NCBI GenBank assembly: GCA_964247055.1
Contig: OZ176052.1
Span: forward strand, 4,526,001 to 4,590,000
Length of the DNA: 64,000 nt
DNA from: Paragordius varius
Lineage: Eukaryota > Animalia > Nematomorpha
Reading direction: 5' to 3'
Numbering within the stretch: position 1 is the first letter of the stretch; each line of letters opens with the position of its first letter. A program made the translations under genes and the position numbers. The notes beneath the pieces were generated by a model. That model saw only the letters and a list, made by a program, of their open reading frames with translations. It was not told where the DNA came from and made no database searches. Of the stretch, positions 1-64,000 are shown piece after piece.

Positions 1-738
1 GTTTTACCCTTAAAATTAAATGAACGATATTTTGTAAAAGTTTTGTAAAATAAAAATGGCGTCGAAGTAGTTTGAGATGGAACTTTTTTTTCAAAACAAA
101 ATTTTATCAAGCTATTTTGGCATATATATATAATTTTTATTAGATAGAAGCATAAATTTAAATTGGGACAGTTTTCTTCAATACTTTTTTAAAAATGTTA
201 ATTTTAATTTAGTCTGGGGTATTTAGATACCCCAATTTGAATCGAAGTGTTAAGGTAGTTGAACGCTGTTTTCAAAGTTATTATCAAACTACGTAATAGA
301 TAAAAAAGGTTATATTTTTACAGTTTCTAGCTGAAATTAGGACAGTTCTAAAATACGATTAAAATAAAATAAATTCATAAATATTAAGTTTTTGTTAATC
401 TGAAAGCTTACTTATTAATTATTTACATTTAACCATAAGTATATGGCTCTTGTTTCAGCGATATAATGGCGGCGAAAAAGTTTGAGATTATGATTTTTTA
501 CTTTAATTTTTTTGAAAAATATATGATGCGCTTTAAAAATCAAGAAAACATAAATTCGGCTTAATATCCAAATTTTTTAAGATATTTCAATTTCGAATCG
601 TTCTGGAATATAAAACTATTCCAAAGGGTATTGAAGTGTTAAAATAATGCAAAACAAAATAAAATAAATGGTTAGTACTGTTATAAATTCATCAGGTTAT
701 CATGCTGCTTTTGGTATAGCCCCTTACGAGTGATTAAA

Positions 739-1496
739 CACTTGGAGACAACACATTCATTTCAGTCCTTCGATTTAAATTGGGGTAGTTGGATACCCCA
801 GACCTGTTTAAAATTAAATTCTTTAAAACATATGGGAGGAATCAAAACCATGGCAAATTGCACTTATATAACATTAATAAACCGAAATATATAAAATATT
901 TTATTCAAAAATACTTGATATTACTTATTGTAGGCTCAAACCAGAAGGTAAAAATTTCGTCAACGTGTGGAAAATGGTAAAATTAAATACAAAATAAACC
1001 GCTTTTTCTATTTCTATCAATTTTAGATGTAAATTAAATAAAAAATTAGCTTTAATTTTACCCTTAAAATTAAATGAATACGATATTTTGCAAAAATTTT
1101 GTAAAATAAAAATGGCGTCGAAGTAGTTTGACATGGAACTTTTTTTTCAAAATCAAATTTTATTTAGATATTTCGGCTTATTTATATAATATTATTAGGA
1201 TAGAAGCATAAATTAAAATTGGGACTGTTCCCTTCAGTAGTTTTTAAAAAATCCTAACTTAAATATTGTCATTTAGATACCCCAATTTGAATCGAAATGT
1301 TAAAATAAGTAATATCAAGTATTTTGAAATAATTTTTTTATATATTATGGTTTTTTAACGATATATTAGTGCAAAATTTTTCCATGGTTTTGATTCCTAC
1401 CATATTTTTTAAAGAATTTAATTTTAAACAGGCCTGAGGCATTTAACTACCCCAATTTGAATCGAAGGACTAAAATGAATGTGTTGTATCAAAGTG
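739..1496. mobile_element. Fold-back/MITE-like element with ~125-bp imperfect terminal inverted repeats
   Basis: 739-863 (CACTTGGAGACAACACATTCATTTCAGTCCTTCGATTTAAATTGGGGTAG...) is an imperfect reverse complement of 1369-1496; TTAA lies at or next to both ends. The interior resembles 1-300 and 23380-23580. Confidence 0.55.
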
Positions 1497-2529
1497 TTAA
1501 TTACCATTAAAATTAATTGAGGACGTATATAAATGGCGTCGAGGTAGTTTGACATGGGACTTTTTTAATCGAAGTGTTATGAATGTTTTCTACACTCCTT
1601 AGTAACTGCTTCATCAGAAAATAAATTTGCGTACATTTTGATCAAATCTTTTTTTGGTGCAGCTTCGAAAAATATCACTAAATATTATAAATTACATATA
1701 AAAAGCAAAACAATATTTTTGACGCTTCTTTACCATTAACTTTTCTTGTCCTAGTTTGACTTTTGGGGTAGTTTTAGAGCTAAATTTTGTAAACTACAGT
1801 GCTAAAAGTTATTTTAGCAAACATTTAATTATCAAACATTGTTCTCATATATCAAATAATAAACTTTATATTTTTTACAATGTGTTTTCTATAGTCTAAA
1901 TTGGGACAGCCCCAAAACACAATTAAATCGAACAGCTGATATTAATCAATATGCATCAAGTTTTTGCTGGTAAATGTAGCCTGAATTTTTTAAGTTAATC
2001 ATTTACGTTTTATAGGATTTATATACATATATTATGTTGCCTAAGCCATTTAAAAAAATATGCAAAAAATGGCGGCAAAAAAGTTTAAGATGAATTGGCA
2101 TTTAAAAAAATGTATACTGCGCCTAAAAGGTTAAAGAAATTTAAATTTAGATTAATACCTTAAATACTTTTTAAGATATTTTTAAATCGTTTTGGGATAT
2201 AAAACTACTCAAAAAGGTAATGATTATTATAAATTATAGATGTGGGCTTCTAAAATCCCAAACTTTTTCGCCTTTTAACCGTAAAAATGCCGAGATATAT
2301 ATTTCATTGGGATATTTTTTATAGATTCCTATTTAGGACACAGTATTAATGTAATAAAAATTGATGTTTTTTGCTCAACCGAAAAAAACGGTTTATCTTA
2401 GTTTTATTTAAGAAACATATATAGAATTGTTTCAATTGTATAATATTCATTTTTTCGCAAAACTCCCATACTATGTTTTAGACATGGAGCTGATTCTCCA
2501 AGACAATGATACAAGCTTAAAAATGGCCA

Positions 2530-3310
2530 AAATCTTCGGATGGCATAGCAACATCACCTACCAAAAATAGTTAAATATATATAATCATCTCGAATTGCAG
2601 CTATTTACAATAATTACCTCAATCACCCACACCAAAAGCCTGAGAATTTTTCCTCTCATCTTGATAAAAAATAAGAAGAATTTCAGAAAAATCAATGGTT
2701 ACGTCCAATATCGCTTACTAATTCTTTAAACAAACTTTACTGCCATCATCTATGGCCTGATTATTGATAATACTACTAAAAATAATTATATGTACCCACA
2801 ATAAAAAGAGATTTTTTTCTTATAACGAGTCTTTGAACACAAGCTTGTGGAATGTAAAATCAAGGCAGCTGTATACAGCATACATACGTGGATCGATATT
2901 GCTGATCATTTTGAAAGCCTTTCTTACCAAGCCATCTTCAGTAGTCTTGCGCTTTTCGGCCAATCTGACTACATCACTCTAATTAAAACTTATATACAAA
3001 CTCCTTAGCTTCATGACCTCACATGGCTATAAAACCAAATCTCATCATAGAAAATAAACAATCTTAGCCACTAAATAATTTTATATGCGGGTGCTTATCA
3101 TTAAAGCCATATCTTTGCCAAGCAGCGCTCGATATCCTCAGAGGCCCATTTGGTGCAAATAGTCTCTTCCAATATTCAAGCGTGTCACCCTGCATCTTAT
3201 TTTAAATTATAAAAACACCCATATATTTCGATTTTAAATCAAACTCGAAATTATTTTCAATTATGAAGTCGCTTATAACAGACATTCTTGCGCTTTATAC
3301 AACACTATGG
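2530..3310 (+). pseudogene. Decayed non-LTR retrotransposon RT fragment (RLE/Utopia-NeSL-like)
   Basis: Broken frames give IAAIYNNYLNH..., WLRPISLTNSLNKL and RVFEH...TWIDIADHFESLSYQAIFSSLALFG, colinear with WRPLSLSNTIYKL and CFEH...TFIDITAAFDSVPHQLIFECLPNFG of the intact neighbouring ORF; stops and frameshifts present. Confidence 0.6.
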
Positions 3311-3436
3311 AAATGGTTTTTATACTATTTTTAACAATCAAAAATACGTTACTGCATTACAGATTGGCGAACAATTATGTGAATGAACCAGAAATGCGGG
3401 TATTGTATATAACTAAATTATTTTAATGATTAATTT

Positions 3437-3586
3437 GGGCCACTCCAGGAAATAGTGCAAGACCTGGTCGACCCTTTGGAGAAGGTTAGGCAAGCCCAGA
3501 GCATTCTCCAAACACTCCAAAAATGAATTTAATATCATGGACCTCGTTAGAGGTCGTATCAGATATTAAGCTGATAAGAACAGATA
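3437..3586 (-). ncRNA. U2: U2 snRNA gene, 3' portion (nt ~38-187)
   Basis: Minus strand reads TATCTGTTCTTATCAGCTTAATATCTGATACG...ATTCATTTTTGG (Sm site)...GGTCGACCAGGTCTTGCACTATTTCCTGGAGTGGCCC, matching the U2 stem IIa/IIb, Sm site and 3' stem-loops. Confidence 0.95.
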
Positions 3587-3746
3587 TAATTTATTAATAT
3601 ATATAAAAATACAATTTAGAATATATGAAGAAAAGTGCTGCGCAACAATATTGGGCATGGGGAAGTTACAAGGGGGAAGAAAGAAAATATTATATATATA
3701 AAAAAATAAAATAAATATAAAAAGAAATATATATATATATAAAATA

Positions 3747-6700
3747 TTACAATGATGCATTTGTTGGGTTGTTGTCTATGAGGGAATTTCGACCGCTCAT
3801 AAACATGTGGTACATATCCGAGGATGCTTTGATAGTATTGGTAACTATTGATTTTTTTAGTTGGGTAGGGCATCGGAACCTGATCTTCTCAAAAAGAACA
3901 TCGTTTTTCGAATACCATGAGCCGAGGCTCCCTACAACAACTGGAATGACTTGGGTGTTGCTGTATGTTTCCTGTAATTGTTGAGCCATACAGCTATATT
4001 TCATTATTTTATTGTTAAAGGCCGTTTCGAACGATTCTAGCCTGTTTTCAAACGGCACTGTGGGATCAATGATATAGCAATCAGTGCCATTTGTTACAAT
4101 GAGGTCAGGACGTAGTCTCGACGAATCAATGGCTTGATTTTCACTTAGGATCTTGAAATTCGATGGGAGGTTGTCTTTAATCAGGTCCACTATGATGTTG
4201 TGTCTTTTGGTGATTATATTATCATCTTTGAGGCAGTGGTTTAAAACGTGTGCCTGAGTTTCTTTTGACTTGCCGCAGCGACGGCACATTTGTTCCGACG
4301 ACCTGAGTCGCATTTTTGTTGGAAGCAGATTGAGCCGCGCTCGATGGATGAAGTTCCAGTCTCTGAATCGAAGATCTTTATTATTGTAAAGAAAATGATG
4401 ACTGACCTTATCATCAGCGACGCACTCCATCACCCGACCCTGCAAAGCAAAATGGTGTAGCTCAGTATCCTTTAACTTTCGTTTATAAAATCGAAGGTTA
4501 GAAACAACAGCTGAGCGATTGTCTTGGGAGATTTTAGAGAATTCTGAAATTACTGTAGGCTGAAAAGAATCATCAAAAGACCAGGAAATTTTGAGAGATT
4601 CAGACGCAATTCTCGCTATTGTCCAAATGTTTTGGCATTTATTAGCTGGATTTGAGACAAGAGGGTTCTCATAACCAGACAAATACTTGCCTAATTGATC
4701 GGGAGTAATTGAATCTAATCGAACCTTAAAACGAAAGCTAGCCGAAACCTTAAGTTCCTCGAGAGCAGAAACTCTTATAGAAGGATCTAAGCTAGTAAGT
4801 AACTTAAAAGCAGAATCCACACGAAATATATTAATGTCATCTCGGAATAGGGGCATCCCTAAAGCGCCCTTATTACGAGAGCCAAAAATATAATTGTTAG
4901 TGGCATCTCTTGGAAGATTTAATATTTGTTTGAACACTTTAGTTAGCTTTTTATCTAGATATTCACCTGTAACCATCTTAAGCTCATTATTTCTCAACTG
5001 GTGAGAAATAGTGGGATAGAAAAAAGTTTTAATAGCGTCTAGCTTTTGCCAAGGGAGGAGGCTAGAACTATGAATTTTATCCACAATTTCCGTAGAAGGA
5101 ACGGGATTAATGAAATTGAGACCTACAGGCTTTCCAAGAAACTTAACAAACTCGCCTTGACCGATTGAGGGAACGACAACTTCACCAATCTTAAAAACAG
5201 GACTACAAGAAGCAATAGAAATACTATTGCACTTCTCAGCTTTGATCGAAAGACCAATATCATGAATAAGACATTCTAACAAATTGAGCCCAACTTGATG
5301 ACGTTCAGGAGAGTCAGACAATAAAACAATGTCATCAGCATAAGCGAGGACATTGTGACCATTAAACACCATAGATCTCAACACAGAATCGATTGACAAA
5401 TTAAAAAGAAGGCCAGAAATTGGACACCCCTGTTTAATGCCAGACAAGAAAGGAATGGGTTGCGTTAACCCAGAGGCGGAAAAGAACTGAGTACATGAAT
5501 TTGTGTAAATATCCTTAATTAAAGCTTGAATATTATTATCTATACCAAAATTAGGGAGACACTCAAAAATCAGCTGGTGAGGGACCGAGTCAAACGCAGC
5601 AGTGATATCAATAAAGGTTACAAAAATATCTTTTTTATTATGTTTAGCATCAGAAATTGATTTATTTAAAATATAATTATGCTCAAAGCAGCCATCAAAA
5701 GGCATAAATCCTTTCTGGGCTGATGATAATAAGTTATTCTTTAAAATATGTTTAGAAATACGGTTGGCAATAAGGCCAGTAAATAATTTATAAATAGTAT
5801 TGCTTAGCGAAAGGGGCCTCCAGCTTGAAACAAGAGAAGGGTCTCCCTTTTTTTTAGAAATTAAGATTGACTTAGTTACTTTCCAATGATTAGGAATCAT
5901 TCTATGACTTAAACACAAATTAAAAATTTTAGATAAAAGAATACCTTTGGGATCCACCTGCTTCCATTTGGTATATAAAATACCATCAGGACCAGGGGAG
6001 CTGTTAGAAACTTTTCTTAGTTTATCAGAAACTTCAGATGCTGAAAAGGGAATAAAATCAAGTAAAGGGACAGAATTATTAGAATAATTAAAATTAATAG
6101 GCTCAGATTTTTTGCCAATTGTATTGTTAAAATAATTTGTTATATCTTCGTTATTTATTTTACAAGAGGATGGAGGGCCATCAACGATTAATCTTATAGC
6201 CTTTTTCCTATTTCTCTTATACATGCTACGAATATTTAAATCTTTATGAACCAAACTTTTAGACTTATTATAATCAGCCCGGGGAGGAGATAGTGCATTT
6301 TGAATAGAGCTTATTAAAGAACAAACGTCCTCCCAGTCGGAATTCTCGTCGTGGGAGTCAAGAAGGTTATTAAAATTAGTGAAAGGAAAAGTATTTTTAT
6401 TTAAAGCAGATGATTTATTAAAACTTTTATTTGGTGGAGGTAGAGTAACCGATGAAGTGGGTTCCTCATCAACACTCTCCTCAAGAATAGTAAAACGATT
6501 AGATAAAGAGACTTCATTCTTAGAAAAGTAATTAAAATAATTTTTGTTTACCGAACTACTAGGATTTAGAATATTGGAATTAATATCCGTACTGGAATTA
6601 TTGCCTTCATGTCCCTTACCAATGATGTTTGAGGTCCCACTCACTTTGGTAGGAGAAGAATTAACTGGAGAGCTGGGTGGATCAAAAAAGTTTACTGAAT

Positions 6701-7544
6701 GGGTTGGAGATGACTCGACAACCTTAGGCTTATTAGACGGATTGAAACGGAGGTTTGACAAACTTAACGGTTTGCTGTGAGGATGAGGAGGTAGATTATG
6801 AGACCTTTTATGAGATAAGAGAGACATGCGCTTGGGAAACGACAAGTCACACTCATCACATGCGTGAGGCATTTGGACAATAGGAGATTTGGACGCAAAA
6901 ATGCACTCTTTCATATGTATACTTGGGTGAATAGATAAAACTTTGTTACAAGGTTTGCAAATATTAACTATTTTGATTAGTTCTTTATGGACCAGCTTAA
7001 TATGACGTAGAAGAGACTGTCTCTGGGCAGTCCAGGATTTACAACGAAATTGATGATTGCAGGATTCAAACGGACACGAAAAATGATTAGGTAAAGGAAA
7101 ATAGAAGGATAGGGTTTTGTCCTGCAGGGTAGGTTGATGTGGCATCACCTCCAATAGGTCGCCATCATTATCATCATCATCATTATTATTTATCTTAAGC
7201 ATTTTGTTGGCTGGATGGACAAGATCAAGGATGGTCTTGCGTTTAATGTTTGAGCTGGGAGATTTGGCCTGATTGGATGACTGATTGGTAGCTGTGTACA
7301 CGTTGTCGTAGAACTGAGATGAAGAGAGTGAAGGGAATTGGTGTTCATAGAGAGAGCCAATATCGGGTGTTGGAGTTGTCGACGGGTTGACACAGAATGA
7401 TGGATGGCTTTGAGTATTGACCGTGGTGACAGAGGTATGGCAGAAGGTTGTCTTGCAGTACACTGGTTGATTATCATTATCACTTATTGTAAGGGGAAAC
7501 ATGATTTGTACGTTGTTGGAGCTAATAGTGTTGGTTGAAATCAT
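3747..7544 (-). CDS. Retrotransposon polyprotein: 3 N-terminal zinc fingers, reverse transcriptase, CCHC knuckle, PD-(D/E)xK restriction-like endonuclease
   Basis: Uninterrupted ORF (first ATG at 7544; the track starts at a TTG at 7565). Motifs: CPFESC..H..H, CKPC..H..C, CDEC..H..H; SPGPDG, WRPLSL, QKGF, DITAAFD, GIKQGCPIS, LAYADD, KFLG; CRRCGKSKETQAHVLNHC, RHN, RPDLIV...IIDPTVPFE, KIMKY. Confidence 0.97.
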   Translation of the reverse strand: MISTNTISSNNVQIMFPLTISDNDNQPVYCKTTFCHTSVTTVNTQSHPSFCVNPSTTPTPDIGSLYEHQFPSLSSSQFYDNVYTATNQSSNQAKSPSSNIKRKTILDLVHPANKMLKINNNDDDDNDGDLLEVMPHQPTLQDKTLSFYFPLPNHFSCPFESCNHQFRCKSWTAQRQSLLRHIKLVHKELIKIVNICKPCNKVLSIHPSIHMKECIFASKSPIVQMPHACDECDLSFPKRMSLLSHKRSHNLPPHPHSKPLSLSNLRFNPSNKPKVVESSPTHSVNFFDPPSSPVNSSPTKVSGTSNIIGKGHEGNNSSTDINSNILNPSSSVNKNYFNYFSKNEVSLSNRFTILEESVDEEPTSSVTLPPPNKSFNKSSALNKNTFPFTNFNNLLDSHDENSDWEDVCSLISSIQNALSPPRADYNKSKSLVHKDLNIRSMYKRNRKKAIRLIVDGPPSSCKINNEDITNYFNNTIGKKSEPINFNYSNNSVPLLDFIPFSASEVSDKLRKVSNSSPGPDGILYTKWKQVDPKGILLSKIFNLCLSHRMIPNHWKVTKSILISKKKGDPSLVSSWRPLSLSNTIYKLFTGLIANRISKHILKNNLLSSAQKGFMPFDGCFEHNYILNKSISDAKHNKKDIFVTFIDITAAFDSVPHQLIFECLPNFGIDNNIQALIKDIYTNSCTQFFSASGLTQPIPFLSGIKQGCPISGLLFNLSIDSVLRSMVFNGHNVLAYADDIVLLSDSPERHQVGLNLLECLIHDIGLSIKAEKCNSISIASCSPVFKIGEVVVPSIGQGEFVKFLGKPVGLNFINPVPSTEIVDKIHSSSLLPWQKLDAIKTFFYPTISHQLRNNELKMVTGEYLDKKLTKVFKQILNLPRDATNNYIFGSRNKGALGMPLFRDDINIFRVDSAFKLLTSLDPSIRVSALEELKVSASFRFKVRLDSITPDQLGKYLSGYENPLVSNPANKCQNIWTIARIASESLKISWSFDDSFQPTVISEFSKISQDNRSAVVSNLRFYKRKLKDTELHHFALQGRVMECVADDKVSHHFLYNNKDLRFRDWNFIHRARLNLLPTKMRLRSSEQMCRRCGKSKETQAHVLNHCLKDDNIITKRHNIIVDLIKDNLPSNFKILSENQAIDSSRLRPDLIVTNGTDCYIIDPTVPFENRLESFETAFNNKIMKYSCMAQQLQETYSNTQVIPVVVGSLGSWYSKNDVLFEKIRFRCPTQLKKSIVTNTIKASSDMYHMFMSGRNSLIDNNPTNASL

Positions 7545-7730
7545 ATCTATAATAAAAATAAACAATGTATAATATTGGAAAGAAATTTAGATGGACCAAA
7601 GGATTAAAGAATGGAAATAAATAAAGTCCTAATCACCCGGATAATTAATATATAACCAAAAGGGGGCCGGGAATTCAGAGACACACAATTAAGAGTAAAA
7701 ACAACATGCGAATAAAAGATAAAGAGAGAG

Positions 7731-7990
7731 GCGCGAATTTCAAATAACAATTAACAAAGATGGAGAAAGTAAACAAAAACCGTTCAAAAAAATGGCCAAA
7801 GCGCGAATTTAAAGCAAAAGGGAGGGAATATTTTAAAAAAAGGGGGGAAAATAAACAAAAAGCCGTTAGAAAAAAGTTAGGAAAAGCGCGAAATTTTAAA
7901 AAAGGGGATAAACAAAAAACAATTAAGAGGCGCGCGAAATTTGAAAAAGAGGGGGGTAAACAAAAAACAATTAAGAGGCGCGCGAACTTT
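7731..7990 (-). repeat. Degenerate ~48-85 bp tandem repeats in the retrotransposon 5' UTR, each with a GCGCGAA core
   Basis: TAAACAAAAAACAATTAAGAGGCGCGCGAA at 7909 and 7957 (48-bp period); GCGCGAA cores at 7731, 7801, 7886, 7932 and 7980. Confidence 0.85.
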
Positions 7991-8146
7991 ACCAAGGGGG
8001 GGAGATTTAAAAAGGCACAAAACTTACAAAAAAGGCATGAAAGTGCAATGAATTAAAAGGGATAGTTAAATTTCTGTAAAAGTATAAAAGATGGCATAAG
8101 ATCAAGTTTAATTAATTTTATTAAGAATTTAAGGTAAGAAGGGACG

Positions 8147-8181
8147 ACACTTTGATCTTAGCCAAGAGGCCGAGAAGCGAT
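8147..8181 (-). ncRNA. U2: U2 snRNA gene, 5' portion (nt 1-35)
   Basis: Minus strand ATCGCTTCTCGGCCTCTTGGCTAAGATCAAAGTGT is the conserved U2 5' end. Confidence 0.96.
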
Positions 8182-9324
8182 AAATTTCAAAAAATATTGC
8201 TCCAATAATATAAACTTTTTTTATCAATTTATTTAGGTCGTGGATGATCGTATATCTATACAGAAATTGCCATCTATACTTATATAATAATGTCTCCAAA
8301 TCTTTTATTATTCTTTTTAGTTGTTTATTTAATATATTTTTGACATAAATTTATTACCTTATAATTAATTAAGTTTTATTTATTTATATGTACTCTTATT
8401 TTATTAATTCAGATGTTACATAATGAATGCTATTGTTATGTTTTACAATTAATTTTTTTTTGAACCATCAAGGAAATACAGAAATAAAATTAAATCAGAT
8501 TGGTGAATATGGGTTGAGAAATTTATATAAATAAATATATTTATATCTAAAATTAATTGAATAAATTTATCTTGTTATTTTGGATAATTATTATTTAAAA
8601 AACAGAATATATTTAACACTGTAAATGCATGCATATCAAAAACAATAAGCTTTTCTTCCCACGTTTTTTTATTTGCAAACAAAGTCGGTATGTAAACGCC
8701 TTTTTTAAATTCATATCAGTATGTTGCCCAAATTAGCAATAATCATCCTCAAAAAAATTTAAAGTATCTTGTGGATGGACGGGAAAAATATTAGTATTTT
8801 GATGTAGCGGTTTGTTAATATATATGCTGCAATTAATTATAAAGCAAATAAGAAATCAATCCAAAAATTATAATTGTTTTTTAAACGACAAATTTTAAAA
8901 TAATTTGAGAAAAAATGTTTTTAAATTGAAAGAGAAGAGCCAAAAAAATGGTGCGATAGCTAAAAGCTTATGATATGCACAATGTCACTAATAATTTTTA
9001 ATTTAATATAATTTTTGCAAACATTATTTAAATTAAAAACAAACAATATTCTCTAAATTTTGTGAAATGTCTCTTATAATGTTTTTTAATCACAACGCTA
9101 TTTTAAAGTATGATTTCGTTTCTTTATCAAAGTTGTGCTATAATTAAACGTCTGATAAATTTAACTTGGATGATACTTGAGATCTAAAACTAATTTTACG
9201 TTAATAATATTCCTGAGGTACCCTAATAAAATAAAATAATATATAAGTTTTGGCATTGTTTACAGCAAATTTTCCAAAAATTATTTATTTAATTGTTTGT
9301 AAGCATGGTAAATAAATCTTGGGG

Positions 9325-11283
9325 TTAGGTTTTAAAATTCTTTTTTGACAAGATACTACCATTGGTGTGTGTATGTACATGTAAATTTTGTGAAGGTATA
9401 TCCATCATAATGTGTTTAATTGGTTTTTCTTCTCCGGTTTGAATCATGTCCTCTTTCAAACGAGCAATGATATCACCCGATTGAAAATCTTTCACTTCTT
9501 CCCCAACTTCCAAAATTCGATCAATCTGGTACGACGAGTTAGTTTTTATGAGTAAATATAGCAAAGTAGGGATTTCAAGTTGAAGTTAAACTTAGTATTT
9601 TAATTAATATTTGGAAATATTTTTAGAACAAACCAATCAGGTTTATAGAAATTTGTATGGAGTGGGGCTTAAATGAGGCGCTTGGATTTTAAAGCACCCT
9701 ATAAATAAATAAGTTTTTACATTTCATGACCTTTTATGGCAGGTTTGAGATTTAAAAACCTCAAAAAGTATTTAAATTACTAAGCTGAATTCTAAAATAT
9801 GCTTTCTTTAGCTCTTAAGGCGCAAACTTTATATTATTTTTTAAGAAAAAGTATAATATTGCAAATAAATCCACATCTCAAACCATTTAACCATTTTTTC
9901 TCTGATTTTTTTTTCGCTAATATAATAGGCAAATAAATGTAATTATGATTGAAAAATATAAAACTTTGAAAACAAATAACATTATCCCAGCAAAAACTTT
10001 ATATATATTGATTTTAAAATCAGCTATTTCAATCGTGTTGTCCAAATTTTAGACACTAGAAGTACCAAACCTGTAAAAAATATCAGATTTTTCTTTAAAT
10101 ACAGAAGCACAATGTTTGATAATTACATTTTAATTTAGCTTTTGAAACAATACTTTATTTTAAGAGTGATCCCTAGATATATCGGACAATCAGGTTAAAA
10201 GGTCATGAAATGTTAATAATAGTCTATGACAGGAGGCCAATATTTTTTTCTGCGGTTACCTTTTTTGGAGAAAGTTTCACACGGGCACGTATGAATATTA
10301 AATATTGATATAATTTTTGAAAAATGATTTAAGTATATATCTCTATGTACGGATTGGGGTGACTAGCACAGGTCCCTAATATTACGAAAAATAATTATTT
10401 TAGTAGTTTTTTTTATATATAATATTAATTTTATCAAAAAACGTAAATAATGTTTAAAGGCCTGCTTATATGTTTTTTGTTAAATTAAAGTAATTTCTAA
10501 GGAAACAACTAATGATTTTAAGTTTGATTAATGATTAATATATATATCATTAATATGATAAATTACAGTTAAATATGATTTTTAATAAGTTTAATTTTCA
10601 CACATAAAATAAAATGATTTAAGATAAATGAATTATAAATTTAAAAAAAATTAATGCAAAAAATATTTTTTCCATTTTTAAAGTTTTTAGGCGGTCATGA
10701 AGTCGACAGCGGTCAACCGTTTAGTCACCCCTGGTCTATAAGTAGATGTTTATAATCCCATTAGATTATAAGTGTAGCCCATGTGTAGATCTATAGGTGC
10801 AATTGTCTGTAAAACAAGGTTTCTGCCGTTGAAAATTGAGATTTGACCTCAGAAAAATTATTAATGGAATATATGTCTTTCCTTACTGTATTGCAATGAT
10901 GGCGAACCGGAGATCAAAAATGTGACTCTTATACTAAATATCTTAACAAATTTATTACAGTGGCATATTTCCAGTCGATATCGTGGCCTTAACTTTACTA
11001 ATTATCAATATATTTATACTTTATCTCCATCAATGCTTTCTTTTTCCTCCTCCTCTTTAATGATTTGCAAAGGTTTTCCTTTGTATTTGCTCTCAGCGGC
11101 AGGCCTTATATTAGCTTCAAATTTAGCTATTTCAGGCATAAATTTAGATTCTAATGCTTCGATCGATTCGGGAGCAGTATTCTGGTGTGCATTTATCTTT
11201 TGAGTATTATTGATTTTGTTGTTGTTGACGGGGGGAAAATTATTTGCTATTGTTAATGATTGAATTTTGTTAACATTATCCAT
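9325..11283 (-). CDS. Possible spliced host gene of unknown function (candidate exons ~11014-11283 and ~9325-9525)
   Basis: Two ORFs with protein-like composition in very AT-rich DNA (MDNVNKIQ...EEEEKESIDGDK; IDRILEVGEEVKDFQSGDIIARLK...). I could not establish the splicing or that the two belong to one gene. Confidence 0.3.
9719..10213. mobile_element. MITE-like element with 18-bp terminal inverted repeats
   Basis: ACATTTCATGACCTTTTA (9719-9736) and TAAAAGGTCATGAAATGT (10196-10213). Confidence 0.5.
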
Positions 11284-11546
11284 TATTATTATTATTATAA
11301 TTATTATAATTTGTAAAACTAAAAATATGAATTTTAACATGAGTAATCCAACAATGATTGTTAGATAATTCTTTTTACTAATAGTATATTTTATAAAAAA
11401 ATTAACAAATTAATAACAGGGAAAATTATTTTTTTCAAAAATGTTACTGTGTGCGGTTTAGTTAAGGGAAAATTTGATAGATTTAATGGATTAATTAATT
11501 TTTTATATCGTTATAATTTTTATGTTGAAAAATTAAGATTATGTAA

Positions 11547-14500
11547 TCTATATATTTATAAAAATGGAAAATGCTGGCTTTGTGATCTGGTACAGGAAAA
11601 CCGGTAGACCCAATCAAATCCAAATATCGAAAAAATATAATCATTAATAAATGTCCCGACAATAGCTTCGCCCTTTTTTTGAAATAGGCTCCCAGTTCGG
11701 GCCCACCCCGTATGAAAAACGGGTTTTTTATGAAAACAGAAGTCCACAAAATCGTGTTTTTGAGACAATTTTCCGGAGAACGTGTTGGACCATTCAATTT
11801 CAAATATAATTTTTGTTTACTTATTTTCGATTGCGCCGAACATAGTCGAGCCACTTTTTTGATTTAGGCCCTCTTTTTACCCGCTCCCCCCGTAAAATGC
11901 CATTTTTTTCAAAAAACAAAGTCCACAAAAATAATTTTTTAAATCGATTTTTCGTCCTAGGTATGAGACCTTAAAAATTCAATAAAGATTCCACGTATTC
12001 CCTGTTAAAAGGCAAAAATTTTAGTCCACCGTTTATTTGATGATAGCTGCTGGGTAAGGAGCTACCCGCTAAAAACTGATTTTTTATATAACTTTGTGAT
12101 CTGTTTCCGGAAAACCGGTGAACCCATTCCAATCCAAACATCGAAAAAATATAATCATTAATGAATGCCCCGACAATAGCTTCGCCCTTTTTTGGAATTA
12201 GGTCCCCAGTTTGGGCCCACCCCCTGTGAAAAATGGGTTAAGTCAATTTTTTGGAGAACGTGTTGGACCATTCAATTTCAAATATGATTTTTGTTTACTT
12301 ATTTTCGATTGCGCCGAACATAGTCGAGTCACTTTTTTGATTTAGGCCCTCTTTTTACCCTCTCCCCCCGTAAAATGCCATTTTTTTCAAAAAAAACAAA
12401 GTCCACAAAAATATTTTTTTGATTGTATTTTTTTGCCCACGGTATGAGACTGTAAAAATTCAATAAAGATTCCACGTATTCCCTGTTAAAAGGCAAAAAT
12501 TTTAGTCAAGCGTTTCTTTGATGATAGCTGCTGAGTAAGGAGTATCTATCATATGCATAGCATGTTAAAAGATATATGGATATTAATACATTATTTATCC
12601 TCATCTATATATTTATAAAAATGGAAAATGCTGGCTTTGTGATCTGGTACAGGAAAACCGGTAGACCCAATCAAATCCAAATATCGAAAAAATATAATCA
12701 TTAATAAATGTCCCGACAATAGCTTCGCCCTTTTTTTGAAATAGGCTCCCAGTTCGGGCCCACCCCGTATGAAAAACGGGTTTTTTATGAAAACAGAAGT
12801 CCACAAAATCGTGTTTTTGAGACAATTTTCCGGAGAACGTGTTGGACCATTCAATTTCAAATATAATTTTTGTTTACTTATTTTCGATTGCGCCGAACAT
12901 AGTCGAGCCACTTTTTTGATTTAGGCCCTCTTTTTACCCGCTCCCCCCGTAAAATGCCATTTTTTTCAAAAAACAAAGTCCACAAAAATAATTTTTTAAA
13001 TCGATTTTTCGTCCTAGGTATGAGACCTTAAAAATTCAATAAAGATTCCACGTATTCCCTGTTAAAAGGCAAAAATTTTAGTCCACCGTTTATTTGATGA
13101 TAGCTGCTGGGTAAGGAGCTACCCGCTAAAAACTGATTTTTTATATAACTTTGTGATCTGTTTCCGGAAAACCGGTGAACCCATTCCAATCCAAACATCG
13201 AAAAAATATAATCATTAATGAATGCCCCGACAATAGCTTCGCCCTTTTTTGGAATTAGGTCCCCAGTTTGGGCCCACCCCCTGTGAAAAATGGGTTAAGT
13301 CAATTTTTTGGAGAACGTGTTGGACCATTCAATTTCAAATATGATTTTTGTTTACTTATTTTCGATTGCGCCGAACATAGTCGAGTCACTTTTTTGATTT
13401 AGGCCCTCTTTTTACCCTCTCCCCCCGTAAAATGCCATTTTTTTCAAAAAAAACAAAGTCCACAAAAATATTTTTTTGATTGTATTTTTTTGCCCACGGT
13501 ATGAGACTGTAAAAATTCAATAAAGATTCCACGTATTCCCTGTTAAAAGGCAAAAATTTTAGTCAAGCGTTTCTTTGATGATAGCTGCTGAGTAAGGAGT
13601 ATCTATCATATGCATAGCATGTTAAAAGATATATGGATATTAATACATTATTTATCCTCATCTATATATTTATAAAAATGGAAAATGCTGGCTTTGTGAT
13701 CTGGTACAGGAAAACCGGTAGACCCAATCAAATCCAAATATCGAAAAAATATAATCATTAATAAATGTCCCGACAATAGCTTCGCCCTTTTTTTGAAATA
13801 GGCTCCCAGTTCGGGCCCACCCCGTATGAAAAACGGGTTTTTTATGAAAACAGAAGTCCACAAAATCGTGTTTTTGAGACAATTTTCCGGAGAACGTGTT
13901 GGACCATTCAATTTCAAATATAATTTTTGTTTACTTATTTTCGATTGCGCCGAACATAGTCGAGCCACTTTTTTGATTTAGGCCCTCTTTTTACCCGCTC
14001 CCCCCGTAAAATGCCATTTTTTTCAAAAAACAAAGTCCACAAAAATAATTTTTTAAATCGATTTTTCGTCCTAGGTATGAGACCTTAAAAATTCAATAAA
14101 GATTCCACGTATTCCCTGTTAAAAGGCAAAAATTTTAGTCCACCGTTTATTTGATGATAGCTGCTGGGTAAGGAGCTACCCGCTAAAAACTGATTTTTTA
14201 TATAACTTTGTGATCTGTTTCCGGAAAACCGGTGAACCCATTCCAATCCAAACATCGAAAAAATATAATCATTAATGAATGCCCCGACAATAGCTTCGCC
14301 CTTTTTTGGAATTAGGTCCCCAGTTTGGGCCCACCCCCTGTGAAAAATGGGTTAAGTCAATTTTTTGGAGAACGTGTTGGACCATTCAATTTCAAATATG
14401 ATTTTTGTTTACTTATTTTCGATTGCGCCGAACATAGTCGAGTCACTTTTTTGATTTAGGCCCTCTTTTTACCCTCTCCCCCCGTAAAATGCCATTTTTT

Positions 14501-16824
14501 TCAAAAAAAACAAAGTCCACAAAAATATTTTTTTGATTGTATTTTTTTGCCCACGGTATGAGACTGTAAAAATTCAATAAAGATTCCACGTATTCCCTGT
14601 TAAAAGGCAAAAATTTTAGTCAAGCGTTTCTTTGATGATAGCTGCTGAGTAAGGAGTATCTATCATATGCATAGCATGTTAAAAGATATATGGATATTAA
14701 TACATTATTTATCCTCATCTATATATTTATAAAAATGGAAAATGCTGGCTTTGTGATCTGGTACAGGAAAACCGGTAGACCCAATCAAATCCAAATATCG
14801 AAAAAATATAATCATTAATAAATGTCCCGACAATAGCTTCGCCCTTTTTTTGAAATAGGCTCCCAGTTCAGGCCCACCCCGTATGAAAAACGGGTTTTTT
14901 ATGAAAGAAGTCCACAAAATCGTGTTTTTGAGACAATTTTCCGGAGAACGTGTTGGACCATTCAATTTCAAATATAATTTTTGTTTACTTATTTTCGATT
15001 GCGCCGAACATAGTCGAGCCACTTTTTTGATTTAGGCCCTCTTTTTACCCGCTCCCCCCGTAAAATGCCATTTTTTTCAAAAAACAAAGTCCACAAAAAT
15101 AATTTTTTAAATCGATTTTTCGTCCTAGGTATGAGACCTTAAAAATTCAATAAAGATTCCACGTATTCCCTGTTAAAAGGCAAAAATTTTAGTCCACCGT
15201 TTATTTGATGATAGCTGCTGGGTAAGGAGCTACCCGCTAAAAACTGATTTTTTATATAACTTTGTGATCTGTTTCCGGAAAACCGGTGAACCCATTCCAA
15301 TCCAAACATCGAAAAAATATAATCATTAATGAATGCCCCGACAATAGCTTCGCCCTTTTTTGGAATTAGGTCCCCAGTTTGGGCCCACCCCCTGTGAAAA
15401 ATGGGTTAAGTCAATTTTTTGGAGAACGTGTTGGACCATTCAATTTCAAATATGATTTTTGTTTACTTATTTTCGATTGCGCCGAACATAGTCGAGTCAC
15501 TTTTTTGATTTAGGCCCTCTTTTTACCCTCTCCCCCCGTAAAATGCCATTTTTTTCAAAAAAAACAAAGTCCACAAAAATATTTTTTTGATTGTATTTTT
15601 TTGCCCACGGTATGAGACTGTAAAAATTCAATAAAGATTCCACGTATTCCCTGTTAAAAGGCAAAAATTTTAGTCAAGCGTTTCTTTGATGATAGCTGCT
15701 GAGTAAGGAGTATCTATCATATGCATAGCATGTTAAAAGATATATGGATATTAATACATTATTTATCCTCATCTATATATTTATAAAAATGGAAAATGCT
15801 GGCTTTGTGATCTGGTACAGGAAAACCGGTAGACCCAATCAAATCCAAATATCGAAAAAATATAATCATTAATAAATGTCCCGACAATAGCTTCGCCCTT
15901 TTTTTGAAATAGGCTCCCAGTTCGGGCCCACCCCGTATGAAAAACGGGTTTTTTATGAAAACAGAAGTCCACAAAATCGTGTTTTTGAGACAATTTTCCG
16001 GAGAACGTGTTGGACCATTCAATTTCAAATATAATTTTTGTTTACTTATTTTCGATTGCGCCGAACATAGTCGAGTCACTTTTTTGATTTAGGCCCTCTT
16101 TTTACCCTCTCCCCCCGTAAAATATTATTTTTTTCAAAAAAAACAAAGTCCACAAAAATATTTTTTTGATTGTATTTTTTTGCCCACGGTATGAGACTGT
16201 AAAAATTCAATAAAGATTCCACGTATTCCCTGTTAAAAGGCAAAAATTTTAGTCAAGCGTTTCTTTGATGATAGCTGCTGGGTAAGGAGCTACCCGCTAA
16301 AAACTGATTTTTCATATAACTTTGTGAACTGTTTCCGGAAAACCGGTGAACCCATTCAAATCCAAACATCGAAAAAATATAATCATTAATGAATGCCCCG
16401 ACAATAGCTTCGCCCTTTTTTGGAATTAGGTCCCCAGTTTGGGCCCACCCCGTGTGAAAAATGGGTTAAGTCAATTTTTTGGAGAACGGACGATTCAATT
16501 TCAAATATGAATTTTGTTTACTTATTTTTGATCGCGCTGAATAGTCGAGTCACTTTTTTGATTTAGGCCCTCTTTTTACCCGCTACCCCAGTAAAATGCC
16601 ATTTTTTTCAAAAAAAACAAAGTCCACAAAAATATTTTTTTGATTGTATTTTTTTGCCCACGGTATGAGACTGTAAAAATTCGAGAAAGATTTTTCGTAT
16701 TGCCTGTTAAAAGGCAAAAATTTTAGTCAAGCGTTTCTTTGATGATAGCTACTGAGTAAGGAGTATCTATCATATGTATAGCATGTTAAAAGATATATGG
16801 ATATTAAAACATTATTTATGGTAA
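11547..16824 (+). repeat. Higher-order tandem array: ~5 near-identical 1057-bp units, each made of two related ~0.5-kb subunits
   Basis: Units start at 11547, 12604, 13661, 14718 and 15772 (spacing 1057, 1057, 1057, 1054); the last unit is rearranged; the repeated 106-aa and 70-aa ORFs in the track mirror this period. Confidence 0.95.
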
Positions 16825-16965
16825 TCTTTATATTTATAAAAATGGAAAATGCTGGCTTTGTGATCTACAGGAAAAACGGTAGACCCATTCAAATCCAAAC
16901 TTCGAACCCCCCCAGAAGTCCGAAGGACTTCCTCGGGCTGCGTAGCAGCACGAGATTCACGCTAG
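11547..16965 (+). mobile_element. Non-autonomous Helitron containing an internal tandem array
   Basis: A|TCTATATATTTATAAAA 5' end; 3' end GAAGTCC-GAA-GGACTTC and GCTGC-GTA-GCAGC hairpins followed by CTAG|T; sits in an A|T dinucleotide with no TSD; no Rep/helicase ORF. Confidence 0.85.
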
Positions 16966-17556
16966 TTAGATTATATATTGGATAAAAATATGTTTATTAT
17001 CTGTAAATATTAAGATCATACATAGTTTTACATTTATTTTACAACCAATTATGACCAATCCTAAAAATATTACCTTAAAAATAATTTTAATTTAAAAAAC
17101 ATATTGAGAGATCCTTAATGCTTAAAAAAACTTTTATCAAAAACAAATATTAATTTATATATTATATATATATAAGTTTTAGACATAACATATCAATCAT
17201 ATCACAAAATATAATTAATAAGTATGTGCGAACCAGCTTTCAATCAAAACTATGATTACACAAATCCCGTTTTCTATTATTTTCTGATTTTGATCAAATA
17301 TCCATTTTATCAATAATTTAATATACAATATAAATAAGTAATCCTATATCATAATTAATAGTTTAATAAATAAATAAATTTCAAAATAAATTTTTTACCC
17401 CAAAAATTATGCCGGAATCCCATTTGTCAGTCTCATTTTCATTTTTTTTTCTTCATAATTTGTAAGTACTTATCACCTCTTATCAGACAAACACTTCCCC
17501 CCTTGTATTAAATATAATAATATTTATGACATATATACTCATATTACTATTAAAAT

Positions 17557-18729
17557 ATGGAATTTAATCTAATGAATAAGAATGATAAAGATCTCCAATG
17601 CAATAATTTGCTACACAGTTCAGGGTCAATAACAACAAATATGAGGGATGAGGGATCATGTTCCATAACCGGATATTGTGATTTTCAGCCTGCTTTAAAT
17701 ATTTTTAATGTTTCAAACAATAATGATGTTAAACAAGTTAATAATAGCAGTTTTAATGTTACCAAACATCAAATTTGACCACCATCAACATTATCAAACT
17801 TTGTTGAGCCTACTATAACTTTTATTCCGTTTGGAAAATTAGTAGCATCTCTTATGCCAACCTCAAAATCAAATTTGATCCTAGATAATGATTGTTACAA
17901 TGGTCCAAATAAATTCCAGAATTTTGGACTGGAACTAAATAGTTATTACCCAGATAATCCAATGCAAAACATTGCGTTACTTACAAAAAATAAAAATATT
18001 CCAAAATCAAAAAAGGTAAGAACGAAACGTAAAAGTTCTGAGAATTTGGACAACAAAGAAAAAACAAAAGCCGGGTGTAAAATTCGACAGAGACAGCGCA
18101 GAAAAAATAGTGCTGGTACAAACAAACTTTGTGGGGCAGAGGGTGAAAATGGAGGCACAAAAATCGTCAATTATCAAGATGCTATTCCAATACATTCCTC
18201 ACCAAATAAAAACAGCAATGTTAATAACATGATAAAGGAGTCAGGGTGGAATTGTAGTTTTGATTCTTCCAAATCTGAGGATATATCTGGTGTAGGAACA
18301 CTGCCAACCGAATATTTTTACACTGAAATCATAAATAAAATGGCCGCACACAATGATGCTTTTGACAGCGATAATAATATACCAAATACTAACATGATGA
18401 TAAATGATGAATTCTTTACTCAATCAACTAGTGATCTAGGAACGAATGAACTAAATAATGAGGAAAATGATAGCCTTATTAGTTTGTCTAATAGCGGTAA
18501 TCTTTCGAAAGAACTTAACCCTCTTCAAAGAAATGCAGCCAATGCCAGAGAAAGAGCCCGTATGAGAGTCCTGAGCAAAGCATTTATTCGCCTTAAAACA
18601 ACACTACCTTGGGTACCTCCAGATACAAAACTTTCAAAGCTGGATACTCTTCGATTAGCGTCCAGTTACATTGGACACCTAAGAGCAATTCTAGCCGAAA
18701 ATTCTGTCTTCTCTATCAAAAACTCTTGA
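17557..18729 (+). CDS. TCF21: bHLH transcription factor, TCF21/musculin (MyoR) family
   Basis: [53 protein letters not shown] is the TCF21/MSC bHLH. The ORF 17854-18729 is secure; the upstream in-frame extension to 17557 is interrupted by one TGA at 17776-17778. Confidence 0.85.
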
Positions 18730-21032
18730 CATTTTGTGTGATTATGGGTCAGAGACCCCGAACCAACTCATAAACAATGCAAACTTTTATATTTATATTT
18801 GCATGGACTTATGCTAACATAATTATAGATAATAGGTACGTTCTAATCATTTAAATTCTGTTAATGTGAGAAATGCAATAAAAAAATTATTTAGTTAATT
18901 AACAAATAAATTATCTAAATCATGATTGAAGCAATAAAATATTTTGATGCTCGGCAAAGTTTGTTCTGAGATGGTCAATATCGCTAATGTAAATCCAAAT
19001 CTAGAATACCTTCAAAAAATTTTATGGAACGTATGATTAACCGCTCATTAATTTTTTTTATATATTTGTGATTACTCATGATAGACGTCAGTCATTAGTT
19101 CAATAGTTTGATTATAAATATGTAAAATGATTGAATTTATCTATATAATATTTTGGTTAAAATTATTTGTATTCCTAAACTTATAAAGCTGTGCATATTT
19201 TTATTATTGACAAATGGTTTATATCTTATCAATATACCTATTGTTATTAGAAAGATATACATTGGTAGACAGGAAGACTATATCAGATAACAACATTAAT
19301 ACACAGAAGTTTTCAAAAAAATAATGAAATTTTTTTTCTACAATTCATCATTGATGACAGTTTAAAGATTTAATTATAATAAAAAATGTCAAATAATACT
19401 TATTTAAATATATAAATACAATGTAAAATGAACTTCAGCAAAATAGTACAATAATAATCATTTAATTAATTATAAATACCTTTTAAAAGATTATAGATAT
19501 GTATGATATCAATATTATATAATATTGATTTTAAGGTAAAAATTATACTATAAACACCTATAAATGAGTAAACTTTAACGAAACTATCAAATGAAACAAT
19601 AGAAAGTATCACATTTTAAGACATATAAAATTTAATATTTTAAATCTCCGAATTGAAAATGGCATCAACCAATCATACTATAATGGGGGGGAATAAAAAA
19701 AACTCAAAAATTATACATTATGTAGCCGTTATTTTTGTGTTTGAACTAGTTGACAATCTAATTTCATTTGGCATTGCATTGAACCCAAGCCACCTTAATA
19801 TGCCCCGTCGTAAATTCCGATGTTGTGTTTTGGCAATAGCCATATTGTCTCTCCCACCTTTCTGCAGCATGATAACATGGGAAAACCATAATTTGAAAAG
19901 ATCCACAAAAGAGCATTCGTTGTGCTTCAGCTTTTGGTTAGGTCATGCTGATTGGAGTATCGAAGATGTGTGCTTAATAATGATTAATTTTATCCTATTT
20001 ACATGGTTATAGATACAATAATAGCTCCCATTTGGCCATTTTTTTATCACAGCCATATGAATTTGGGTAAATTGAATTATCCTAATTGCAATTTGCGTTT
20101 TAAGTTTCCTCCTGGCCCTACCTTTGATATTTTATCATCAGGATAAAATATAATATAACGGGGTGTAAGTTTGAAAAGTTTAACGACAAAACGTTCTCGA
20201 CAAATATATGCCTCTTATACCCAGGCTTCCAGAAAATGAATATTTTTATAATGGAAACTTAACGTCCTCCATCAAGAGCTGTTGTTAAAACAAGCATTAG
20301 GTCACACACTAAAAATGTCACTTCCAACAACATAAAATTGGGTTCGAGGGTGGGGAGATCAAAGGTAAGATTTGCACCTAGTCCCTCATTCATCATTAGT
20401 AGGAATCTAATAAGCGACCACCAACTTGAATCAAATGAAACTTGATGCGCCAATATTAAAAATAGGGATCGAACTATTATGGCTATGAAGCTCAGTGTGT
20501 CGGCACTTGTGTTTTCTTTACCATGGATCATTTATGTCTTCATAGGAATCATCCTGGACCGATGGATTGAAGACAGAACAATTTACAATAAATAATTATA
20601 CTATATTGTATGGTCAATATAGCATATATCCATATTTGATTTGACCATATAGATGGAAAATATATAATGATACTATCAAATATATTTGGGAACAGTTACA
20701 TAACTCCCTTTTTTGAATAATTATTGTAAAACCGAATGAACATCAAGGGGAAAAATATTATCATTGATATGGCATATTAAAATATTGGTTTTGATTCTGA
20801 CACGACAAAACACTTTTAATTGTGGTCTAGCTTGCCTAAGGTCTCAAATTTACAAAACTCACTTAAATTTGCTTAAAAATTGTATCGATGTTAATTGATA
20901 GATATAATGTCAAAGTTTGTAATTATTTTGATAACTTGTATGATTTATTTATACTAATATTATATTAATTATGTACAGACAATGAGAGGTATTCGATATG
21001 TATGAATATATATATAAATATATATCGTCATT

Positions 21033-24000
21033 CTACCAAACTTTGCATTTATCCTGACGGTTCATAAAAGCGTTTACAGAACAATTAAATGCACGAGCGA
21101 AATCTTTTGAGTTTGATAAAGCCCCATTTATACTAGAGGTAAAAAAATATTCCATGTAAATCATATAGTATATAAAAAACTAAATATAAAGTGGAAAAAA
21201 AGTTACCGATATTTAGGAACAGTATGAAAATCGGTTTTTATTTGCAAATATATTCGTTCAGGTTTGTCTTTAGAACAGAACGCCTAATGCATATTGAATT
21301 ATAAACAAAATTTTATTAAAAATGCAATTTGGTGTAAAAATAAATTTGCAATACATACCTGTCCAAATGCAATAAAAAAGAGTTGTTCATTCGTAAAGTT
21401 GTATGGATTATTTTGGTAAATAACCTTTCTCTCTTTTTCCGGAATAATGTTTGAAAATGCCTAAAAATTTAGTATTTATCGTTAAAAAATAATTTGGACC
21501 AAAATTAAAATAAAATATTTAAATTATTATATATTTCAAATGCAATACAATTTTTTATAACTTTGTGGCTAAAATTTCCATTAAATTAAGATTTTTACGA
21601 ACTAAAATGTAACCTTGAATGATATAGCTACACCTCCATTGTCTGCTAAATCTTCGCCTACAGTTTGTTTTCCATTTAACTAACAATATAAAATTATTAA
21701 ATAATATTTAATGTGCTAAAATATTAAATTTGTATAATAAGATACTTTATGATTTCCAATGCTATAATTATTGTATTGATTGATAAAACATTGCGTCTTA
21801 TTTTCAAAGGCAGCAATGGATGCGTCAGACCACCAGGGATTAACATTTCCATTTTTGTCATATTTTCGACCTTAATAAGTGTTTAAATAGGTAACAATTA
21901 ATATAAATCCATTGTGCCAAACCTATGGTTAAAATTAAATAAATGTATTTGGAAAAAATTAAAGGTTTTTAGAGGGGCTTTGTGCACACAACAGAACCCC
22001 GTACTCGTCTGAAAGAATTATTGAATTAGATGAGAATTTTTTTAAATAAAATACAATCGTCATCAAATCCGTGAGTAATTTCATGGCCAATGACGGATCC
22101 TATTGAACCATATGACATTGATCTAAAAATATTCGATAGCATATTATATAATTAAATATTTTAACTACTTGGCCGAAACGATGGTTTTAAATAATTTAGT
22201 TATGTAAAATATTTTATATTTTTAAAAAAGAATTCTAACTTAAACATAAAATAATCAGAGTGTTATTAACGGTTTGTTGTCATGCCATTTTATTCGCCCT
22301 ATTATTTTTATAGCCATTATTATAGTAAATGATGGATTTAATTTTTTTCATTAAACATCCGGGTAATCAAAACCTTTATAGTGATTAGTTTAACGTTAGA
22401 ATTCACATTCATGTGCGGGTAATATAGATAGAGTAGGCTTTAACCAAAGGTAATTTGTAAATAGTGTTCGACATAAATATTCTCATTAAGAAAAATAACT
22501 AGAATTATCATTCCGGATTGGTTAAAAATAACGATTTTTTGAAGCGTAATTATAAGATTGGGATTTAGCCGGACTCTCATTTAAATATCATTCGACAATG
22601 AAAAAGGGAAAAACCGAAGACCATAATCTCTAAACCAATGCACATTACTACAAACTATATCAAAAAAATGGACGCCGTTATCAGCAATAGTTAATTATAA
22701 AATTGGCTATTATATTGGATTTGAATGGATCAACAACTTATTGTCAAAGACACGCTTTTAGAAACGCTGAAAAACCTGTTAATTTGATCAAACACAGGCG
22801 GTATTTCAAAGTAATTGTATTAGGCGCATTGCATTATGTAATATAAATATGTAACATTGTTTTTTAAAGGCCAACACATTTTTACCGAGCATTGCTTAAA
22901 AACGCGATTTTACGTTTCCATATTACAATATATAGATGTTGTATATTGTTTTAATCATACATATAGTTAAGAAATTGAAAAAGATGCATCGCGAAACTTC
23001 AGCAGCGTGTGGTGTGTAATTTAGTGTCTTAGCAAGAAAAACAACGACAATTATAGTTAAACCATATGCTATACTTTTATATATACTGGATACAGTCAAT
23101 CGATTCAAATTAAGGACGTTGGTGACGCCAGGCCTGTTTAAATCAATTATCTCAAAAATGTGGAATAAATTTACACCATTGCAAAAATTTTTACTTATAT
23201 AACATTGATGAAACGAAATATAAAAAAAAATTATTTAAAGAAAACCAGATATTACTCATTTTATAAATAAACCGAAAGGCGATAATTAAATCAACATGAT
23301 ATGTGCGCATTCGCTAAATATAACACAAATCATTTTTTCTGTTTATATTAATGTTAAATATGATTTAGATAAAAAATTATATTTGCGAAAATGTTGCAAA
23401 ATAAAAATGGTGTCAAAATAGTTTGATATAGAGCTTTTATTAACAAGATTTTTAGATATTTTGTTGTTATATAATATTTATTAGGGTAGAAGCATAAACT
23501 TAAATTAAAACCGTCCCTGTCAGTAGTTGAATAATATATTAAAATGGGGTCACCAGTTACCTCAATTTGAATCGAAGTGATAAATACGACACTGATCCAT
23601 GTAAATAAAAATTAGAAAAACGGCAGGTATTTTTATTCAAAACCTTAAGCTGTCTGTAAAGACAATTTCATAATTTTTTAAAAGATATGATGTTACAAAT
23701 AAAAATCTCTCATATAAACCGCCAAAAATGTTTGAATATAAAATATCAAGTGCGACTTTTAAACCCATATAGTATTTTTTGATTCATAAATAAATCCTAA
23801 AAAATATTTATAAGTTAATATATTTATATATAAACAATATTTTACATGGGAAACAATCTGTCATAAAAGGGATTTCGGAATATTCCAGCCAAAAATACTA
23901 AAAGATAATTTTAATGTCAATGAAAACCTATTTCATTCTGTGAAGCTAAATAGTATGCATTGACTGAATGGGGTGGAATGTACCATCTAAATATATTATA

Positions 24001-27000
24001 TAAAAATATAAAAAAATGGTTGTTTTATAACCAAGTTTTTTCAACAAACTGTAATATAAAGTCTAACCAATATTAATATACAGTGAAAATGGATATACAG
24101 ACCAAATGTAAACAAAAAAATTTTTTTACCGACATATTTTCATTGATTTTTCTTATTATATAAATTATTTATTTACAATTGAGGAATATACAATTGAGTG
24201 TATTCCTAATTTATTTTCTGAGATTCACATTTTGCACCCCAAAATGATGAGTTACATTTAACAACATAGAGATGATTGTGTGTTAAAATTAAATGCATGT
24301 CTTTTAATTTTACATTTTGTCCGTAAATTTAATTTTTACTGTGTAATATTTTATGTAAAAAAAACTTGGTTTTATCGATCGGAGCTTTATATCTTTTCCA
24401 TACATTACGATTATTCCTTTGGTTTTGGGTGCGCCAATTTTCAAAATATTTATTGGGTTTGAATGGCATCTATTTTTTGATTTTAATAATAATAATATAA
24501 TGAGCCAGAAATGGATACTTTTGCATAATCTTTGTCCAATAGTGCGGGTGTCACTATGTAATCGGGAAAACCAATCTTAATTTTGAGGGCATCAACCTAT
24601 AATGCATACCAAAATGACATAAAATTACATAAAATTTAACATATAGTATGGGTTAATATCAAATCCATCAAGCAATTACTAATGATCGTTTTCAAAGGGG
24701 TGTTTCAAAAAAAAATTGCGGTCGGCTTATTTGAAAAAAACAAAAGCAAATAAGTACAAGATTCATTTAAAAATATCATTGACGTATGAAATCTATATTA
24801 TTCACATTTAATTATAATCTAAAGAATTATATCTATTTCGCTTATTAACACCATTAATTATTCGGTAGAGGGTTATTTTAAGGCCGTTATATGTTTAGAT
24901 ATACCACAAGTTACCCTTAAATTTGATTATTTCGTAAAACAAAAATTATCAATTAATTTGATTTTAATAGACAAAAACCGTAAAAATAAGCGGATTTAAA
25001 TTTTTATTGCCAAATAGTAAATACAACAAAGGGCAGTATTATTGGCGAATAATAGTAAAAGAAAAAAATAACTATAAACCAATAATACTGCCCTTTGTTG
25101 TATTTACTATTTGGCAATAATTAATCACTTTCTAGATGTATAACTCTTACTGTATCTCATACATTATATATATATGTATATCGTGTTCATATTTTTTCCC
25201 ATGATTAAACCATAAAATCTTTATCAAAGTCCAATTGCATTAGTTATGTTTTTTCAATCGGACCTGTCGAATTTTTCGGGTTGAAAATGCAACCCGAGAA
25301 GCCATTTGTGAGGCCACCTCAGGTTTACAGTAATCTAAATAAACTATTTTTATTACACTAGTCGACAAATTTGGACATTTTTAAGCACCACCACTCAAAC
25401 TTTTTAAATTATGACTAATTTCAGTGTTTTGTTTTAGATCCGAATTTGAAAAAAAATTTGATCCCGCCAATCAGAATTTTGAAATTTTATAGGTTTTTCA
25501 ATTTTTCAAAAACAAAAGAAAATCGAGAGAAAATTAAATATAACTTTATAATAAAATGTTATTATATTATAAACTTAATATCATTTAATAAAGCGTTTTA
25601 AACTCTATCTTTTGAATATAAATATGTCATTTAAATATCAGAGAGAAAAAAATAGTACGGACTTAAACGTCAAAATTTAGTCTTTTTTTTCAAGTGAATT
25701 TTTAACACATATAAAATTTTTTAAAAAAAATACTAAAAAAAGCATTCTATGGTTTAAACCTTCGGCTTTCAGATAGGCTATATTTTTTTGTTAGTTTTCG
25801 TTCTTTCGAGTACTTATTAGACTTTTTCTCTTGAGTTGGTTCTTATAAAAAATCCTTTATTTATACCTAGTGGATATACCTTATTTTCTTAAAATTATTG
25901 GTTGTTTTGTATTTTTTAGTAGAATTTACTGTTATGGGATTGGACCATTTGTATTTACCTAATTTATATTCAATTTAATTGTAGAATTTATCTAACTTTA
26001 TTCTGTAGATTGGTTAATTTGACATGTCAATTTGCCACGATTTTGCTTGCAAGTCTCTCTTATCGGACTTTACGATTACTTATTGTTATCTTTGCCATAT
26101 CTGGCATAATTATAGGATCGCTTGGAGGATATGCAGAGCTTGTGCAGCCGCCCATATCTATCACACTATACATACGCCCCTTTTAAATTTTTAATACTTT
26201 GGCTCTTAGCTTGTTTAGTATCTTATTTAATGCCTAGAATTTGTTATCCATGCATGGAATATTATTTGTATCGACTTGCTTGTTTGAATATTTAAACATA
26301 TGTAAACTAGGAATGATTGTTATTTTTGAATTAAATACAAATTTAAAAATTAAATTTTGGAAAAATCCTATTGGTGGCCTCAATTTTCTTTTTTGTTTTG
26401 GCCTTTCCATGCCATTAGGTATCAGAAAATGCAAAACTAATGGGGTGGTGCAAAACCTTGTTGAGCAGTGTTATGAATGTGACTTACTTTGTCCTGAGCC
26501 TTAATTTTGGTTTCGGCATCCATCCATTTAAGATCATTTATTCGCTGTTTGTACGCCTTTTGCAGTTGTGTCACCAAATTTTCCAACTATAAAATTTTAA
26601 AAATCTTAAATATTCATTCAGCTGTGCTTTGTTTTGTAATCAAATATATTATAATTATTAATCAATATTATAATTATTTAAAATGCGCAATATATTTTAA
26701 TAACCCTACCCTTTTGCGATCAGATTTATCAAAATTATCCCGTAGATAAAGAGCACTCAATGGATACTGCATGAAAACAGGAAACTCTTTAAGGCACTTT
26801 TTCCATTTAGGCAAATTTTCATAATCTTTTTTGTTGACAGCACGTTGAACGGGTTCATATGCCTTCCTAAACTCAGTTGACAATAAACTTGTCATGGGAT
26901 TAGCCATGTGCCAAAATCCGTAATCATTCAATATTCTAGAATAGAAAAAAGAGAGCTGATGATAAAATTAGATAACCCAATATTAAAGCAATTAATTTGT

Positions 27001-28245
27001 TTTGAACAGAAGCGCTATTTAACTTATAAAATTTATTTTTTAACGGTTTTATTAATTAAGTAACATAGACCTCTAAAATATGAACCAAATGCGCTATATA
27101 GATGAAAAAATACGTAAGTACTTTTTATTCAATTAACAGATACAATGTTACTTTTTAAGCTTCTCGAATGAATTGATAGAAATCGATTCTATAACTATTT
27201 ATCCATTATTCAAAAAATTTCATTTAAATGTGTATACAATTCAAGCACTAACAACATAAATATAAGTATATATCCAAAAATGTTAAACTTGATTTTATTT
27301 GGGCTATTGAGATACGATTTGAGTAATCTGGTCAAGTTACCTAAATGATCTACAGAACGAACCCAAACTGTGTCATTTGCCGTGAGTGTATTGTTATATG
27401 GCGAAAATACAAGATTTAAAAAGCGAGTCCAATTCTTCTAAATTTATGTACAGCAAAAATAAAATCATACGGACAAAACGTAATGTAAAAACAAAGACAA
27501 TCATACTTTTTGAATCTTGATCTTTTTAAATAAAATATTGTTTGAAATTGCAAAGTATGCAGGTGATATGTATATTGGTAACTCAATCAGTTATATAACT
27601 TATATTAATTAAATATTTTATGTAGGAAAAATAAAGGTATAAAAAATATGGTTGTATTTTGAAAAAAATATATTTGTCTTTATATTTTTACTTTTTGTCC
27701 GTATAATCTTAATTTTTACTGTTATAAAACGTAGACATAATTTTTGGTTAAGTTTATAGTGAATAAGAAAATATACTTACGAAATCATATTTTCGATTCA
27801 ATTCGTCCATCGTTAATTTAATATAATTTTCTTCGTCGAACGTGTACAAATCTTTTGGGGATGGTGTGAACTATAAAGAGAGAAAAATATTTTATTTCAC
27901 CATTTTCATTATTATAATAGTTTTGAGCGGTATATTGATCGATAATTACAGAATTAATAACGAATTATAAATGCCAAGCTCCATGCCCAAAACTACGATA
28001 AACTAATTACTATACAATTATATTGCTGTATAATAAATCCTTATTTGAGAAGGCAATAAAAAGATAAAAAGCAAAAAATATAAATTGTGCGTAAAAATGG
28101 TATCAATCTTAGTACCAAAAAAGATTTAAATAAATGAATTCTTCTGGATTACATAATAATGTTGTTAAAATCATAGCATTCTCATGGTTGTATTTTATCT
28201 TAATAAATTCAAATATCTCAATGCCCTGTGTAAATTAGTTTATCT

Positions 28246-28289
<44 letters not shown>

Positions 28290-30502
28290 GTTCGCTATCA
28301 GTGTTTCAAACGTCAAAATCCCATCTATAATTTTATCAACTTTTTTTCGTATCTCAGGATTGTGACGTAAACTTTGTGGTTTTGATTGCGTTGAATTTGT
28401 CGTACCATTTGGGGCAAGGTTAATCCGTAAAGAAACCTCATTTCCACTAAAATCATCTTCATTATTAGATTTATCATTATTCCCAATATTACTAATATCA
28501 GGGTTTATTTCATTCGATTCAATCAAGAGGTACAAAAGATTGGTCATATACTTTTTATAGGCTTGGTACATTTTAAAATTTTCGGGGTCAGCATTCAGTT
28601 TATACATATCTTTGTTGGGTAGGGTCAGTTTCCCAGGTGATATGATAGGTAAATAGGCCGACGAATTTTTAGGATCAATACCAATATTCAAATCGATGAA
28701 AATATCGACATAATCTTCTTGCAATAATCCGCGATCATATTCAACTATTTTTGACAAAAGATGAAATGGTTTTATGTTAAATATTGGAATAAAGTATTCT
28801 ATATAAATTAGTATTATCCTAATAATAAGTTAATAATTATACATTTGACTTAAAATTGGACGCTTAAAAATTCCGTGAAATAACGGAAAAGTTAACAAAA
28901 ACAATTAGTAAATGAATAATCACACTGAAATCACCAGGTGATATGTGAAATCCTTCGTCACAAGCGATTGCAGACTAGTTTCGTGCTTGTTAGCACTCAT
29001 TAGTGCGACACAACTATATGATTTTGGGTTTCACATATCGATTTATCTATATGAGCAATTTTGGTGTAAATTTAATCGTTAATACTAGCTTGTGGTTATT
29101 GTTGACCAAGGGTTTCATATATATATCTTTTCCTACTGTTTATTTTCATTAACTTTACCGTTTTATCATGGAATTTTTAATAATATCCATTATCATAACT
29201 AAGTATTTAAAGGGTTAAATTCAAATATTGCCCCTAAGAATACACATGCATAATTTTGCCTCACAATAAATTAAATTTAAAACCAGTTTCTGATACCAAA
29301 AAAAATATTTGTAAGTAATATTTTAATTATGGACATATATAAAAAATAAACTTTTAAGTAAACCACTCGGTTGGTCTCTGCTTATGAATGGTGACGTTTT
29401 TAATTTTGGATTCATAAAATCCCATCCTTTGTAGACTTTGAGATAATTTAATAAAGGTAAAGAGCCTCTTTTTTCTCTGATGCCTTGTGGATCCAAACAT
29501 CCGTCGAACAGCTGTTTTGCATACAGTTCACCTTCACTGGGGTACGATGTGTTGGAATTTTCTAAAAATTGATAAAAATAAATGGCTAATTGTTAAATTT
29601 TTGTAATTATAATAATATTAACATAAAGTTTTTTTCGATAGAATAAACTAAAATATTAAATTATCATAAAATTTTAACAAAACCCTTGGGAATATTAATT
29701 CAAAATTAATATATTTTGAGGCACTTGCTTTCAAAACGTCCGAGTATTATAAAAAATTTGAAATATCTATATTTTACTGCTGGTGCTTATTTTTTTACCC
29801 CTATTATAAAATTTTTTCAACATTCATAGTTTAAACCAGGCATCCAGCACAAATGCTTCGCGAGTCGCATTTTAAACTCAAAAAAACCCGGGGGCCCATT
29901 TCTAATATATATGGGCATTCAAATTTTTAAACATAAGATTGTAAGCAAAATAAAATAAAATTATTTAGTTCTTGTCAATTACATAGACTAATTTAAAATA
30001 TTGTAAAGGGATCAATTTTATTAAGAAATGAACATATTTTTGCAAATATTGAAGTTTAAATTTATCGCACGCGTGTTCAGACACCCCTGGTTATAAACAA
30101 CTAGCATGTGCAAATATGAACATTATTTAATTATATTTCTCTCTTTTCCTAATTTTTTTGCATGGTTTCCAGGTTATGAAATACTGTTCATTATATCATT
30201 CTAGTATGAATTGAGCCATCAAAAAAGCGCATAAACATTTAAAATCTCATATCCTATAGATAGGTGTTGCGATTAATAAAACATATAAAGGTAGAATTAT
30301 ATACCCAAAATATAATAAAGTATTTGTTTGATATCATCATCGTTTTGTGTAAATGAATTCCACGAATTAAATCCCAAAGGGATATTTTTTGTTTTTACAT
30401 ATCCCCCACAAACATGCTCAAAAAAATCTTCACATGGGTCAGCTCCTAAATTCATATTGCGAACCATTGAATCCAAACTGAAAGAATTGGGTTTGACAAG
30501 TC
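21033..30502 (-). CDS. Neprilysin/endothelin-converting-enzyme-like M13 metallopeptidase (multi-exon; 5' exons not located)
   Basis: Exons encode [14 protein letters not shown] (~30320-30502), 29380-29550, 28270-28760, KNWTRFL (~27300-27438), 26720-26930, KWMDAETK (~26485-26585), KIKIGFPD (~24520-24597), SVNAYY (~23920-23985), [22 protein letters not shown] (~22060-22130), [36 protein letters not shown] and [10 protein letters not shown]. Confidence 0.92.
22600..22900 (+). pseudogene. Possible highly decayed LINE RT fragment in a neprilysin intron
   Basis: [12 protein letters not shown] resembles the WRPISLLNxDYKI RT motif, followed by DQTQAVF; many stops. Confidence 0.3.
24081..24339. mobile_element. 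TA|CAGT-ended MITE family (Tc1/mariner/pogo-like); related copies at 27451-27721 and 55076-55335
   Basis: Termini TA|CAGTAAAAATT..ATACGGA.AAAA and TTTTGTCCG.A.AATTT.AATTTTTACTG|TA; clearest with TA flanks on both sides at 55076-55335. Confidence 0.6.
25004..25120. repeat. Perfect 42-bp inverted repeat with 33-nt spacer (mini-MITE or hairpin)
   Basis: TTATTGCCAAATAGTAAATACAACAAAGGGCAGTATTATTGG (25004-25045) and its exact reverse complement (25079-25120). Confidence 0.9.
28966..29009 (-). ncRNA. Degenerate minimal type I hammerhead ribozyme motif (intronic, sense to the neprilysin gene)
   Basis: GUCGCA-CUAAUGA-GUGCU(AACA)AGCAC-GAA-ACUAGU-C-UGCAAUC: stem II, GAA, palindromic minimal stem III and GUC site are present; the core has A at position 5 instead of G, and stem I has a mismatch. 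Confidence 0.7.
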
Positions 30503-33239
30503 CTAAATAAAAATGAATAAATATTTTTATATAAATATTTAGGATATGATATAAGTGTTTAAAGAATTATATACAACTCTCAAAATGTATAATATCGACA
30601 GTTAGTGGCCAAATGCTAATACAGTAGCATATAATTTAAAATAAATTTTGTCCATAATTAAATAAAATAAATGAAAAAAAAGTTTTTTTCACCATTTTTT
30701 GTTTTTTACCCATATGCCACTATATGCCAAATGGTCAAAAAAATGTATATACTATGTAATTATAATTAAACCAGTATGATTGCCATTAGAATCCAAACTT
30801 TGGGATTTTATAGAATATATATTGAACAACAAAATTATAGCGATAAATGTTCCCAGAATAAATGACTTGTCCATGATAATTTAAAAAGTATAAATATATT
30901 TTATAACGGATATAATCTAAATCCAATATATATAAAAATTTTAGCAGTAACTTTGATTGTGAGAAAAATATGTAAATAGTAGTCGATTTTTATTGAATAG
31001 CAATTGTGCGAATCTCTTATGCCGTAGGATTTTTATAAAAACTATTGATATGCAAAAATTTAAACAACTAATAATAATGCACACAAAAAATGTCGCATAT
31101 ATCTTTGATTTTTCTTTAATTAATATGTTTTAATTATATGCGAACATAATGATAAAACATTTTGTAGTAAATATATAACCTTACCTAATTTACATTATAT
31201 TTGTATGTATGTAAAGAGGAATAACAAGCACTCTTAATGAATTGAAAAACACGAAATCAATCAATTAATTTTTTTTTCGTAATTACCTACACATACATAT
31301 TTAAAATGTCAATAAACTTTTTCCCCAAAAGGGCATATATTTTTGACAAGTGGGTCAATTTTTTTATTTTGAGTAATAAAAAGTTTTTCACCTATTAAAA
31401 TGATTTACAGATTAATTTTAGCTAACGCTTATACAAAGCTTGCCATATATATGAACTTACGGATTCATATTAGCGACAATAAAATAATATAATATATAAT
31501 CTTAACTCTATTTTCAAAATTTTATCGTTTAAGTATCAATTGTTTGTCCGCATTCCATTTAAAGATTGGCCAAAAAATAGAAAATAAATTGTCACCAATT
31601 CCGTGTTTGTTTGTCGTAAAAAACCATAAATCTTTTATTTGTCTTTCGATTTTATAATTATGCAAAAAAGTTCTCATGTTACAACAACCAATTAATATAA
31701 TCAAATAAGGTAATTACAATAAAAATAAAATCATTCATGTTATCCATTTTAACAAATATTTTATGATTAAGTGCATCATAAAAGCAAATGTTAAAAATAA
31801 ATGGTATATATATATATTTTATTTGGAGATAAGGCAAACTTATGGCTAAAAAAATAATATAAAAAATATTTTATCATATTTATATATATTGTGCAAAAAT
31901 ATTAAACAATAATTTTAATATTAAATCGTTCATTTTTTGGTATAACGTTTGTTGAGATTTAAGATGAAATAGAGTGCCAAATTTATGGGTAAAAAACAGC
32001 CATAAAATATACCCAATCTCATATATTATTTTATTTATTGATGAAACATTAACTAACTTTCGGGGAAGTGGATAAATTTAAATAAGCCAAAATATGGTAA
32101 GTTAATCGTCATGTACAAATTATATTTAAGGTATTGGGGGGGATTATGAAAACCTTTAACACGTTAATATATAATTTCATATAAATTACTAATTTCTAGC
32201 TCTTCTTTGAAACCATCATTTAAAAGCTTTATAATATATACGTTTGAGTGATTAAAACATTTGTTATGAGTAATTTCGGGAAAAATATTTTATATATCTG
32301 AGTGGATGGCTTGGCCAATACGTATTACTTTTGCGATAAAATAAACGGGTGCAAAAAAATTCTTTGTGTGGTCTAACCGTAAAATTTAAATAATTTTAAA
32401 ACAGTTCGAAACTGTTCAAAAATATAGAATTGGTTATTTAGGTCTGTATTATTATGGTTATTACAAAATCACTCACGCGTTAATATTAATACATTTGAGA
32501 TAATTATTTCCCAAATAAAAATATTTAATTTTTATTGGTGGTAAAACTTGGTTTTTATAATCGTTTCGGAACTAATTTCATGTTAAGTGATAAAAAAATT
32601 TAAAGTTAAGGATTCCTCAAATTGATTTATTAAAAACTTATGGTACGTTTGGTGTAAAAGCTCATATTCCAATAAGACCGAACTATAAATAAATTTTAAC
32701 TTTTGAACAAAAATAAAGCTCGCGATCCGTTTCAATTTTTTTACAAAGTCTATTTGGTATCTAGGGTGTATCATGTCACTATTATACAGTTTTCTAGTAT
32801 ATGGGATGCAAAATATACAGTTTAGACCAGGAACCAATGCGCGGCCCTTAAAAATATTTCTGCAGCCCGCAAGAAGATTCAAATTTAAGATTTTACGTCA
32901 TCTAACTAAAATTGATTTAATTAAACCAATTTTCCGATTTAGTTTTTCCGAATTTCAGATAATAACTATTAAAAATTATTCAAATAAATAGTAGTTTTTA
33001 CAACCTTGTGTTTGAAATCCAATAAAATATTTGTTAATGTCGAAATATTTTTGGTATGCGGCCCGTCTATTTGATTCAAAAATGCGACACAAAGCCATTT
33101 GTGTTGGACATCTCGTTTCCAACAAAAATGAATTAGCGGGGCCAGCGAGATGGCATTAATAAACATTTTAATAGATTTAAACATGGGACCAATTACGACC
33201 CACGATGTATCTGCTTTTTTTTGCCAAAATTGGAAAAAT

Positions 33240-33860
33240 TTATTCAGAAATTTATATTATAAAAAGTATGTACATTTTCCTTCCATTTCGCCCATATCTC
33301 AAGTATTATTTGAGTGTCGTGCCAAAAAACTGATTGTCTTTTGTGAAACCTTTCATAAAGCCATTTTCAATCTTCGAAATTAATAAAATGTTGCTCTGCC
33401 AGGGTGTGCCCCAGCAAAGTTGTATTAGTCAGCGCGTCAGTAGAGTTGAGCGGATGGGAAAGAAGTTCCCATCGAAGCGATTTCAGGGTATTTTTTACTG
33501 CTATTGGTGTGTGAGATGGAGCATTGTTATGTAGCAAAAACATTTTGCCATGTCTTCTGCCCAATTCCGATCGTTTTTTGTTTAATGCATGGTTTAAATT
33601 AATTTTTTGGCGATAGCGTTGCTTACAAACGGTTGGGTTTAAAAAGTTGATAATACACAATCCTACTCTTTCCCAGACTCAGATCACGGTCTTTTTGTCA
33701 AAACGATTTGACATCAATGTTGATGGACAAACCTGGCAAGGTGAAGGCACGATTTTTTTGCTTCGGATTCACAAAATAAAGCCTCTTCTCATCAACCGTC
33801 TCAATTCGATGCAAAAATATCTTTCCGTAGCTTTAAAGCAGGCTTTAACAATCACTTTGT
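33240..33860 (-). pseudogene. Mariner transposase remnant
   Basis: FLLHNNAPSHT...LRWELLSHPLNSTDA...HTLAEQHF resembles the mariner LLHDNARPH...WEVLPHPPYSPDLAP...LAEQHF; upstream RFDKKTVI*VW; frameshifted. Confidence 0.8.
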
Positions 33861-35749
33861 GATTTTGATTTGACATTAATCGAATGTATGAAACCCACCA
33901 TTTACCGGGTTTATTAGTCTTTTCTCCGCCTTGTAGACATTTATTAACTGTTATTTGTGAAACTGTTACCCTTCTGTCATAAATTACACTTGTCTTCACA
34001 GCTGTCTTTTCTATAAGAGAATATACATTATTTAACATGTCAGAGTTTTTAATATTTTGTAACCATGTTTTGGCATGTGTAAAACGATAGAGCATGGTCA
34101 CATATATTTCTTCCAGCTTTCAATAGCCTTTTTCACATGGCAATGCGTGCCGCAAATATTCCTTTTAAGCCATAAAATTCCACATGATTCAATTTTAAAA
34201 ATATGTTAGAGTGGCTAACGTGTTTTTGTCGTTTAATGTTAGTTGAATTAAATGGAGTCTGTATCAAATTAATTGTCTGCGTAAATTCGTTGTGGTCATC
34301 TTTTAGTTAAACAAACCGGTAATAACTTTATGACTACACCACATAAAATTATATCACAAATCTCTAAAGTTTTTTATAAAATTTTTGAATAAATAATAAT
34401 TTTTACCTTAAAGAAATCATAGGACTTTTCAAATTTAAGGGTAATATGTGGTTTATATATATATATTTCCAGGCCTTAAAAATAACCATTTGCAAAACAA
34501 TCAATGATGTTGATAAAACAAATATATTTTAACTTAACACTAATAAATAATTTATTAAAGTCAAAAATAATTTAAATTTTATTATTCTACAAAAATTGAA
34601 AATAGCATATAGTTTAATTAAATATAAATATTGATACTTTAAATATATATTTCAGGTCCACAAAATAATTCGGAGGACGCATTCGGCCGGCCAGTTTATC
34701 ACCCCTAGAAAATTGTCTAAAAGTATATAACAATTATTTTAAAATCACCTGCCTAGAGTGAAAATAATGATGGAAAAATTTTCTAATGATTACAAAAATA
34801 GTACAATATATATATTAATTATGTGATTTACAGGGTTGACCCCCGCCAAAAACCATTACACAAATATAAATCGTATAATTTAAATTTTAAAAGTGTGAAT
34901 CAACTACAGTCAAACCTCCTCTTATAATGAGTTATTTGAATAAATATCGCTTATAATCAAGTTAGCTATGCCTATACATCATTTATCATCCCGATTTTTA
35001 ACGAAAGGCCCAATTTATTAGTTATAATCTTTTAAGTATATCTACCGACAACCTACAGATTCGTATGCATTATGGTATCCTTAGAATAACCCCAAAATAA
35101 TAAAATTAATCAGTTTTTTTTAATTTTTTTACCAAATATCTGTAGAAAATCATTAATTATATATAAATTGATGTAAATTATATTTCGCTCAAAAGTTTTA
35201 ATTTTATATATTTTTTAAAGGGTCATAGTGTATTTTCAAGGGTCAGTAAAAACAGGTATTACATAGAAAATTTAGGTGAGAGTAAGAAACATACTTTAAT
35301 GTCAAAAAGTAAAAAAAACGGTTCGTACTAATTCGCATAAAAAATATTAAAATTGCGAATATTTTACAGCATTTTAAGGTGGTGTTTTAGCATCCATATT
35401 TAATTTGTACTGTTTTAAATATGATAGCGATTTTTAAAAAATATATTAATTTTAAGTATTATTAGAAATAGCTTGCGATAAAAATGGTATAACCCAGAAA
35501 AGCGTTTTACAAAAAGAAATAAAAGATTCATGTTATAGTTGTAAAAAATATACCAATATTTTGGCATAAAAGTAAAAATTGAGTGAATGATCAGGTAAAT
35601 TTATTGCATAATTAGATTGAGTATGTATGTTGTTTTTGTAAAAAATCATAAATATAAAAAACTTTCCAATCATAAATTCAAAATGGCAAATTGTAAAATA
35701 TGAATGCATAATAATTTTTATATGGACATAGCAGTCAAACTAAATGCAT

Positions 35750-51300: not shown

Positions 51301-51623
51301 GCCTAATCAAAAAAGTGGCTCGGCTATGTTCAGCGCAATCGAAAATAAGTAAACAAAAATTATATTTAAAATTGAATGGTCCAACACGTTCTCCGGAAAA
51401 TTGTCTCAAAGACACGATTTTTGTGGACTTGTGTTTTCAAAAAAACCCGTTTTCCATACAGGGTGGGCCCGAACTGGGGGCCTATTTCAAAAAAAAGGGC
51501 GAAGCTATTGTCGGGGCATTCATTAATGATTATATTTTTTCGATATTTGGATTTGATTGGGTCTACCGGTTTTCCTGTGCCAGATCACAAAGCCAGGATT
51601 TTCCATTTTTATAAATATATAGA
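48376..51623 (-). mobile_element. Second copy of the same non-autonomous Helitron family (inverted), with fewer internal repeats and a nested insertion
   Basis: Reverse complement of the same 3' end (hairpins + CTAG|T) at 48376-48440, the same 5' A|TCTATATATTTATAAAA at 51623, and internal units homologous to 11547-16965. Confidence 0.85.
48520..49980. mobile_element. Non-autonomous hAT-like DNA transposon nested in the Helitron
   Basis: TIRs TAATGTGACCAGATA / TATCTGGTCACTTTA (14/15 match) flanked by an 8-bp direct duplication ATTTTTAT (48512-48519, 49981-49988); removing it restores CATTTTCCATTTTTATAAATATATAG. Confidence 0.85.
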
Positions 51624-52276
51624 TTACTTTTTATAACCACCTTGATTTTTTAACGCTCCGTAAGTTTATTTATATAATTTAATATGTAACAGCTCATGGT
51701 ATGGCCTAATTCTATGTATTCACGGCATTCTAGGGACTTTAGACATATTTTTTTAAACTCTTGGATCAGTGCAGAAAAATACCATTACTAAATATATATA
51801 TTCATTAGTTTTTTATTTTTACATAATTAATTAAGCATACAGCAAAAAAATAGCATAAATAATAAACTTCAATATATACAATCCTCAATTCTCAACAAAA
51901 CTTAAACAATTCCAATCTAACTTATTTTATTATAATTTAATTTAGTAAAATTAAGCAAAACTTGCAATTATTTTTTATCATCAAAAGTTGATTAATAAGC
52001 ATTTATTATCATTAAAGCAATATTTCATATAAATAAATGCATATTATATAAATATTTTTAAAACACATTTGTTGTAACATATACCCCGTAAAGTGTCCAA
52101 CATGAGGAAAATCACAAATATCAAATAAAAAATTTTATTATGAAAAAAGCTATTGATATTTCTTAAACAAATTTTGTGAATATGTCTTTCAAATTATTCG
52201 CAAGGATGTTGTTCAGATGTCAAAATAGTTAATAACTTTTGCCTGAAATTATTAATAGTTATAGAAATAAATAATA

Positions 52277-52822
52277 CTAGCTGGCCCTGTTACGCTTCGC
52301 TGTGACGTAACTTCTTATTCTTAATAATTTGCAATAAATAAGGTAATGATTAAAAAAAACTTATTTAAAATAAATATCTTTAATTATTATTTTAGGGTTT
52401 TTGCATAGGTTCAAATACGTTTACTCAAAAATGTCCATATTTAAACCTCCCTCTATTAAAATTAATATTCAACTATCATTAAATTTATTATAGTTTTAAG
52501 AAATCATGGTTAAAAGTTTTATTCTGAAATTGTGTTCACACAGTGGGATCAAGTAATAAAAGTCAATCATTTGTGCTCCTTTTTAAAGAAAATAGGATAA
52601 TATACAAGTTTCCCAGAAATGGGCTTATCTGAACTGGTGTTTCTTATTTTGAAATTTAGCTCCAAAACCAGATTTATATATGGCGTCCCAGTTCTAAATC
52701 GGCAGACCCCTACCCATAGACATATATGGAAAAACGCGGTAAATACATTGCTTTTACAGGGCAAATATTTGAAATAATAAAATTAAATTATCAAACATTT
52801 CTCTCATGTATTATATAAAAGA
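52277..52822 (-). mobile_element. Short Helitron-like element of a different family
   Basis: Minus strand GTTACG...CGTAAC hairpin ~12 nt before CTAG|T at 52277; the 5' end (TCTTTTATATAAT near 52822) is tentative. Confidence 0.5.
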
Positions 52823-53542
52823 GCTTATATTTTTTCAGTTTTGGGACTTCCAGAGTACAAAATTGCGACTAGATTGAAACGAATAGTAATATATAACCAA
52901 AATATATCAAGCTTTTTCTGGTAAATGTAGCTAACCTTTTAAATTAATTATTTACATATTTTAAACCACAGTAGACATTAATTTACCTGTTGCAATACCA
53001 AAATAAAAAAAAATATTAGAAAAAAATTACAGCAAAAAGGTTTAAGAAAAGGAATTTTTAACAATTTAACATTATCTAAAAAAGATTTTTATACATCACG
53101 CCTAAGAGAGCAAAATATCTTTAAATTCAGCTTCATACCTTAAATACTTTTTAAGATATTTATTCTCAAATCCTCTGCGTTAACTACCCCAAAAGAAATA
53201 GAATGTTAAATTTGAAAACAGTATTTGTGGTCTACCAATTTGCCAACGTTAAATAACATTTTTAATGCAAAAAATGCTTAGTTTTTTTCACAAAATACAG
53301 AATATAAATTTTCTATAACAGAATTTCGAATATATCTATATAAATAAATTTTTATGTATTCCCACCTATTTCCAGGGCGGTTTACATCCTATTAGTGGTG
53401 TAGGTCGTTGTTAACGATAATTTCTGTCAAAATGTTAATGAAAAATATTATAAAACAAATCTATAATATTCCTTATATGAAAATTTATTAATAAACATTT
53501 AGTTGGTTGGTTTGTAATTTTTACACACGATTTTCTATTCAT

Positions 53543-63896
<10,354 letters not shown>

Positions 63897-64000
63897 TAAA
63901 ATAATTTGTGCCATCGTTTTTTGTTGCATATATTAAGCTTTTTGTTTAGTAATATTATACTGTGAGGTGTAATTAAATAATGTTTTTGTAATTCAATTTT

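What the first reader, a model, noticed from the sequence alone, without database searches (positions are those of the whole stretch)
8092..8164. Element 5' end encodes an antisense arm to the upstream U2 fragment
Seen: plus-strand TGGCATAAGATCAAGT (8092-8107) is an inverted copy of U2 nt ~18-33 (TGGCTAAGATCAAAGT, 8149-8164), with 15 paired positions and two 1-nt bulges, ~40 nt inside the element. In a read-through RNA it would pair with the U2 segment that forms U2/U6 helix I (established role of that segment). Inference: it could (a) mask the U2 leader so the chimeric RNA does not interfere with splicing, (b) define 5' processing, or (c) act as an RNA guide pairing with target DNA during 5' joining. 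I do not know of a description of this, but cannot check the literature here.
Basis: partly seen in the sequence, partly recalled or inferred. Interest (0 to 1): 0.8.

Follow-up and report, generated by a model that had tools for sequence, protein, structure and literature searches.

The report
Inverted U2 scar forms 5' hairpin
A jumping gene that lives inside U2 splicing-RNA genes carries, at its very start, a backwards copy of part of U2; the best-kept 16 letters can fold back on the U2 piece in front of it. This looks like an inherited integration scar that may have been kept as a protective 5' hairpin.

Summary
Plus-strand 8092-8107 is an inverted copy of U2 nt 18-33 (8149-8164): 15 matches and two 1-nt bulges, 40-55 nt inside a complete minus-strand Utopia retrotransposon that splits a U2 gene. 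It is not a one-off. Contigs of two public runs show the same arm, loop and junction in about 6-9 copies.

New here: the 39 nt between arm and junction continue in register as a decayed inverted U2 (20/39 identical, empirical p about 0.001). The element's first 55 nt are therefore an inverted U2 nt ~18-71, of which only the leader-complementary part stayed intact (15/16; p 0.004).

Aphid Utopias also carry an inverted U2, spanning nt 12-55, starting 13 nt inside the element. Termite Utopias show none, and the springtail and spider matches are not significant.

No ribozyme was detected.

Best reading: a heritable snap-back-type 5' junction scar, a class known from R2 experiments. Its pairing part forms a leader-arm stem-loop in the U2 co-transcript and may serve as a structured 5' module. 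That function is inferred, not shown.

Verdict: a new variant of a known kind, of moderate interest.

The parts
8147..8181 (-). U2 snRNA gene 5' part (the leader). It is 35 nt, U2 nt 1 to G33-U34 in human numbering, with one extra A.
   Evidence: Sequence. Rfam U2 partial match at 8086-8181(-), 40.7 bits, E 1.2e-06.
8149..8164 (-). Leader side of the helix (U2 nt 18-33).
8108..8146 (-). Element nt 1-39. This is the hairpin loop and is collinear with a decayed inverted U2 nt 33-71.
   Evidence: 20/39 identical in the single natural register. Only 0.13% of genomic 39-mers reach that level. Of the 17 registers compared, register 0 scores highest, 16/31 against at most 13.
8092..8107 (-). Antisense arm, element nt 40-55. 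It is an inverted copy of U2 nt 18-33, with 15 of 16 positions kept.
   Evidence: No listed variant in the contigs of runs X1 and X2.
7751..8001 (-). Tandem repeats of roughly 46-48 nt in the 5' UTR, which vary between copies.
   Evidence: the repeat finder families D1-D4, self-BLAST, and the variants and a 226-nt skip seen.
3747..7565 (-). Single ORF of 1272 codons (first ATG at 7544). It encodes N-terminal C2H2 zinc fingers, a reverse transcriptase, a CCHC knuckle and a restriction-like endonuclease.
   Evidence: RVT_1 at residues 571-811, E 6.9e-38. Invariant C1094/C1097/H1106/C1111 and R1152-P1153-D1154, D1167, K1186 in alignment A1.
3585..3746 (-). AT-rich 3' UTR of the element.
3430..3584 (-). 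U2 snRNA gene 3' part, starting at U2 nt 39 (TCTGTTC...).
   Evidence: Rfam U2, 117 bits. Sequence. It matches the Utopia site given in PMC4640811.

Best explanation
The element is a full-length Utopia-type, U2-targeting, restriction-like-endonuclease non-LTR retrotransposon. Its first 55 nt are an inverted copy of U2 nt ~18-71.

Origin (inferred). At an ancestral integration, the cDNA 3' end was extended on a nearby U2 DNA strand before the 5' junction formed. This is the 'snap-back' class of 5' junction seen with R2 protein. Utopia is presumably transcribed from the U2 promoter of the gene it sits in, so the scar became part of the RNA template and is now inherited by the family.

Present state (shown by sequence). 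The part of the scar with no partner in the transcript leader has decayed to about 51% identity. The 16 nt complementary to the retained U2 leader (nt 18-33) stayed at 15/16.

Function (inferred). In the co-transcript the leader and arm form a 15-bp stem with a 41-nt loop at the RNA 5' end. I think this acts as a simple structured 5' module. It would hold the U2-derived leader in a helix and stabilise the template 5' end. The U2 homology would still be there to become the cDNA 3' end, which anneals to the upstream half of a new U2 target and gives uniform 5' junctions. That would be a ribozyme-free counterpart of the R2 P1/P1' pairing.
For: - The arm is real and beyond chance at p about 0.01-0.02, and the predicted fold pairs it with the leader.
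- It is family-wide. In run X1 the flank depth is about 70 and the arm bin about 630, so roughly 9 copies. The major variant contig (depth 389, covering 7969-8153) shows all its listed differences from the window (6 substitutions and 2 insertions; its tally counts one more substitution than the table lists) in 7969-8088 and none in 8089-8153. I counted these as 9 events; Fisher p 0.03.
- The listed variants inside the hairpin are two loop indels, at 8114 and 8127.
- Run X2, a differently coded organism, covers 7993-8176 with 0-3 differences per contig.
- Note s1-257649 reports an antisense U2 copy in the 5' UTR of a copy on another piece of this genome.
- The loop is collinear with inverted U2: 20/39 identical, empirical p 0.0013. 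Arm versus loop preservation differs at p 0.004.
- The same geometry occurs in a lineage only 37% identical in protein. R. padi (L007) has U2 nt 1-58, then 13 nt, then the reverse complement of U2 nt 39-55 with three A>G changes that all keep G.U pairs, then the reverse complement of nt 12-19. M. dirhodum (L008) has the reverse complement of nt 39-55 and of nt 12-33, the latter match at p 0.0025.
- Experimental precedent. R2-mediated insertions produce 'snap-back' 5' junctions with reverse-complemented nearby target DNA. An engineered stem-loop of upstream target RNA plus its complement (SL-28) gives precise 'anneal' junctions and works slightly better than the unstructured leader (PMC11331408).
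- R2 ribozymes pair an element-encoded P1' with upstream 28S RNA, and a retained leader gives uniform junctions (PMC3774820; PMC13580325).
Against: - There is no RNA evidence that transcripts start at U2 +1 or that the helix forms.
- U2 cannot vary, so no true covariation is available. All 15 pairs in this family are Watson-Crick, as expected for a young DNA-level copy.
- The whole first 60 nt, loop included, is invariant between the two main variants, so that conservation is not specific to the arms.
- One single-copy variant lacks 8001-8127, which includes the arm.
- Termite Utopias show no arm (p 0.5-0.75). Both Orchesella families (L002 p 0.06, L004 p 0.45) and the spider locus (L009, p 0.13) are not significant. 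M. dirhodum has 3 mismatches in its proximal arm.
- Four 5'-truncated copies join straight to U2 with no inverted piece.
- The energy-only test over the whole UTR is not significant.
- The genome is said to hold a second U2 class (s1-373610). If the scar was copied from that class, the apparent 'decay' of the loop is overestimated.
- In the R2 experiments the simple stem-loop was clearly inferior to a ribozyme fold.
Confidence: 0.45

Rival explanations
1. A neutral scar. The inverted U2 piece is a snap-back or foldback accident at one ancestral 5' junction. It is inherited only because it lies inside the transcribed unit. The hairpin has no role, and the better preservation of the arm reflects chance, youth, or copying from a variant U2.
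For: - All pairs are Watson-Crick and there are two bulges.
- The loop and arm are equally invariant among copies.
- One copy without the arm region exists.
- Arms are absent or not significant in the termite, springtail and spider Utopias.
- Both direct and inverted U2 pieces occur in 5' UTRs: a direct nt 15-34 duplicate in L004 (p 0.0025) and a direct nt 6-20 piece in L007 (p 0.015). This fits junction by-products in general.
- Earlier notes describe foldback rearrangements next to Utopia insertions in this genome (s1-365699, s1-373804), and L034 shows one.
Against: - Arm 15/16 against loop 20/39 preservation, p 0.004.
- The three changes in the R. padi arm all keep pairing as G.U.
- An inverted U2 is present in two distant lineages.
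- Structured 5' modules with target homology help R2 templates.
Confidence: 0.35
2. Ribozyme P1. The arm is the P1' strand of an HDV-like (or other) self-cleaving ribozyme that cuts the co-transcript within U2, as in many R2 elements.
For: R2 ribozymes build P1 from upstream target RNA plus an element-encoded strand 23 to over 700 nt away, and such elements have uniform 5' junctions. The 5' junction here is uniform in the contigs that cross it.
Against: - No ribozyme family is among the matches at E<=10 in 7500-8260 on either strand.
- The helix is a continuous 15-bp hairpin, which leaves no room for the P2/P3/L3 strands between P1 and P1'.
- The loop and downstream flank are almost pure A/U, with no candidate P1.1 or catalytic-C context (my reading).
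- The U2 transcription start already gives a 35-nt leader.
Confidence: 0.05
3. Trans-acting anti-U2 arm. The 16-nt arm pairs not with its own leader but with free U2 snRNA or with the top strand of the target U2 gene. It would guide or tether the RNP or the cDNA during 5' joining.
For: - Complementarity to U2 nt 18-33 is equally good in trans.
- The cDNA copy of the arm would be complementary to the upstream bottom strand of the target and could bridge the break (inference).
- Weak inverted matches that include the target site itself occur in Adelges and Trichonephila UTRs (p 0.23 and 0.13).
Against: - The intramolecular partner is 41 nt away and would outcompete trans pairing.
- Different lineages carry different U2 segments or none.
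- No experimental precedent was found in the papers read.
Confidence: 0.08
4. Chance similarity in AT-rich sequence.
For: The energy-based duplex test over the full UTR is not significant (107/300). Pattern searches of this size have about 0.7 expected hits per window at 3 mismatches.
Against: - Alignment p 0.01-0.02 within the first 120-250 nt.
- Collinear extension at p about 0.001.
- The same geometry in aphids.
Confidence: 0.03

Closest known systems
Utopia (U2 snRNA gene-targeting RLE non-LTR retrotransposons; Kojima & Jurka 2015, PMC4640811)
   Same: Single ORF with N-terminal zinc fingers, reverse transcriptase, CCHC knuckle and PD-(D/E)xK endonuclease. Sense-orientation insertion in U2, with the 3' flank starting at nt 39. 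No target-site duplication, as reported for arthropod families.
   Different: The host is new (earlier notes suggest a horsehair worm; I did not test this). The protein is only 37-40% identical to the nearest database relatives. Searches of that paper for 'inverted', 'hairpin' and 'complementary' found nothing.
R2 5' HDV-like ribozyme with P1 built from upstream 28S rRNA (Eickbush et al. 2013, PMC3774820)
   Same: An element-encoded strand pairs with co-transcribed upstream target RNA. The retained target leader becomes the cDNA 3' end that anneals to the target and gives uniform 5' junctions. Target-derived pieces extend the element's 5' end over time.
   Different: Here the structure is a plain 15-bp hairpin, not a 7-bp P1 inside a double pseudoknot. 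No ribozyme was detected. The complementary strand derives from an inverted copy of the target rather than from drift of P1'.
'Snap-back' 5' junctions and the engineered SL-28 5' module in R2 protein-mediated transgene insertion (PMC11331408)
   Same: Snap-back junctions fuse reverse-complemented nearby target DNA at the 5' junction. SL-28 is a stem-loop of upstream target RNA plus its complement at the template 5' end, and it yields precise annealed junctions.
   Different: Those are rare one-off products or designed constructs in human cells. Here the product is inherited by a natural family in about 6-9 copies, and a comparable one is found in aphids.
LINE-1 5' inversions by twin priming (from my own knowledge; not checked in a paper here)
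   Same: Inverted sequence at the 5' end of a non-LTR insertion, produced during second-strand steps.
   Different: Twin priming inverts the element's own 5' part. Here the inverted piece is target (U2) sequence and it spans the insertion site.

Membership tests
Utopia (U2-targeting RLE non-LTR retrotransposon) | Reverse transcriptase domain in a single long ORF | tested here: met
   RVT_1 at residues 571-811, E 6.9e-38. The ORF has 1272 codons and no stops.
Utopia (U2-targeting RLE non-LTR retrotransposon) | C-terminal CCHC zinc knuckle plus PD-(D/E)xK restriction-like endonuclease | tested here: met
   Invariant C1094, C1097, H1106, C1111 and R1152-P1153-D1154, D1167, K1186 in a 17-sequence alignment.
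Utopia (U2-targeting RLE non-LTR retrotransposon) | N-terminal zinc fingers and no Myb domain (the criterion used in PMC13188248) | tested here: inconclusive
   The Cys/His pattern at C203/C206 and C236/C239/H252 is conserved. No Myb hit in Pfam at E<=0.01. No structure-level check was made.
Utopia (U2-targeting RLE non-LTR retrotransposon) | Sense insertion in a U2 gene with the downstream U2 starting at nt 39 | tested here: met
   The 3' flank TCTGTTCTTATCAG starts at 3584. The paper states nt 39. The 5' flank is U2 nt 1-34.
Utopia (U2-targeting RLE non-LTR retrotransposon) | Placement inside the Utopia clade in an RT phylogeny | not tested
   No tree was built. Indirect evidence: six of the fetched best-hit loci are flanked by U2 (L002, L004, L006, L007, L008, L010).
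HDV-like 5' ribozyme of R2-type elements | Element-encoded strand complementary to upstream target RNA (P1/P1') | tested here: met
   15 paired positions between 8092-8107 and 8149-8164.
HDV-like 5' ribozyme of R2-type elements | Nested double pseudoknot (P1, P1.1, P2, P3/L3, P4) with a catalytic C | tested here: not met
   No ribozyme family among the matches at E<=10 in 7500-8260 on either strand. The continuous 15-bp helix with an A/U loop leaves no P2/P3 strands.
HDV-like 5' ribozyme of R2-type elements | Self-cleavage of the co-transcript | not testable with these tools
   This needs in vitro transcription.
Snap-back 5' junction (class defined for R2 protein insertions, PMC11331408) | Reverse-complemented nearby target sequence fused at the element's 5' junction | tested here: met
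   8092-8146 is collinear with inverted U2 nt 18-71: arm 15/16, remainder 20/39, empirical p 0.0013. Definition taken.
Snap-back 5' junction (class defined for R2 protein insertions, PMC11331408) | Produced de novo at an individual insertion event | tested here: not met
   The same arm, loop and junction occur in about 6-9 copies and in a second coded organism. It is therefore inherited, not remade each time. Four independent 5'-truncated copies in other genomes show none.

The most novel reading that the evidence does not exclude
Several Utopia lineages (horsehair-worm family, aphids, possibly springtails) have turned inverted pieces of their U2 target into a functional, ribozyme-free 5' module. 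This would be a leader-arm stem-loop selected at the RNA level. It would protect the template 5' end and present the U2 homology for cDNA annealing, or it would pair in trans with U2 snRNA or the target DNA. If so, sister families retargeted to U1 genes in this same genome should have swapped it for an anti-U1 arm.
Probability: 0.25. Interest if true: 0.7.

Novelty: new variant of a known kind. Interest (0 to 1): 0.5.

Why it matters
How site-specific non-LTR elements complete their 5' junction is the least understood step of their mobility. It currently limits R2-based gene-insertion tools. R2 solves the 5' end problem with a ribozyme that holds a short piece of target RNA.

A natural Utopia family, and independently an aphid one, carry an inverted target fragment that pairs with the co-transcribed target leader. 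This shows two things:
- Snap-back junction products seen at low frequency in cell experiments can become heritable parts of an element.
- A simple target-leader stem-loop may be a viable natural alternative to the ribozyme.

The same genome is reported to hold sister families retargeted to U1 genes. That gives a rare natural test of whether the arm follows the target.

Tried and rejected
- **Ribozyme reading.** An Rfam scan of 7500-8260 at E<=10 gave only the U2 leader and three chance-level hits. Rejected.
- **Energy-only duplex test.** Leader against the whole UTR: too permissive. The window is not significant (107/300), so I moved to alignment-based tests. An earlier version of this script timed out.
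- **Second copy in the window.** None found. The gapless inverted-repeat finder missed the arm because of its two indels.
- **Local alignment of the loop against downstream U2.** Not significant (score 6, p 0.9). Only the ungapped natural-register test shows the signal.
- **Extension of the inverted U2 beyond nt 18.** Comparing 8075-8091 with U2 nt 1-17 by eye gave 1/17 identical, so there is no extension on that side.
- **Close relatives in the protein database.** The best hit is 40% identical, so no sequence-level comparison of this family's own 5' UTR across species was possible.
- **Runs X6 and X7.** They do not cover the region beyond 7938 and 7740.
- **Uninformative loci.** L001, L005, L010 and L011 have no usable 5' junction. 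P0111 is not on record.
- **L003.** TGATCTTAGC at the junction is ambiguous: an inverted U2 nt 20-29 (p 0.03) or a direct U2 nt 88-106 with a gap (p 0.18).
- **Findings look-ups.** The search by sequence was blank.

Full report
**What is at the locus**

The window (28% GC) carries a complete non-LTR retrotransposon on the minus strand, inside a U2 snRNA gene.
- Rfam finds the U2 body at 3430-3619(-) with 117 bits. It finds the U2 5' end at 8086-8181(-) with 40.7 bits.
- Read on the minus strand, U2 nt 1 is at 8181. The U2 leader runs to 8147 (35 nt, through G33-U34, with one extra A in the CAAAGU stretch). The element starts at 8146.
- The 5' UTR of about 600 nt contains tandem repeats.
- One ORF, 7565..3747, has 1272 codons. 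It encodes a reverse transcriptase (RVT_1, E 6.9e-38). The conserved CCHC and R-P-D...D...K residues of a restriction-like endonuclease are present.
- The element ends at 3585, and U2 resumes at 3584 with TCTGTTCTTATCAG. This is nt 39, the position Kojima & Jurka give for Utopia (PMC4640811).
- The nearest proteins are only 37-40% identical. Six of the fetched relatives are themselves flanked by U2.

**The observation**

Plus-strand 8092-8107 (TGGCATAAGATCAAGT) and the reverse complement of 8149-8164 (TGGCTAAGATCAAAGT) match at 15 positions, with one extra base on each side. They lie 41 nt apart.
- RNAfold of 8060-8183(-) pairs them: -15.67 kcal/mol, z -1.98.
- Against dinucleotide shuffles of the first 120 or 250 nt of the element, the antisense alignment score has p about 0.017 and 0.010. 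A DNA-level score gives p about 0.02.
- A looser duplex-energy scan of the whole UTR is not significant.

Taken alone, the match is only modestly beyond chance.

**It is a family feature, not a one-off**

The element's 31-mers occur in ten public runs from seven studies, under coded organisms A-G. I laid contigs of four runs on 7400-8300.
- In X1 the unique flank has depth about 70, the arm bin 8082-8112 about 630, and the U2 bin about 5550. That suggests roughly nine element 5' ends and about eighty U2 genes.
- The dominant variant contig (depth 389) spans 7969-8153. All its listed differences from the window copy (six substitutions and two insertions; its tally counts one more substitution than the table lists) lie in 7969-8088. 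None lies in 8089-8153, which holds the arm, the loop and the junction. I counted these as nine events; Fisher p 0.03.
- The listed variants inside the hairpin are two loop indels, at 8114 and 8127.
- Contigs of X2 cover 7993-8176 with 0-3 differences each.
- One single-copy variant skips 8001-8127 and so lacks the arm.
- Another contig stops matching at 8105.

**The arm is the preserved end of a longer inverted U2**

I continued the comparison from the arm, in the one natural register, along the plus strand. Positions 8108-8146 match U2 nt 33-71 at 20 of 39 positions.
- Only 0.13% of all 39-mers of the window do as well.
- With 41 nt the result is 21/41, with shuffle p 0.0005 and genomic frequency 0.07-0.09%.
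- Among 17 registers, register 0 scores highest: 16/31 against at most 13.
- Beyond nt 18 there is no similarity.

The element's first 55 nt are thus an inverted U2 nt ~18-71, apparently continuous across the insertion site, so it was copied from an uninterrupted U2. The part complementary to the retained leader is 15/16 identical, and the rest is 51% identical (Fisher p 0.004). One caveat: the genome is said to hold a second U2 class (s1-373610). If the scar came from that class, the apparent decay is overestimated.

**Other Utopia lineages**

- *Rhopalosiphum padi* (L007). U2 nt 1-58 is followed by 13 nt, then the reverse complement of U2 nt 39-55. In that arm all three changes are A>G, so every position can still pair (three G.U). 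Then comes the reverse complement of nt 12-19, and then a direct U2 nt 6-20-like piece.
- *Metopolophium dirhodum* (L008). It has the homologous arm with three mismatches, plus the reverse complement of nt 12-33, the latter match at p 0.0025. R. padi has deleted the middle of this fragment.
- The geometry is the same as in the window: the sense strand reads U2 leader, short spacer, then U2 backwards from about nt 55-71 down to about nt 12-18.
- Weaker or ambiguous cases:
  - Adelges: p 0.23.
  - Trichonephila: p 0.13.
  - L003: a 10-mer at the junction, p 0.03, with an alternative direct reading.
  - Two *Orchesella* families: a conserved GAG[A/G]AGCGATCA island complementary to U2 nt 1-10, about 30-45 nt before the ATG. 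In the scored local-alignment test, L002 gives p 0.06, while the best inverted match in L004 lies elsewhere at p 0.45.
- Two termite-metagenome families with clear leaders have nothing (p 0.5-0.75).
- Four independently 5'-truncated copies join straight to U2.
- Direct U2 duplications also occur: L004 nt 15-34, p 0.0025.

Target-derived pieces in either orientation are therefore common in Utopia 5' ends. The inverted arm is recurrent but not universal.

**What it is not**

No ribozyme family matches 7500-8260 at E<=10. A continuous 15-bp helix with an A/U loop cannot be the 7-bp P1 of an HDV-like double pseudoknot. The R2 ribozyme analogy therefore holds for the principle (an element strand pairing with co-transcribed upstream target RNA; PMC3774820) but not for membership.

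**Mechanism**

*Origin (inferred).* In R2 protein-mediated insertions, a low-frequency class of 5' junctions called 'snap-back' fuses reverse-complemented nearby target DNA at the junction. [quoted passage not shown] The polarity needed here is a cDNA extended with sense U2 from about nt 18 upward and then joined to the upstream target end. That polarity fits this class, and it is the same in the aphids. Earlier notes of foldback rearrangements at Utopia sites in this genome (s1-365699, s1-373804) and the foldback in L034 point the same way. I did not test those notes.

*Inheritance (shown).* The scar lies within the unit that is copied.

*Function (inferred).* The same paper shows that structure at the template 5' end, together with target homology, matters. 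A designed stem-loop of upstream target RNA plus its complement (SL-28) gave predominantly precise annealed junctions. It did slightly better than the unstructured leader, though it was clearly worse than a ribozyme fold. R2 leaders of about 28 nt become the cDNA 3' end that anneals upstream. The leader-arm hairpin here is the natural equivalent of that stem-loop, and the 5' junction is uniform in the contigs that cross it.

I put 0.45 on this reading and 0.35 on the purely neutral scar. Small weights go to a ribozyme, a trans-acting guide, and chance.

**Comparison and novelty**

The element is a member of a known family. The inverted-target 5' segment and its hairpin do not turn up in searches of the Utopia paper or in the passages I read of two recent R2 papers that mention Utopia. 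Its likely origin (snap-back) and its likely use (a structured 5' module with target homology) both have R2 precedents. I therefore rate it a new variant of a known kind, with interest 0.5.

**Limits**

- The contig tables hide some variants (59 substitution rows and 38 indel rows were not shown).
- The other copies of the family in the assembly could not be read directly.

Noticed in passing
window 39880-39985 (+): Complete U6 snRNA gene (Rfam RF00026, 114.4 bits), about 32 kb from the split U2 gene.
   Followed up: no
window 7751-8001: The element's 5' UTR holds tandem repeats of roughly 46-48 nt with a GCGCG(A)AATTT core. These differ between copies, and one copy skips 226 nt here. The R. 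padi, termite and Orchesella Utopia 5' UTRs also carry tandem repeats or long conserved hairpins.
   Followed up: partly
window 3700-8140, runs X1-X10: Near-identical 31-mers of this element occur in runs labelled as seven different coded organisms, with word shares from 0.78 down to 0.06. These could be related species, or host samples that contain the parasite. This was not resolved.
   Followed up: no
L002:2955-2975 and L004:2445-2470: Two Orchesella dallaii Utopia families share a 12-nt island, GAG[A/G]AGCGATCA, complementary to U2 nt 1-10. The one difference is G.U-compatible. The island lies about 30-45 nt upstream of the ATG amid diverged flanks. Both families also share a long GC-rich hairpin of about 90 nt with compensatory changes just upstream.
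   Followed up: partly
L004:2206-2232: A direct duplication of U2 nt 15-34 sits 8 nt inside the element's 5' end (p 0.0025). It resembles the tandem target duplications described at R2 5' junctions.
   Followed up: partly
L034:5828-5919: In a termite-associated metagenome contig, a Utopia 3' end is followed by U2 nt 51-67, five bases, and then inverted U2 nt 46 down to 8. This is a foldback of the target next to an insertion.
   Followed up: no
L006:1840-1880, L008:1683-1702, L009:8098-8117, L040:3945-3965: Tandem Utopia copies in Adelges, Metopolophium, Trichonephila and a termite metagenome are separated by only about 20 nt of U2 (nt 39-58). This fits a 20-bp target duplication carried as the leader.
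   Followed up: partly
window 8001-8127 (run X1 contig joint): One single-copy variant of the family lacks 8001-8127 (including the arm) and also 7728-7953. Whether its ORF is intact is unknown.
   Followed up: no
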